Notes: a model not told the origin generated them from the sequence alone. DNA of 62,180 bases, filler included, from 5 parts of 5 records of this genome joined end to end with filler, not necessarily neighbours in it; one strand, 5' to 3'. Counted from the first letter of the whole stretch, positions 1 through 62,180 are shown. Made by a program: numbers and translations.

Positions 1-1109
1 ACAATTTCTCTGCGGGCCTGTTTCGGATGGATATTCCCGCTTTTAAGAACCGCAATGAAATCTTCGCAGGTTTGAAGGGCATCGCTTTTCTTTCCGAATC
101 TGACATCACGGCGTATATCTTCACTGTATTTTGTCAGAGTCAGCCGCATGTCCAGTCCTCCGTACTCTTCCGGGCTGAAAAGGAAGATTCCACTGTTGCC
201 GGCGATAAGCCTGAGCTGAAGGGCCGTTACCGCCTGACGGTAGGATATGTATATCTCTTCTACCTGCGACACTGCCTTGCCGATCCCTGCGGATATTGTG
301 AACTGATTATCCCGCTGAATGGTGTCGATGATTGCTGAAGCAATCGACACTGTTTCCCGTTCCAGCGTTAACTCTTTATGTCTACCGAGGATTACCACGA
401 GCCTGTTCTCGGCTGTGCTGATCCGGGTAAAATCGACCTGGTTCTGTAGGGCTTCGGTACAGGCTTCTTCCATGGACAGGAAGAGGAGATCAGGGGATAT
501 GGTACTTCCATTCTCTGTGAGATCAGGACTGTCTATCTCCAGACAGATGACAGAGAAAAACTCCTTTTTCGTGAGGAAGGCAAGGTCTTCACAGAGAAGA
601 TCCTGGTCGGGAGGGTCTACCCGTCCCCCGATGAGGCGTGACAGGAACCGATCGCAAACGGCTCTCCTGCTTTTTTCCAAAAGAAGGTAGAGATGGGTCC
701 GGGCCATATTCCTTTCGTCTCTCTTCTGCAGCTTTTCCCGAATTTGGGCCAGATGTTTTTTTAATGTCCGTGAGCTTATCGGCTTTAAAAGAAAATCCAT
801 GACCTGGAGGCTCATTGCTTTTTGAGCGTATTCGAAATCATCATATCCACTCAGGATCAGTGTGAGGGTTTCGGGGGATTCTTCATGGATAACCCGGGCG
901 ACCTCAAGTCCGTCGGCGCCGGGCATGCAGATGTCCGTCAGGACGACATCGGGCTTATTGGCTTTTATGCTTTCAATTGCCTCAAGCCCGTCTGAGCAGG
1001 GGGGAAGTAATTCAAAACCTTCGGAAGCCCAGTCAATATTTTCCGAAATACCCTGTCTGATAATTTCCTCATCATCGACCAGGAGGAAGCTGTATAATTT
1101 TTCGGTCAC
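1..1109 (-). CDS. YesN-like two-component response regulator (N-terminal receiver domain; 3' end truncated at window edge)
   Basis: Not in the ORF track because it runs off the edge. Manual translation from GTG at 1109: VTEKLYSFLLVDDEEIIRQGISENIDW...KPDVVLTDICMPGADGLE...ILSGYDDFEYAQKAM...FLLKP. SD-like GAGGT upstream. Confidence 0.85.
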   Translation of the reverse strand, partial: MTEKLYSFLLVDDEEIIRQGISENIDWASEGFELLPPCSDGLEAIESIKANKPDVVLTDICMPGADGLEVARVIHEESPETLTLILSGYDDFEYAQKAMSLQVMDFLLKPISSRTLKKHLAQIREKLQKRDERNMARTHLYLLLEKSRRAVCDRFLSRLIGGRVDPPDQDLLCEDLAFLTKKEFFSVICLEIDSPDLTENGSTISPDLLFLSMEEACTEALQNQVDFTRISTAENRLVVILGRHKELTLERETVSIASAIIDTIQRDNQFTISAGIGKAVSQVEEIYISYRQAVTALQLRLIAGNSGIFLFSPEEYGGLDMRLTLTKYSEDIRRDVRFGKKSDALQTCEDFIAVLKSGNIHPKQARREI

Positions 1110-1171
1110 AGGCTATTTTACCTCTGATTCAGTGTCTTATAAAGAACTTTTTGTGTCCTGCTCATACAAAT

Positions 1172-1208
1172 AAAAAGCCGCGCCAGGATCCTCTCCTTAC
1201 GCGGCTTT
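1172..1208 (-). terminator. Probable intrinsic terminator after the sugar permease gene
   Basis: Inverted repeat AAAGCCGCG...CGCGGCTTT with an A-run on + (U-tract on -). The loop is unusually long. Confidence 0.45.
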
Positions 1209-1237
1209 AACTTAACTGTTGAAACTGTGAAGGTTTG

Positions 1238-2218
1238 TCAGGATGATCGGCGCATATCGAGGTAGACTGCCGAAATGATGATAAAGCCCTTTACCAGAAG
1301 CTGGTAGTAGGAGTCTACACCAAGGTAGGTCATCCCGAAATTGATCAGTCCCAGGGTCAACACACCGACGATGATACCGCCGATTTTTCCAACACCACCG
1401 GAGTGGGAAACCCCGCCGACCGTAGCTGCAGCAATGGCATCCAGTTCCATCATATCGCCGGTAAGGGCGTTCGCCAGCCCCAGTCGACTGGAAAGAAGAA
1501 CTCCTGCAAATCCATAGAGTGTTCCGGCCATGAGGTAGACTTTCATTGTTTCCATTTTCACTGCAATTCCGGAAACCCGGGCTGCCGTGGGGTTTCCGCC
1601 GATGGCGTAAATACGCTTTCCCTGCTTTGTGTGATTCATCATCGCCCACAGGAAGATGACTGCGATGATAACAAAAATCACCATATTCGGAATCGGCCCG
1701 AAGAACCCTTGAGCTATAGATTTATATTCGTTTTTCAGACTGCCCACGGTAGAAGCGTGGGTATAAATCAGCTGCAGACCTGAGGCTATGGTCATGGACC
1801 CCAGGGTCGCAATAAACGGGGGCAGTTTCCCATAGGCGACGAGGATTCCGTTAAACAAACCGAACAGTACGCCGACAGCGACTCCTGCCAGAACCGGAAT
1901 TAATATCGGCAGGTCCAGGCCGGGGTAGAGGGCCGAAGTATAGTCCGGGTTCTGGGCCAGTGAGGCTGAAACACAGGCGGATAAACCGACGACCTGCCCC
2001 AGTGAGAGGTCAATTCCCCGGGTGATGATGATGATACCGACCCCCAGAGCTGCCAGGGCCCGTACGGATTCGGCGATTGCCAGATTCTGCCAGGAAAGGA
2101 GCCTGAGGGATCCTCCTCTGGTTAGAAATCCCAATATAATAACCATCACAACGAAAGTGACGTATCCGGTATAATTCGAGAGAAATCCCCCGATTGATTT
2201 CTTTGTAAGCGTGTTCAT
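1238..2218 (-). CDS. mglC: Galactose/methyl-galactoside-type ABC transporter permease
   Basis: Hydrophobic protein with GIDLSLG, LPPFIATLG, YAIGGNPTAARVSGI and ELDAIAAATVGG motifs of CUT2 permeases; operonic with ATPase and binding protein. Confidence 0.85.
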   Translation of the reverse strand: MNTLTKKSIGGFLSNYTGYVTFVVMVIILGFLTRGGSLRLLSWQNLAIAESVRALAALGVGIIIITRGIDLSLGQVVGLSACVSASLAQNPDYTSALYPGLDLPILIPVLAGVAVGVLFGLFNGILVAYGKLPPFIATLGSMTIASGLQLIYTHASTVGSLKNEYKSIAQGFFGPIPNMVIFVIIAVIFLWAMMNHTKQGKRIYAIGGNPTAARVSGIAVKMETMKVYLMAGTLYGFAGVLLSSRLGLANALTGDMMELDAIAAATVGGVSHSGGVGKIGGIIVGVLTLGLINFGMTYLGVDSYYQLLVKGFIIISAVYLDMRRSS

Positions 2219-3765
2219 TAAGATGCTTCCTCCTCTTTAAAATCATCATGCCCGAACATAGCGGCGAGTCTCATAATATTCTCCTGAGTCCTCTCTACTC
2301 CTTCGAGTATCCCCGTTTTACGACCTGAACAGAGCACCATAATTCGGTGGGACATGCCGATCAGTTCAGACATTTCGCTGGAGACCATGATGATGGATTT
2401 CCCCGCCTTTGCAAGATCCGCCATAATGCAGTAGATTTCGTATTTAGCTCCGACATCGATACCCCTTGTCGGTTCGTCCATTATCAGTATCTCCGGGAGT
2501 GTCATCATCCAGCGGGCCACAATGACCTTCTGCTGATTTCCACCGGAAAGGTTTTTAATAGGGGTCTCCATCGTCGGTGTTTTGGTTTTAAACTTCACAT
2601 TCATATCTTTGGAAGTTTTAACAAGGGTTTTATGATCAATAAATCCGATTTTATTGGAAAGCCTGTCCAGAGATGGCATACTGGTATTCTCGGTGATATC
2701 AAGAAGGGGAAAAATTCCGCCCCCACGCCTGTCCTCGGTTATCAGTCCCATTCCACTGGCTATCGCATCCTTTGGATTCTTGATCGGCAGAGTCTCCCCA
2801 TCAAGAGTGACACTCCCGCTGACAACCGGGCGGAGACCGAAGATGGATTCGACCAGTTCAGTCCTCTGCGCGCCTACAAGGCCTCCAACTCCCAGGATCT
2901 CTCCCCGCCTTAAATCAAAACTCACATCCTTGAAAGATTTTTCATCGGAGGATGTTAGATTTTCTACTTTCATTACGACGCTGCTCGGTATGGCTTCTAC
3001 AACCGGAAATCTCTGACTCATATCCCGGCCGACCATCAGGTTGATCAGTTTGTCTTCGTCCAGATCTCCCGCCGGGGCGGTGGTGATTAATTCGCCGTCT
3101 CTCATGACCGAGATTTCATCGGCTATCTGGAAAATCTCACTCATCTTGTGAGATATATAAATAACAGCCACATTCTGATCCCGGAGGCTGTTGATGATTT
3201 TAAAAAGGTGGTTGACTTCTTTTTCCGAAAGTGAACTCGTCGGTTCGTCCATGACGACAACCGAAGCATTGTAGGAGACAGCTTTGGCGATTTCACAGGC
3301 CTGCTGATGAGAGATTGAGATTGAGCCCATTCTTTCTCTAGGTTCAATTTCCATCTCAAGCTGTTGCATCAGCTTCCGGGTCTCTTCAGCCATCTGTTTG
3401 TGATTCACGAAGGGGATGGGTCCGATCCTTCGTGTATGCTCTCTTCCCAGCCAGATATTTTCCATTACGGTCTGATCCGGGACAACATTGAGTTCCTGGT
3501 GAATCATGGAGACGCCTCTTTCCAGAGCATCTCTTGAACTTTTAAAACTTGTAACTTCACCACTGAGTTTGATTTCGCCCTCATCCTTATTGTAAATTCC
3601 GAAAAGGCATTTCATAAGTGTGGACTTTCCCGCGCCGTTTTCCCCCATAAGGGCGTGTACGGTACCTGGCTTCACCTTAAAGGATACATCCTTCAATGCC
3701 TGAACTCCCGGAAAAGCTTTTGAAATATTGTGCATTTCTAGGATGTATGAATTATCCAGGGACAT
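2218..3765 (-). CDS. mglA: Sugar ABC transporter ATP-binding protein (tandem ABC domains)
   Basis: GENGAGKST Walker A, VVVMDEPT, LSGGNQQK, DEPTRGIDVGAKYEIY. Confidence 0.9.
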   Translation of the reverse strand: MSLDNSYILEMHNISKAFPGVQALKDVSFKVKPGTVHALMGENGAGKSTLMKCLFGIYNKDEGEIKLSGEVTSFKSSRDALERGVSMIHQELNVVPDQTVMENIWLGREHTRRIGPIPFVNHKQMAEETRKLMQQLEMEIEPRERMGSISISHQQACEIAKAVSYNASVVVMDEPTSSLSEKEVNHLFKIINSLRDQNVAVIYISHKMSEIFQIADEISVMRDGELITTAPAGDLDEDKLINLMVGRDMSQRFPVVEAIPSSVVMKVENLTSSDEKSFKDVSFDLRRGEILGVGGLVGAQRTELVESIFGLRPVVSGSVTLDGETLPIKNPKDAIASGMGLITEDRRGGGIFPLLDITENTSMPSLDRLSNKIGFIDHKTLVKTSKDMNVKFKTKTPTMETPIKNLSGGNQQKVIVARWMMTLPEILIMDEPTRGIDVGAKYEIYCIMADLAKAGKSIIMVSSEMSELIGMSHRIMVLCSGRKTGILEGVERTQENIMRLAAMFGHDDFKEEEAS

Positions 3766-3783
3766 ATTTCCTCCATTTCATTG

Positions 3784-3825
3784 AAAAAAAATCGGGCGGA
3801 ACCGGAAGGAACTTCCGGACCGCCC
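3784..3825 (-). terminator. Hairpin plus U-tract between binding-protein and ATPase genes (attenuating terminator / mRNA stabiliser)
   Basis: GGGCGG-AA-CCGGAAG-GAA-CTTCCGG-A-CCGCCC (3794-3825), with A8 at 3784-3791. Confidence 0.7.
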
Positions 3826-3842
3826 ATATTAAGACTTGTTGT

Positions 3843-4976
3843 CTAGTTCATGAAATCCTTGTAGTTATCAAGGGTAACGGCCTTGAAGGGTACAAGGTAG
3901 CACTGACCGGCAACAGAAGCATCGTTTGCGGGAGCTTCATCGATCGGTGCGCTCAGAGGAGAAAGTCCCCAGGCTTCTTTTCCTGTTGCACTGCCTTCGG
4001 AAGCCATCATGTAAGCGAGCTCGAAAGCTGTGGTGGCCTGACCGACGGCATCCTGAAGAACGGTGGCGAACAGCTTGCCTTCGTCCATGGATTTAACAGC
4101 GACCTGGGTGGCGTCTACGCCGAGAACGGGTACTTTGAGAACGGTTCCATCACCGTCAACATCCTTGGAAGGATCGCTGGGGTCATCAACATAACCGGCG
4201 GTAAGGAGGGATTCAACAGCACCCAGAGCCATACCGTCATTGTTGGCGATAACAACATCAAACTCACCGGAGAAAGCGGCCAGCCATGTGTCCATCTTGG
4301 CCTGAGCTTCGTCGGGCTTCCAGTTGGCTGTGTCTTCGGCAACGATATTCAACTTGTAACCGGCATCTATGAGGCCCTGCTGTACGGCATTGGTTCTGTA
4401 AACCTGAGCGGGATGTCCCAGCTGTCCATAGATGAAGATGGCGTCAATAGCATCGGGATCGCCGTTGGCGAGTTTTTCCGGATTAGCTTTGAAGTATTCG
4501 TCGAGAATCTGAGCCTGGATCTGACCAGCTACGGATTCGGGTGAAGAGGCGAGGTAGAAGTTGGGGCTGACCTTGAGGGCTTCAACGGAAGGCTGGATGT
4601 TGGAGAAAGCAGCGCCTCCGCCCTGGGCATGGATCAAGGAAGCCATATCTTCTGTGGCTTCAGTTGTATTGGAAACAACAACGTAGTGCTTGATCCCCTG
4701 GGAAAGAAGGGTGTTCAACTGGTCGAGCTGAAGGGCCATGTCACCGCGGCTGTCCTGCAGGTTCAGTTCAACATCATACTCTTCTGCGAGACCTTTGAGT
4801 ACTTCAGCGTAGTCGGCAACAAACTGTTCATCAGTGTTTCGGATAAGGGCTCCGATTTTAATTGGTTCTGATTCGGCCGGTTTCGCAGCTCCTGTCTCTT
4901 CCTTTTTCTGGCAGCCGACAAAAAATAACGACATGACAACCAAGAGAACAACAGCAACGGGTAAAAATCTTTTCAT
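3843..4976 (-). CDS. Sugar ABC transporter substrate-binding lipoprotein (MglB-like)
   Basis: Lipobox FFVGC; ANNDGMALGAVE, PVLGVDAT and ATVLQDA motifs of periplasmic galactose-binding proteins. Confidence 0.85.
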   Translation of the reverse strand: MKRFLPVAVVLLVVMSLFFVGCQKKEETGAAKPAESEPIKIGALIRNTDEQFVADYAEVLKGLAEEYDVELNLQDSRGDMALQLDQLNTLLSQGIKHYVVVSNTTEATEDMASLIHAQGGGAAFSNIQPSVEALKVSPNFYLASSPESVAGQIQAQILDEYFKANPEKLANGDPDAIDAIFIYGQLGHPAQVYRTNAVQQGLIDAGYKLNIVAEDTANWKPDEAQAKMDTWLAAFSGEFDVVIANNDGMALGAVESLLTAGYVDDPSDPSKDVDGDGTVLKVPVLGVDATQVAVKSMDEGKLFATVLQDAVGQATTAFELAYMMASEGSATGKEAWGLSPLSAPIDEAPANDASVAGQCYLVPFKAVTLDNYKDFMN

Positions 4977-5114
4977 TTAATTCTCCTTTAACAAAAATTT
5001 AATGAAATTATAAATCTGATGAATCCGGTTGGAAATGCAAAATTTGTTACAAAAAGTGTAATTTTCGGTTCATTATCACGATTTTGTAAGAAGATCCCGA
5101 TTGTTTCAGGGGGA

Positions 5115-6296
5115 TCATCCCCTCCGGTTTCGATTCCGGTACTGACCCGGGGTTATCCCTTCGGCCTGCTTGAAGCCTGCGTGGAATCGCTGGAGGGAGG
5201 CGTATCCTGATTCTTCGGCAATCTGCTCCATGGTTTTCTCCGATGAGACCAGCTGCTTCTTTATATAGTATATTTTGGTCTCCAGGAGGAGACTGTTCAC
5301 GGTTCGATCCAGGGAACGGCGGAATTTAATCTCCAGACTCCGGCGGGAGGCGTTGACGTGTGCGGCCACATCGGTAACCTGGATGCCTTCCTTGAATCCC
5401 CGGCGGATAAAGTTCACCGCCTCCCGGACGACAGGATCTTCACAGACGAAGATCCGGGTTGTATCCCTCTCGATCAGTTCGCCGGGGGGGATGAGGACCT
5501 CTGAAAGCCACTGCCGGTCCGGCTCTTCCCGGGGGAGGAGGGTGTCCAGGAGTTCCGCCGCCCGGAAACCGATCTCTTCACAGTCCAGCTGGATGGAGGA
5601 GAGAGAGGGGTTCGATAATTCGCAGAGGATATCCTCGTTATCAACACCCAGGACGGCGATATCCTCCGGAACCTTCAGTCCCAGTTTCCGGCAGATGCCG
5701 GCTATCTTCACTCCGGCGGTGTCGTTGCAGGCGAAGATCCCGCAGGGCCGGGGGAGGCCGGCCAGCCAGTCGTTCAGGGAGCCCGAGGAGGAGCGGTCCT
5801 CCAGGGCGGACAGGTTCTCCCACCAGGTGAGGGGGCGCTCAAAGAGAGGCGGTCTCTCCGGGGACTCCTTCTCTGTTCCCAGGCCCCTCAGGAAGCCTTC
5901 AAACCGTTTGGCCGACCAGGCGGCCTCCTCGACGCCGCAGTAGGCAAGGCTGGTGAATCCGCAGTTTCTTAAGTAAAGCCCCGCTTTATGTCCGGTCTGA
6001 TAGTCGTCATTGACCACCTGGTGGAAACCCAGATCCGTGTAGGCCCCGGCCACATCCACTACCGGAATCCCAAGCCGGGCCATCCGTTCCGCTTCTTCCG
6101 TCGATTCGGCCCGGGTGATGATCCCGTCACCCTTCCATCTCTCCAGATTGTCGATCCCTCCGAACATCCATCCGTAACCTGAGAGGTTCCACTCCTCCCT
6201 CTGTTTGGCAAAACGGACGATGCCCCGGGCGATTCCGTGTTCGTAATAGTCGTTCAGACCCATGCAGATGGCAATTTTATGAGGTTTTGTGCGCAT
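5115..6296 (-). CDS. XylR-family transcriptional regulator (periplasmic-binding-protein-like domain + AraC HTH)
   Basis: DGIITR, PVVDV, IFACND, VPEDIAVLGVDNE and a C-terminal AraC HTH (IAEESGY...GITPGQYR). Start placed at ATG 6296; the ORF track extends to 6362. Confidence 0.85.
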   Translation of the reverse strand: MRTKPHKIAICMGLNDYYEHGIARGIVRFAKQREEWNLSGYGWMFGGIDNLERWKGDGIITRAESTEEAERMARLGIPVVDVAGAYTDLGFHQVVNDDYQTGHKAGLYLRNCGFTSLAYCGVEEAAWSAKRFEGFLRGLGTEKESPERPPLFERPLTWWENLSALEDRSSSGSLNDWLAGLPRPCGIFACNDTAGVKIAGICRKLGLKVPEDIAVLGVDNEDILCELSNPSLSSIQLDCEEIGFRAAELLDTLLPREEPDRQWLSEVLIPPGELIERDTTRIFVCEDPVVREAVNFIRRGFKEGIQVTDVAAHVNASRRSLEIKFRRSLDRTVNSLLLETKIYYIKKQLVSSEKTMEQIAEESGYASLQRFHAGFKQAEGITPGQYRNRNRRG

Positions 6297-6419
6297 ATCA
6301 TTATAAAGTATACGCATAATGAGCATTGCGGGCAAGGGAGCCCGGGTGTATTCTTGGACCATCAGCGGGGATACCCCGATGGATTACAACAGAGATATAA
6401 CTATTTGAGGAGAGAAGAT

Positions 6420-6728
6420 ATGAACAAGAATGACCTTATTGTCGTTACCGGAGCCGGAGGCTTTATTGCAGGTTCCCTGGTAAGATATTTCAAGGAGAAG
6501 GGGTTCACCAACCTGAGGGCTGTAGATAAAAAACCCCTGTACGAATGGTACCAGGTTGTTGAAGGCGCCGAGAGCCTCTGCCTGGACGTGAGCGAATACG
6601 ACAACTGCGTCAGAGCCGTCGAAGGGGCCAAAGAGGTTTACAACCTGGCTGCCGATATGGGTGGAATGGGTTTTATCGAAAATAACCGTGTTGACTGCCT
6701 GCGTTCCATCCTGATCAACACCCACATG
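6420..6728 (+). CDS. NAD-dependent epimerase, GDP-mannose 3,5-epimerase-like (truncated at contig end)
   Basis: VTGAGGFIAG Rossmann motif and YNLAADMGGMGFIE; SD GAGGAG upstream. Confidence 0.8.
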
Positions 6729-6828
6729 NNNNNNNNNNNNNNNNNNNNNNNNNNNNNNNNNNNNNNNNNNNNTTAATTAATTAANNNNNNNNNNNNNNNN
6801 NNNNNNNNNNNNNNNNNNNNNNNNNNNN
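6729..6828. other. Artificial contig linker (N44-TTAATTAATTAA-N44)
   Basis: Identical 100-bp structure occurs four times; the core has stop codons in all six frames. Confidence 0.97.
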
Positions 6829-7025
6829 GATCTTCATACTCGTGCGTCAGTACTGCAGTATTCATAAAAGTAGATTCCCTTTTTAGAAACTGGGGATCAC
6901 ACCACAAAAATATGATCATTTCCATTTAGAAGCTTGCGCAAAAACATACGGTCATGTAGTCTACGGTTTTTTGCACAACTGTAATTGTATCATGATGTAA
7001 GAGCGGATAGGGGCTTGAACCTTTC

Positions 7026-8249
7026 ATGAAAAACAAAACCGTTCGAAAAACATATTGGGTTCCCTTTTTCAGCGCCATCACCCTTCTCTTCTTATTTCTC
7101 CCGGGTGCTTCAATTCACCAAATCCATGGCGCTGAAACAAAGGGCAATCCTCCCGTAACAACATTCCAGGGAAACCAACGGATACTGGAAGGCATCGATT
7201 TGATTTACGATCGCCGGTTCTCGGATGCCGAAACCTTATTCAGAAAGATGACAATCGACACCCCCCGGGACCCCAGCGGCTTTTTTTACCTGGCCATGGT
7301 CACATGGTCCAGACTGGCTGCGGGTTTCTGGACCCCGGAGACGGTAAAAGAATTTAAAAAACGGATCGATCGGGCCATAGAGGTGGCCCAGGCCCGTGTT
7401 GACAACAAAGGTGCGGACAGTTACGATTTCTTCTATCTCGGTGGGGCATTGGGATTCAAGGGCCGTTTTGAATTGATGAAAGGCAACATGTTCTCATCAT
7501 TCCTTCTGGCCTTGGATGCCATTGAAGCCCTCAAGACCTGCCGGGAAATGGCGCCCGACCACAAGGATGTCCTGCTCGGGATCGGAACCTTCGATTATTA
7601 TACAGCCAAGCTTTCAGGGGTTTTAAAATTTTTGACCTATTTTCTCCTGCACCGTGGCGATAAAAAAGAGGGGCTCAAAAAGCTGAATGATGCGGCGTTG
7701 CATGCCGTTTACTCGTCAACGGAAGCCAAAAGTGTCCTCCTTTACATCCAACTCTTTTCCGAGGAAGATTTTCCACAAGCCCTGGCACTGGCCACTGAAT
7801 TATCCAACAGGTACACGGAAAATCCCAGATACAAAACCCTTGAGGGCGTCTGTTATATCCGCATGGATAAGGATCGCCAATACAGGGAAACCTTGCGCGA
7901 CCTTTTAACCAGAAGCCGTGAAGCAAAATCTCCCGTCACCGGGGCCATCTGGAAAAAACGGGCACTTTACCTAGAATCCATAGACGACCTCTATCACGGG
8001 CGTTATGCAAAGGCCAGAATTGCGCTGGAAGAGATTCTCAAGCATCCCGACCCGGAGCATGACCCGGCCATGATCGCCTGGCCCCTCATAAAACTGGGGA
8101 TGAGCTATGACCTGGCCGGAAATAGAGATCGGGCCCTCAGCTATTACAACCGGGTGTTCAACATGGAAAACGGCGCAGGGGCTCAGTTCGTGGCTGAAAA
8201 GCTGTTGGAAGAGCCCATCGGCCCAAAAGATCCATTCATCGGATACTGA
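7026..8249 (+). CDS. Secreted tetratricopeptide-repeat protein
   Basis: Signal-peptide-like N-terminus; helical TPR-like repeats (FFYLGGALGF, LIKLGMSYDLAGNRDRALSYY). Ends 2 bp before tatT. Confidence 0.7.
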   Translation: MKNKTVRKTYWVPFFSAITLLFLFLPGASIHQIHGAETKGNPPVTTFQGNQRILEGIDLIYDRRFSDAETLFRKMTIDTPRDPSGFFYLAMVTWSRLAAGFWTPETVKEFKKRIDRAIEVAQARVDNKGADSYDFFYLGGALGFKGRFELMKGNMFSSFLLALDAIEALKTCREMAPDHKDVLLGIGTFDYYTAKLSGVLKFLTYFLLHRGDKKEGLKKLNDAALHAVYSSTEAKSVLLYIQLFSEEDFPQALALATELSNRYTENPRYKTLEGVCYIRMDKDRQYRETLRDLLTRSREAKSPVTGAIWKKRALYLESIDDLYHGRYAKARIALEEILKHPDPEHDPAMIAWPLIKLGMSYDLAGNRDRALSYYNRVFNMENGAGAQFVAEKLLEEPIGPKDPFIGY

Positions 8250-8251
8250 AT

Positions 8252-9100
8252 ATGAAAAGATTCTATTTCTCATTGTTTTTACTGGTTTTACCCATACTTC
8301 TGGCCGGCGGTTGCACCCGTCTGGTTATGCCCATGGCTTCCGCCATGATCCCCGGTTTCACCGACGCTTTTTTTGAGGAATGCGATCTGAAGCTGGCCGG
8401 AGAATCCCTCCCCGCGGAACTCAAACTGATGGAAGGCCTTCTAAAGAATGATCCGGAAAATCAGAAAATCCTGACCGCTCTCTGTATGGGATTTACAGGC
8501 TATGCCATGCTCTTTGTGGAAGATGAAAACCCGGAAAGGGCCTCCAGGCTGTATCTTCGGGCCAGAACTTACGGGCTGAAGGCCATGGGTATTGAAACCG
8601 CCGGTTCACGTCAAATGCTTGACCAGATAAAGAAAATGCCCAGGGAGAAGATTGAAATGCTTTTCTGGACCACCATGGCCTGGAATGCCTGGGTCAACCT
8701 GAACCTGGACAAACCCTCAGCCATCGGCGAGAGCACCCTTGCGGAGGCCTGCCTGAAACGCGTACTGGAAATTGAACCCGACTTCTATTATGGCGCACCT
8801 TATGTGCTCATGGGTACCATATTGGCGGCACGACCTGAAATGCTGGGTGGAAACGCGCCGAAAGCAAAAAAATGTTTTGAAAAAGCCATCACCTTGAGTG
8901 ACGGTAAATTCCTTTTGGCGCAATATTATTTTGCCCGCTACTACGCGGTCAGGGTTCAGGACAAAGCCCTGTTCTTCAGTTTGATTAAAGCGGTTGCCGA
9001 GGCACGGCCCGATGACCTTAAGGAGGCCTGCCTCATCAACCAGGCGGTCAAACAAAAAACGGCAGCCCTCGCTGAAATGGCGGATGAACTGTTTTTATAA
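8252..9100 (+). CDS. TRAP transporter TatT component (TPR lipoprotein)
   Basis: Lipobox LAGGC; ECDLKLAGESLPAELKLMEGLL, YLRARTYGL, RPEMLGGN, YYARYYAV-type motifs; directly upstream of dctPQM. Confidence 0.85.
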   Translation: MKRFYFSLFLLVLPILLAGGCTRLVMPMASAMIPGFTDAFFEECDLKLAGESLPAELKLMEGLLKNDPENQKILTALCMGFTGYAMLFVEDENPERASRLYLRARTYGLKAMGIETAGSRQMLDQIKKMPREKIEMLFWTTMAWNAWVNLNLDKPSAIGESTLAEACLKRVLEIEPDFYYGAPYVLMGTILAARPEMLGGNAPKAKKCFEKAITLSDGKFLLAQYYFARYYAVRVQDKALFFSLIKAVAEARPDDLKEACLINQAVKQKTAALAEMADELFL

Positions 9101-9107
9101 CCATCAA

Positions 9108-9177
9108 CAGGGGACAGTTGTCAGAGAGCAGGATGAAAATTGAAGAAGCTGGAAACTGAAAACCGGCAACTGCCTAC
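9108..9177. repeat. Heptamer-periodic imperfect inverted repeat (CAGnnnn x4 ... CTGnnnn x4)
   Basis: CAG at 9108, 9115, 9122, 9129; CTG/CCG at 9149, 9156, 9163, 9170. Confidence 0.6.
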
Positions 9178-9192
9178 GGATACGGAGATTTT

Positions 9193-10209
9193 ATGAAAAA
9201 GACAATATTTCACATGGTTCTTCTTTTGGGCTTAGGGTGCTTTATGGCCCTCCATTCACCTGTGTCCGCAGGGAAAAAGCCCGAATATCTGATCAAATTT
9301 GCCACGGTGGCCCCGGAAGGGAGTACCTGGGTCAAACAGATTCGAAAGGTCGATAAAGAGCTCAGGGAAAAAAGCGGCGGCCGGTTGGGCCTTGCCATTT
9401 ATGCCGGCGGTATCGCAGGCGATGAACTGGACGTCCTCAAGAAAATGAGGATCGGCCAGATTCAGTGTGCGGCTTTTTCAGGGGTCGGTTTTGGAAAAAT
9501 TCTGCCCATGGTCCGGGTGCTGGATCTTCCCTATCTTTTCAGAAATGACCAGGAGGTGGACCAGGTTCACGGGGAGCTCTTTACCTTTTTTGCAGACCAG
9601 TTTAAAAAAAAAGGGTTCACGCTTCTGGCCTGGACCGAGGTGGGGGATGTCAATATCTTCTCCAGGAAATCCATCGGCAGTCTGAACGATCTCAAGGGTC
9701 TCAAAATATGGGCCTGGGCCGGTGACCCCATTGCAAAGGAGACGTTTGTCACCATGGGGGTCAACCCCATCCCGCTGCCCGTTACCGATGTGAACACGGC
9801 GCTGAACACGGGGATGATCGACACGGTCTATGCACCGCCACTGGGGGCACTGGCCCTTCAATGGCACGCCAAACTGTCATATATGATGGGTCTCCCCCTG
9901 GTTCATTCAACCGGCGCCATATTGCTCTCCTCAAGATATTATAAAAAATTGCCGCCGGATTTGGCCGCCCTGCTTCAGAAAACCATGAAAAAAGCCATGG
10001 CCGACCTCACGGAGACACTGCGGAGGCAAAGAGAAGAAGCCGTGCAGGTGATCCGGGAGAGCGGCATTACCGTCATTCCCGTTGAGGGAGAGGCCCGTAA
10101 ACCTTTTTACGCCATTCACACGGAAGTGGCACGAAAACTGGCCGGCAAAATCTACCCTGAAAAACTCCTGTTAAGGGTTTATGAAATTTTAAACAGGCCC
10201 GGTTCCTGA
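9193..10209 (+). CDS. dctP: TRAP transporter substrate-binding protein (DctP/TatP)
   Basis: IKFATVAPEGSTW, YAGGIAGDELDVLKKMRIGQI, ALNTGMIDTVY, ALALQW. Confidence 0.9.
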   Translation: MKKTIFHMVLLLGLGCFMALHSPVSAGKKPEYLIKFATVAPEGSTWVKQIRKVDKELREKSGGRLGLAIYAGGIAGDELDVLKKMRIGQIQCAAFSGVGFGKILPMVRVLDLPYLFRNDQEVDQVHGELFTFFADQFKKKGFTLLAWTEVGDVNIFSRKSIGSLNDLKGLKIWAWAGDPIAKETFVTMGVNPIPLPVTDVNTALNTGMIDTVYAPPLGALALQWHAKLSYMMGLPLVHSTGAILLSSRYYKKLPPDLAALLQKTMKKAMADLTETLRRQREEAVQVIRESGITVIPVEGEARKPFYAIHTEVARKLAGKIYPEKLLLRVYEILNRPGS

Positions 10210-10227
10210 CAGGGATTGCTCTGGGAA

Positions 10228-10761
10228 ATGCCCATGAAGACACTCGAATGCATCGACCGGGCCCTGGCAAAGATTGAAGGGTGGCTGATCATCTTGTTGC
10301 TCTGGACAATGGTGGTGCTGACATTTGTTCAGGTGGGCCTCAGAAGTCTTTATACCCACGGCCATTTTTTCTGGGCCAATGAAATGCTGGGGGATCTGGA
10401 TTGGTCAGGCCCCTTGGTCCAACTGCTGGTTCTGTGGCTAACTTTCCTGGGATCATCACGCCTTACCAGGACAGGAAAACACATCAAAATAGACCTGTTT
10501 TCAACCCTTCTGCCACCCAAATGGCTTCCGCTCAGAGGGTTTATCCTGGCGGTGGTCTCGCTGTTCATCATCGGCATCATGATTAATGTATGTATCGATT
10601 ATGTGATGATGGAGATGGAATTCGGGGGCACCAGCCTCTTTTATCTCCCCAGTTGGGTGGGACAAATGATCCTGCCCATCGGATTCACGCTGCTGTTTTT
10701 TCGTTTCCTGGTCAAAGCCATCAATCAAGGGACACAGGTGTTTAGAGGCCTTTCAAAATGA
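10228..10761 (+). CDS. dctQ: TRAP transporter small permease
   Basis: About four TM helices, LVLWLTFLG...HIKIDL motif; located between dctP and dctM. Confidence 0.85.
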   Translation: MPMKTLECIDRALAKIEGWLIILLLWTMVVLTFVQVGLRSLYTHGHFFWANEMLGDLDWSGPLVQLLVLWLTFLGSSRLTRTGKHIKIDLFSTLLPPKWLPLRGFILAVVSLFIIGIMINVCIDYVMMEMEFGGTSLFYLPSWVGQMILPIGFTLLFFRFLVKAINQGTQVFRGLSK

Positions 10762-12032
10762 TTCTCACCATGGTGATCGTCCTTATTTTGTGTATCATCC
10801 TGGGCCTGCCGCTCTTTTTAGGCATCCTGGCGGCCGCCATGCTTGGTTTTCTCGCCACGGATGTCCCCTTCGGGGTGATCCCCATCGAAATCTTCAGGCT
10901 GGCCAACACACCCATCCTTCTGGCAATCCCCCTGTTCACCTTTGCCGGATACCTTCTCGCCCAAGGGGGAACTTCCGCCCGTCTGGTCAATTTTTCCAGG
11001 AGTCTTTTCGGGTGGATACCCGGGGGTCTCGGTGTCGTTGCCCTGGTTTCCTGCGCTTTTTTCACCGCCATCACCGGTGCCACCGGCATCACCATCATTG
11101 CCCTGGGGGGACTTCTTTTTCCAGCGCTCCTCTCTGATAATTACAGCAAAAACTTCTCCCTGGGGTTGATGACCACTTCCGGAAGCCTGGGGCTCCATTT
11201 TCCCCCAAGTCTGCCCATTATCCTCTACGGCTTTATTTCAGGGGTCAGCATTGAACAGCTGTTCATGGCAGGCCTTTTACCGGGGACCCTGATGGTGGGG
11301 ATTCTTTGCCTTTTTTCCGTTTACATGGGGCGAAAATGGCGTATCGCGCGACCACCATTTTCAGGTCATGCATTCTGGTCGGCGTTAAAGGGAGCGGCAT
11401 GGGAGTTGCCCATTCCCATCCTGATCCTGGGGGGAATCTATTCCGGGTTCTGCACGGCCACGGAAGCGGCGGCACTGACGGTGGTTTATGTACTACTGGT
11501 CAAAACGGTGGTGTTCCGAGAGCTAAACCTCATCAGAGATTTGCCGGAAATCATGAAGGAAAGCATGCAAATGGTGGGGGGGATCATGATTATTTTGGGG
11601 GCGGCCCTCGCATTCACCAATTATCTGGTGGACGCCTTTATTCCCATGAAGATACTGGCGTTTATGGAAGGTCTGGTGGAAACCAAAATCGGTTTTCTCA
11701 TGGCCCTCAATGTTTTCCTCATCCTGGTGGGTTGCATGATGGACATTTTCAGTGCCATTCTGGTGGTGGTTCCCCTGATTGTTCCCCTTGCCGATCGGTT
11801 CGGGGTTGATCCGGTCCACCTGGGCATCATCTTTCTGGCCAACCTGGCCATCGGCTACAACACCCCCCCCGTGGGCCTGAACCTGTTCATTGCCAGTTCC
11901 CGGTTCGATCAGCCGGTGGTACGATTGTACAAGGCCACCCTCCCCTTTCTGCTGCTGCTGCTCTTTACCCTGCTTCTCATCACCTACTGGCCCGGACTCA
12001 GCCTTTTTCTGCCCAACTTGATGTCCTCCTGA
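10758..12032 (+). CDS. dctM: TRAP transporter large permease
   Basis: LLAIPLFTFAGYLL, GSLGLHFPPSLPIILY, TATEAAA, GVDPVHLGII, TPPVGLNLF. Confidence 0.92.
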   Translation: MILTMVIVLILCIILGLPLFLGILAAAMLGFLATDVPFGVIPIEIFRLANTPILLAIPLFTFAGYLLAQGGTSARLVNFSRSLFGWIPGGLGVVALVSCAFFTAITGATGITIIALGGLLFPALLSDNYSKNFSLGLMTTSGSLGLHFPPSLPIILYGFISGVSIEQLFMAGLLPGTLMVGILCLFSVYMGRKWRIARPPFSGHAFWSALKGAAWELPIPILILGGIYSGFCTATEAAALTVVYVLLVKTVVFRELNLIRDLPEIMKESMQMVGGIMIILGAALAFTNYLVDAFIPMKILAFMEGLVETKIGFLMALNVFLILVGCMMDIFSAILVVVPLIVPLADRFGVDPVHLGIIFLANLAIGYNTPPVGLNLFIASSRFDQPVVRLYKATLPFLLLLLFTLLLITYWPGLSLFLPNLMSS

Positions 12033-12107
12033 ATGGAAAATGACAAATTGGATCACAACTGTTGCCAGCCAGCTTTTTTAGAGTTCGCTTTCTCCTCACT
12101 TTCTGGT

Positions 12108-14141
12108 CTATTCAGGCTTAATGCTAAGCATTTGCAACTTAAGCGACCCTTTTGTGGATCTTGGTGCGGTTCTAAGAATAGTGGTGTTGGGGGTCTGATC
12201 TGCAAATGTTGAATCCCAGCCGCCCATAAGTGTCAAAGATTTTGACTCACCCAGTGAAATGCTTTCAGAGTAGGTTCCCTGTGCAATTTTTATGGCCGTT
12301 CCTGTCTCCGCGGCGTCTATTGCCTCCTGGATGGTGGTAAAGCACAGCGTGTTGCCTCCACAGGTCTCATCGTCTTTATTCACGTATATGACTGAATTAA
12401 GACACGTGGCTGTTGTCTGCGAGCCCAGATTTGTCCAATCCGTTTCAATTCCGTCTCCGTTTCTCGCTTTGACTCTGTAAACATACGTTTTTTCACATTC
12501 CAAATTCTGGTTTTTCCAGCTGAGTTCCTCGGTCCAACCGGAATTCTTGTTGTTTGTCGTGTTTTCACAGTAATAATATGTGGTTTCCGGGTTCTCGTTG
12601 GCTTTCCAGTTGGCCTGAATAGCTGTTTCCGTGACGTTTGAAAAAGCGGATGTCCCGGCCGCATTTGCATATGTATATTTATAGACCGTGGGTGATGAGA
12701 AAGATGTTTCCGAGGGGCTGGCAGCTGAATTGCGTGCTTTCACCCTGTAGCCGTATTGATGATTGGGCTTAAGACCTCCGTCGGCATAGGAAGTGGAGGC
12801 CTGCCAATCTGAGTCTGAGCCGCCTGTGCCACCAGTGGGACTATCAACGAAATCAAAGAAGTAGGTAACCGGCGGATTGGTATTGTCCCTGGCCGTAGTC
12901 GCTGTCATGGAGATGCTTGTGGACGTCGTGGCATTGGGTTCCGAGGCCCAAGTCATGGGATTTGGGTCAGGCGGGTCTGTATTTTGAACCGTGATAGTGC
13001 CGGAGGCCGTGGAAGCAAGTCCACCTTTTTCTGCCTGGATTTGGGCGCTACCCAGAGCATTTCCCGTGAATGTGGCGCTTTTGCTGTCACCGGCCGGGAC
13101 CAGATCCGAATCTTGTACGCCGCCCTGTTTTGCTTTTAAGCTCCATGCATCAGCCGCTACGTTCCCAATAAAGTTGCCGACAGCATCTCGGGATATGGCG
13201 TAGGCCGTCACCTTTTCACCAACCACAAGGGTTTGGTCAGGGATCACGGTGCCATTCCCATCGCCGGACGGCTCCACCCGAATAATGGCTTCGGGTCCGA
13301 CCTGGACTACAATCTCGTCGGAGTTTGGGGAAGCCGTAAGTCCTGTGGCTGAACCAGCGATTGTGATGCTGCTTGCGGCGTTACATTTGATATCCGTAAA
13401 GCTTGCCAGCCCGGCACCCGCCCCTTTCACCGAGGTGCCTTCCAGGCTTCCGGATGACGGTGTAACCGTTACTTCATCCGTGTCCGCAGTGCGATTACCA
13501 TAAAGGTCTGCGATTTCGATACTGAATTCCGGCCATACCGATCCGGCCTGCACCGGGCTGGATGGGTTCTTAACCCACAGAAGCTTGTTTTTTTCACTGG
13601 GAAAGACGGTTATGTCCAGGTCGTCTTCGTCAGGGGTGGTCACCGATCCTTCAGTGGCTTTGACATGGGCATTCTCAGCCTTGTAGAGCTTTAAATTGCT
13701 GGAGGAGGTGCCGCTTGAAAAGTTCAGGATCGTGTTGGCCCCAAACGCCACGTCAGTACCGCTTTTGTCCGCGCAGGTGGGTTCATGCGGGTTGGGCGAT
13801 GCTGATGCCCCCGAAAACACGAGAGTCTTATCGCCACTATAACTGGAAATCGTATTGCCGGAGACATCGCAGGCCGTGATTGTAATTTCTTGCTGTCCTC
13901 CTGCCTGCATGGTGGATGATCCAGTAATCTTGAAATGATGGGCACCGGCTCCATTGGCCCTATAGCGGGTCATGTTTCCGGCTGAATCATATGAATATTC
14001 CAAAGAGGAAGAATCTTCATACGCCACTTTTGTGAGTCTGTTCAAACTGTCATATGTGTACTGGATGGTTCCTGCATCTGCCGACAGCGGCAGAAAAGAT
14101 ACCAACAAAAGGAGGAATGAAATCTTGATGAACCAAAACAT
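12108..14141 (-). CDS. Secreted protein: signal peptide + single YD/RHS hairpin + several Ig-like and FN3-like domains + short C-terminal domain
   Basis: MFWFIKISFLLLLVSFLPLSADA|GTIQYTYDSLNRLTKVAYEDSSSLEYSYDSAGN; two FN3-like Y-x-YRVKARN motifs. The start may instead be at 14210 or 14216, overlapping the RHS stop. Confidence 0.8.
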   Translation of the reverse strand: MFWFIKISFLLLLVSFLPLSADAGTIQYTYDSLNRLTKVAYEDSSSLEYSYDSAGNMTRYRANGAGAHHFKITGSSTMQAGGQQEITITACDVSGNTISSYSGDKTLVFSGASASPNPHEPTCADKSGTDVAFGANTILNFSSGTSSSNLKLYKAENAHVKATEGSVTTPDEDDLDITVFPSEKNKLLWVKNPSSPVQAGSVWPEFSIEIADLYGNRTADTDEVTVTPSSGSLEGTSVKGAGAGLASFTDIKCNAASSITIAGSATGLTASPNSDEIVVQVGPEAIIRVEPSGDGNGTVIPDQTLVVGEKVTAYAISRDAVGNFIGNVAADAWSLKAKQGGVQDSDLVPAGDSKSATFTGNALGSAQIQAEKGGLASTASGTITVQNTDPPDPNPMTWASEPNATTSTSISMTATTARDNTNPPVTYFFDFVDSPTGGTGGSDSDWQASTSYADGGLKPNHQYGYRVKARNSAASPSETSFSSPTVYKYTYANAAGTSAFSNVTETAIQANWKANENPETTYYYCENTTNNKNSGWTEELSWKNQNLECEKTYVYRVKARNGDGIETDWTNLGSQTTATCLNSVIYVNKDDETCGGNTLCFTTIQEAIDAAETGTAIKIAQGTYSESISLGESKSLTLMGGWDSTFADQTPNTTILRTAPRSTKGSLKLQMLSIKPE

Positions 14142-14199
14142 TCTTTCGCCAAAAACAACAGCAATCGCGTAATTAACCGAGGCAAAAGACTGTCTGCAA

Positions 14200-17100
14200 T
14201 CAGTTCGCATAGACACCCCGGCGGTTTACGTTGAGGGAGTTTACATTCGGAATTTCACTTAAGTCTTTTACCAGCACGGAGTATTTGCTGAGCGTCTGGG
14301 TAAAACTCCTGTACAAGTTGCCGGCATTGTGTCTGATGTCCATTAGCATTTTATCTTTTTCTGAGGTCCTGTATCGCGTCTGAGAACGTGCGGCCACTTC
14401 CCTGTAGATTCTGCTTTCAATGTAAGACCGAGCCTGATTGTTGATAACGTTGGAATTCAAAAGTTTCGAGAATTCACTCATGTAATAGCTGCTTGCATAA
14501 CTAAAGACTAGAGAACGATCGATTCTTTTAGAAGTACCTGATTCTTTGTTTTCTTTCGGTTGGGAAGCGTTAGTATCTGATAGGCTTTCCTTCAGGGTTG
14601 TCTTCGTAATTTGGGGCACTGGAAAATGAAACTCAGAGGATCTTGCCATTGCAGACGTTCTGTTGGAGGTTGTTATTAATTCACATCCATCGCAATCATT
14701 ATCGGGATCACCGCCAATTTCTAAATTGTTGTCTGAATTGTTGCTATCTAAGCCTGATCCTTTTTTATAATAATCGAGAGTTTTAAAAGCCCTTTTTAAA
14801 TTATCGGGATGCCTAAAAATTTCGGATAGCGGTGTAACTATACTCAATGCACTGATTTGAAGTCCTTTTTTGCTAAATGCTTCCTTTTTCATCTCTTCTG
14901 ATCCGACGAGTGCAGTAATTAATGGAGGACCCCATATAGCAGCCGTAAATGCAGCAACTCCAATTATTATAACAGCAAGAGCTATCTCTCCATTAGGATC
15001 AATGGCACTGTTAGGGTTATTATTGGCATATGAGTAGAGATTTAATCTTTGAGAATTATTTATGCCTCCGAAAATTGGATCAAAACTCAAAAAGCGCTTT
15101 ATTCCAGGATCATAATACCTTGCCCGCATAAAATAGAGTCCATTGGGCTCAGCCATTACCCCGTACTTGCCTACATAGGTGAAAGGGTTTTCGTAAACCC
15201 CTTCGCTTCTTGCCGCTTCTCCGAAAGGCAGATAGGCATACTGATCCGTTATGTTTCCGGAATGATCAGTCAAAGCCACAGTGCTCCCGACGGTATCGTA
15301 ATGGTAATAAACGGGTATTCCAGTTGAGGCGTCGATGCTGTAAAGGAGACCATCGCCATGAACAAAATACTTGCTTATGTTGTTACTGCCGTCCATTTCG
15401 GCCAGGATGTTTTCCATCCCGGCGTTTAGATCCAGCAGATATCGGGTCTCCACACCGTCCCGCGTGGCTTTCAACCGGTGCCCGTCGCTGTTGTAGCCAT
15501 ATTCCTGAACATGGGTTCCGTCGCTCACTCTCGTCAGCATGTTCCGGTAATCATAGGCATATTGGGTTGTGATTTCCCCGTCTTTTCTGCTGATTCTATT
15601 CCCTTTGCCGTCATAGACAAACGTTGTGTCGTTCGCGGAAAGCAACTGATTTCCTTCATCATGAGCAAAGGCCACATCTGCCGCTTCAACCGTCGGTGAC
15701 AACGGTTGCGTCGCGGTCATAGCGGTACGGTTTCCGTTTTCATCGAGGGTCATGTCATAGCTGGCGATGACATCTCCATTGGGGTCCCTGTCCACTTTTG
15801 AAACAAGCCTTCCGGCATCATCGTAAGTGTAATGAACGGTTGCGCCGTTTCCCATATCGGTTTGAATCAATCTTCCAGACTGGTCGTATTGATAGGAGGT
15901 CTGGACATAATTCCAGTCCTGCACCGTGCTCAAACGATCGAGTTTGTCGTAGCTGTAGGTGACTTTCCTGTTGGCCCCCGGATACTGTATTACAGTCCTG
16001 TTTCCATTGGGGTCATACATGTAACCGATGGTTTTTCCGAATATATCGGCTACGCTTGAGAGGGCATCCCGGTTATTGTAGGCATAACTTGTAGTCCCCA
16101 TTGAATCTGTCACGGTCAGACGATTGCCATTGGCGTCGTATTGATAGCTGGACACAACCGTACCGGCGTCCGGATAGCTCAACGTTTTAAAGCGGTTGTT
16201 GGCATCGTAGGTATAGGTGCGGGTGGACGTGCCATCCGGTTCAACCAGCGCAATCAGATTGCCCACCGGGTCGTAATGCATTTGCTTTGTGTTGCCCAGG
16301 GGATCCGTCACCTGTATCAGACGATTCAGTTTGTCGTAGGTATAATTCGTCACATTTCCACGGGTGTCGGTTAAGGATGTGCGATTTCCCAAGGCATCAT
16401 AGGTGGCTTCGACGGTCCCGGACGCCGTATCCGTCACCTTTATCAACCGACCCAACGCATCATATTCATAAAGTGTTTCGTTCCCCTTAGGATCCGTCAC
16501 TTTCACAAGACGGCCCAATTTGTCGTATGTGCTGGTTGTCACATGGTTCAAGGGATCGGTCGTGGATACCAGTCGGTTAAGAATATCGTATGCATAGCGG
16601 GTCGTCTTGCCTGTTGGATCGGTCGTGGTCAGAAGGTTTCCGTTTTCATCATATGTCCGGCTTGTAAAATCTCCAAAAGGGTTCGTAACCTTTGTCAAGC
16701 GATTCAGGTCATCATATTTGAAGGTAGTTGTATAACCGTTTGCATCCGTTGCTGAAATAAGATTGCCATTGGCATCGTATTGATTTCTCACCACATTGCC
16801 GTCCGCATCCCGCTGTTGAATAACGTTTCCCGCCTCGTCATACACCACGGAGGTCACTTTTCCGCGCCGATTGGTCACGTCCGTGCGTCGGTCCATTGAA
16901 TCATAGGTGTAGGTTTCCGTTTCGTTTAAGGGCGTGGTTTCGCTTATAAGACGGTTTTTCGCATCGTACCCGAAGGTGGTGCTATTCCCGTTGGCGTCTG
17001 TATGCTCGGTCTTATTCCCGTTATCATCATAGGTGAAAGAGACGGTGCCTCCGAGGGCGTCGACAACTGACGTCAGGCGATTCAAACTGTCGTACTCATA

Positions 17101-19440
17101 GGCGGATCCCCTTCCCAGGGGATGGCTTTCCGTCTTCTTTCTGCTAACCCCGTCGTAGGTGAAGGTGCTTTCATTGCCCATGGCATCGGTGACCTTTAAG
17201 AGGTTTCCGGAACTGTCATATTCGTATGTTGTTACACCGCCTTTGGCGTCTGTCTTTGTGAGCCGCTGACCGTAGCCATCGTAGGTGAAGGTCGTGGTGT
17301 TGTTTAACGGGTCCGTGATTGTGAGCAGGTTTCCCTCGGTGTCATAGGTGAAGGTGGTCGTGTTACTTTTGGCATCGGTCTTGCTCAAGGGGTTGTTATT
17401 GGCGTCATAAGTGGCGGATGTCTTGTGCCCCAGCGGGTCCGTTTTGGTCTGGACGTTTCCGTTGCCGTCGTTTTGGTAAGCGGTCACATTTCCGTTCTTG
17501 TCGGTAACTTTGGACAGGCTCCCCCGTTCGTTATATTCATAATAGGCGGAAAATCCTAAGGGGTCCTTTTCTCGAATCAGCCTCAGAAAATCATCATAAT
17601 AATGATAAGAACTGCTGCCGTTGGGATGGACGATCTGGGTGGTACGGGTGGAAACATCATAGCTGTAGAGGGTCTCATTGCCGAGGGCATCCCGCTGGCT
17701 GGCAATCACACGGCGCTGATCGTCGTAGACGTTCGAGTAGACGGCATTCTCCTTGGGATCCGTGAGGGTCAGCATCTGATGATTTTCATCATAGGTGTAA
17801 ACCGTGGTCTTGCCGTCCAGATTGGTGGAAGTGTTTAGATTTCCGTTGAGATCATAGGTAAAGGTAACGGATCTACCGATGGGATCCAGAATACGGGTAA
17901 TGCGGTCCTCCGCATCATATGAAAAGTCGATATCCCGTCCTACCGTATCCGTAATGTGGGTCAGAATGCCATTGGTATACGTAAAGGTCAGTCTGTTTCC
18001 ATTTTCATCCTCTATGGCGGAAAGGTGGTTGGCGGCATTAAAATGGTATTGGATCATATCCTTTCGAAGGACCGTAAAGGTGCCGTCAGGATTTTCCACA
18101 AGGGTATCGTAGACGCCTTTCATGGGCGTATATCCTTCTGTTTCGTCATAGGTCCAGGTGGCCGCATTGCCATCTCCCCACCGAACGGTGACCTCATTTT
18201 TCGATCCGATTGAAAGGGACACATTATAGTTGTGTGTCCATCCGTAACTCAAAGGTCCGTCCCGATCATCCTGGGAATTGTAGGTCCGGTCGAATCCGAA
18301 GGGGAGGCCTCGCCCCGGTATCTCAAGGTCCGTTACAGCGTAAAAGAAATTACCGGTGGCTGTATTCACCGAATCTACGCTGTAGCCGGCGAAGGTGTCC
18401 CCGCCAAAGGTGCTTTCCGCCTTTGTGAGGACGATGTCATGAGCAATACTGTTTTTACAAAGGGTAAGCGCTTTCTGATAGGTCACATATCCCGGACTCG
18501 GGGTGGTAATGGAGACGATTTCGTAGTTGCCGGGTGCCATAGATGAAAAGCGGTATTGTCCGTCAATATCCGTTGCAGCGGTAGCGCCGTTGTCAAGGGT
18601 TATGACCGCCAGCGGCATGGGTTCATCGAACAATCCATCTTTAACAACGCCTGAAATGGACATATTGGTCCCGTTGCAGACAATGTAATCTTCGGTTGAG
18701 ATTGCCCCTGCGTTTCCCGCCTCATCTTGAGCAAAGGTTTTGACGGTGGCGTCATCGGTGAGCGTGATAGGCGATGTATATACGGGTGAACCGGTTGTGG
18801 GGTCTGTATTGTCGGTGGTGTAATAGATCGTCGCTGTTTCGCTGGCGGTCAGTGTGACCTGTGGCTTTTGCATGTACGTGCCGCCGGCGGGTGAAATCGT
18901 AACGGCGGGCGCAGTCATGTCCAGTATGATCGAATCGCTGCACACACCGGACCAATCGCCCAGTCCGTTTTTGTAGGTGGCGTATACGGTCCGTTCCCCT
19001 TCGTTTGAGACCAGGGTCCAGTCTTTTGTCGGGGAGTAGGCTTCAGGAGCCGACCAGCTGACGCCGTTGTTGGAGAATTTCATTTGAGCACAACCGCTCT
19101 TATGACCGCAAATAAGGCTTAAAGTGACGTCTGTGCTGTTGGTGGCCGGTTCGTCATTGTTGATGAAAATGCCGGACAGCATGTGGTTTTGGGGAGCTAA
19201 CGCCTGACCCGTGAGGCTGTAGCTGGAGCCGGACATCATACCGGTGGGCTGAATGCTGATGACGTCCGAGGCTATCTGATAAGTGGAGGAGGACCTCATC
19301 CCGCTTCCCTGGTTTTGAGAAATGGATGAGACGGTGTAATTGGAACTGGCCATGGCCGCGAGAGCAGGGGGGGGAATGAGAAGCACAAAGAAAGAAATGG
19401 CATAGCAGATAATCTTGAAATGGAGATTTCGTTGGCTCAT
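14200..19440 (-). CDS. RHS/YD-repeat protein with signal peptide, Ig-like stalk, DUF6531-like domain, RHS core and variable C-terminal domain
   Basis: Signal peptide ...PPPALA; IYYTTDNTDPT (Fn3-associated/chitobiase-like); DSVNTATGNF...RTYNS; dozens of YD repeats; core LYFMRARYYDP...NLYSYANNNPNSAIDPNG (DPNG at 14989-15000). Confidence 0.93.
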   Translation of the reverse strand: MSQRNLHFKIICYAISFFVLLIPPPALAAMASSNYTVSSISQNQGSGMRSSSTYQIASDVISIQPTGMMSGSSYSLTGQALAPQNHMLSGIFINNDEPATNSTDVTLSLICGHKSGCAQMKFSNNGVSWSAPEAYSPTKDWTLVSNEGERTVYATYKNGLGDWSGVCSDSIILDMTAPAVTISPAGGTYMQKPQVTLTASETATIYYTTDNTDPTTGSPVYTSPITLTDDATVKTFAQDEAGNAGAISTEDYIVCNGTNMSISGVVKDGLFDEPMPLAVITLDNGATAATDIDGQYRFSSMAPGNYEIVSITTPSPGYVTYQKALTLCKNSIAHDIVLTKAESTFGGDTFAGYSVDSVNTATGNFFYAVTDLEIPGRGLPFGFDRTYNSQDDRDGPLSYGWTHNYNVSLSIGSKNEVTVRWGDGNAATWTYDETEGYTPMKGVYDTLVENPDGTFTVLRKDMIQYHFNAANHLSAIEDENGNRLTFTYTNGILTHITDTVGRDIDFSYDAEDRITRILDPIGRSVTFTYDLNGNLNTSTNLDGKTTVYTYDENHQMLTLTDPKENAVYSNVYDDQRRVIASQRDALGNETLYSYDVSTRTTQIVHPNGSSSYHYYDDFLRLIREKDPLGFSAYYEYNERGSLSKVTDKNGNVTAYQNDGNGNVQTKTDPLGHKTSATYDANNNPLSKTDAKSNTTTFTYDTEGNLLTITDPLNNTTTFTYDGYGQRLTKTDAKGGVTTYEYDSSGNLLKVTDAMGNESTFTYDGVSRKKTESHPLGRGSAYEYDSLNRLTSVVDALGGTVSFTYDDNGNKTEHTDANGNSTTFGYDAKNRLISETTPLNETETYTYDSMDRRTDVTNRRGKVTSVVYDEAGNVIQQRDADGNVVRNQYDANGNLISATDANGYTTTFKYDDLNRLTKVTNPFGDFTSRTYDENGNLLTTTDPTGKTTRYAYDILNRLVSTTDPLNHVTTSTYDKLGRLVKVTDPKGNETLYEYDALGRLIKVTDTASGTVEATYDALGNRTSLTDTRGNVTNYTYDKLNRLIQVTDPLGNTKQMHYDPVGNLIALVEPDGTSTRTYTYDANNRFKTLSYPDAGTVVSSYQYDANGNRLTVTDSMGTTSYAYNNRDALSSVADIFGKTIGYMYDPNGNRTVIQYPGANRKVTYSYDKLDRLSTVQDWNYVQTSYQYDQSGRLIQTDMGNGATVHYTYDDAGRLVSKVDRDPNGDVIASYDMTLDENGNRTAMTATQPLSPTVEAADVAFAHDEGNQLLSANDTTFVYDGKGNRISRKDGEITTQYAYDYRNMLTRVSDGTHVQEYGYNSDGHRLKATRDGVETRYLLDLNAGMENILAEMDGSNNISKYFVHGDGLLYSIDASTGIPVYYHYDTVGSTVALTDHSGNITDQYAYLPFGEAARSEGVYENPFTYVGKYGVMAEPNGLYFMRARYYDPGIKRFLSFDPIFGGINNSQRLNLYSYANNNPNSAIDPNGEIALAVIIIGVAAFTAAIWGPPLITALVGSEEMKKEAFSKKGLQISALSIVTPLSEIFRHPDNLKRAFKTLDYYKKGSGLDSNNSDNNLEIGGDPDNDCDGCELITTSNRTSAMARSSEFHFPVPQITKTTLKESLSDTNASQPKENKESGTSKRIDRSLVFSYASSYYMSEFSKLLNSNVINNQARSYIESRIYREVAARSQTRYRTSEKDKMLMDIRHNAGNLYRSFTQTLSKYSVLVKDLSEIPNVNSLNVNRRGVYAN

Positions 19441-19542
19441 GTCCTGTTGTGTCTCACGGTATCAGCAATTATTAAAGAATCTCGATGAGAAAGCTCAAAA
19501 ACTGGGCCACATGATGCAATTTAAATCATTGCTCGCGGGTAA

Positions 19543-20616
19543 TTATTTGACCCGCATTATCCATACCATGCCTGAAATTGGGCATGGATTGGTGCCGTTT
19601 AGGTTGGGAATTACATAGTTATTATAAACGCTTTCATCATCCAGCAGCGTCTGACCGTTCATTTCAACCCAGTCGGAGGAAAGTGGGGGCGTTCTTCCAA
19701 TGGTGTACGAGCACTGCGTAGAAATTGCCGTAGCTTCCTGAAATGATACCTGGGTCGAGCTGTCCACAGAAGAGATCTTTGCCCAGAGCTTCTCATTGGG
19801 ACTGAAGTTGATAGTCCGATCACTGATACTCAGTGATCCTTGCTGTATGGAGACCTTCCATACCGGTTTTGCGGGATTGGGATTATTGCGGGTTCTTTCC
19901 TGCCAGGTTGAATTACTTTCACCAATATTATGTTCGAATTGAGTTCCATCAGCATAATAGAAATAGAGAAAAGCTTCACATTGCCCGCTACATGCTGTCC
20001 TTAGCGTGACACTATCTACAAGAAGTCCTAGAATATGATCATCGGAAAAAATGGCCTCTAATGGATCAGTTGGGTAGGAAATCATGCAGGATTTACCAGC
20101 TGCGTCACTTTGGAAGGATGCGGTCCCGTCGATAAGCGTCTTGTTGGTGCACCCTGTAACATTTCCTGAGTAAAGGGATTCTGTTGTTTTCAACCAATTT
20201 GTAATTGTTCCAACAGGTACTTCTTCATGCTCGACCTCTTCGGCCCAATATGCGTGCGCCCCGCTTGTTATCCTCTGTCTCGGCGTCATTTCGGAATCGG
20301 ATCCCACTTTGACACCAAGATACAGTGTTTCGCCTTTTAAAACCGATGACGTTAATGGTTGAACAGTACCCAGTCTCACATTAAACAGCCCATCTGACAC
20401 CTGAACTGTTTGAACTTCGCTCCATTGGGCCGTACCGCCGCTTCCCGAATCATAGATGGAAAATGTCATTTCCAAGGAAGTGTTATTCACCGGATTGCCG
20501 CTTGCGTCGTTCAGCATACCCTGGTAGCTGATGAGGTTCGCCCCAGCATAGCAATAGGAGGAAAAATGAAAGAGGCAAAACAATAGCCAAAAAAAGATAA
20601 CAGAAAACTTTTTCAT
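19543..20616 (-). CDS. Secreted fibre/adhesin-like protein with N-terminal ISYQG...PRQR domain and an interrupted tail-collar-like domain
   Basis: Signal peptide; ISYQGMLNDASG...GLFNVRLG...EMTPRQRITS; VPVGTITNW...DWVEMNGQTL...IPNLNG...WIMRVK. SD AAGGTGAG before ATG 20616. Confidence 0.7.
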   Translation of the reverse strand: MKKFSVIFFWLLFCLFHFSSYCYAGANLISYQGMLNDASGNPVNNTSLEMTFSIYDSGSGGTAQWSEVQTVQVSDGLFNVRLGTVQPLTSSVLKGETLYLGVKVGSDSEMTPRQRITSGAHAYWAEEVEHEEVPVGTITNWLKTTESLYSGNVTGCTNKTLIDGTASFQSDAAGKSCMISYPTDPLEAIFSDDHILGLLVDSVTLRTACSGQCEAFLYFYYADGTQFEHNIGESNSTWQERTRNNPNPAKPVWKVSIQQGSLSISDRTINFSPNEKLWAKISSVDSSTQVSFQEATAISTQCSYTIGRTPPLSSDWVEMNGQTLLDDESVYNNYVIPNLNGTNPCPISGMVWIMRVK

Positions 20617-20999
20617 CGGACTCACCTTAAGCATATCTCAGAACATTGACCATTTTAACAAATTAAAATTAGGGTTTGCGCGCACACTCAAACGAAATTG
20701 AATGCCTGCCCTGTATTGGTGTCCCAACAAATCTAAAAAGAAAATGAAATGTATCTCAAAACTTTTCCGTATGTCAAGCATGCTTTCTTTTTGATAATAG
20801 TGACTAAAATTTAGACCCATATCCACCTTTTTGATGTTGTTTTCACAACAATGTTTACCAATAAAAGCTCCAAATCAGAGTTGTCAAAGCATTCAAAAAG
20901 TGTCCGGTTTTGGCCGGGGGAATCATCTGATCAAAGAACACACATTACTGTAAACTCAGAAACAATTCGTTTTGAACTGCCTCCCAAAGGATGCTGGTA

Positions 21000-21251
21000 T
21001 CAGAGTTCTATCAAACCGATTCCCATTGCCACTGCCACGGCATGTGACCTGTTTCGCGCGTTAAGCTTTCGAATGATGTTTTTTATGTGAAAATTCACTA
21101 CGCTCTCACTTCTTTCCAGAATTACCGATATTTCCCATGACGTTTTTCCTTCTTTCAACCAGTTGAGGATCTCCAGTTCCCTTTGGGTCAAGTGAGGCGC
21201 TTTGATTCGTTTTTTGTTTTTCAAGAGACTTTTATGCGACGATTTCTGCAT
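21000..21251 (-). CDS. Stand-alone LuxR/GerE-type helix-turn-helix protein
   Basis: LTQRELEILNWLKEGKTSWEISVILERSESVVNFHIKNIIRKLNARNRSHAV; GGAGGAG upstream. Confidence 0.85.
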   Translation of the reverse strand: MQKSSHKSLLKNKKRIKAPHLTQRELEILNWLKEGKTSWEISVILERSESVVNFHIKNIIRKLNARNRSHAVAVAMGIGLIEL

Positions 21252-21326
21252 GACCGGAGATACTCCTCCCTGCGCATGCCGAGGGTCACTTTGTCGTTGC
21301 GCATTGGGGTACGCACCAAATAGAGG

Positions 21327-21375
21327 AATATATACTGAAATGGAATGGTCTTGTAACCTACCAAAAATAGTAGGA
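21327..21375 (-). promoter_or_regulatory. lux-box-like palindrome abutting a putative -35, with a -10 downstream (promoter of HTH-only luxR)
   Basis: ACCTACCAAAAATAGTAGGA (21356-21375) fits NNCT-N12-AGNN with CCTAC/GTAGG arms. On the minus strand TTACAA (21356-21351) is followed by TATATA/TATATT at 21334-21327. Confidence 0.65.
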
Positions 21376-21464
21376 AGCCATTTATTTCGGATCAGTATCG
21401 GGAAGTCCGAATAACGGGGAATTTCTATCGTTTTCCTAACCTTTCCCGCGCGGACTCAGATTAT

Positions 21465-22220
21465 CTATAATGATATCAATCCGTTTTGAATTGACAACGC
21501 TACGGCATGCGTTCTGTTCATTGCATTCAGTTTTCTAAGAATGTTCTTTATATGAAAATTTACAGTGTTTTCGCTAATGCTTAATATATTGGATATGTCC
21601 CATGATGACTTTCCGTCTTTCAGCCATTCTAATATTTCTCGTTCTCGGTTTGTTATTTTAAATTTACTGATACTGATATCAATATCTAAAAAACGCCTTA
21701 TCACTTCAGCAAAATGAGGGACAATACATTTGATTATGACTCTAGTCCTATTATCGTTATCGATATTCTTTCCGGAACATGATAGGCTTGACCCATATCT
21801 TAATTGTGGATCAAGAACACCATATGTTACGCCTTTATAAAGGCCATGGTCTTTGAGATCCGTTATAGGCGCTGTGTTATATGTTTTTGGATCTCTTTTT
21901 TCCAATTCTGACCAATTCACAACATCACGCGTCAACAATACCTCTTTAAGTACCGGATCTATCAGGTAGTATCCTTTTGACATATATCTTTCAATAAAAC
22001 CTTCAGGATAGTTTAGATTGATGGGAACACCAGGATTATTTCCATCTTCATTATCTACTGGATTGAGTAACCCGCAAAATGCCGCATCAAATGGAATCAA
22101 TGAATTTAACTTCAATACAAGAGATGTGAATTCAGATTGACGTTTGCATGTGGTTAGACCATATATTATTTCCAGTAAGGTTAACGCATCATTCTTGGAA
22201 AGCCATTTTTTGATATCCAT
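21465..22220 (-). CDS. LuxR-family regulator with autoinducer-binding domain (no adjacent luxI)
   Basis: NYPEGFIERY...IDPV...VNWS...HGL signal-binding motifs plus C-terminal HTH ITNREREILEWLKDGKSSWDIS. Confidence 0.9.
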   Translation of the reverse strand: MDIKKWLSKNDALTLLEIIYGLTTCKRQSEFTSLVLKLNSLIPFDAAFCGLLNPVDNEDGNNPGVPINLNYPEGFIERYMSKGYYLIDPVLKEVLLTRDVVNWSELEKRDPKTYNTAPITDLKDHGLYKGVTYGVLDPQLRYGSSLSCSGKNIDNDNRTRVIIKCIVPHFAEVIRRFLDIDISISKFKITNREREILEWLKDGKSSWDISNILSISENTVNFHIKNILRKLNAMNRTHAVALSIQNGLISL

Positions 22221-22372
22221 ATTAGGATCCTTGACCGATACCTATAGCCCTTTCTCTACCCCGAAACCCGGAAACTGCGGCATGAGAATAGCGCATGAAA
22301 CCCAAAACAATCCGAATGCATTTGTTCAATTGACTACAGGGCAGAGATCAAAATGGAAACCATTTACGGTTT

Positions 22373-23134
22373 CTACTTTCCGGCGATTACGAAATTATCA
22401 TTGCCAAGATAATACTTGTCGGATTTTTCGTAAATTCTTGGAAAACCACCTGCTTTTACCAACTCGACAAATTCCTCTAAACTGCATAAGAGGCAGCGCC
22501 CTTCTTTCTGCTTTGTACTGATATCCTTATTCACCCTCTTCATCTGGTCATTTCTTTTCAGAAATGAAAGCGTTTCCTTAAACCCGTAGGTTTTGAAAGT
22601 ATGAAAAAGGCAGTATGGTATCCAATTCCACATTCTTGAAATCCGATTAACGTCGGAAATGAGAAACCTTGAGTTCGTATCGTCATCCATATGCCTGCTA
22701 ATATCTTTCAATACTTTCAGCGTGGCGGCCGATTTCAGCCTCCCTGTGGTGTATAGCGTATGAATCATCATCACATGCGTAAATGGGCGGGCGTACCTTT
22801 CCGCCAAATCGGTTATGTCGGATAAGATATCGGCACAAACGATGTCCAGGTTCTTGAGGCCGTATCGCGACACTTTCTCACGGGCCTGTTTGAGCATGCC
22901 TTCCGAGGAATCAACCAGAACGACTCTTGACCGGGGATACATTTGGGCAATGGGTATGGAGAAGTTCCCTGTTCCACCACCAATATCAGCAATCAGGGCG
23001 TCCGGCCGTACCCTGAATCTACGGAAAGACTCGGCAACCTTCTTAACCAAGGCGACATACGCAGGGTTTGATCCAGCCATGGTTACGGCATCATACTGCT
23101 CCGCACATCGATCCCAATCAACTTCAATTCCCAC
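22373..23134 (-). CDS. Class I SAM-dependent methyltransferase
   Basis: IADIGGGTGNF motif I, VLVDSSEGML motif II; GTG start with AGGAAAGGA SD. Confidence 0.85.
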   Translation of the reverse strand: MGIEVDWDRCAEQYDAVTMAGSNPAYVALVKKVAESFRRFRVRPDALIADIGGGTGNFSIPIAQMYPRSRVVLVDSSEGMLKQAREKVSRYGLKNLDIVCADILSDITDLAERYARPFTHVMMIHTLYTTGRLKSAATLKVLKDISRHMDDDTNSRFLISDVNRISRMWNWIPYCLFHTFKTYGFKETLSFLKRNDQMKRVNKDISTKQKEGRCLLCSLEEFVELVKAGGFPRIYEKSDKYYLGNDNFVIAGK

Positions 23135-23511
23135 TCGAACAACGTCCTTTCCTAAAGAGTGTCTGACCCGGACATTCGCACTTTACAAAAGCCATCACTT
23201 GAGAAGGTTCGTCAAACGCCCCATCGCATCGACCAGATCCGGTTGAGTCGCTCTCAGCCTCGAATCCCCGACACAAGGAGATTCATAGAATAAATGTGTT
23301 CTTGAGTTATCACGGGTGATGCACGCTTACGTCTTCCCTCAATTGTCTTTTCACTCTCCTCTCAAGGGAGACGTGCCCGGATATTCCGGTCTTCCCTTCC
23401 CTCGTTTCCGCGGGAAAGGGCATGACGGTAGGTTCCTCCGTATTCAATCCGCCACAGCCTTGCCGTTAACCTGATATTTACAAATCAAGATGTAACTCCC
23501 AGCGCTCGAGG

Positions 23512-25284
23512 TCAAGGCATTGATGAACCGCCGGGTTCCACCACATGGAGTTTCGTTTCACCCTGGGTCCCTTTCAGGGGTGCCGAAAACGACCGTTGAA
23601 CCTTGAAGTGCTCATTTTCCAAAATCCGCTCGTAGACCGATTGGGAAATCACCACATCTCCGCCCCGGGCTTCGGATTGAATGCGCTGGGTGATGTTTAC
23701 GGGAGACCCCACAATGCCGTATTTGGCTCTGGTTTCGGAGCCGATATTCCCCACAACCACTTCACCGGCATTGACCCCGATACCGGTTTGAAACGCCGAA
23801 AAGCCCTCCGCTTTCATTTCCCGGTTGAAAAGCGCCATGGCCGCCTGCATGGCAAGAGCACAGGAAACACTTTTTACGACCACGGGTTCAACCGGGGATT
23901 CAAGGGGATCGAAAAAGACCAGGACCCCGTCACCGAAAAAATCCACAATGATCCCCTGGTGTTGTTGAATCACTTCAATGAGCCGGGTAAAATACCGGTT
24001 TAAGTAGAAAATGATCCGGTCTGGACTCATGCTTTCGGAAAGGGGTGTAAACCCTCGAATATCCGACATGAGGATCGCCACCTCGCGCTTTTCACCGCCC
24101 AGCCTGGATGCTTCCGGAAGCGCCATCAGTTTTCCGGCGATTTCCGGATCAACATAACGGCCGAAGGTATTGGCCACAAAATCCCTTTCTTTCAAACCTT
24201 CCACCATGGTGTTGAAACTTCGGGTCAACCGGGCGATCTCATCGTGTCCGTATACGGGAAGCGGTTTTCCATAGCGACCTCTGGCCACCTGGCCGGCCGC
24301 ACTGGAAATGGCGGTAAAGGAGCGAACCATTTTTCCCACAACACTCTGATTGAGGAAAAGGATTGAGAGGATCACCAGAATCCCGCTTACAAAATAGATA
24401 TTACGGAAACGGATGATGGGCCCCAGCACCTCTTTGCCGGGGGCAAATAAAACGATGGTCCACGGCGCAAGGGAGAGTCGGTAGAACCCACCCACCTGAT
24501 CGGGAGGCCTGCGCGATCCCAGGAGCGTACCATAAGGTTTTTGTGTCATCGCCGCCAACAGTGCCAGTTCAAAGGGGTCATCCGTTTCCCCGAAGCGTTT
24601 TCGACCTGCCATGACACTTTCGCTATGGGCGATATATCTTCCCGCTTCATCCACCAGACATGCCTGATCGGTCTGCCACCAGGCCAGGGCTTTGACCCCC
24701 TTGACCAGGTACTGGAAATCCACCGTCACCAACAGTTTTCCCACCACGGATCCTGAATCACCTTTTAGTTGAGAAATAATGGAAACCGTTTCCCGGCCGG
24801 TCTCGGTATTATAGCTGGGCGGGGTCACTTCCGCAATACGGCCCCTGTGAAACCGCATCATGGACATACCGCCCTTTCCCCGAGCCATTCCACGCGACCA
24901 CATGTGATCGGACCGAAAAGACGATTCCGGTTTTGTCCACTTCAATTTGACATCGGTAACGCCATTAAGGCCCTTGATCTGTTCAAGTATCCATTGTTGG
25001 ATCAACTCCCCGCCGCGGCTGTCGGAAGTTCTATGGAACATCTCGATCCAGTCATTCAACCGTCCCAGCCGCATATCGATCTCATGGGCGGCCCGCTGGA
25101 GCTTTAGAATGGAAGCATCCTCCCATTCTTTGAAAAGCGTACCGCGCATGAACACAAAACCCGACACCCCCACCAGAACCAACATGAACCCCACCGGCAA
25201 AAGAACCAAAAGGCCGATGCGCTGCCTGAGGCTTTCTATTCTCATGGGGTTTCGCAACCGGTTCTTGCCGAAGACAGGGCTCAT
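23512..25284 (-). CDS. Membrane class III adenylate/guanylate cyclase (periplasmic sensor, HAMP, cyclase domain)
   Basis: Two TM segments; DEIARLTRSFNTM (HAMP); SDIRGFT, FFGDG, GEVVVGNIGS, VNITQRIQ. Confidence 0.9.
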   Translation of the reverse strand: MSPVFGKNRLRNPMRIESLRQRIGLLVLLPVGFMLVLVGVSGFVFMRGTLFKEWEDASILKLQRAAHEIDMRLGRLNDWIEMFHRTSDSRGGELIQQWILEQIKGLNGVTDVKLKWTKPESSFRSDHMWSRGMARGKGGMSMMRFHRGRIAEVTPPSYNTETGRETVSIISQLKGDSGSVVGKLLVTVDFQYLVKGVKALAWWQTDQACLVDEAGRYIAHSESVMAGRKRFGETDDPFELALLAAMTQKPYGTLLGSRRPPDQVGGFYRLSLAPWTIVLFAPGKEVLGPIIRFRNIYFVSGILVILSILFLNQSVVGKMVRSFTAISSAAGQVARGRYGKPLPVYGHDEIARLTRSFNTMVEGLKERDFVANTFGRYVDPEIAGKLMALPEASRLGGEKREVAILMSDIRGFTPLSESMSPDRIIFYLNRYFTRLIEVIQQHQGIIVDFFGDGVLVFFDPLESPVEPVVVKSVSCALAMQAAMALFNREMKAEGFSAFQTGIGVNAGEVVVGNIGSETRAKYGIVGSPVNITQRIQSEARGGDVVISQSVYERILENEHFKVQRSFSAPLKGTQGETKLHVVEPGGSSMP

Positions 25285-25865
25285 AAATTCACATAAGGCC
25301 TCACATCCACAAATTGCATACCCGCGGCCCGGGCCGCCTGCAATCCCGGATCGCCGTCCTCAAACACTTGGCACAATTCGGAAGACACATCCATCTGTTT
25401 TGCGGCCTCAAGGAACATCTGAGGATCGGGTTTGGGTTTCAAACCGTCGTCCGCCGTAATCACCGCTTCAAAAAAATCCCCCATCCCGATGGCGTTCAAC
25501 GTTCGAAGCACGTTTTTCTCCGTTCCCCCCGAAACCACACTCATGGGCAGCTTTCCCCTGTAGTCCAGGGCAATTGTTGCCACCGGCATGATGGGTTTGA
25601 CCGTCTTCAACCTTTCATAACTCATTTTGTTTTTGGCATCCGATAACGCTTTGATATCAAAATCCGTCCCAAATTTCCGGTTGAAACGAGCCACGATTTC
25701 TTCGGCCGGCATGCCTCGAAGGGGCTGTAGAAAATCCACCGGGCAGTCGTGCCCATGGCGTTCCATGGTCTCCTGCCATGAGTGGGTATGGATGGTCATG
25801 GTATCGGCCAGGGTGCCGTCGCAATCAAAAATCAGGCCTTTTATGCCCTTATAAACTGAGATCAT
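25281..25865 (-). CDS. HAD-family phosphatase (YqaB/beta-phosphoglucomutase-like)
   Basis: IFDCDGTLADT, KPKPDP, VFEDGDPGLQAA. Confidence 0.88.
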   Translation of the reverse strand: MISVYKGIKGLIFDCDGTLADTMTIHTHSWQETMERHGHDCPVDFLQPLRGMPAEEIVARFNRKFGTDFDIKALSDAKNKMSYERLKTVKPIMPVATIALDYRGKLPMSVVSGGTEKNVLRTLNAIGMGDFFEAVITADDGLKPKPDPQMFLEAAKQMDVSSELCQVFEDGDPGLQAARAAGMQFVDVRPYVNL

Positions 25866-26118
25866 CTTTCCTCCTGACGGGTTTGGGAAATAAAAACATT
25901 TGAATAGAGTTTAGCAAAACAGTATGCTTTTTGTATATGAATTTAACGGAGACCCCTCCACATGAAGTTCACCTTGCTGAAACGAAACCTTCTGTTCTTT
26001 ACGTTAATGAGCTTTTACGCTTCATGTGGTCGTGAGGATATTTTCGAGGATAAAAGAGACCTGGTGGCTCGGGGATGCCACTGCCCGCACCAACAGGAAA
26101 TTTTTAAAGGAGAAAGAG

Positions 26119-26541
26119 ATGGATCCAACACGGCTTGAGAAGATCATTCAGAAACGACTCGCACTTCCCGAAAACGAATTTAAAACCATTCGTGAGAACC
26201 CCAAATTCCAGCGTCTTTTCGCCAATGCACTCAAAGCGTCGCAATACCGCCTGGTGGCCACGGTGGTGGAATCCAAAGGGTGTCATTCCCGGCACCGGGT
26301 GGGCCAGAGGATCGTGTTCGATTCCTCCGGAAACCTGCTGACAAATGAATCCCCCGAACGGGTATGCGCCTTTTTAATGCCCAACCTGGTGGTATTGATC
26401 AACGCCTTTTTCGAAAATCTCATGAACGGAAGGGATCCCAACGAAATCATGTTCAATCGCACCGGCTGTTTCGACGTGGGTCCCGCCTGCGGCGGTTGGG
26501 GCCACGTGGTGGTGGAAATGAAAGCGGAACCCAATGATTGA
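26119..26541 (+). CDS. Small Cys-containing hypothetical protein (resembles TIGR04076-type proteins)
   Basis: AAGGAG SD before ATG 26119; VVESKGCHSRHRVGQ...VCAF...GCFDVGPACGGWG. Confidence 0.6.
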   Translation: MDPTRLEKIIQKRLALPENEFKTIRENPKFQRLFANALKASQYRLVATVVESKGCHSRHRVGQRIVFDSSGNLLTNESPERVCAFLMPNLVVLINAFFENLMNGRDPNEIMFNRTGCFDVGPACGGWGHVVVEMKAEPND

Positions 26542-26578
26542 GTAAAAGATTTCGGTCAAAAATTTAACGGAAAGCCGG

Positions 26579-26607
26579 TTGACAGTCAAAAACGGGTATG
26601 GTATCAA
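26579..26607 (+). promoter_or_regulatory. Putative sigma70 promoter of the M23 peptidase gene
   Basis: TTGACA-N17-TATCAA with a TG extended -10 element. Confidence 0.5.
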
Positions 26608-26671
26608 ACGGTTTCATGATATCCATATGAATGGCTTCCTCCACTTATTATCCTCTATCTGGAGTGTTTTA

Positions 26672-27580
26672 TTGTTTTCTAAAAAGTTCACCGTATTGCT
26701 GGTTCCGGAAGGGACCACCAGCGTAAAACAATTCAGGCTTCCGAAAATACTTCCTGTTTTTGCGGTTCTTCTGTTGGCCGGTTTCGTTTTCCTGGGTTTC
26801 GGAATCATAAAAGATTATCTTTCCCTCAAAGCAAAAGCCCCCAGAATGGCCTTGCTGAAAGCGGAAAACGCACTTCAGCAAAAACAGTTGATCCAGATGG
26901 CGAGTCGTATTGACGCCGTCACGCTGGACATGGTCGAACTTAACAAACAGGATAAAAAGTTGAAAACCCTCGCCGGCCAGGTAGGCGCCGATGATATGGG
27001 GAAATTCAGGGGCATCGGAGGTTCCGACGCCGGTTTGCTCAACCCGGAGGAAAATCTGCGCAAGGCTGACCGCAAACTGGTCCGCACCATGCACCGATCC
27101 CTGGATGATCTTGAAAGTGCCATAGAACAGAGCCGGGAAAACTATGCGGAACTGGAAAAATTCCTTGACGATCAAAAAATGCTTCTGGCCTCAACGCCAT
27201 CCATCTGGCCCACCAAGGGATGGTTGAGTTCCCGTTTCGGCTACCGCACCAGCCCGTTCACCAAGAAGAAGGAGTTTCATAGGGGAATTGATGTCTCAAC
27301 AAGGACGGGATCCCCGGTTCTTTCTCCTGCGAATGGACTGGTCATTTTCAACGGCTGGAAGCGCGGCTACGGCAGGGTCATCATCATGAAACACGGCAAA
27401 GGGTTCAAAACAAAATATGCCCACTTGAAAAAATCTCTCGTCAAGAAAGGGCAGTATGTCAAAAAAGGCACAAAAATCGGTCTGGTCGGAAGCTCCGGCC
27501 GAACAACCGGTCCCCACCTTCATTACGAAGTTCACCTGAACAATGCCCCTGTAAATCCGCTTCGCTATATTTTTAATTGA
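26672..27580 (+). CDS. M23 family peptidase (membrane anchor + coiled coil)
   Basis: TPSIWPTKGWLSSRFGYR, FHRGID, YAHL, TTGPHLHYEV. Probable TTG start after GGAG. Confidence 0.9.
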   Translation: MFSKKFTVLLVPEGTTSVKQFRLPKILPVFAVLLLAGFVFLGFGIIKDYLSLKAKAPRMALLKAENALQQKQLIQMASRIDAVTLDMVELNKQDKKLKTLAGQVGADDMGKFRGIGGSDAGLLNPEENLRKADRKLVRTMHRSLDDLESAIEQSRENYAELEKFLDDQKMLLASTPSIWPTKGWLSSRFGYRTSPFTKKKEFHRGIDVSTRTGSPVLSPANGLVIFNGWKRGYGRVIIMKHGKGFKTKYAHLKKSLVKKGQYVKKGTKIGLVGSSGRTTGPHLHYEVHLNNAPVNPLRYIFN

Positions 27581-27730
27581 TATCCAGATTTTTTACCCCC
27601 CTTTTTGGGCAATCCCCGCCTCAAGAATCACCCCATGGTGCATAAGCCCTTGATTTTTAGATCGCAAAGTTTTTTAATGCGGCCTGACGCCATTATCACC
27701 TCATAAATCCCGTTTAATTGGTAGGACATC

Positions 27731-30592
27731 ATGTTTGGAAAATTTATAAAAGGAATTTTCGGCAGTAAAAACGAACGTACGCTCAAAGCACTGGCTCCCC
27801 TGGTGGAGCACATCAACCGGCTGGAACCGGATTTTCAGCGCCTCACGGATGAGGAGCTGTTTTTAAAAACATCTGAGTTCAAAGAGAGGCTTAACAAGGG
27901 AGAAACGCTGGACGACATCCTGCCCGAAGCTTTTGCCACCGTAAGGGAAACCTCGGTCAGAACCCTGGGCATGCGACATTTTGACGTGCAACTCATCGGT
28001 GGGATCGTGCTTCATGAGGGAAAAATCGCTGAAATGAAGACCGGCGAAGGCAAAACCCTGGCGGCCACCCTGCCACTCTATCTCAATGCCCTGGAAGGCC
28101 GGGGAGCCCACCTGGTAACGGTCAATGACTATCTGGCCAAGCGGGACGCCGAATGGATGGAGGCCATATACCGTGCTCTGGGTCTGAGCGTGGGGGTGAT
28201 TGTACACGGCATGGATGATGCCGAACGCAAAGAAGCCTATAACTGTGACATCACTTACGGCACCAACAATGAATTCGGTTTTGATTATCTTCGCGACAAC
28301 ATGAAATTTGAAGTGCAGGAATTTGTTCAAAGGAAATTCCGCTACGCCATCGTGGATGAAGTGGACAGCATCCTCATTGATGAAGCGCGAACCCCGCTGA
28401 TCATCAGCGGTCCCATGGAACACAGTGAAAACAAGATATTCGAGGAGGTCAAACCCCTTGTCATCCAACTCAGGCAGAAACAGGGGGCCATTATCCGTTC
28501 TCTTTTAAAAGATGTGCGCCAGCTTCTGGATAATGAGCAGTTGGATGACAACACCATTGAAACACTGCTTAAAATCAAGAGAGGAGACCCCAAAAACCCT
28601 AACTATCTGGACTTGGTGGCCCAGAACCAGGCGTTGAAAAAACAGATCGACCGAACGGAAAGCATGTTGCGAAGCCAGAAAATCCTTCCTGAGCTGGACC
28701 AGGATCTTTACTGCACCATCGATGAACAAAGTAACTCAGTGGAACTGACCGAAAAGGGGATCGAACTCCTCTCGGGGAGAGGGTCGGAAGATTTCATGCT
28801 CCCCGACCTGGACAACGAAGGCCATAACATCCGTCAGGATGAAACCCTCAGCGATGCGGAAAAGGAAGAAAAGCTCAGGGAAGTTGAAACACGATACATG
28901 CGGACATCCGAACTGCTCCATGCCATCCAACAGCTGGTGAAAGCCTTCTGGCTCTTTGAAAAAGATGTCCAGTACGTCATCAAAGACAACCAGATCGTCA
29001 TCGTGGATGAATTCACGGGGCGGATGATGCCGGGACGTCGGTGGAGCGACGGCCTGCATCAGGCGGTGGAAGCAAAGGAGGGGGTCAAAGTTGCCGGCGA
29101 AAACCAGACCCTGGCCACGGTGACCTTTCAGAATTATTTCCGCATGTACGAAAAGCTGGCCGGCATGACCGGTACGGCAGATACGGAAGCGGCGGAGTTC
29201 AATAATATCTATAAACTGGAAGTGGTGGTCATTCCCACCAACAAGGAAATGGCGCGGGTCAATTACCCCGATGTCATTTACAAAACCGAAAGAGAAAAAT
29301 TCAAAGCCGCCGTTGATGAAATCAAGGAACTTTACGACAAGGGTCAGCCGGTGCTTGTGGGGACCATCTCCATTGAAAGATCCGAGATGCTGAGCAAGAT
29401 GCTCAAACGGGCCGGCGTGCCCCATTCCGTACTCAATGCCAAACACCACCAGAAAGAGGCGGAAATCATTGCCAACGCGGGACAGGCGAAAACGGTCACC
29501 ATTTCCACCAACATGGCCGGCAGGGGCACGGATATCGTACTGGGGGAAGGGGTTCGCGAACTGGACGGGCTCCATATCCTGGGAACCGAACGACACGAAA
29601 GCCGGCGGGTGGACAACCAGTTGCGGGGTCGTTCCGGCCGCCAGGGCGATCCGGGCACTTCCCGTTTTTATCTTTCCCTGGAAGATGATCTGTTAAGGAT
29701 TTTCGGTTCGGACCGGATCTCCTCCATCATGGAACGGATGGGTATGGAAGAAGGTGAACCCATTGAACATAACCTGATATCCCGGGGCATTGAAAATGCT
29801 CAGAAAAAGGTGGAGGCCCGCAACTTCGACATGCGGAAGCACCTCCTGGATTATGATGACGTCATGAACAAACACCGGGAAATCATCTATGCGCTCAGAA
29901 AAAGCATCCTGGAAGGAAAAAACTTTCAGGAAATTATCGAAGACATGATCGACCAGAAGATTGAGGCAATGGTTGAACAGTGGATCGATCCCAAAGCGTA
30001 CCCCGAAGACTGGAACCTGAAGGAGTTAAACGACAGCATTTCCTGGCTGTTCGGTTTCCCCGCCAATGTGGGTCGTGAAGAGATGGGAGAGGAGGCCTTT
30101 GATTCTCTGAAAATGGAAGACCTCCCGGAACTGATCAAAAAGCGCGTCCTCTCCGAATACAGGGAAAGGGAAAAGCTGTTCGGAAAAGAAGATCTGGCGC
30201 GTTTGGAGCGTTATCTGATTCTTCAAATCATCGACGACAAATGGGTGGCCCATCTGCAAGCCATGGACCACATGAAGGAAGGGATCGGGCTTCGGGGCTA
30301 CGGTCAGCTTGATCCGCTTAAAGAATATCAGAAAGAGGGATTTGCCCTGTTTGGGGACCTCATGGATCAAATCCGGGAAGAAACCCTCAGAACCCTTTTC
30401 CGGATACAGATCGTACGCCGGGAACCGGATGTCATGCCCAAAAAGAAAAAAAGGGAACTGAACCTCAGTCACGGGGATGGCGACTCAGGCGGCGTTACGG
30501 TTCGGCGGAAGGAACAAAAGATCGGCAGGAATGCGCCCTGCCCCTGCGGCAGTGGAAAAAAGTACAAGAAATGCTGCGGGATTGGAAAATAG
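27731..30592 (+). CDS. secA: Preprotein translocase ATPase SecA
   Basis: [44 protein letters not shown]-terminal [13 protein letters not shown]. Confidence 0.98.
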
Positions 30593-30604
30593 GGGTGAGG
30601 TAAA

Positions 30605-31810
30605 ATGATGTCTGGACCTATGGGTGAAGAAACAACAGTTGTACGAGGATTCAAAGCGGCTGCCGTGCATTCCGGCCTGAAAAAAGGGCCCCGCTCCGAT
30701 ATGGCCTTGATTGTATCTGAAACCCCGGCTTCAGCAGCAGGTGTGTTCACAGCCAACAAGGTTAAAGCCGCCCCTGTCCTCCTGACCCGGGAGCACATTT
30801 CATGCGGCACCGCCCGCGCCATCATCGCCAACGCCGGAAACGCCAATGCCTGCACGGGAAAGCCCGGGTTTACGGATGCAGCTCAGACCGCGGATCTCGT
30901 GGGAAGGGCACTGGGGATTTCACCTGAAAGCGTCCTGGTGGCATCCACGGGTGTTATCGGCCAGAGGCTGGATATGGACAAGGTTTCAAGGGCCGTTCCT
31001 GAATTGAAAGCGACCCTGGCACCCGAAGGCATACCCATGGCCGCGAAAGCCATCATGACCACGGACTCTTTCCCCAAGACCAGCCGTTTCGACGGCATGG
31101 CTGAAGACCGGCCCTACCGGATTTCAGGGCTTGCCAAGGGTGCAGGCATGATTATGCCGGACATGGCCACCATGCTCTGCTTTATCCTCACCGATATCCG
31201 GATAGCTCCGGAGACCCTTCAGAAAATCCTTCGGGTTGCCACGGAAAAAACCTTTAACCGCATCACCGTGGACGGAGATACCAGCACCAACGACATGGTA
31301 TTGGTGCTGGCCAACGGCATGGCCGGCAACACGGGCTTAAAGGAAAAAGATCTTGCCCGCTTCGAAGAAGGTTTGACGGTTGTTATGGAAGATCTGGCAC
31401 GGATGATCGCAAAAGACGGCGAGGGCGCCACAAAATTGGTGGATGTGGTGGTCAACAATGCCTCATCCGCCGAGGATGCCCTGAAGGCTGCCAGAACCGT
31501 GGCCAACTCAAGCCTTGTTAAGACCGCTTTTTACGGGCAGGACCCCAATTGGGGAAGGATTATGGCAGCCCTTGGACGGGCGGACATTGAAATGGATGAA
31601 ACGTGCGTTGATATCCGGATCAATGATGTTCAGATCGTATCCGGTGGACTTGCCAGTGGTGTGGAAGCGGAAAAACAGGCGGCTCGGATCATGACGCGGA
31701 AAGAATTCGTGCTCAGTATAGACCTTCATCAAGGCAACCACCGTGACCGTATCATCACCAGCGATCTGACCCACGAATACATCAACATCAATGCGGATTA
31801 TCGAACCTAG
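30605..31810 (+). CDS. argJ: Bifunctional glutamate N-acetyltransferase / ornithine acetyltransferase
   Basis: AKGAGMIMPDMATML, ITVDGDTSTND, KDGEGATK, DPNWGRI, YININADYRT. Confidence 0.97.
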   Translation: MMSGPMGEETTVVRGFKAAAVHSGLKKGPRSDMALIVSETPASAAGVFTANKVKAAPVLLTREHISCGTARAIIANAGNANACTGKPGFTDAAQTADLVGRALGISPESVLVASTGVIGQRLDMDKVSRAVPELKATLAPEGIPMAAKAIMTTDSFPKTSRFDGMAEDRPYRISGLAKGAGMIMPDMATMLCFILTDIRIAPETLQKILRVATEKTFNRITVDGDTSTNDMVLVLANGMAGNTGLKEKDLARFEEGLTVVMEDLARMIAKDGEGATKLVDVVVNNASSAEDALKAARTVANSSLVKTAFYGQDPNWGRIMAALGRADIEMDETCVDIRINDVQIVSGGLASGVEAEKQAARIMTRKEFVLSIDLHQGNHRDRIITSDLTHEYININADYRT

Positions 31811-31831
31811 ATCTTGGTCAAGGAGGTTGTC

Positions 31832-32908
31832 ATGTTTGCAGTGATCATGTGTGGTGGTTCCGGGACACGTTTCTGGCCTGCGAGTCGAAGGCAGCGGCCA
31901 AAACAATTCTTGGAGATTACGGGAAAGGGAGCAATGGTGGTGGACACCTGCAACCGGCTGACGCCGTTAATGGCTGACGACAGGGTCATCCTGATTCTGG
32001 GAAAAGAACACCTGGAAGAAGCCGAGGGGCTCTTTGAAGGGCGAAGGGTTCATATACTGGCGGAGCCGGTGGGGAGAAACACGGCCCCCTGCATGGGCCT
32101 GGGTGCCCTTTATGCAAGGCATCTGGGGTCCGAAGAGCCGGTTGCATTCCTGCCGGCGGATCATTTCATCAGCAAGCCCGAGGCATTTCTTAAGGATCTT
32201 GACGCCGCCGGGAAACTGGCCGCCGACGGGGGCATCGTGACCCTGGGGATCGTGCCCACGCGACCTGAAACCGGTTACGGCTATATCCGGAAAACCCGGG
32301 ATACCACCGGTTCAGGTGCCACATCCGCTTACACGGTCTCGGCCTTCGTGGAAAAACCCGATATTGAAAAAGCGCACGATTATCTCAAAAGCGGCCACTA
32401 TTACTGGAACGCCGGTATTTTCGTTGCCACTCCGGAAACCATCCTGACGGAAATTGAAACGCAATTGCCTGACCTTCACAAGGGGCTTGAGCAGATTGCC
32501 CTGAGCCTGGGAACGGATCGCTTTGAAACGGAATTCAAAAGGGCCTACGAAAACATGAAAGGCATTTCCTTTGATTACGGCATCATGGAAAACACCGGGG
32601 CCCGGGTTTATGTGATCCCCTCGGAATGTGGCTGGAGCGACGTGGGGTCATGGGAATCCCTATACGAATTGAGAGGAGCCGAACGCGACAGAGACTGGAA
32701 TCTGACCGAAGGGGAAACCCTCCTCATGGACTGCGAAAAGAGTTTCGTTTCAAGCCGGGGAGACCGGCTTTTGGCATGCCTCGGCCTCAAGGAATGCCTG
32801 GTGGTGGATACGGGAGATGCCGTACTGGTGGCAGACCTTGCCCAGTCCCAGAATATTCGCAAAATCGTGGACCGACTCAAAGAAACCGGAAAAGACACCC
32901 TTCTATGA
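31832..32908 (+). CDS. manC: Mannose-1-phosphate guanylyltransferase
   Basis: GGSGTRFWPASR, EPVGRNTAP, PETGYGYI, FVEKPD, WSDVGSW; AGGAGG SD. Confidence 0.93.
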   Translation: MFAVIMCGGSGTRFWPASRRQRPKQFLEITGKGAMVVDTCNRLTPLMADDRVILILGKEHLEEAEGLFEGRRVHILAEPVGRNTAPCMGLGALYARHLGSEEPVAFLPADHFISKPEAFLKDLDAAGKLAADGGIVTLGIVPTRPETGYGYIRKTRDTTGSGATSAYTVSAFVEKPDIEKAHDYLKSGHYYWNAGIFVATPETILTEIETQLPDLHKGLEQIALSLGTDRFETEFKRAYENMKGISFDYGIMENTGARVYVIPSECGWSDVGSWESLYELRGAERDRDWNLTEGETLLMDCEKSFVSSRGDRLLACLGLKECLVVDTGDAVLVADLAQSQNIRKIVDRLKETGKDTLL

Positions 32909-34251
32909 TCCCGCACATTTTCAGGGAATATGATATCCGCGGCATTTTCCCCGACGAATTGAACGAAGATACCGTTTACCGTCTGGGACGCGCTTTCGGT
33001 ACTTATTTGCATGAAAATGGCGCCAAAGGCATATCCCTTGGCCGGGATTGTCGGCTCAGTTCCCCTGATCTGTTGGAATGGCTTTCCCGGGGGCTGCTTA
33101 AATCCGGCATCAGGATTGTGGATGTGGGCACGGTTCCCACCCCCATACTCTATTTCACCCTTCATCAACTGCATGTGGACGGCGGCATACAGATTACCGG
33201 AAGCCATAATCCGCCTGAGTTCAACGGCTTTAAAATCTGCCTGGGGCACGCATCCGTATATGGTGATGAAATCCAGGCCATCCGGAAAATTGCCGAATGG
33301 GAAAATTTCATAACCGTGAAAGGCTCCCTTGAAAAAACCGTGGTGGATGAATCGTATATCCGGCATATGGTTCAAAACATTCACACGGGACCCCTGGCCA
33401 TAAAAGCGGTGGTGGATGGGGGCAACGGCGTTGCCGGTCCTCCCGCATTGGAAATTTACCGCCGCCTGGGTTTTGTTATTCATCCCCTTTTCTGTGAGCC
33501 GGACGGCCGGTTCCCCAATCACCACCCGGACCCCACCCTTCCCGAAAACCTTCAATCCCTCAGAGAAGTTGTTCACAGGGAGAAAGCGGATGTGGGTATC
33601 GCCTTTGACGGAGACGGGGACAGAATCGGGGTGGTGGACCGTGAAGGACGTATCATCCCGGCGGACCATTTGATGATGATCTTCTCCCGGGACCTGTTGA
33701 TGCGGCACAAAGGGGCCAAAATAATCGGGGACGTTAAATGCTCCCAAGCACTATTTGATGATATTCGGGTCCACGGCGGAAAACCCATCATGTGGAAATC
33801 CGGGCACTCCCTCACCAAGAGCAAGATGCAGGAAGAAGGCGCTCTCCTGGCGGGCGAATTGAGCGGACATATTTTTTTCAAAGAACGATATTTCGGATAT
33901 GATGACGCCATTTATGCCGGCGCAAGGCTGCTGGAAATCCTTTCAAAGACCGGTGAGGGATTAGGCGGGCTTCTCACGGGCTTACCGGATTTGGTGAACA
34001 CCCCTGAAATTCGCCTGGATTGCCCTGAAACCAAAAAATTTAAAATCGTAACCGCCGTTGCCGACCAGTTCAGAAAAGACCACGAGGTCATAGACCTGGA
34101 CGGCGCCAGGGTCCTCCTGGACGGGGGCTGGGGCCTCATCAGGGCTTCCAATACGCAACCGGCACTGGTTCTTCGCTTTGAAGCTGAGAATGAAAAGAGG
34201 CTGGAGGAGATTCAAAATCAGTTTATGGAAAAAGTCGCAAAATTGATTTAA
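32905..34251 (+). CDS. Phosphomannomutase/phosphoglucomutase
   Basis: IFREYDIRG, ITGSHNP, FDGDGDR, GELSGH, RASNTQP; ATGA overlap with manC. Confidence 0.95.
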   Translation: MIPHIFREYDIRGIFPDELNEDTVYRLGRAFGTYLHENGAKGISLGRDCRLSSPDLLEWLSRGLLKSGIRIVDVGTVPTPILYFTLHQLHVDGGIQITGSHNPPEFNGFKICLGHASVYGDEIQAIRKIAEWENFITVKGSLEKTVVDESYIRHMVQNIHTGPLAIKAVVDGGNGVAGPPALEIYRRLGFVIHPLFCEPDGRFPNHHPDPTLPENLQSLREVVHREKADVGIAFDGDGDRIGVVDREGRIIPADHLMMIFSRDLLMRHKGAKIIGDVKCSQALFDDIRVHGGKPIMWKSGHSLTKSKMQEEGALLAGELSGHIFFKERYFGYDDAIYAGARLLEILSKTGEGLGGLLTGLPDLVNTPEIRLDCPETKKFKIVTAVADQFRKDHEVIDLDGARVLLDGGWGLIRASNTQPALVLRFEAENEKRLEEIQNQFMEKVAKLI

Positions 34252-34263
34252 ATTTAGATAAGA

Positions 34264-34920
34264 TCATTTAAACCGCATGCTGGCCAGGATAACCCGCTTT
34301 TCCTCACCTTTTGAACGTAGTATCCTTTTCCGGGCTTTAACATCGCAGATACCGGACATTCTTTTGAAAAATTCCATACTGGTCTTCCTGAGCCCTTCGG
34401 CGAGGATAATTTCACCTTCCGGTTTCAGATAACGCCTGAAAAGGCCTAAGAGAGGTTCGAAATATTCCTCCTTATAGACCACCTCTGAACCCAGGATCAT
34501 GTGGAAACTCCCCTCTAGAGCGGGTTTTGTCCAGTCCAGTTCAATGATTCCCGGCTCCAATGATTCAGTGGTGTGGTTGACACGCGCGTTGGCCCGTGCG
34601 AAATTAAGGGAATCCCGGTTATACTCGGTCATGGTAATCCGATGTCCGTAGCGGGCGGCGACGGTCCCCACCAGACCGATGCCGCAACCGATTTCCAGCA
34701 AATGCTTTCGGGGGTCGACCGGCATGGCCGCCATGTGATTGGCCAGGACAATGGACGCTTCCCATATTTTACTCCACAGGGGAAACTCACTGAAAACATC
34801 CTCTTTATGGAGGAATGGGTCGAGGGATTTGGGAACAAAAAACTTGAAACCCTGATCCCCGATGGCAAGGGATGAGATGTCCGTTTCATATTTCCGGTGA
34901 AAAGCCGACATGGAAAACAT
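34264..34920 (-). CDS. Methyltransf_16 (METTL21-like) SAM-dependent methyltransferase
   Basis: PLWSKIWEASIVLA, LLEIGCGIGLVG, LDW, ILGSEVVY. Confidence 0.8.
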   Translation of the reverse strand: MFSMSAFHRKYETDISSLAIGDQGFKFFVPKSLDPFLHKEDVFSEFPLWSKIWEASIVLANHMAAMPVDPRKHLLEIGCGIGLVGTVAARYGHRITMTEYNRDSLNFARANARVNHTTESLEPGIIELDWTKPALEGSFHMILGSEVVYKEEYFEPLLGLFRRYLKPEGEIILAEGLRKTSMEFFKRMSGICDVKARKRILRSKGEEKRVILASMRFK

Positions 34921-34989
34921 TGATTATATTTTTCTCCTCTAATTTTCTTGATACCGAGGCCTTAAGCAATTAGATACAGGAATTATACC

Positions 34990-35754
34990 ATGCGAATAAT
35001 CATTTTAGGTTCGGGTACCGCCATCCCCATGACAGACCGGGGATCACCCTCTCTGGCCGTCTTCGTGGACGATCACCCCATCCTGTTTGACATGGGTCCC
35101 GGGAGTCTGGGCCGGATCGCCCGCTTGGGCATGGGGCCTGAAAAAATCGAAAAAATTTTTCTCACCCACTTTCATCCGGACCACACCGCGGACCTGATCC
35201 ATTTTCTCTTTGCCTGCCGAAATCCTGGATTATTGAAAAGAAGATCCCCATTTCTGATTTCCGGCCCTGCGGGTCTTCACGATTTCATGGAAGCCCTTCA
35301 ATCCGCTTATCCTGACTGGCTCAATTTCCCGAGCAAGACCATGCAGATGGAGGAGTTATCATGTACTGAAACCACAGAGCGGGACCATGGTCATTTCCGT
35401 ATTAAAACCGCCCCCGTCCACCATACACCCCGGAGCCTGGCCTACCGGATTGAAAACAACACTGGGAAAGCCGTTGTCATCTCCGGGGACACGGGATTTT
35501 GTGATGATATCATCCTGTTGGCGAAAGGCGCGGACCTTCTGATCCTGGAAGCGGCTTTTCCCGACGACCACCCGGTGGAAGGGCACCTCACCCCGTCGTT
35601 GGCCGGCCGGATGGCCCGCCTTGCGGGGGTCAAACGACTCGTCTTAACCCATTTCTACCCGGAGTGCCTGAAAACGGACATCGCCGCCCAATGCCGAAGG
35701 ACCTGGCAGGGGGAACTCACCCTTGCGGAAGATCTCCTGCAGATCCGAATCTGA
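34990..35754 (+). CDS. Metallo-beta-lactamase fold hydrolase, RNase Z/ElaC-like
   Basis: ILGSGT, THFHPDH, SGDTG, GHLTP, LVLTHFYP. Confidence 0.85.
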   Translation: MRIIILGSGTAIPMTDRGSPSLAVFVDDHPILFDMGPGSLGRIARLGMGPEKIEKIFLTHFHPDHTADLIHFLFACRNPGLLKRRSPFLISGPAGLHDFMEALQSAYPDWLNFPSKTMQMEELSCTETTERDHGHFRIKTAPVHHTPRSLAYRIENNTGKAVVISGDTGFCDDIILLAKGADLLILEAAFPDDHPVEGHLTPSLAGRMARLAGVKRLVLTHFYPECLKTDIAAQCRRTWQGELTLAEDLLQIRI

Positions 35755-35775
35755 GGGGAATGGCAAACCGGTTTC

Positions 35776-36798
35776 TCAGTAGGTCCGGTGAATAATATAT
35801 TGAACAAGTGTGAGCAGGTTTTCCTTAACGGCCGAATCCGGAAAACGACTCAGGCACTTGGCCGCATCGTCCACATACCCCTGGGCTTCCGCTCTGATAT
35901 GTTCCAGAACCCCGCTCCCTCTTACCCGATTCAGTAGTTCCTGGTAGGCCGCTTTGTCCGTTGTGCGCTTCTTAAACAGGGCCCCGAATTTCTGTTTCTC
36001 ATCCTGTTCAAGCTCAGCGAGAGTATAGATGAGCGGAAGCGTTATTTTTCCTTCCAGCAGGTCTTTACCCACCGGTTTTCCGAAAACTTCTTCCGAAGAA
36101 GTATAGTCCAGCAAATCGTCCACCAGCTGAAAGGCGATTCCCACGGACCGGCCGAACCGCATCAGATCGCGTTCCACCTCCTCATCGGCACCGGAAATGA
36201 TGGCACCGCCGCCACAGGCCGCCGAAATGAGAATGGCGGTTTTTGCGGTGATGATTTGCATATAATTATCCCTACGGGTTTCCAGATCTTCCGTGTGAAC
36301 CAGTTCCAGTATCTGACCTTCCGACATGCGCATGGTGGCTTCGGTGAGTCTTGAAATAAATGGGATGGAGTTCGCTGAAACCGCAATGGACAAAGATTTG
36401 GAAAAGAGAAAATCGCCCTCTAAAACCGCCGCCTGGTTCCCCCATATCTGATTGGATGAGGGCTTCCGCCGTCTGATCTCGGCGTTATCCAAAACATCGT
36501 CGTGAAGAAGGGACGATGTGTGAATATATTCAAAAACCGTCGAAAGGGGATATAAATCTTCACCCTGGTAACCACATAATTGGCAGGAAAGGATAAAGAT
36601 GAGCGGCCTGAGCCTTTTTCCCTGCCCCAACATGGCATATTTTCCGATTTCTTCAACCAGAGGCACCCGGGAACCAAAAACCTTGTTCAGCTCTTGGTTT
36701 ATTTTTTCAAAATGGTCTTCGAACAGCGCAAGATTTGGTATTTCCGCATTCATCGTTAACGTTTGAACTTCCTTTCCCATTGTAATCTTCGATTCCAC
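35776..36798 (-). CDS. Polyprenyl (octaprenyl-like) diphosphate synthase
   Basis: GKRLRP, SLLHDDVLD, AKTA, AFQLVDDLLD, GKDLLEGKITLP. Confidence 0.93.
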   Translation of the reverse strand: MESKITMGKEVQTLTMNAEIPNLALFEDHFEKINQELNKVFGSRVPLVEEIGKYAMLGQGKRLRPLIFILSCQLCGYQGEDLYPLSTVFEYIHTSSLLHDDVLDNAEIRRRKPSSNQIWGNQAAVLEGDFLFSKSLSIAVSANSIPFISRLTEATMRMSEGQILELVHTEDLETRRDNYMQIITAKTAILISAACGGGAIISGADEEVERDLMRFGRSVGIAFQLVDDLLDYTSSEEVFGKPVGKDLLEGKITLPLIYTLAELEQDEKQKFGALFKKRTTDKAAYQELLNRVRGSGVLEHIRAEAQGYVDDAAKCLSRFPDSAVKENLLTLVQYIIHRTY

Positions 36799-36985
36799 CC
36801 CTGAGCACTCCTGATAATTTTCAGTGCTTCACGCGGCTAACTTTTTATAATAGATCACCTCTTAAAATTTTACAACTCATTTTCACCGGGATGGATAAGG
36901 AGATCCCCTGTTTGATGGCGCCCATTGGAAAAAAAATTGGAATGAGTTTCATAATCCGGAGCCATATCCCATCACAGGGAATGTG

Positions 36986-37183
36986 TCAATGTTCCAATTG
37001 ATACAGCGTCATAATTCCATCATCCGTCAGGTTCATTGACATAACGCAGTCATTTCTGGTTTTATCGGTAGGCATATTTTTCCGATCATCCACTTTCAAA
37101 GCCCCTGATTGCCTTTCCAGGCTTACGTATTCATCTTCGTAAAGAGCATCCAGTTCAATTCTCGTATTTTTCTTGTTGTTCAA
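36986..37183 (-). CDS. Small hypothetical protein
   Basis: 65-aa ORF in an otherwise empty intergenic space; no recognisable motif. Confidence 0.3.
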   Translation of the reverse strand: MNNKKNTRIELDALYEDEYVSLERQSGALKVDDRKNMPTDKTRNDCVMSMNLTDDGIMTLYQLEH

Positions 37184-37506
37184 ACAACGGGGTCCACTTC
37201 ATTCTCAATTCCGGGCTGGCGCCTGTCTGAAAAATGACATAAACCGTTTATTTCAATGAATAATTATACACACGCACTTGCAAACTGAGCCTGACGCTTT
37301 AGATTTCACGTACTCCTACAATCAGAACCAGTCCGGATTGAACCGGTGATTGTCATGGAGGCCAAAAAGGACTTCAAGACTGCCAATATGCCGGGTCCCG
37401 GTACTTTTGTAAGGGCAGTCTGTTTCAATGGAAGCCCATAGAGGCGCCCTGGTTCTAATATTTTTCTCGATAGTCAACAACCCTTTCATCAAAGTGAGTA
37501 ATTTGC

Positions 37507-37909
37507 ATGGCAAGAATTCTGATTGTAGAACACGATAGATTAACAAGGTTTGAAATTGAAGGGATGCTCATGGGTCTGGGTTATGAAGTGGCCGGGCAAG
37601 CGGAAACATGCGCCCAAGCAATTGCTCATATCCCGGACCTGAAGCCTGACCTTATTCTTATGAATGCCATGATGCCCGGCAACCCGAACGGCATCGAGGC
37701 GGCCATGAAGATCCGGAAGGAATGGAACATTCCTGCCATATTCATATGCGGATACGACGATCAGGAGATCATTGGAAAGGCAAAGAAGATCGCGCGTTTC
37801 GGCTATCTCATGAAACCCTTTGATTTAACTGAAGTCAAATCGCTGATTGAAATCGCCTTTTATAAGAGCAAAGTCGAGAGGAAGTTTGAACGGGTAAATA
37901 GACGATTAT
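37507..37909 (+). CDS. Receiver-domain protein with degenerate phospho-acceptor site (truncated at contig end)
   Basis: ARILIVEHD...PDLILMNAMMPG...GIEAA...GYLMKPF. Confidence 0.75.
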
Positions 37910-38009
37910 NNNNNNNNNNNNNNNNNNNNNNNNNNNNNNNNNNNNNNNNNNNNTTAATTAATTAANNNNNNNNNNNNNNNNNNNNNNNNNNNNNNNNNNN
38001 NNNNNNNNN
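37910..38009. other. Artificial contig linker
   Basis: N44-TTAATTAATTAA-N44. Confidence 0.97.
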
Positions 38010-38041
38010 AAAGATCACCTATACAAACATGGAGCTGGACA

Positions 38042-38617
38042 ATGATCAAAAAAACATTAACACTTAATTATGGCGGCAGTTTTGACGGGCATGTGCTAGA
38101 CCTGATGATATCTGAGGAAGAGATACAGGAAAGGATCCGGAGCCTGGGTAGAAAGATCACCGCCGATTATAAGAAGAAGAAAAAACCGCCCATTATGATA
38201 GGTGTGTTGAATGGCAGTTTTTATTTCATGGCAGATTTGCTGCGGGCAATGAACATGGAAGCGGAAATGGATTTTATTAAGATATCCTCATACGTTAAAA
38301 CCGGTTCAACCGGTACGATCAGATTGATCAAAGATATTTCAGCCGATATTACCGATCGTGATATCATTCTTGTTGAAGATATTGTCGATACCGGCTTGTC
38401 GATCAACTTCCTAAGGCGCCATTTTGAAAACTCTTCTCCAGCATCTGTTCGTGTAGCTACCCTGCTGTTTAAAAAAGAGATCACGAAGGTAGAGGTAGAG
38501 CCTGAGTATGTAGGTTTTGATATCGAAGACAAATTTGTTGTCGGCTATGGTTTGGATATTGAACAACAATACCGAAGGCTGAAAGATATTTTTGCAATGT
38601 CGGTTGAGAAAAACTAA
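38042..38617 (+). CDS. hpt: Hypoxanthine phosphoribosyltransferase
   Basis: IGVLNGSFYFMADL, ILVEDIVDTGL, FVVGYGLD. Confidence 0.95.
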   Translation: MIKKTLTLNYGGSFDGHVLDLMISEEEIQERIRSLGRKITADYKKKKKPPIMIGVLNGSFYFMADLLRAMNMEAEMDFIKISSYVKTGSTGTIRLIKDISADITDRDIILVEDIVDTGLSINFLRRHFENSSPASVRVATLLFKKEITKVEVEPEYVGFDIEDKFVVGYGLDIEQQYRRLKDIFAMSVEKN

Positions 38618-38676
38618 TAAAATGGAACATAATCTCGGGATAATATAGTATATTAATAGGATATAAAGGAGATTAC

Positions 38677-40629
38677 ATGTTCAAGCGTTTTTATAATAGT
38701 CCCGATGGAAATCCCGACAAGAATCAAAAACCCAAACCACCATCAGGTGGCGGTCCTGATTTTAAAGGACCTGTAAAAGTACCAAGAACACCATTGATAT
38801 GGATCGGTTTGGTTATTGTTATGCTTATTTTGGCACAGGTTTTCGGCACAGCCGGGAATCAAGGCGAATACAAGCTGAAATATTCCGAATTCAACGAGTA
38901 CTTGCAGGAAGAACGGATCATGAATGGTGTGCTGGAGGGCAATACGCTTTCCGGAGATTTTAGCTCACCCGAAATGATCAATGATAAGGAATATCTGCGT
39001 TATCGGGTTACCATTCTTCATTTGGATACCGAATTATTGGATCAATGGGATGAAGCAGGACTCGAGTATGAATTTGTTGAACCCACGATTGGGTTTCAAG
39101 AAATATTGTTCAATACTTTGCCCTGGTTGCTGATCATTGTTGTATGGATCGTTCTAATGCGACGTATGTCCGGAAACCGCGGTGGCGGTCAAGGCGGCGG
39201 AGGGGGTATATTCTCATTTGGCAATCAGAACCCCGCAAAGAAATTCAATCCGGAAAGCTCAAAGATCACATTCAATGATGTTTCCGGTTGCAGTGAAGCG
39301 AAACAAGAACTTGAAGAGATCATCGATTTCCTTAAAAGCCCTGAAAAATTCCAGCGCTTAGGTGGAAAGATCCCTCGTGGCGCACTTTTATTGGGTCCTC
39401 CCGGAACCGGTAAAACATTATTGGCAAAAGCTGTTGCAGGTGAAGCCAAGGTGCCTTTTTATAGTATTTCCGGTGCGGATTTTGTTGAAATGTTCGTTGG
39501 TGTCGGCGCAAGTCGAGTAAGAGGATTGTTTGAACAAGCACTGAAAAATTCACCCGCTATTGTTTTTATTGACGAGATCGATGCTGTTGGACGCCAGAGA
39601 GGTGCCGGGTTGGGCGGAGGCCATGACGAACGTGAACAAACGCTGAATCAGCTATTGGTGCAGATGGATGGTTTTAACTCGGACGCTTCTGTGATCGTGA
39701 TCGCAGCAACGAACCGGCCTGATATTCTGGATTCTGCATTGCTTCGTCCGGGTAGGTTCGATCGCCAGATCGTAGTCGATATTCCGGATGCCAAAGGCCG
39801 TGAAGGTATTTTAAAAGTTCATGCAAAAAATATCAAGATGTCACCGAAAGTTGAACTTAAGACACTTGCTAAAGGTACGCCGGGTATGGTCGGTGCAGAT
39901 TTGGCAAACCTTGTAAATGAAGCAGCTTTACTGGCAGCCAGAAAAAATCATAAAACCGTTACAATGAAAGACCTTGAAGAAGCTAAAGATAAGGTCATGA
40001 TGGGAACCGAAAGAAAATCAATGATCCTTAGTGAGAACGATCGCAAGATCACAGCTATCCATGAGGCAGGCCACGCCTTGATCGGATTACTGTTAAAAGA
40101 TTCTGATCCGGTTCATAAGGTAAGTATTATTCCCCGTGGAAGGGCTTTGGGTGTAACCCACATGCTTCCCGAGGTTGACAAGTACAATTACAGTAAAAAA
40201 TACATTCTTGCCCAGCTTAAGGTTATGATGGGCGGCCGCGTTGCTGAAGAATTGGCAAATGAAGATATTACAACCGGCGCAAGCAATGATATTGAACGCG
40301 CAACGGATATGGCCCGCAGAATGGTTTGCGAATGGGGCATGAGCGATGAGCTTGGTGTGGCAACCTATGGCAGTAAGACACATCAGGTATTTATTGGTCG
40401 CGATCTCGGCTCAACAAAAGATTATTCCGAAGCAACAGCACAGAAGATCGACCAGGAAGTCCGTAAGATCATCAGTGAATCATACGATAAAGCCAAAGTG
40501 CTTCTAAAAGAACATTTTTCGGCATTGCAAGCTATTGCAGATGCTTTGCTTGATAAAGAAACCTTGGACAGAGATCAGCTGGAAAAGGTTGCTAAAGATG
40601 CCGGTATTGAAATAAGCGAATCAAATTGA
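38677..40629 (+). CDS. ftsH: ATP-dependent zinc metalloprotease FtsH
   Basis: Two TMs; [23 protein letters not shown]. Confidence 0.98.
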
Positions 40630-40653
40630 TCTTTGAAAAATAATGGTGGACCG

Positions 40654-41439
40654 ATGGAAACCCGTATCATGGGCATATTAAATGTAACCCCCGATTCTTT
40701 TAGTGACGGAGGTAAATTCAGGGCACTACCTGAAGCATTGGCCCATGCCGAAAAAATGATCGCCGAAGGCGCGGACATTATCGATATTGGTGGAGAGTCG
40801 ACCCGGCCGGGATCGGATCCCGTTTCACTGCAAGAAGAAATGGATCGCGTACTACCGGTGGTTGAGCATTTGGTAAACATGAATGCGGAAGTATCGGTAG
40901 ACACAACAAAATCCGAATTAGCACTAGAAGCACTGAAAATGGGTGCGGATATCATTAATGATGTATCGGGACTGCAAAATGATCTGAAACTTGCAGAATA
41001 TGTAGCCGAATTTAATGCGCAATTGATTATTATGCACATGAGAGGCACTCCCAAATCCATGCAGAACGAAGCATTTTCGGATGACATCGTTCACGATCTA
41101 AAGGCCTTTTTTAAAGAAAGGGTTGATCTTGCACTAAGCATGGGTGTTGAAAAAAACAAGATCATTCTTGATCCCGGAATAGGTTTTGGCAAAAGTCTTG
41201 AAAATAACATTGACATTTTAAATAATATTAAAGAATATAAATACTTGGGGCTTCCTGTTCTGATCGGAGCTTCAAGAAAAACCATGATCGGCATGATCAC
41301 GGGTGCAGAAATCGATGACAGGCTTGCCGGCTCTTTGGCCATTGCTTGTGTTGCCGCTCAACGGGGAGCGGATATTCTAAGAGTTCATGATGTGGCTGAA
41401 ACCGTTCAGGCACTGAAGGTAATAGAAAGAATATGGTAG
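40654..41439 (+). CDS. folP: Dihydropteroate synthase
   Basis: MGILNVTPDSFSDGG, DIGGESTRPG, DPGIGFGK, SRK, LRVHDV. Confidence 0.97.
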   Translation: METRIMGILNVTPDSFSDGGKFRALPEALAHAEKMIAEGADIIDIGGESTRPGSDPVSLQEEMDRVLPVVEHLVNMNAEVSVDTTKSELALEALKMGADIINDVSGLQNDLKLAEYVAEFNAQLIIMHMRGTPKSMQNEAFSDDIVHDLKAFFKERVDLALSMGVEKNKIILDPGIGFGKSLENNIDILNNIKEYKYLGLPVLIGASRKTMIGMITGAEIDDRLAGSLAIACVAAQRGADILRVHDVAETVQALKVIERIW

Positions 41440-42197
41440 AATTGTTCAATATTGGAGTTATCTCCGTTACCTTGCTTGATATTATCGATATCATTGTCGT
41501 TGGTTTTGTGTTTTATGGAGCTTTTCTTCTTTTTAGGAACACTCGCGCCAGTCAGATGCTTTATGGTATGATAGCCATAGCCCTTCTTGGATTTGTGGCT
41601 CACTTGCTTGATTTTAGGGCTACCGCCTGGTTATTTGAAAGACTGGCAACGGTATGGGTGATCCTGTTTATCATTCTATTTCAGCCTGAATTAAGAAGGA
41701 TACTATTATATATTGGTCAAAATCCTTTATTGCGTTGGTTGTCCAGATCGGATAATACGAAGACAGAAGAGATCATTCATTCCGCTTTTGAACTTAAGAA
41801 GGCCGGCCTAGGAGCCTTGATGGTGGTTATCAGGGATTCGGTCTTAAAATCGATCGTAGAGCGCGGAGTAAAGGTAAATGCGATCATTAATCACGATTTG
41901 ATATTATCGATCTTTAATACATCATCGCCCTTACACGATGGTGCTATTATTATACATGAAGATACAATACTTGCGGCAAAATGTATTTTGCCTTTAAGTG
42001 AGAATATAGAACTTGATCCCACGATCGGTACACGGCATCTTGCCGGTCTTGGAATGTCCGAAGAAAGTGATGCCATGGTGATCATTGTATCGGAAGAACG
42101 TGGAAAAATATCGATCGCCAAACAAGGTAAATTATATCGGGATGTCAATGAAGACGAATTACGAACAGAATTGTACACATATTTGTCGAATCGTTAG
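41433..42197 (+). CDS. cdaA: Diadenylate cyclase CdaA/DacA
   Basis: Three TMs; ILFQPELRR, SPLHDGA, GTRHLAG, IIVSEERG. Confidence 0.92.
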   Translation: MVELFNIGVISVTLLDIIDIIVVGFVFYGAFLLFRNTRASQMLYGMIAIALLGFVAHLLDFRATAWLFERLATVWVILFIILFQPELRRILLYIGQNPLLRWLSRSDNTKTEEIIHSAFELKKAGLGALMVVIRDSVLKSIVERGVKVNAIINHDLILSIFNTSSPLHDGAIIIHEDTILAAKCILPLSENIELDPTIGTRHLAGLGMSEESDAMVIIVSEERGKISIAKQGKLYRDVNEDELRTELYTYLSNR

Positions 42198-45100
42198 AAA
42201 TCTGATTCTTTTAACGCTTCTGCTGTTCTCTTCTCTGTTTTCTGTCGAATGGAAAATTGAGGAAGCACCCTCTGTTTTTACATATAAATGGGAAATGAGC
42301 CCGGAGGACCTTACTGAATTTACCAAAACGGGAAGAATTAATGAGTCAGGTATTGCGGGAAGCATTTATCATGAAGGTCGCTATTATCCGGTATATACAG
42401 TCTTGATCGAAAACGCCATTGAAAATGTCACTTACAGCATTAATAATAAAGAAGTAATTGAATTAAACATTAACTCCTTGATCGGAGAAAACAATACTTC
42501 TGATATCTTGAATACGATTCCCGGTCATATGCCCCTTGATAATAATGATAATATAGATTCACCTGAAGATGTTCTGCTCCAAAATAGAGAGTTTATAAAC
42601 ACTACCTCAATTGATGAATTTAACCCGAATGCTCTAAACGATTTTATTAATCTAAATGAAGTACCGGGTGTCGGCACGCTGGTTGAGATCATGCCCTGCC
42701 TGCCTGATAATAATGGAGATGTAAAATGTCTTACCCGGGCAGATATACAATTAATTTCAACAAATTCCATAGCACTTAAGAAATCAGATCTGATAAAAGA
42801 TAAAATAAGTTTTTCAAAAACCACATCATTGAAAACTGATTTACCCGAAGAATATTGTGCCTTATACATTAGAGAGCCGGGTGTATATCAAGTAAGCGGA
42901 CAGGATCTTGCCGATCTTGAAATAGATATTCGATATATTAACCCGGATAACCTTAAACTTTATTGGTGGGGTGAAGAATTACCTTGTCGTATAACAAGCA
43001 CATATGAATCCGGTCAAGAAACTTTCCAGCATCATGATGTAATACAATTTTATATTCCCCAAAAGAAAAATCCATATGGTACTTATAGATTTAATCCCTT
43101 TTCCGTTTATGATGTGATCCAACTTTATTGGAATGAAGGCGACGGGCTTAGATATGTTCAGGAAAACAGTGAAATCGATGCTTCGATCGGGTCTGATGGC
43201 AAGTTTATGCCTGAAGATAACAGAACATTCAGGAGCAAAATTCACATAGAAGAAAACCATACGTATCAACAATTAGCCAGATTGCATGAAGACGAATTGT
43301 CTCATAAATATGAACACACTTTCTTTACTCCCTCGGTCAGGATCGGTAGGAGCGTGTCTTTTCCTTTCGAACTATGGGATCCTGTCGTTGATTCTCCCTT
43401 TAATGTAGATTTCACGCTTAGAATGCAAGGGTTGACGTACTCCGTTGATGATGAAATGGATCACCAAATATTGGTTTCAGTAAATAATCAATATTTGCTG
43501 GAGGACGAATGGGACGGACAGGTGCCGAAAATATCAACAAATTATGATATGCAATATAACCATGAAAATCTAATTCATGGCGAAAACGAAATAGAAATAT
43601 CAGTAAAGGGTTTTGAAAGTAACCCCTATTTAGATGATCAAGTCCTCTTTGATTGGTTGGAAGTCGATTATGAACGCTATATGATCGTTCATAATAATCG
43701 ATTAAATTTTTCCCCACAGCATGGCCCCGGGATCTATATGTTTGAGGTCAAGGGATTAACATCGGCAACAGATATCTTGATACTGAAAAATGAGACGAAC
43801 TGGATCCGCGGATACTACGTTGAACAGGATGAGAATTCCGAGGGCGAGATTTCATATAATGTTTATTTTGAAGATGAGTGTGATGGCACGGAAGTCTATC
43901 AGGTGGCCGGACCGGGAATGGACGAAATTGCAGGATTCGGGATCGAGAGCATTGATTCTATCCGTTATGTAAATACTCTGGAAAATGATCAATATAATAC
44001 AGCTGAACAAGGCGATTATGTTATTATAACTCATAAGGATTTCTATGAGAAATCTTTAGAGCTTGTAGAGCATAAAACCAGTATGGGCTTTAGGCCGGTT
44101 GTATATGAATTGGAACGAATTTATGATGAGTATAACGGCGGAAATGAAAGCCCCTATGCTATAAAAGCTTTTTTGACAGATATATATTCAAATTGGTCGA
44201 TCACACCAAAATATGTTCTGTTTATAGGTGACACCGGTACAGAAAATCCATTGCCGACCATCTGGTATCAATCTACCGGCGCAATTGGGGCGATCATTGC
44301 TGAAAACTGGTTTGTTGATGTTGATGATGACTTCGTTATTGAAATGGCTTTAGGTCGTTTGCCGGTTTCAACCGAAGAAGAGTTGGACAGTATAATTTCA
44401 AAGATCAAGGTCTTTGATCAAATGCCCAATTCTAAACAAAGAAACAGAATGGCGCTGATATCAGGTCCCGAAAGCATTTTTAAAACACAAATACAAAATT
44501 ATTTAAACAGTGTTTCTCCAGATCATGTTCAAACAGATCGTTTATATTTATATGATTCACATTTAACGGGCGATTTTGATGCCGGCATACATGCAACCGA
44601 CACACTACTTAAATTTATCAATGACGGTGTGTTCTGCATAAACTATATAGGTCATGGCGGTGGTTATACCTGGGATAACTATGTTCTACCCTATGAGACA
44701 TTTGATGAGTTTACGCCCGACAGGCCGACCATCGTGAATTCATTGACCTGTTTTACCAATACGTTTTCTAATGATAATGCTCTAGGTGAGATGTTTGTTC
44801 GCCACCCCAGGGGCAGTGTGTCTGTCTTATCTTCAACAGGATACGGTTGGATCAACTCCAACTATTTTATATATGAAAAACTAATGGAGCATATGTTCAA
44901 AGACGGCATGTCTCACGGACAAGCTTTTCAGTTTACCTTGACAGATTATTTTTTCTCAACATTTGGCAGGAATGCGAATTTCATAGATTATGTTGACGGC
45001 AGGGTTGTGTACAAATATTTTAGAAAAACACTATTCTATCAGATGTGTATATTGGGTGATCCATCGGCAACTTTCCCGGTTAATCTTCCGGGGGAGATCG

Positions 45101-47088
45101 AAATCACACCTAACAGCATAACAACGGATCAAAGTATTAATATTTCCATCAATGAACCGGGAATAATCCAAGGCCAGGTAGATATTGTCGGTACAAAAGA
45201 TAATGAAAGAAAATATCCGATTAAGCAAAAAATCGATCTTGGCTTTGATCAGGGGGCTTCATCCTTCAGTATCTCAGAATTACCGGATAATATTCATGAT
45301 GGTTTATTGCAATTAACATATTGGGATAATAACAGCAATGTATACACGGGTGCAGCAAAAATTGCTTATAATGCGCCCTTTATTGAAGACCTATACTATT
45401 CTCCTCAACAGCCCGGTGTTTCGGATACAGCTGTTGCGATCCGATTATCATTGGAATCTTTCGATGATGTAGATTCGCTTAACCTGCGGGTGTACGGAAG
45501 CGAATATTTGAATGCGAATTATAAGATTCTACCAATGATACATGTAGGTAATGGCATTTACGAATCAAAGGGTACTGTAACATATACAAGCAAAACAACA
45601 TTCTACCTAACCCCCAGCGACACGACAAATCCAACAATTTATTATTCCGGCAATTACTTCATTCCGGCAATTATTACCTCAAGCGAAACGATCACGGGAG
45701 ATTATTATTATTTGTCTCCGGCAATAAGCACGCAAAATGATATTTCTATCGTGGATTATTCTATTGAAGATGGTAAAAGTAAACTTATTCTCTTCAATGA
45801 TACCGATACATCCATCAACGTTATGGTAAATATCGAAATTGAGACAGCTCAATTGAATTATTCATTGACCGATACCGTGTTGACATATCAAGATGTTGCC
45901 GGGCAATATGAAAGTGGTTTCGAAAAGATCAATACTTTTTATTTTGATATACTACCGGCATTTGGGAGTAGCCAGGCTACAGTTAATATTACACCATTGG
46001 ATATTGAAGATACCGATACAAGCAATAATACAATAGAGATCAATATTGAGAATAAGTGGTTAAGCGTTAACAATGGTCATATAACGAATGGCACAGGGGA
46101 CACAACGGTTCTTTCCACAGGAACATTCAACAGTATAATGGCGGTAGAGAATTCAATCTTTTCCGGATCGGTATATTTGAATAATTACAATAGAAACTAT
46201 GATCTGTCTGCATTCGGTGCTACTCAGGATGTATTAAATCTCTTGTATGTAAACTCTACTGACCCTGAAATTGACCTTGTGGGTGCCCTGCCGGCATCTT
46301 CAATGACTGAGGGGCGATTTGTAGCATATTTAAGTACTGATCTGGAAATGTTTTATCGATTCCCGGATAACCTAAGTGATTCAACATATTATTTCCCCAT
46401 ACGGCGTCCCGGCTATTACTTGCTGGCATCATCTGTCGATAATATCCCACCGGAAATTGAGTTGAACATTAATGCTCGTGAAATTCTTTCTCGGGGTTAC
46501 GTATCGAAAAGATCTGATTTTTCAATTATTATGAGCGATGATCATGGTGTAAATCCTTTACCGGAATATTGGGATATATTGTTAGACGGCGAGGAGATTC
46601 CCGAAGAAGATATTACCATCCTTGAAGGTGATGATGTTGAATTTATGAAGTTGAATTTTAAACTCGAGATGGAAGCGGACGAAGAACCCCACACCTTGCA
46701 AGTCATTGCCCACGATCTTGTGGGTAATAGAAGTGAAACTGAAGCATATGATATCATTTATACCGGTGAATCAAATCTGATCGATTATGGTACATATCCC
46801 AACCCCTTTACAACTAGAACAACGTTCATCTATGAATTGACCGAACAATTTGATGACGTAACGATCAAAATATTTACCATATCGGGTAAAAAAATATTTA
46901 CCATGTCCGTAAGTGAAAATGCCATCACCGATCTTCCGCTTTATAGTATTGGATACCATGAAATACCGTGGTATGGTAAGGATGAATTTGGCAATACGGT
47001 TGCAAACGGTGTGTATTTTTATATCATTGAGGGTGAAGTTGACGATAAAAAAATTAAATCCACAGGCAAGATCGCGAAATTAAGATGA
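42148..47088 (+). CDS. PorU-like C25 (gingipain-family) cysteine peptidase with C-terminal T9SS/FlgD-like Ig domain
   Basis: DYVIITH, PKYVLFIGD, MALGRLP, catalytic INYIGHGG and SLTCFT, ILGDP, C-terminal YPNPF...W-x-GKDEFGNTVANGVYFY. Start uncertain (42142 or 42148). Confidence 0.82.
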   Translation: MKTNYEQNCTHICRIVRNLILLTLLLFSSLFSVEWKIEEAPSVFTYKWEMSPEDLTEFTKTGRINESGIAGSIYHEGRYYPVYTVLIENAIENVTYSINNKEVIELNINSLIGENNTSDILNTIPGHMPLDNNDNIDSPEDVLLQNREFINTTSIDEFNPNALNDFINLNEVPGVGTLVEIMPCLPDNNGDVKCLTRADIQLISTNSIALKKSDLIKDKISFSKTTSLKTDLPEEYCALYIREPGVYQVSGQDLADLEIDIRYINPDNLKLYWWGEELPCRITSTYESGQETFQHHDVIQFYIPQKKNPYGTYRFNPFSVYDVIQLYWNEGDGLRYVQENSEIDASIGSDGKFMPEDNRTFRSKIHIEENHTYQQLARLHEDELSHKYEHTFFTPSVRIGRSVSFPFELWDPVVDSPFNVDFTLRMQGLTYSVDDEMDHQILVSVNNQYLLEDEWDGQVPKISTNYDMQYNHENLIHGENEIEISVKGFESNPYLDDQVLFDWLEVDYERYMIVHNNRLNFSPQHGPGIYMFEVKGLTSATDILILKNETNWIRGYYVEQDENSEGEISYNVYFEDECDGTEVYQVAGPGMDEIAGFGIESIDSIRYVNTLENDQYNTAEQGDYVIITHKDFYEKSLELVEHKTSMGFRPVVYELERIYDEYNGGNESPYAIKAFLTDIYSNWSITPKYVLFIGDTGTENPLPTIWYQSTGAIGAIIAENWFVDVDDDFVIEMALGRLPVSTEEELDSIISKIKVFDQMPNSKQRNRMALISGPESIFKTQIQNYLNSVSPDHVQTDRLYLYDSHLTGDFDAGIHATDTLLKFINDGVFCINYIGHGGGYTWDNYVLPYETFDEFTPDRPTIVNSLTCFTNTFSNDNALGEMFVRHPRGSVSVLSSTGYGWINSNYFIYEKLMEHMFKDGMSHGQAFQFTLTDYFFSTFGRNANFIDYVDGRVVYKYFRKTLFYQMCILGDPSATFPVNLPGEIEITPNSITTDQSINISINEPGIIQGQVDIVGTKDNERKYPIKQKIDLGFDQGASSFSISELPDNIHDGLLQLTYWDNNSNVYTGAAKIAYNAPFIEDLYYSPQQPGVSDTAVAIRLSLESFDDVDSLNLRVYGSEYLNANYKILPMIHVGNGIYESKGTVTYTSKTTFYLTPSDTTNPTIYYSGNYFIPAIITSSETITGDYYYLSPAISTQNDISIVDYSIEDGKSKLILFNDTDTSINVMVNIEIETAQLNYSLTDTVLTYQDVAGQYESGFEKINTFYFDILPAFGSSQATVNITPLDIEDTDTSNNTIEINIENKWLSVNNGHITNGTGDTTVLSTGTFNSIMAVENSIFSGSVYLNNYNRNYDLSAFGATQDVLNLLYVNSTDPEIDLVGALPASSMTEGRFVAYLSTDLEMFYRFPDNLSDSTYYFPIRRPGYYLLASSVDNIPPEIELNINAREILSRGYVSKRSDFSIIMSDDHGVNPLPEYWDILLDGEEIPEEDITILEGDDVEFMKLNFKLEMEADEEPHTLQVIAHDLVGNRSETEAYDIIYTGESNLIDYGTYPNPFTTRTTFIYELTEQFDDVTIKIFTISGKKIFTMSVSENAITDLPLYSIGYHEIPWYGKDEFGNTVANGVYFYIIEGEVDDKKIKSTGKIAKLR

Positions 47089-48113
47089 AAAAGAACCTAA
47101 TAGTAATTTTGCTCAGTTTGTTATTCTCTGTTTCCTACGCAGATTACGGATTCTATGGAGATGCTTTTATTGCTGCGGGCCGACCTTCTCAATCTATAGC
47201 AATGGGTGGAACGGGCTTGACATCAATAGATGGTATTACATCCGTTTTAACGAATCCGGCGGGTTTAGCGGGATATAAAAATAAAGAGCTGTATACTCAA
47301 TACAATAATCTCTTTGGCCTTGCTTCGCAAAACAGTATCGGTTTTTCAATGCCTTATGGGAATTATCAGATCGGTATTATGCTGAATACAGTTGGAGCGC
47401 AGCTATATTATCGTGACGATATTATTAATAATATTCCAAATGTAAATGATCGAAGGGAATACGTTCGACAAACCTTAAGCCTTGATGCTTTTTATGATAT
47501 TGAATCAGCGTTAATTATGTCAATAGCCCGGGAAACGCCCATTGACATTAAGCTTGGTTGGTCATATGATCGTTTCACAATATATTTTCAATACGGATTA
47601 AATGCAAAATTGATATATAAGTCGCTGGACAGCAAAGGAGCCATTGGGGGTGGTTTGGATGCAGGTATGCGATTGATCGTTCCTGGTAATGAGGTATTTT
47701 ATATAAAGAATTTAGGCGATATTTCACTGGGGTTAAATGTTGAAAATATTATTCAATCTCCGATCATTTGGTTTGATCACCTTAACGATTTTGGAAATAT
47801 GAGGATCACAACGGGTATCGCCTTGCATCAGCCGGTTAGATTTTTACAAAGTGAGATAAGATTTGCTGTAGATGCCTATCTTTTTGAGGGTGAATTTTTC
47901 CCTGATTATGGTGCCAGATATGGACTTCAATGGAATTTTAAGGATTTTATCGATATTCGTTTCGGTAAAGATTATAGTAGTTATACCGGGGGTGTTGGCA
48001 TAATGTTATCAATTCCCACCGGGAAACTCAAAATAGATTATACTATTCAAAACCATGAGATAAACTGGAGTCACTTGATTTCTTTATCGTATTTTTGGGG
48101 TGATAAAAAATGA
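47085..48113 (+). CDS. PorV/PorQ-family outer-membrane beta-barrel protein
   Basis: Signal peptide; SIAMGG...NPAGLA motif; alternating beta-strands ending HLISLSYFW. Confidence 0.75.
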   Translation: MKKNLIVILLSLLFSVSYADYGFYGDAFIAAGRPSQSIAMGGTGLTSIDGITSVLTNPAGLAGYKNKELYTQYNNLFGLASQNSIGFSMPYGNYQIGIMLNTVGAQLYYRDDIINNIPNVNDRREYVRQTLSLDAFYDIESALIMSIARETPIDIKLGWSYDRFTIYFQYGLNAKLIYKSLDSKGAIGGGLDAGMRLIVPGNEVFYIKNLGDISLGLNVENIIQSPIIWFDHLNDFGNMRITTGIALHQPVRFLQSEIRFAVDAYLFEGEFFPDYGARYGLQWNFKDFIDIRFGKDYSSYTGGVGIMLSIPTGKLKIDYTIQNHEINWSHLISLSYFWGDKK

Positions 48114-48901
48114 AAAAGCTATTAATATTGATAACAGTAATAATTATGGTATCCAGCTGTTTTGATCCACCCGATATCACTCCTCCGACATTTATACCCA
48201 AAAGTCCTCCGGATAGCCTTGTCGAAAAAGGTATAGATGCCCATCCCGATAATGCAATTTATCTTGAATGGGAAGAACCGGCAACTGCAGAAGATGAAGG
48301 AATTCTAAGTTATTATATTTATAGAGGGACCAAGAGCGAGGGTGAATATAAATTTAAATATATAGACGATGTTGTTAGAAATGCGGGCATAATTAATGAA
48401 AGTGATGCCTATATTGATTATTCTGTCGACATGGATTCCACGTATTATTATTATTTAAGGTCACACAATGATTTTACAGACAGTAAAGAGACCTCAGATA
48501 CTGTTTCATATAAGCTTGCAAGAAAAGTCGTATTAAGAACCCCAACCGGTGATATATATAATAGTGCTCCAAGTATATATTTTGAATATTCACCATATGC
48601 CATTGATAGAATAAATTATTTTTATCTGAGGCTTGATCATTTAGAAGCGGGGTCCTACGAGAACATATTATTTCTTAAGATCCATCGATTTGATCTTTCA
48701 AAGGCTGTATATGGCGTATACATAAATAATTTTGATGAACACACAACGATATTAAGAGATGAAATAATGTCTGATGATGATGGTAAGTATTTGTCAAATG
48801 GATATTATAGATGGCGGGTTGATGCGGTCTCGGGTGAGCTTGGTGGTGCAGCCGAAAGTGTTGGTTCGGAAAGCGAATGGATGTATTTTGTAGTAAATTA
48901 A
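48110..48901 (+). CDS. Lipoprotein with FN3-like domain
   Basis: Lipobox MVSSC; IYLEW...YYIYRG...YIDY...YYYYLRS. Confidence 0.7.
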   Translation: MKKLLILITVIIMVSSCFDPPDITPPTFIPKSPPDSLVEKGIDAHPDNAIYLEWEEPATAEDEGILSYYIYRGTKSEGEYKFKYIDDVVRNAGIINESDAYIDYSVDMDSTYYYYLRSHNDFTDSKETSDTVSYKLARKVVLRTPTGDIYNSAPSIYFEYSPYAIDRINYFYLRLDHLEAGSYENILFLKIHRFDLSKAVYGVYINNFDEHTTILRDEIMSDDDGKYLSNGYYRWRVDAVSGELGGAAESVGSESEWMYFVVN

Positions 48902-48915
48902 GGAGATGTGAATAA

Positions 48916-49720
<805 letters not shown>

Positions 49721-49820
49721 NNNNNNNNNNNNNNNNNNNNNNNNNNNNNNNNNNNNNNNNNNNNTTAATTAATTAANNNNNNNNNNNNNNNNNNNNNNNN
49801 NNNNNNNNNNNNNNNNNNNN
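49721..49820. other. Artificial contig linker
   Basis: N44-TTAATTAATTAA-N44. Confidence 0.97.
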
Positions 49821-50912
49821 GAACTTGATCTTTTTAAAAGCCGATTGAAAGACGAAATGGAAAAGGGTGCGGGAGGCATATCCCTGGGCCTGGAATACGC
49901 CCCGGGGTTGCTGGCTTTAACGTCTGAAATAATCTCACTGGCAAAAATAGCACGGCGGCATGGCGGCCTGGTATCCTTTCACATGCGTGATGAATCGGGA
50001 AGGAGGACGGAATCAGGGGAGGCCGGAGTCATTCAGGCTGTCAGGGAAGTAATTGAAGTTGCTCGCCGCTCTGAATCGCCGGTTCAGATTTCTCATTTGA
50101 AAATATGTTCTCCATTCGGCGATGTCCGCCCGGATAGAATTATTGAAGAAATTGAAGCCGCCCGATCTGAAGGGTTGGATATAACAGCGGATCAGTATCC
50201 ATATGATGCAGGGCAGGCTTTACTTAATTACTTATTGCCGGCCGTGTTTAAAACAGGTTTCAGCATAAGAAACGAATACAAGGCCGGCGAGGGCAGGAGG
50301 CTGTTGGCCAAGGCGGTTAAAGAGATATACAGCGATCTGAACCCGGAAAAAATCCTGATTACGATGTTTCCGCCTCGGGAATCTTATGAGGGCCGCACCA
50401 TATCGGAGATTTCGGAAATGGAGCAAGGCGACCCGGTCGACATTTTTATCGACATGGTCAGCGAGGAAGAAGCTCCTTTGGCCGCTTTTTTTCATCAGAA
50501 AAAGGATATCGTAAGGGCTCTTATGCCGCATGCATTTGTTATGACAGCATCAGACAGTCGGACCACGCCTTACGGGGCGACCTCGCCGCATCCGAGAGCA
50601 TATGGTTCGTTTGCCAGGAAAATAAAAAAATACGTGATGCGGGAAAAGATCATGTCCATGGCGGATGCAGTCCGGTCGATGACGTCATTGCCCGCGGCGA
50701 AATTTGGAATTAAGGAAAGAGGGCGTATTGTTCCGGGTTATCTGGCGGATATCGTCATAATCGACCCGGAATCCATTTCCGACCGGGCGACTTACAAGGC
50801 GCCGCACCAATATTCGGATGGCGTGGTCCATCTGTTGGTTAACGGGGCATTGGAAATTGAGAATAGAAATCTAACGGGTAATTACGCGGGCCGGTCTTTG
50901 AGGAAGGATTGA
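49821..50912 (+). CDS. N-acyl-D-amino-acid deacylase (amidohydrolase; 5' truncated)
   Basis: GLEYAPG, HMRDE, QISHLK, TADQYPY, PHPRAYGSF, ADIVIIDP; frame open from the contig start. Confidence 0.88.
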   Translation, partial: ELDLFKSRLKDEMEKGAGGISLGLEYAPGLLALTSEIISLAKIARRHGGLVSFHMRDESGRRTESGEAGVIQAVREVIEVARRSESPVQISHLKICSPFGDVRPDRIIEEIEAARSEGLDITADQYPYDAGQALLNYLLPAVFKTGFSIRNEYKAGEGRRLLAKAVKEIYSDLNPEKILITMFPPRESYEGRTISEISEMEQGDPVDIFIDMVSEEEAPLAAFFHQKKDIVRALMPHAFVMTASDSRTTPYGATSPHPRAYGSFARKIKKYVMREKIMSMADAVRSMTSLPAAKFGIKERGRIVPGYLADIVIIDPESISDRATYKAPHQYSDGVVHLLVNGALEIENRNLTGNYAGRSLRKD

Positions 50913-50949
50913 CCGGCCGGCGCAATTATCTGCCCGAAAAAAGTATCGT

Positions 50950-51864
50950 TTAGGAGCCGGCCTGCTTCTGTTGATGCATCCTGGCTATAAATTTGACCAT
51001 CTGGCCGAGAACCATGGCCATGACTTCCTTGGGCAAAAAATAACCTGACGAAGGGCCGGCCAGCAATTCGGAAACTTCTTCAACCGTCTTGGCTTCGTCC
51101 AGGTTTCGGGCGTACGCCTCTTCCATTAGCTTCCTGGTGGCTGCCGCCGACTCAATGGACTTTTTCATATAATTCCGGGCGTCTTCACCTGTCCTGGCGC
51201 CGTAATGTTCGGCCATGTGGATTTCAATATCCAAAGCGGCCATTTTTTCAAGGCTTTGTTGATACTTATCAAAATTGGAATTAGCGGCCGCAAAAACTTG
51301 ATCTCCATAAGGGATGCCGCCGGCGTCGGACGCGGACAAGGCTTTTTCCGACGGTATGTATGCGGCCATGGAACAGGAAGAATGGCCGGGGGTTTCCAGG
51401 AAGTTGATGTCCAGGTCGCCCAATTTGATCGCGTCTCCATCTTCAAGGGCTTCGTCCACTACTATTATTTCTATGTCCAGGCCGAATTCTTCCCACTTGT
51501 CTTCAAGACCCCGGCTTGAAAGCAGCCCCTTGTTCAGGGCGAGTATGGTTTCCATTACCGCTGGGCGGGCGAGATTTTGCTGCGCCCTTTTTGAAGCCGT
51601 GATTTTTGCCCGCGGCCAACGTTTTTTAAAAAACGGCATGGCGCCGACATGATCGAAATGGGCATGGTGAATTACCAGGCGGCTTATTTTACTTTCATCA
51701 ATTTGAAATTGTTCCAATTGATCGAGCACATCGGGAATGATGTAAGGCATTCCTCCGCCCAAGATTGCATATTCGCTCCCGCCGTCTACCAGGTAGACGC
51801 AGGATTCCTCCCGCCCCAACAGGGTTATTCTATCAGATACCTTTCCCGGTGTAGTAACGATCAT
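50950..51864 (-). CDS. MBL-fold metallo-hydrolase
   Basis: HHAHFDHVG, ETPGHS, SDA. Confidence 0.85.
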   Translation of the reverse strand: MIVTTPGKVSDRITLLGREESCVYLVDGGSEYAILGGGMPYIIPDVLDQLEQFQIDESKISRLVIHHAHFDHVGAMPFFKKRWPRAKITASKRAQQNLARPAVMETILALNKGLLSSRGLEDKWEEFGLDIEIIVVDEALEDGDAIKLGDLDINFLETPGHSSCSMAAYIPSEKALSASDAGGIPYGDQVFAAANSNFDKYQQSLEKMAALDIEIHMAEHYGARTGEDARNYMKKSIESAAATRKLMEEAYARNLDEAKTVEEVSELLAGPSSGYFLPKEVMAMVLGQMVKFIARMHQQKQAGS

Positions 51865-51971
51865 TCTCTAACCTCCTGATCCAAGATGCTGTAGTTATAA
51901 ACTTCCCCTCAGCCGCCTCCGGGATATCAATCTGAAAAGATCGATCGAAAGAAGAAGCATACTTCGGGGAA

Positions 51972-52628
51972 TTAAACCCCATTAAGGGGATTTATCAACA
52001 TGGCCGCGGCCCGAACCGGTGCGCCGTCGCCGTTTTTTATTTTTATCGGAAGACAGAAAAAGACAAAACCCGATTCCGGGAGGGAGTCGAGATTTGCCAA
52101 GTTTTCAACAATAATAGTATTACACGATAACAGGGTTTTATGAACAGGAAAATCAACCGTGGAGTGTGAATCAGCCGAAATGGCGTCAATTCCGAGGCCC
52201 TTGATCTTATACCCGCCAAGCCATTGAGCGGCTTCCGGGCTTAATGACGGATAGCCCGAATAATATTCCTGACTCCCCCAATGCCTTTCCCACCCGGTTT
52301 TAAGGATGACGAATTCGGATTTTGAAATGATTTTTTCATAAGGTTCTATATGGCTAAGGTCGATGTTGGGATCCTCCGCCTTTGTCAAATCCAGACAGCA
52401 ACCCGGGCCGGCGAAATCCGATATATGAAAGTCGCTTAGGCTGCTTCCATTTTTATTCATGTGGGCGGGAGCATCCATATGCGTTCCGACATGGGAGTAA
52501 ATATTAATTTTTCTTTCTTCGAATCCATCATTTTCAACATCGGCGATTTTTTCAATAATCGGCCGGGGAGTTCCAGGATAGACCGGCATATCCGGAGTCA
52601 GGTCATGGGAAAGGTCTATTATTTTCAT
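51972..52628 (-). CDS. Cyclase-family protein (kynurenine formamidase-like)
   Basis: IIDLSH, SHVGTHMDAPAH, GIDAIS, IVENLANL, DGAPVRA. Confidence 0.9.
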   Translation of the reverse strand: MKIIDLSHDLTPDMPVYPGTPRPIIEKIADVENDGFEERKINIYSHVGTHMDAPAHMNKNGSSLSDFHISDFAGPGCCLDLTKAEDPNIDLSHIEPYEKIISKSEFVILKTGWERHWGSQEYYSGYPSLSPEAAQWLGGYKIKGLGIDAISADSHSTVDFPVHKTLLSCNTIIVENLANLDSLPESGFVFFCLPIKIKNGDGAPVRAAAMLINPLNGV

Positions 52629-52819
52629 TTAGTCCTTCTTTCAGATTCATGAATAAAAGTAGTTGATTATTATTGAATATAAATATTTTATTTGGAGTTT
52701 CTTCCAGGACCGCTTTAGCGATGATTAGTATAAACAACGGCAGTTGTTTGGTTAGGGCGCGCAGCCCCCTATTGCGTTTCTATTGCGTCGACGGTGAATA
52801 ATGAAAGGGGAATCAGCGA

Positions 52820-54394
52820 TTATATCCTGCACACAATTGAATCTGCTTCCGAGGCGATTACAATATTACGACCCCGGGTCTTGGCCATGTACAATGCTTC
52901 ATCCGACCGTTTTATTACGTCTTCCAACCTTTTATCGGAATCAGTAATTTGCGCTGCTCCGACACTGATTGTAAAACTAAGAGCACCATCGACGGCGTGT
53001 AAGCTCAATCCTTCAATTTTGCTCCTTAATCTTTCGGCCACTTTTGTTGCCTGCCGTATATCCGTTTCCGGCAACACAACCATGAATTCCTCTCCGCCGA
53101 CTCTTCCAATCACATCGGGCTCGCGCAGGTTTTCCTGGCAGCTTTTTGTTATTTGCTTTAAAACCTCGTCACCGGTCTGATGGCCGTACGTGTCGTTTAT
53201 TCGTTTAAAATGGTCCACATCCAGCATCAAAACGGACATGGGTCGTTTATATCTTTTGCTTTTGCGAAAATCCTTGGCGCCGTATTCCAGGATGCAGCGT
53301 CTGTTTCTTATTCCGGTCAAAGCATCCGTCTCGGCCAGTCGTTGGAGTTCCGATTCCAATTCCTTGCGGGCTGTTATGTCCCGGAAGACCAGTATTTTAC
53401 CGACCGTTTTGCCTTTGTGATCGGAAAAAATATTCATTTTAAGATCATAGGTTTTGTTAATGCCCGCCGACATTACTGGGACTTCCAGCGATTCCCGGTC
53501 CGGCTGATTAATATGTTTGACCAGTGCTTCATATTTTTCAAAAACCACCGAAGCTTTCCTGCCAATCAACAAGCCGACCTTATGGAGATCAAATATGCTT
53601 ATTGCGGCGGGATTGAAATCAATCAACTGGTCGTCGCCGTCAAATACGATAACGCCGTCTTGCAGTCCCTTGAATACTTCATCCCGGGCAATGGGAATGA
53701 CGTCGTAGAGTCTGTATCGAAAAAAACCCCAGGCAAGAGCCAGGCCCGTAAAGTTGAAGGCCAGGGCGGTAAGATCCATGTTTGGAATTGGGCTGAGACC
53801 GAAATTGTATATGATATTGCCGCAAAACGGAAAGGCCATGGCCGCGAGGATCACGCCCAGCTGCTTTCTGAAAAATACATTTGACTTGATAAAGTGCTTG
53901 ATAATGACAACGGCCGAGACGGCTATTAGTCCATAAGAGTAAAAGGCGTAGAACCAGAACATGGGGGCGTGAATATTAGCCAGCATTGGAAAGGGACCTG
54001 TATCGTCAATCCAGAACCTTGTCCAGATCAGATTGTGCCATTCGTTCGTCCAGGCAAGCAGCAGGGTAAGAACAGGAATAATGGACAGATAAATGTAGTA
54101 GCGGACTTTATTTATTTTTTCGCTTCCGATGTAGGCGAAGACATAGAAAAGCAGGGCCGGAGGAACAATCGTAATTCCTATATATTGAGCTTTTGTGATG
54201 AAAATTCTCGTGTTCATGTCGAATTTCATTAAAATCATTGCTTCACAAATCGCCCAGATCGCGGCGCCGAAAGTCACTAGAAAAAGGGATAAGGCGCCGC
54301 GCACGGCCAGGCGCTTCCAGAGTAGGGCCGTGGCGATTGCGGTCAGAATGCCGGCTAAAAGGTTAGGCATCCAATAGAGTGCGTTAGTATCCAT
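52820..54394 (-). CDS. Diguanylate cyclase (HisKA_7TM + PAS + GGDEF)
   Basis: Seven TM segments with LAWTNEWHNLIW; PAS DFNPAA; DVDHFKRINDTYGH, RxxD I-site REPD, GGEEF. Confidence 0.92.
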   Translation of the reverse strand: MDTNALYWMPNLLAGILTAIATALLWKRLAVRGALSLFLVTFGAAIWAICEAMILMKFDMNTRIFITKAQYIGITIVPPALLFYVFAYIGSEKINKVRYYIYLSIIPVLTLLLAWTNEWHNLIWTRFWIDDTGPFPMLANIHAPMFWFYAFYSYGLIAVSAVVIIKHFIKSNVFFRKQLGVILAAMAFPFCGNIIYNFGLSPIPNMDLTALAFNFTGLALAWGFFRYRLYDVIPIARDEVFKGLQDGVIVFDGDDQLIDFNPAAISIFDLHKVGLLIGRKASVVFEKYEALVKHINQPDRESLEVPVMSAGINKTYDLKMNIFSDHKGKTVGKILVFRDITARKELESELQRLAETDALTGIRNRRCILEYGAKDFRKSKRYKRPMSVLMLDVDHFKRINDTYGHQTGDEVLKQITKSCQENLREPDVIGRVGGEEFMVVLPETDIRQATKVAERLRSKIEGLSLHAVDGALSFTISVGAAQITDSDKRLEDVIKRSDEALYMAKTRGRNIVIASEADSIVCRI

Positions 54395-54645
54395 ATCAGA
54401 CCAATATCACACATGCGCATTTGCATTCCATAATATAAAACCAGCGTTGAATATTATAAGAAGCATAAGGCCAATGCATGAAGGAATTACAATTCCATAT
54501 TAAAATATGAAGTAATTTTCATTACTTTTCAGATTCAATAACATCTTGTGCCGGTTAGCTTAAACCACTTATTTATGAAAAAGGCAATGATGAATTTTCA
54601 TCATGAAAAAAATGAGAGTCAAAATAGTAGGTAAAGGGAGAGCGG

Positions 54646-54671
54646 AAAAGGGCGCCCCTCCGCGGGCGCCC
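54646..54671 (-). terminator. Intrinsic terminator after acyl-CoA ligase gene
   Basis: GGGCGCCC-CTCCGC-GGGCGCCC hairpin with AAAA on + (U-tract on -). Confidence 0.65.
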
Positions 54672-54709
54672 CTGGTTGCTATCTAACGGACAGGGTATAA
54701 ATATATTAT

Positions 54710-56147
54710 TTATTCTCCCGAGGCCATATATTCTTCTTTTAGCTGGGCTTTCATTATCTTGCCGACCGGGGTCAGGGGCAGTTCCGAGCGGATAGCTATT
54801 TGTCTCGGAACCTTGTAGTCGGCCAGCTTTTCCTTACAATACGCTTTCAGTTCTTCTTCCGTGGGGCTTTCTCCCGGCGCGGGCACGATGTAGTAGCGTC
54901 CGACTTCGCCCAGGACCGGATCGGGAACGCCTATGCCGGCCACCATGGAAACCTTGGGGTGCTTGGAAAGCAGGTTTTCCACTTCCACCGGGTACACGTT
55001 AAATCCGCCCTGCAGGTACATTTCCTTTTTCCGGCCCATAAGGACGATATAGCCATTATCGTCCAGGTAGCCCATGTCGCCGGTATGGAGCCAGCCGTCC
55101 TGGTCAAAAGTCTCGCTTGTTTCTTCCGGCATGCGGAAATACCCGCCCACGACGGCGTCTCCCTTGAAATAGAGTTCGCCCGTTTCATTGGCCGGTAGTT
55201 CTTTACCTTCTTCATCCATGATCTTGACCTGGAAATCGCCGATAGGTTTGCCTATTGATTTGATGGTCGTGTCAAAGTCGCTTTCCCAGGGACTCAGGAC
55301 GACGGCCCCCGAGGACTCGCTGAGCCCGTAAAGGTTCATAACTAAGGCATTGGGGTAGGTGTTATTCAGGGCGGTCAATAAAGCTGGTTCGGAATTGGAA
55401 CCTCCTGAAATGACCAGCCTAACCTTTTCAGTGCGGAAAGAACTGATATTGTCGCTCATGAGCATCAGAGTGTGCATGGTCGGAACGCCGGGTATTATTG
55501 TGGGCTGATATTTTTGTGACAACTCAATTACGTAGTTGGGGTCGAACATGGGAATAAGAACGGTGGTCCCTCCGCCGAACATGGTGGTCAGGATGCCGCA
55601 GGTTATGCCGCCGACATGATTGAAAGGCAACCCGAGCAGGACCATTTCGTCTTCCGAGATTTTGGTGTGCTCGGCCTGGGCTCTGGCGGAAGCAAGCTGG
55701 CTTTTATGGGAAATGCCCGCTCCCTTGGGCCGGCCGGTTGTTCCGGAAGTGTAGATAATGATCATCAGATCGTCGGGTTCGACAGCAGCTTTGGCTGCAT
55801 CCAGGGCGGCTTCATCCACTTCAGTATCCATTACCGAGCTGAAATCATGGCTTCCTTCAAAACCTTGCCCGCCAATGAAAATGTATTCCGTGACCGAAGG
55901 GATCCGGGATTTGAAATTTTGGAAAAACTGGACATAATCCATATCGCCGATTGAATTGAGCGTGACAAGCCCACGGGTTTCACTCTGGTTAAGGATGTAA
56001 TCAAGTTCCGTGTCCCTGTATCTTACGCTCAACCCGGTAATGACAACTCCGATTTTGGCTGCGGCAAAATAGGTAAGCAGCCATTCAATCTGATTGAGCC
56101 CGATAATGCCGATACGATCGCCTTTTTTAAATCCGAGCTTCAGCAGT
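54710..56147 (-). CDS. Long-chain acyl-CoA synthetase / AMP-binding enzyme (5' truncated)
   Basis: IIYTSGTTGRPKG, YGLSE, WLHTGDMG, GRKKE, PVGKI; frame open to the contig edge. Confidence 0.92.
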
Positions 56148-56247
56148 NNNNNNNNNNNNNNNNNNNNNNNNNNNNNNNNNNNNNNNNNNNNTTAATTAAT
56201 TAANNNNNNNNNNNNNNNNNNNNNNNNNNNNNNNNNNNNNNNNNNNN
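56148..56247. other. Artificial contig linker
   Basis: N44-TTAATTAATTAA-N44. Confidence 0.97.
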
Positions 56248-56443
56248 GGACCTATTACATCAAGCTGCTTGAGCCCGCCGTAGCGGCTGCCCATTCCCGC
56301 AGCCATAACAACCAGTGTTTTATCCATAAAAAAAACCTCGCTTTCTCACTTTCGTATCAGCATAGGGGAGGAGGAAAGCAATATGAATGCAGAAAACCGC
56401 CAAAAACATGGACTTTCCAACAATTTCATGAAATGATATATCC

Positions 56444-57298
56444 ATGACGACCTCCTTTGAGATTGCCTTTGACGAAAGGGTGATGGGCATCTTCGGCCAT
56501 ATCAGCAAAGCCTTGGGCTTCCGGATGTCCATACTGGACACGAATTACAGGGAGCTGGCCCCGCTGGACGCCCAACCCCTCTGCGCCTACTGCCGCCTGG
56601 TCCAGCAGGATCTGGGGCTTCTGGGCGCCTGCCGGGATAACGACAGGAAGCACTGCCTGGAGGCCGCCGCCAAGGGCCGGGCGGTCAGCTACCGCTGCCA
56701 TGCGGGGCTGATGGAGACGGTCTATCCCTTTATCATTGACGGAGAGTGCCTCGCCTACTTTCTGGTGGGCCAGTTCCGCAGCAGCGAAGAAACGGCGCCG
56801 CCCATCTTTATGAGCTGCCCCCCTCCCCTGCGCCGGCGCCTCCTGAGTACATACAGAGAGCAGCCCTCCTTTGACAGGGAGAAATCCGAAAGCGCTCTGG
56901 AGATCATCCGCCTCCTGACCGAGTACATCAGCGACAACCGGCTGATCTCCATCAGACAGAAACGCCTGGCCGACAGGCTGCTTACCTTGATCGGGGACCG
57001 TCTCTCCGAGAGCTTTACCGTAACCGAGGCCGCTGCCGAAACGGGACGATCCGTTTCGACCGTAAACCAGACCCTCAAGGCCTTTACGGGCATGAGCTTC
57101 AAACAGAACCAGCTCAGCATCCGGATGGAGGCCGCCGCGAAGCTGCTGCTGGACGCGCCCGAGCGTTCTGTGGCCGAGACGGCCGCGCGGCTGGGGATGG
57201 ACGATCCCTTCTACTTCTCCCGCATCTTTAAAAAGTACAGGGGCCTCAGCCCCAGGGAGTACCGCCGGGAGCATCTCCGCACAGGAGAGGGGGATTGA
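56444..57298 (+). CDS. AraC-family regulator with PocR ligand-binding domain
   Basis: CAYCRLV...CRDND...YRCHAGLME...GQFR; C-terminal DPFYFSRIFKKYRGLSPREYR. Confidence 0.88.
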   Translation: MTTSFEIAFDERVMGIFGHISKALGFRMSILDTNYRELAPLDAQPLCAYCRLVQQDLGLLGACRDNDRKHCLEAAAKGRAVSYRCHAGLMETVYPFIIDGECLAYFLVGQFRSSEETAPPIFMSCPPPLRRRLLSTYREQPSFDREKSESALEIIRLLTEYISDNRLISIRQKRLADRLLTLIGDRLSESFTVTEAAAETGRSVSTVNQTLKAFTGMSFKQNQLSIRMEAAAKLLLDAPERSVAETAARLGMDDPFYFSRIFKKYRGLSPREYRREHLRTGEGD

Positions 57299-57345
57299 AA
57301 AAAGGGTGTCACTCGTTCATCATTGATAACAGACGAGGTGATACT

Positions 57346-58098
57346 ATGAAACTGACCCTGTTATGTGAGAATGGAATAGCCGACGCCTGCGCCCGCATCT
57401 GCCGGGGAGAGTGGGGCTTTTCAGCCTGGCTGGAATCGGGGGAGAGCCGCATCCTCTTCGATCTGGGGCATACGGATATTTGGAGAGAGAACGCCCTGGC
57501 CCTGAAGATTCCCCTGGAGAGCTGCGATATGGTCGCCCTCTCCCACCATCACTGGGACCATACGGGGGGCCTGAGGTATCATGAGTTTTCAGGAGGAAAG
57601 AGGCTGATCGCCCACCCCGACCTCCCTGACAAGCTGGATGAGAAGACCAGAGCCGTTATGGAAAGGGACTTCGGCCCCGAGCTCTCGGCATCCCCCGTCG
57701 AGATCGCTGAGGATGTGTTCTTTCTGGGAGAGATCCCCCGGATTACCGACTTCGAAAGGGGCATGCACAGGGACGATCCCATGACCGACGACACGGCCCT
57801 GGCCGTCCGCACATCCTCGGGATGCGTGATTATCAGCGGCTGCGCCCATTCGGGCATCTGCAATATCTGCGAATACGCCAAAGAAGTGACGGGACAGAAG
57901 ATCCGTTCGGTGATCGGCGGCTTTCATCTGATGAAAAGCGATACCGAACAGGTGGAGAAGACCATCGCCTATTTCAAGGCGGAGGCCCCCGAGTCCCTCT
58001 ACCCCATGCACTGCGTGGAGTTCGAGGTACAGTGCGCCTTCCATAACGCCTTCGGAACAGAAAAGCTTTGCGCGGGTGACAGCCTGGTTCTGGACTAA
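57346..58098 (+). CDS. MBL-fold metallo-hydrolase (dihydropteroate-synthase-like MBL subfamily)
   Basis: GEWGFS, ILFDLG, LSHHHWDHTGG, SGCAHSGICN, IGGFHL, PMHC; GAGGTG SD. Confidence 0.85.
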   Translation: MKLTLLCENGIADACARICRGEWGFSAWLESGESRILFDLGHTDIWRENALALKIPLESCDMVALSHHHWDHTGGLRYHEFSGGKRLIAHPDLPDKLDEKTRAVMERDFGPELSASPVEIAEDVFFLGEIPRITDFERGMHRDDPMTDDTALAVRTSSGCVIISGCAHSGICNICEYAKEVTGQKIRSVIGGFHLMKSDTEQVEKTIAYFKAEAPESLYPMHCVEFEVQCAFHNAFGTEKLCAGDSLVLD

Positions 58099-58125
58099 AG
58101 ATCATTCTTCAGCAGCAAGAAAGTA

Positions 58126-58161
58126 TTGACAACGTACATACAAGGATTTATGTTTTAATTA
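58126..58161 (+). promoter_or_regulatory. Sigma70 promoter with operator-like inverted repeat; predicted leaderless brnT transcript
   Basis: TTGACA (58126)-N17-TATGTT (58149)-N6-ATG; ACATA-N8-TATGT inverted repeat. Confidence 0.65.
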
Positions 58162-58445
58162 TGAAATTCGAATGGGATCATCGGAAAAACCAGGCTAATA
58201 TTAAAAAGCAAGGTGTTTCATTCGAAGAAGCCAGGGAGATCTTTGATGATCCTTTACATCTTTCACTCCTGGATGAAAGGTTCAGCTATTTTGAAGAAAG
58301 ATGGGTTTCAATCGGGCAATCAAAACGGTGCAAGATTATTGTTGTAGCCAATCTTTTTTTTGATGATTCAGATGAAGAAGTAGTAAGGATTATTAGTGCG
58401 AGGGAGGCGACGATTCATGAGCAAAGACAATATGAATCAATTTGA
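58161..58445 (+). CDS. BrnT family toxin
   Basis: MKFEWDHRKNQANIKKQGVSFEEA...EERW...VRIISAREAT. Confidence 0.92.
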   Translation: MKFEWDHRKNQANIKKQGVSFEEAREIFDDPLHLSLLDERFSYFEERWVSIGQSKRCKIIVVANLFFDDSDEEVVRIISAREATIHEQRQYESI

Positions 58446-58650
58446 TGATAGTTTTGAGCTGAAAGAAGAGTATGACTTCTCAAAAGGCATAAGGGGAAGA
58501 TTCTATACACCCCATAAAAAGTCGACTACCATCCGGCTGGATGACGATGTCATTCTGTTCTTCAAAAAGAAGGCAAGTGAAGAGAAAGTCGGTTATCAGA
58601 CACTTATGAATTCTGCTTTGAGAGAGTACATTCACAATCATACTGTATAG
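58417..58650 (+). CDS. BrnA family antitoxin
   Basis: EYDFSKGIRG...TTIRLDDDVILFFK...GYQTLMNSALREY; GGAGG SD. Confidence 0.9.
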   Translation: MSKDNMNQFDDSFELKEEYDFSKGIRGRFYTPHKKSTTIRLDDDVILFFKKKASEEKVGYQTLMNSALREYIHNHTV

Positions 58651-58751
58651 AGGGAACGGCTCATAGAGACAGAGTCTGAGCTGCTGTACGAAATCATTCA
58701 TTGTACAGCTTATCCTATTTTGATATCCTTTTCCCATAGAGGAATGAACCA

Positions 58752-59459
58752 TTGGAAAATCTGACATCCGACATCGTGAACTATCACAACCGGCTGAGCT
58801 ACGGCAACCTGGTTGATAAAGCCTACAACATCCTGGAAGAACTGGCGGTGACCCTGCAACTCAAGCCCGGGAGCATATGGTCCGAGATCGAGCTGAGCAA
58901 GATCATCGATATCGGCCGGACCCCTACCAGGGAGGCCGTAAAGAAGCTGGAGCTGACCCATGTCTTCAAGATCGTACCCCGCCTGGGCATAGAGGTGTCG
59001 AAGGTGCGCCTGGAAGAGTTCTATCTTCAGATGGAGGTCAGAACCGTTATGGAAAAGATGATCGCCATCCGGGCGGCCCGCTTCTCCACACCGGAAGAGA
59101 AGGAACATTTCAAAGCCCTTGCCAAGCGCTATGAAGAAGCCAATGAGGTAAAAGACCCCGTCAAATCCGTAAGGATTGACAATGAGTTCAACAACTATGT
59201 GGCCGAGTGCTCCCGCAATCCCTTCCTCACCAGCTCCATCATGCCTCTCCACGCTCTGGCGAGGCGACTCTACTTCATGCAGTACATGGCCCAGCCCGAG
59301 CTGACCACCCTGATCAACCAGGCCCATATAGACCTGATGTACGCCATCGCCGAGGGAGCCCCCGACAGGGCGGCGGAGATCTCGGACAGGCTACTGGAAT
59401 GTATCGAAAAGCTGACCCGGTCCAACTTCAATCTCCAGATGACTTACAGGATGCTGTAA
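58752..59459 (+). CDS. GntR/FCD family transcriptional regulator
   Basis: AYNILEEL...LKPG...SEIEL...IGRTPTREA...PRLG; FCD-like C-terminus. Confidence 0.88.
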   Translation: MENLTSDIVNYHNRLSYGNLVDKAYNILEELAVTLQLKPGSIWSEIELSKIIDIGRTPTREAVKKLELTHVFKIVPRLGIEVSKVRLEEFYLQMEVRTVMEKMIAIRAARFSTPEEKEHFKALAKRYEEANEVKDPVKSVRIDNEFNNYVAECSRNPFLTSSIMPLHALARRLYFMQYMAQPELTTLINQAHIDLMYAIAEGAPDRAAEISDRLLECIEKLTRSNFNLQMTYRML

Positions 59460-59513
59460 AAAGCCGCGCCCCCCGGGGAGCGCGCTCGCAAGCCAACGGT
59501 TCACAATGGCGGT

Positions 59514-60914
59514 CTAAACCTCAACGGCAACCTTGCTTATATTGGCTCCGGCGGCCTCGAGTTTCTCTCTTAAGACCTTCACATCCACATCCCGTACATC
59601 CTGCTTCTGCTTCACAGACAGGGCGGCGGCTATTCCCGCTGCCTGGCCCGTTCCCATACAGCTGATGATATCCCTGGGACAGAAGGGCTTGGCCGACAAA
59701 CGGTCGATGGAGATACAGCGGCCGGCGACCAGAAGGCCGTCGACGCTCCGGGGAACCAGGGCGCCGTAGGGGATGTCGAAGGGCTTCTGAATCCTCATGT
59801 CCTCCAGAAGCCAGGTCCCCTTCAGGCTCTTGCAGATTCCGTCTTCCCGGACCGAACCGTTGTTCAGATCATCGATCTTCACCTGCTCCACTCCCTCGAT
59901 CCGCCTGGACTCTCGGGTCCCCAGCTGGGTGGAGATGGCGGAGATGTGGGCCCGCTCGAAGCCGGGCACGTTCCTGATCAGAAAGCGGCTCAGATCCAGG
60001 ACCTTGTCCCTCAGCTCAATCTCACAGAGGTTGTAGTCGTCCTTCCGGGCGATGTCCACCTTAAACTTGTCCAGGCCCTTGATCTGGACCTCAGACTCCC
60101 GGAGCATCTGCCTGTACCGCGCCTTGTCCTCCTCTTTGGGAATATAGTTGTAGTAGCTGGAGACGGAGCTGGGGAATTCCTTGAGGGCCGCCTTGGTGCT
60201 TAGGGCGATGCCCGCCTTTTTCAGCATCTCGCTGTAGCCGGGATCCTTCTGCAGATAGTCGTGGATGACGTCCAGATCCACATTGCCCATATAGAAGCAG
60301 AGGGTCGCGGGCAGGGGATTCTCAAGATCCTGCTCGCAGGGAACCCCCGCCCTGTCGGCCACATCCGCATCGCCGGTGGTATCGATCACCACATCGGCCA
60401 TGACGGTTTCCAGCCCGTCCTTGGTGGCCAGATGAACACCGCAGACCCGGTCTCCCTTTTTCACAACGTCCACGAACTTAGCGTGGATCAAAAGATCGCA
60501 GCCCGCCTCCTGCAGCATCCGCTGGGTGACGATCTTGGTCAGCTCCGTATCGAAGGCGGTCCAGGCGGGGCAGTCGGGAACGACGGGCTGTTTGTTGTCA
60601 TAGAGCTCCAGGGCCTCATTGGGATCGATGGTGGCTCCATGGGCGACCATGGCGTCGATGTACTCGCGGGCGAAACCCTCCACCAGGGCGCGGTCCTCTA
60701 CGAAATTTTCGGCGATCAGCCATAGGGGCAGGAGGATCACCTGCCCCGCCGTCATCATGCCTCCCAGGAAGGCGTAGCGCTCAACCAGGGCGGTCCGGGC
60801 ACCTTCCCTGGCGGCGGAAAGGGCGGCGGCGATACCCGCGGGTCCGCCCCCGATGACGATCACATCGTATTCCCGCTCCTGAAGGCTGTTCAGTTCTACG
60901 TTTATCTTATTCAT
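59514..60914 (-). CDS. FAD-dependent oxidoreductase (FAD_oxidored family)
   Basis: DVIVIGGGPAGIAAA, IDTTGDAD, GTRESRRI, IPYGALVP...LLVAGRCIS, GQAAGIAAAL. Confidence 0.9.
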   Translation of the reverse strand: MNKINVELNSLQEREYDVIVIGGGPAGIAAALSAAREGARTALVERYAFLGGMMTAGQVILLPLWLIAENFVEDRALVEGFAREYIDAMVAHGATIDPNEALELYDNKQPVVPDCPAWTAFDTELTKIVTQRMLQEAGCDLLIHAKFVDVVKKGDRVCGVHLATKDGLETVMADVVIDTTGDADVADRAGVPCEQDLENPLPATLCFYMGNVDLDVIHDYLQKDPGYSEMLKKAGIALSTKAALKEFPSSVSSYYNYIPKEEDKARYRQMLRESEVQIKGLDKFKVDIARKDDYNLCEIELRDKVLDLSRFLIRNVPGFERAHISAISTQLGTRESRRIEGVEQVKIDDLNNGSVREDGICKSLKGTWLLEDMRIQKPFDIPYGALVPRSVDGLLVAGRCISIDRLSAKPFCPRDIISCMGTGQAAGIAAALSVKQKQDVRDVDVKVLREKLEAAGANISKVAVEV

Positions 60915-60933
60915 TCTTGTTCCTTATGCCCCT

Positions 60934-62148
60934 TCAGGCGGCCTCTCTGGCTTCCGACAGGAAGTGGCTGAAATCCTTTCTCTCTATCAGCAAAACGACG
61001 ATGATTCCGCCGACCAGCGCCCAGAAGGGAGCCCCGATCTTGAAGAAGGAGACGCCCGAAAGGGCGATGATAAAGGCGAAGAAGGCGCCCATCTGGAACT
61101 TGCCGGCCTGGAAGGCGTGCTGAATGGCACCCAGGATGACACCGGTCATGGCCAGACCTGCGATGGTGAAGATCAGGGTCTTGGGAAGGATGGTGATAAA
61201 GGGAACGATAACGCTGGCGAAGAAGCCGACGCTTCCGCAGATCAGGAAGTTGATGAGAACCGAGGCATAGCGGCCGTCCAGATTCTCACCCGACTCCTCG
61301 GAGGCGCAGATGGCGGTCATGGGGCCGGCGATATTGGCGTTGTGGCCGCCGAAGAAGGAGGTCACGATCCCTCCGAATCCGCTGTAGATGGTCATGGCCT
61401 TGACAGGAGCCTTGTACCCCTGAGAGCTCAGAACCCCGATGGCCTGGGCGTTCTCTGCCCCTACGACGAGGATGGCCAGAGGGATGGCTACCGAGATGAT
61501 GGCGCCCAGGTGGAAGCTGGGCATACTCAGGCTGGGCAGTATAAAGGTGGTCTCGGCGGGGGTGTACTGGAAGGCGCCCGAGAACAGGGCGGCGGCCGTC
61601 CCCACGATGATGGCCGAGAGGATGGGGGGAAACTTTTTCTTGAAGCGGTAGGTCAGAAAATAGGCCAGGATGGTGGGGATGGCGATGACGGGCGCGGAGC
61701 TGACGTTTTTTATCATTCCCGTGCAGAAACGCATCATGGCTCCGGCGATCATGGCCATGACGATGGGCATGGGGATACGCTTCATGACCTTGGTTATCAG
61801 GCCGGTTGCGCCGAGGATCAGAACGATGACACCCGCCACCAGATAGGCCCCCTGGAGATCGGACATAGAGTAGTTTTTAAGGGCTGTGGCGACCAGGGCG
61901 GCCCCGGGTATGGACCAGGCGCCCGGGATGGGCTGTTTATACTTCAGGGAAAGCAGAAGCCCTACGACAGGTCCGATGAACCAGCAGGCGAAGACCCAGG
62001 AGATGATCTGGGACTGGGGAAGACCGGCGTCCGTTCCGGCTCCGACGAGGATCAGGGCCGTGGTGGCTCCGAAAATACCGGCGATGACACCGGCGCTCAC
62101 CGTATTGACGTTCATATAGGACGGCGCTTTCTTGAGAGCGTGCAGCAT
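60934..62148 (-). CDS. Benzoate/H+ symporter BenE-family transporter
   Basis: PIPGAWSIPGAAL, AENAQAIGVL, GGHNANIAGPMTAIC, IGAPFWALVGG. Confidence 0.88.
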   Translation of the reverse strand: MLHALKKAPSYMNVNTVSAGVIAGIFGATTALILVGAGTDAGLPQSQIISWVFACWFIGPVVGLLLSLKYKQPIPGAWSIPGAALVATALKNYSMSDLQGAYLVAGVIVLILGATGLITKVMKRIPMPIVMAMIAGAMMRFCTGMIKNVSSAPVIAIPTILAYFLTYRFKKKFPPILSAIIVGTAAALFSGAFQYTPAETTFILPSLSMPSFHLGAIISVAIPLAILVVGAENAQAIGVLSSQGYKAPVKAMTIYSGFGGIVTSFFGGHNANIAGPMTAICASEESGENLDGRYASVLINFLICGSVGFFASVIVPFITILPKTLIFTIAGLAMTGVILGAIQHAFQAGKFQMGAFFAFIIALSGVSFFKIGAPFWALVGGIIVVLLIERKDFSHFLSEAREAA

Positions 62149-62180
62149 GCTTCTGTTTTCTGAAACAGTCTGTTGACTCA

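Follow-up and report, generated by a model that had tools for sequence, protein, structure and literature searches.

Directly behind the gene for a secreted RHS toxin we found a gene for a second secreted protein, which carries a lone YD tag of 34 amino acids (aa) at the very start of its mature form and unrelated modules after it. Proteins of this build form a family in which the tag is mature N-terminal and tightly linked to RHS genes across phyla. The recurrent pairing of tag and RHS gene in different phyla points to an accessory toxin subunit not described so far. To the reading that the gene in the window (the whole stretch of DNA that was analysed, 62,180 nt) is a member of a new class of accessory proteins of Sec-exported DUF6531-RHS toxins, in which the tag would bind the RHS cocoon, we assign a probability of roughly 50%.

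The RHS locus and its tagged gene

The features of the locus are collected in Table 1. The N-terminal parts of the RHS protein are a signal peptide, a CHB_HEX_C/Fn3_assoc region (aa 184-252) and a CarboxypepD_reg domain (aa 261-326). Pfam RHS_repeat was matched in 21 stretches (E 2.8e-143), and 33 YD units were counted with a home-made HMM of a 21-aa unit that had been trained on these same repeats. The 262-aa C-terminal domain had no match in Pfam or NCBIfam. The gene preceding the RHS gene, which probably belongs to the same operon, encodes a secreted protein of 363 aa that is possibly a fibre-like adhesin; its match to NCBIfam Bdello_MAT_N was weak (E 4e-6, 26.7 bits against a cut-off of 60). 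Homologues of this protein were encoded directly upstream of RHS genes in a Desulfobacterales MAG (L011, 46% over 176 aa, E 3e-41) and a Smithellaceae MAG (L012, 42% over 153 aa), and both loci kept the order of 363-aa protein, RHS protein and tagged protein.

Table 1. Features of the RHS locus in the window, with positions counted from its first nucleotide
Feature	Position (nt)	Strand	Remarks
Promoter-like site	20777-20748	-	
Upstream gene, 363-aa secreted protein	19543-20634	-	102 nt before the RHS gene
Complete secreted RHS polymorphic-toxin gene	14200-19440	-	1746 aa; stop codon TGA at 14200-14202
DUF6531 of the RHS protein	18157-18375	-	aa 356-428; Pfam, E 9e-22
Core motif PNSAIDPNG	14989-15015	-	aa 1476-1484; found by pattern
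RHS C-terminal domain, 262 aa	14200-14988	-	opens with a hydrophobic helix
Spacer, RHS stop codon to start codon of tagged gene	14142-14199	-	58 nt
ORF of the tagged protein	12108-14216	-	GTG start, 702 aa
Tagged gene from its likely start	12108-14141	-	ATG at 14141, 677 aa
Sec-type signal peptide of the tagged protein	14073-14141	-	23 aa, ends ...LSADA; predicted from the translation
YD tag, two beta-hairpins, extreme mature N-terminus	13962-14072	-	Pfam RHS_repeat and YD-unit HMM
Variable body including stop codon	12108-13961	-	Ig-like, two FN3-like modules and C-terminal module
Pfam fn3 in the variable body	12435-12644	-	E 5.5e-7

The signal peptide of the tagged protein is MFWFIKISFLLLLVSFLPLSADA, and the mature protein opens with GTIQYTYDSLNRLTKVAYEDSSSLEYSYDSAGNMTRY, exactly as an earlier note on this DNA had written it. 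The same note had described a secreted protein that begins with a single orphan YD hairpin. Secretion and a lone Pfam unit at the mature N-terminus were borne out by our analysis, the single hairpin was not, as the HMM found 2 YD units, corresponding to two hairpins with four strands. The Pfam RHS_repeat match of the protein was one stretch (residues 55-88 in the numbering from GTG, E 2.9e-7, 31.1 bits against a cut-off of 22), and its NCBIfam match was TIGR01643, the generic YD repeat (17.6 bits against a cut-off of 15.8). Further YD units, DUF6531 and the PxxxxDPxG core motif were all absent from the translation and the Pfam matches. The tagged protein was thus not classed with the RHS/YD-shell proteins (Rhs toxins, TcB/TcC and teneurins), having 2 YD units against the 33 of its neighbour where a long shell-building array would be expected, and neither the autoproteolysis motif of the core nor DUF6531 as N-terminal plug.

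The switch to Ig and FN3 domains that the note had placed behind the YD region was recovered as well, in the form of the Pfam fn3 match and of Ig-like homologues; among the matches listed, whole-protein homologues aligned only to the Ig-like and FN3-like modules. The C-terminal module of about 90 aa is without family assignment and has a counterpart in the tagged protein of L011 (36% over 74 aa). Its interpretation as the start of a beta-helix was rejected, as the beta-helix homologues aligned to the FN3-like modules instead. The mature protein was modelled by AlphaFold2 (alignment A4) as all-beta, with a mean pLDDT of 73.1 and a pTM of 0.44. Strands of the tag were modelled at residues 3-7, 13-18, 25-28 and 34-38 (block pLDDT 61-72), residues 371-560 were of high confidence (block means mostly 86-98), and the last 64 residues had a pLDDT below 50.

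The tagged gene lies on the same strand as the RHS gene, 58 nt past its stop codon, and therefore occupies the usual place of an immunity gene, in agreement with the position that the note had given it. The spacer contains no terminator-like site, and no other ORF lies between the two genes in the window. A DctM gene in convergent orientation follows at most 76 nt past the tagged gene, so that the window locus has no separate downstream immunity gene. Derivation of the tag from the adjoining RHS gene by recent DNA copying was rejected, the best blastn match being 14 nt (E 0.43).

A family of N-terminal YD tags

Among at least 120 homologues found with the whole protein, four (P0014, P0018, P0019 and P0024) consisted of a signal peptide, a lone YD unit and then unrelated domains, and a search with the tag region only yielded mostly multi-repeat RHS proteins (28 of 31 candidates). 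We aligned five tagged N-termini (A1) and scanned one genome per prokaryotic species with the resulting profile. This gave at least 618 matching stretches and 256 confirmed relatives, of which the best 80 were kept, corresponding to 79 loci. An ORF was counted as tagged when it had at most 3 YD units, the tag pattern within its first 160 residues and a hydrophobic window (at least 8 of 12 residues) within the 40 residues before the tag; an ORF with at least 4 YD units was counted as RHS-type, both calls resting on the home-made HMM and on patterns. A qualifying tagged ORF was absent from 43 of the 79 loci, which were not counted and in which the match mostly lay inside a multi-repeat RHS gene.

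The consensus of the tag is 34 aa long (xTYTYDxLNRLTxVxYxxGxxIxYTYDAAGNR). In an alignment of 33 tags (A3), residues Y7, D8, D29, G32 and N33 were invariant, the mean column identity was 46%, and conservation ended immediately past GN[RLM]. The median distance from the hydrophobic core of the signal peptide to the first aromatic residue was 7 residues among 77 distinct tags, which places the tag at the very N-terminus of the mature protein. Carriers belonged to the Nitrospirota, Thermodesulfobacteriota, Alpha-, Beta- and Gammaproteobacteria, Bacteroidota, Bacillota, Acidobacteriota, Gemmatimonadota and Planctomycetota, and included the cultured Anaerovirgula multivorans SCA (L042). As a portable module that occurs in many phyla, the YD tag is not special to the window locus; the window protein fits the definition of the class, with a Sec signal peptide, then the 34-aa tag and no more YD units. 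When the PDB was searched with the tag profile, all 31 matches were Rhs, teneurin or Tc proteins of at least 664 aa, with no lone-tag protein among them.

The strict position at the mature N-terminus would also suit a shared export or sorting signal, in which the YD hairpins of both partners would be read by the same post-Sec route or receptor. Both the RHS and the tagged protein are predicted Sec substrates, and the delivery route of such toxins is described as not known in the passages of 10.1101/2025.11.11.687626 used here. The pairing occurs, however, in diderms as well as monoderms (Pseudomonadota, Bacteroidota, Peptococcaceae, Syntrophomonas and Anaerovirgula), so that a common outer-membrane route is unlikely, and no conserved transporter gene was noticed in an unsystematic look at the loci. 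We consider a sorting function of the tag to be quite unlikely.

The position of the tag in locus L004, where a tag-only gene precedes each of three orphan RHS C-terminal cassettes by 110-170 nt, speaks for a different explanation, by which the tag would be a remnant or a handle for recombination: RHS repeat DNA for cassette switching with no role at the protein level. Such a handle appears extremely improbable to us, given that the tag is conserved as protein across phyla and always together with a signal peptide, that tags are more alike among themselves than to the repeats of their partners, and that the best DNA match between the tag and the RHS gene of the window is the 14-nt stretch mentioned above.

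Linkage of the tag to RHS genes

In the species genomes, the best-scoring hits of the scan comprised 39 tagged ORFs in 36 loci. An RHS-type gene was present in 27 of the 31 of these best-scoring loci that could be assessed: in 24 the RHS-type ORF lay upstream on the same strand, in two upstream on the opposite strand (L020 and L051) and in one just downstream (L052). Four loci had no RHS-type ORF in an upstream flank of at least 1.8 kb (L009, L019, L047 and L050), and in the remaining five the upstream DNA was too short to judge. The RHS frame ended at most 480 nt before the tag in 14 of the 24 loci with same-strand upstream partners. As for the four loci that showed no RHS-type ORF, L050 contains a Pfam-positive RHS ORF 1.8 kb downstream of the tag, L009 and L019 run off their contigs, and the downstream DNA of L047 comprises only 740 nt. 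All surveyed loci are best-scoring hits of the scan and do not represent a random sample. The expectation of the earlier note that lone-YD proteins would consistently stand beside DUF6531-RHS genes was confirmed, with an RHS gene directly upstream in 24 of 31 loci and DUF6531 in 18 of 19 partners.

Metagenome contigs contributed 33 tagged ORFs in 32 loci, again from the best-scoring hits, and 14 of these loci had at least 1.8 kb of upstream DNA. An RHS gene was found in 11 of the 14 (upstream on the same strand in 10, downstream in one), and none was found in three. The metagenome and genome samples overlap and are not fully independent, as L113 shares tag sequence and spacing with L017, and L053 and L052 have near counterparts in L144 and L150. 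Among both sets no RHS gene was seen in the available flanks of L009, L019, L047, L092, L105 and L166, several of which end at a contig edge.

The profile of 33 tags (A3) was further run over three whole genomes that had been reached through tagged loci. In G002, a complete genome of 4.8 Mb, all four strong lone tags lay downstream of RHS-type frames, and these frames make up four of the six in the genome. G001 had four tags directly downstream of RHS genes (L011, L083, L084 and L085), an ambiguous one (L080) and one with no RHS gene within 10 kb on either side (L081). In G003 all three tags were located inside one RHS cluster. At a density of about six RHS genes per 4.8 Mb or so, adjacency by chance would be well under 1% per gene, a figure that is an estimate and not a formal test. 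Gene adjacency alone may also reflect co-regulation.

Domain content of tagged proteins and of their partners

Pfam found RHS_repeat at E ≤0.001 in 32 of 37 tagged proteins, with at most two stretches in each, and no domain besides the tag in 11 of the 37. The tagged bodies contained InlB B-repeat, FN3, several Ig types, TSP3, Calx-beta, LRR_5/DUF285 and FGE-sulfatase domains, and further MopE, Laminin_G_3, Lcl_C, TIG, PKD, cadherin-like, CHB_HEX_C, BACON, PEGA, cohesin and dockerin domains, while one NHL propeller also matched the teneurin NHL model. The tagged proteins ranged in size from 68 aa to more than 2000 aa. Tag-only proteins were encoded in L004 (68 aa) and in L052 (a frame of 87 aa), and the protein of L067 combined the tag with a dockerin-like calcium loop in about 104 mature residues. 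Judging from these domain matches, the tagged bodies are predicted extracellular binding modules that are exchangeable behind the tag.

DUF6531 was present in 18 of the 19 partner RHS proteins that were scanned, and the PxxxxDPxG motif followed by a C-terminal domain of 78-304 aa in 19 of 23, which marks the partners as complete, canonical toxins. Modules of the tagged bodies also occurred within RHS proteins. Residues 88-202 of the window RHS protein were 44% identical over 117 aa to part of the tagged protein of L019, and N-terminal modules of the window RHS protein recurred in the tagged proteins of L056 and L023, the CHB_HEX_C region matching L023. By sequence similarity, the same accessory modules thus appear to be used in cis where they are part of the RHS protein and in trans where they belong to a tagged protein, and this interchangeability fits a physical partnership between the two.

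The generic adhesion modules of the bodies would equally be expected of ordinary surface adhesins that are merely co-regulated with RHS genes, in which the tag would serve self-association or anchoring on the cell surface and would make no contact with RHS proteins. Tags that lie far from RHS genes (L081 and three metagenome loci) agree with this. Co-regulation would, however, leave unexplained why a repeat of the RHS type was chosen, why the tagged gene directly follows an RHS gene in 24 of 31 loci from at least eight phyla, and why proteins exist that consist of the tag only (L004 and L052). We hold an adhesin of this kind to be unlikely.

Domain content also bears on whether the tagged protein could confer immunity to the RHS toxin, after export to the compartment of toxin action. 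Its gene fills the immunity slot in the window, with no ORF between it and the RHS gene, Pfam shows nothing apart from the tag in 11 of the 37 tagged proteins, and in bacterial teneurin-like proteins the downstream gene is given as the immunity gene in the relevant part of 10.1101/2025.11.11.687626. The window and L011, which are related loci, have in common the tail of the toxin as well as the C-terminal module of the tagged protein. Identities between the tandem duplicates of L067 are 64% for the C-terminal toxin domains, 87% for the tagged proteins and 99% for the cores, figures that would suit an immunity role and an accessory role alike. Against an immunity function stand the sizes of the tagged proteins, from the tag alone with 68 aa up to generic adhesion domains exceeding 2000 aa in length, and the toxin domains of L004, each of which has its own small membrane or secreted protein besides the tag-only gene; moreover, a conserved tag would be unexpected in proteins that track hypervariable toxins. 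Taken together, we regard an immunity function as very unlikely, although it may apply to small tagged proteins in which no domain is recognisable.

Proposed role of the tagged proteins

Our preferred reading remains that of an accessory protein which binds the RHS toxin through its tag. Members of the class would be laid out as a signal peptide, the 34-aa YD tag, a linker and freely exchangeable binding modules. Tagged protein and RHS toxin would both be exported by Sec, and after export the tag would bind the cognate RHS cocoon. By analogy with the joining of TcB and TcC, binding would most likely occur through beta-sheet addition to the RHS repeat strip. The binding modules would thereby become attached in trans and could provide surface anchoring or target recognition for the toxin. 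The tag-only members suggest that the tag and not the cargo is the essential piece, possibly as a cap or stabiliser.

More tentatively, the YD tag might be a general docking tag, a two-hairpin module that extends or caps the RHS beta-strip in trans. The earlier note had proposed that the hairpin complements a strand at an open beta-sheet edge of the neighbouring RHS shell and so tethers or caps it. According to the structural part of PMC8765631 considered here, plug domains seal either end of the Rhs cocoons solved so far, so that an open edge of the shell is an assumption. The best matches between tags and the shells of their partners comprised 9-20 identities over 22-40 aligned residues and had no fixed position (relative 0.15-0.92); scattered in this way, they offer no hint from sequence to a docking site.

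If the proposed role is true, Sec-exported RHS and teneurin-like toxins would be extracellular machines of two or three parts with swappable subunits for receptor binding or anchoring, and the machine of the window may include the fibre-like upstream protein. The tagged protein would then supply the targeting device that these toxins seemed to lack. In the boldest form of the proposal, a pull on the tag by way of the adhesin could gate the release of the toxin. Toxins of this Sec-exported type are widespread, and the partner gene marked by the tag is a concrete candidate, amenable to testing, for a subunit by which they could be anchored or directed to their targets. The tag also provides a simple sequence signature for the annotation of such loci and is possibly a small natural peptide for attaching cargo to RHS cocoons. 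A position behind an RHS toxin gene should not by itself lead to annotation as an immunity gene.

A full-text search of literature available without subscription, judged by title and abstract, returned no description of a YD unit that stands alone after a signal peptide, nor of a YD-tagged RHS partner. Such partners are not mentioned either in the passages on 'RHS repeats' that were used from Zhang et al. 2012 (PMC3482391).

Comparison with known systems

Orphan Rhs C-terminal cassettes resemble the tagged genes in lying downstream of a main rhs gene and in containing RHS repeat sequence. They differ in that such cassettes, which have DNA in common with the main gene, comprise the end of a core with PxxxxDPxG and a toxin and are made without a signal peptide. 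The tagged gene of the window was not assigned to them, as it has its own signal peptide, no core motif and no shared DNA (14 nt, E 0.43).

In cohesin-dockerin systems a short portable terminal module joins interchangeable cargo to a scaffold, and in the donor-strand complementation of pili an N-terminal strand completes the sheet of a partner. The tagged proteins may be compared to both by analogy, as a portable terminal module would attach cargo to a scaffold, whereas the tag itself has no sequence relation to either system.

A parallel within RHS proteins is that of the Tc toxins, in which TcB and TcC jointly form one RHS cocoon, as laid out in the structural part of PMC8765631. By analogy, the RHS shell would be completed by a second polypeptide in both cases, and targeting parts would be separate, as they are in that part of PMC8765631. 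In Tc toxins each partner gives hundreds of residues to the shell and the complex docks on TcA, whereas the tagged partner would give two hairpins only, and it comes with adhesion modules and a signal peptide of its own. TcA-like genes were not observed. A split of the TcB/TcC type, with large shell segments in both partners, was rejected for the tagged proteins, whose tag comprises only about 34 aa.

Bacterial teneurin-like toxins share with the RHS proteins described here the Sec-exported YD shell, N-terminal adhesion domains and a conserved downstream gene, as far as they are presented in the passages used of 10.1101/2025.11.11.687626. In these passages no delivery machinery is evident, and the diverse gene directly downstream is interpreted as encoding a toxin-binding immunity protein. 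The term 'YD repeat' does not occur in the main text of that work, and its section on the downstream gene contains no YD-tagged partner. In contrast, the downstream gene of the loci described here carries a conserved YD tag and has adhesin-like content.

Genes of the RHS operon and its surroundings

The secreted RHS toxin gene of the window stands between the gene of a secreted 363-aa protein and that of the tagged protein, which carries a YD unit behind its signal peptide. On the 5' side of this operon there is a gene for a LuxR-type autoinducer-binding regulator. Next to it comes another open frame; its end shares 67% identity with the final 63 residues of the regulator, and from this match the frame looks like a partial duplicate.

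Features of the operon and its 5' flank in the window
Feature	Position	Strand	Remark
LuxR-type autoinducer-binding regulator and second open frame	21003-21455 and 21465-22220	-	
Secreted 363-aa protein	19543-20634	-	
RHS toxin domain	14200-14988	-	downstream of DPxG cleavage motif
C-terminal module of tagged protein	12111-12302	-	final 64 residues

A Pfam scan of the 363-aa protein gave no match; its first ~75 aa showed weak similarity (NCBIfam E 4e-6, under cut-off) to the N-domain of 'mosaic adhesive trimer' fibre proteins from Bdellovibrio. Homologues were encoded directly 5' of the RHS genes at two other loci, L011 and L012.

No family in Pfam or NCBIfam matched the toxin domain. Its opening segment, immediately after the cleavage motif, is membrane-like, being hydrophobic or rich in Gly and Ala, and similar opening segments were found in several partner RHS tails (L004, L006, L010, L011, L053 and L067). 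Toxin domains that open in this way may represent a membrane-acting class.

The tagged protein ends in a module (IYVNKDDETCGG...) that recurs in the tagged protein of L011 (36% over 74 aa), and the final 64 residues of the window's protein had pLDDT <50 in the AlphaFold2 model.

YD units at other loci

At L004 (7994-13578) a unit consisting of a 68-aa tag-only gene, an orphan RHS C-terminal cassette and a gene for a small membrane or secreted protein occurs three times, with 110-170 nt between each tag-only gene and the cassette 3' of it, and transposase genes flank the array. Each tag-only gene may go with the cassette on either side of it. L071 encodes a 609-aa ORF (8825-10651) with two TIG domains, CarboxypepD_reg and a lone YD unit in mid-protein (residues 399-429), at the end of which a 1771-aa RHS frame starts. 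A frameshift in the N-terminal part of an RHS gene may explain this ORF, or it may be an alternative route to supply a YD unit.

The L013 tagged protein (4334-7168) carries PEGA and cohesin domains together with an NHL beta-propeller of 11 repeats, which is also matched by the teneurin NHL model. Judged by these matches, the propeller is a predicted teneurin-like accessory domain, provided in trans.
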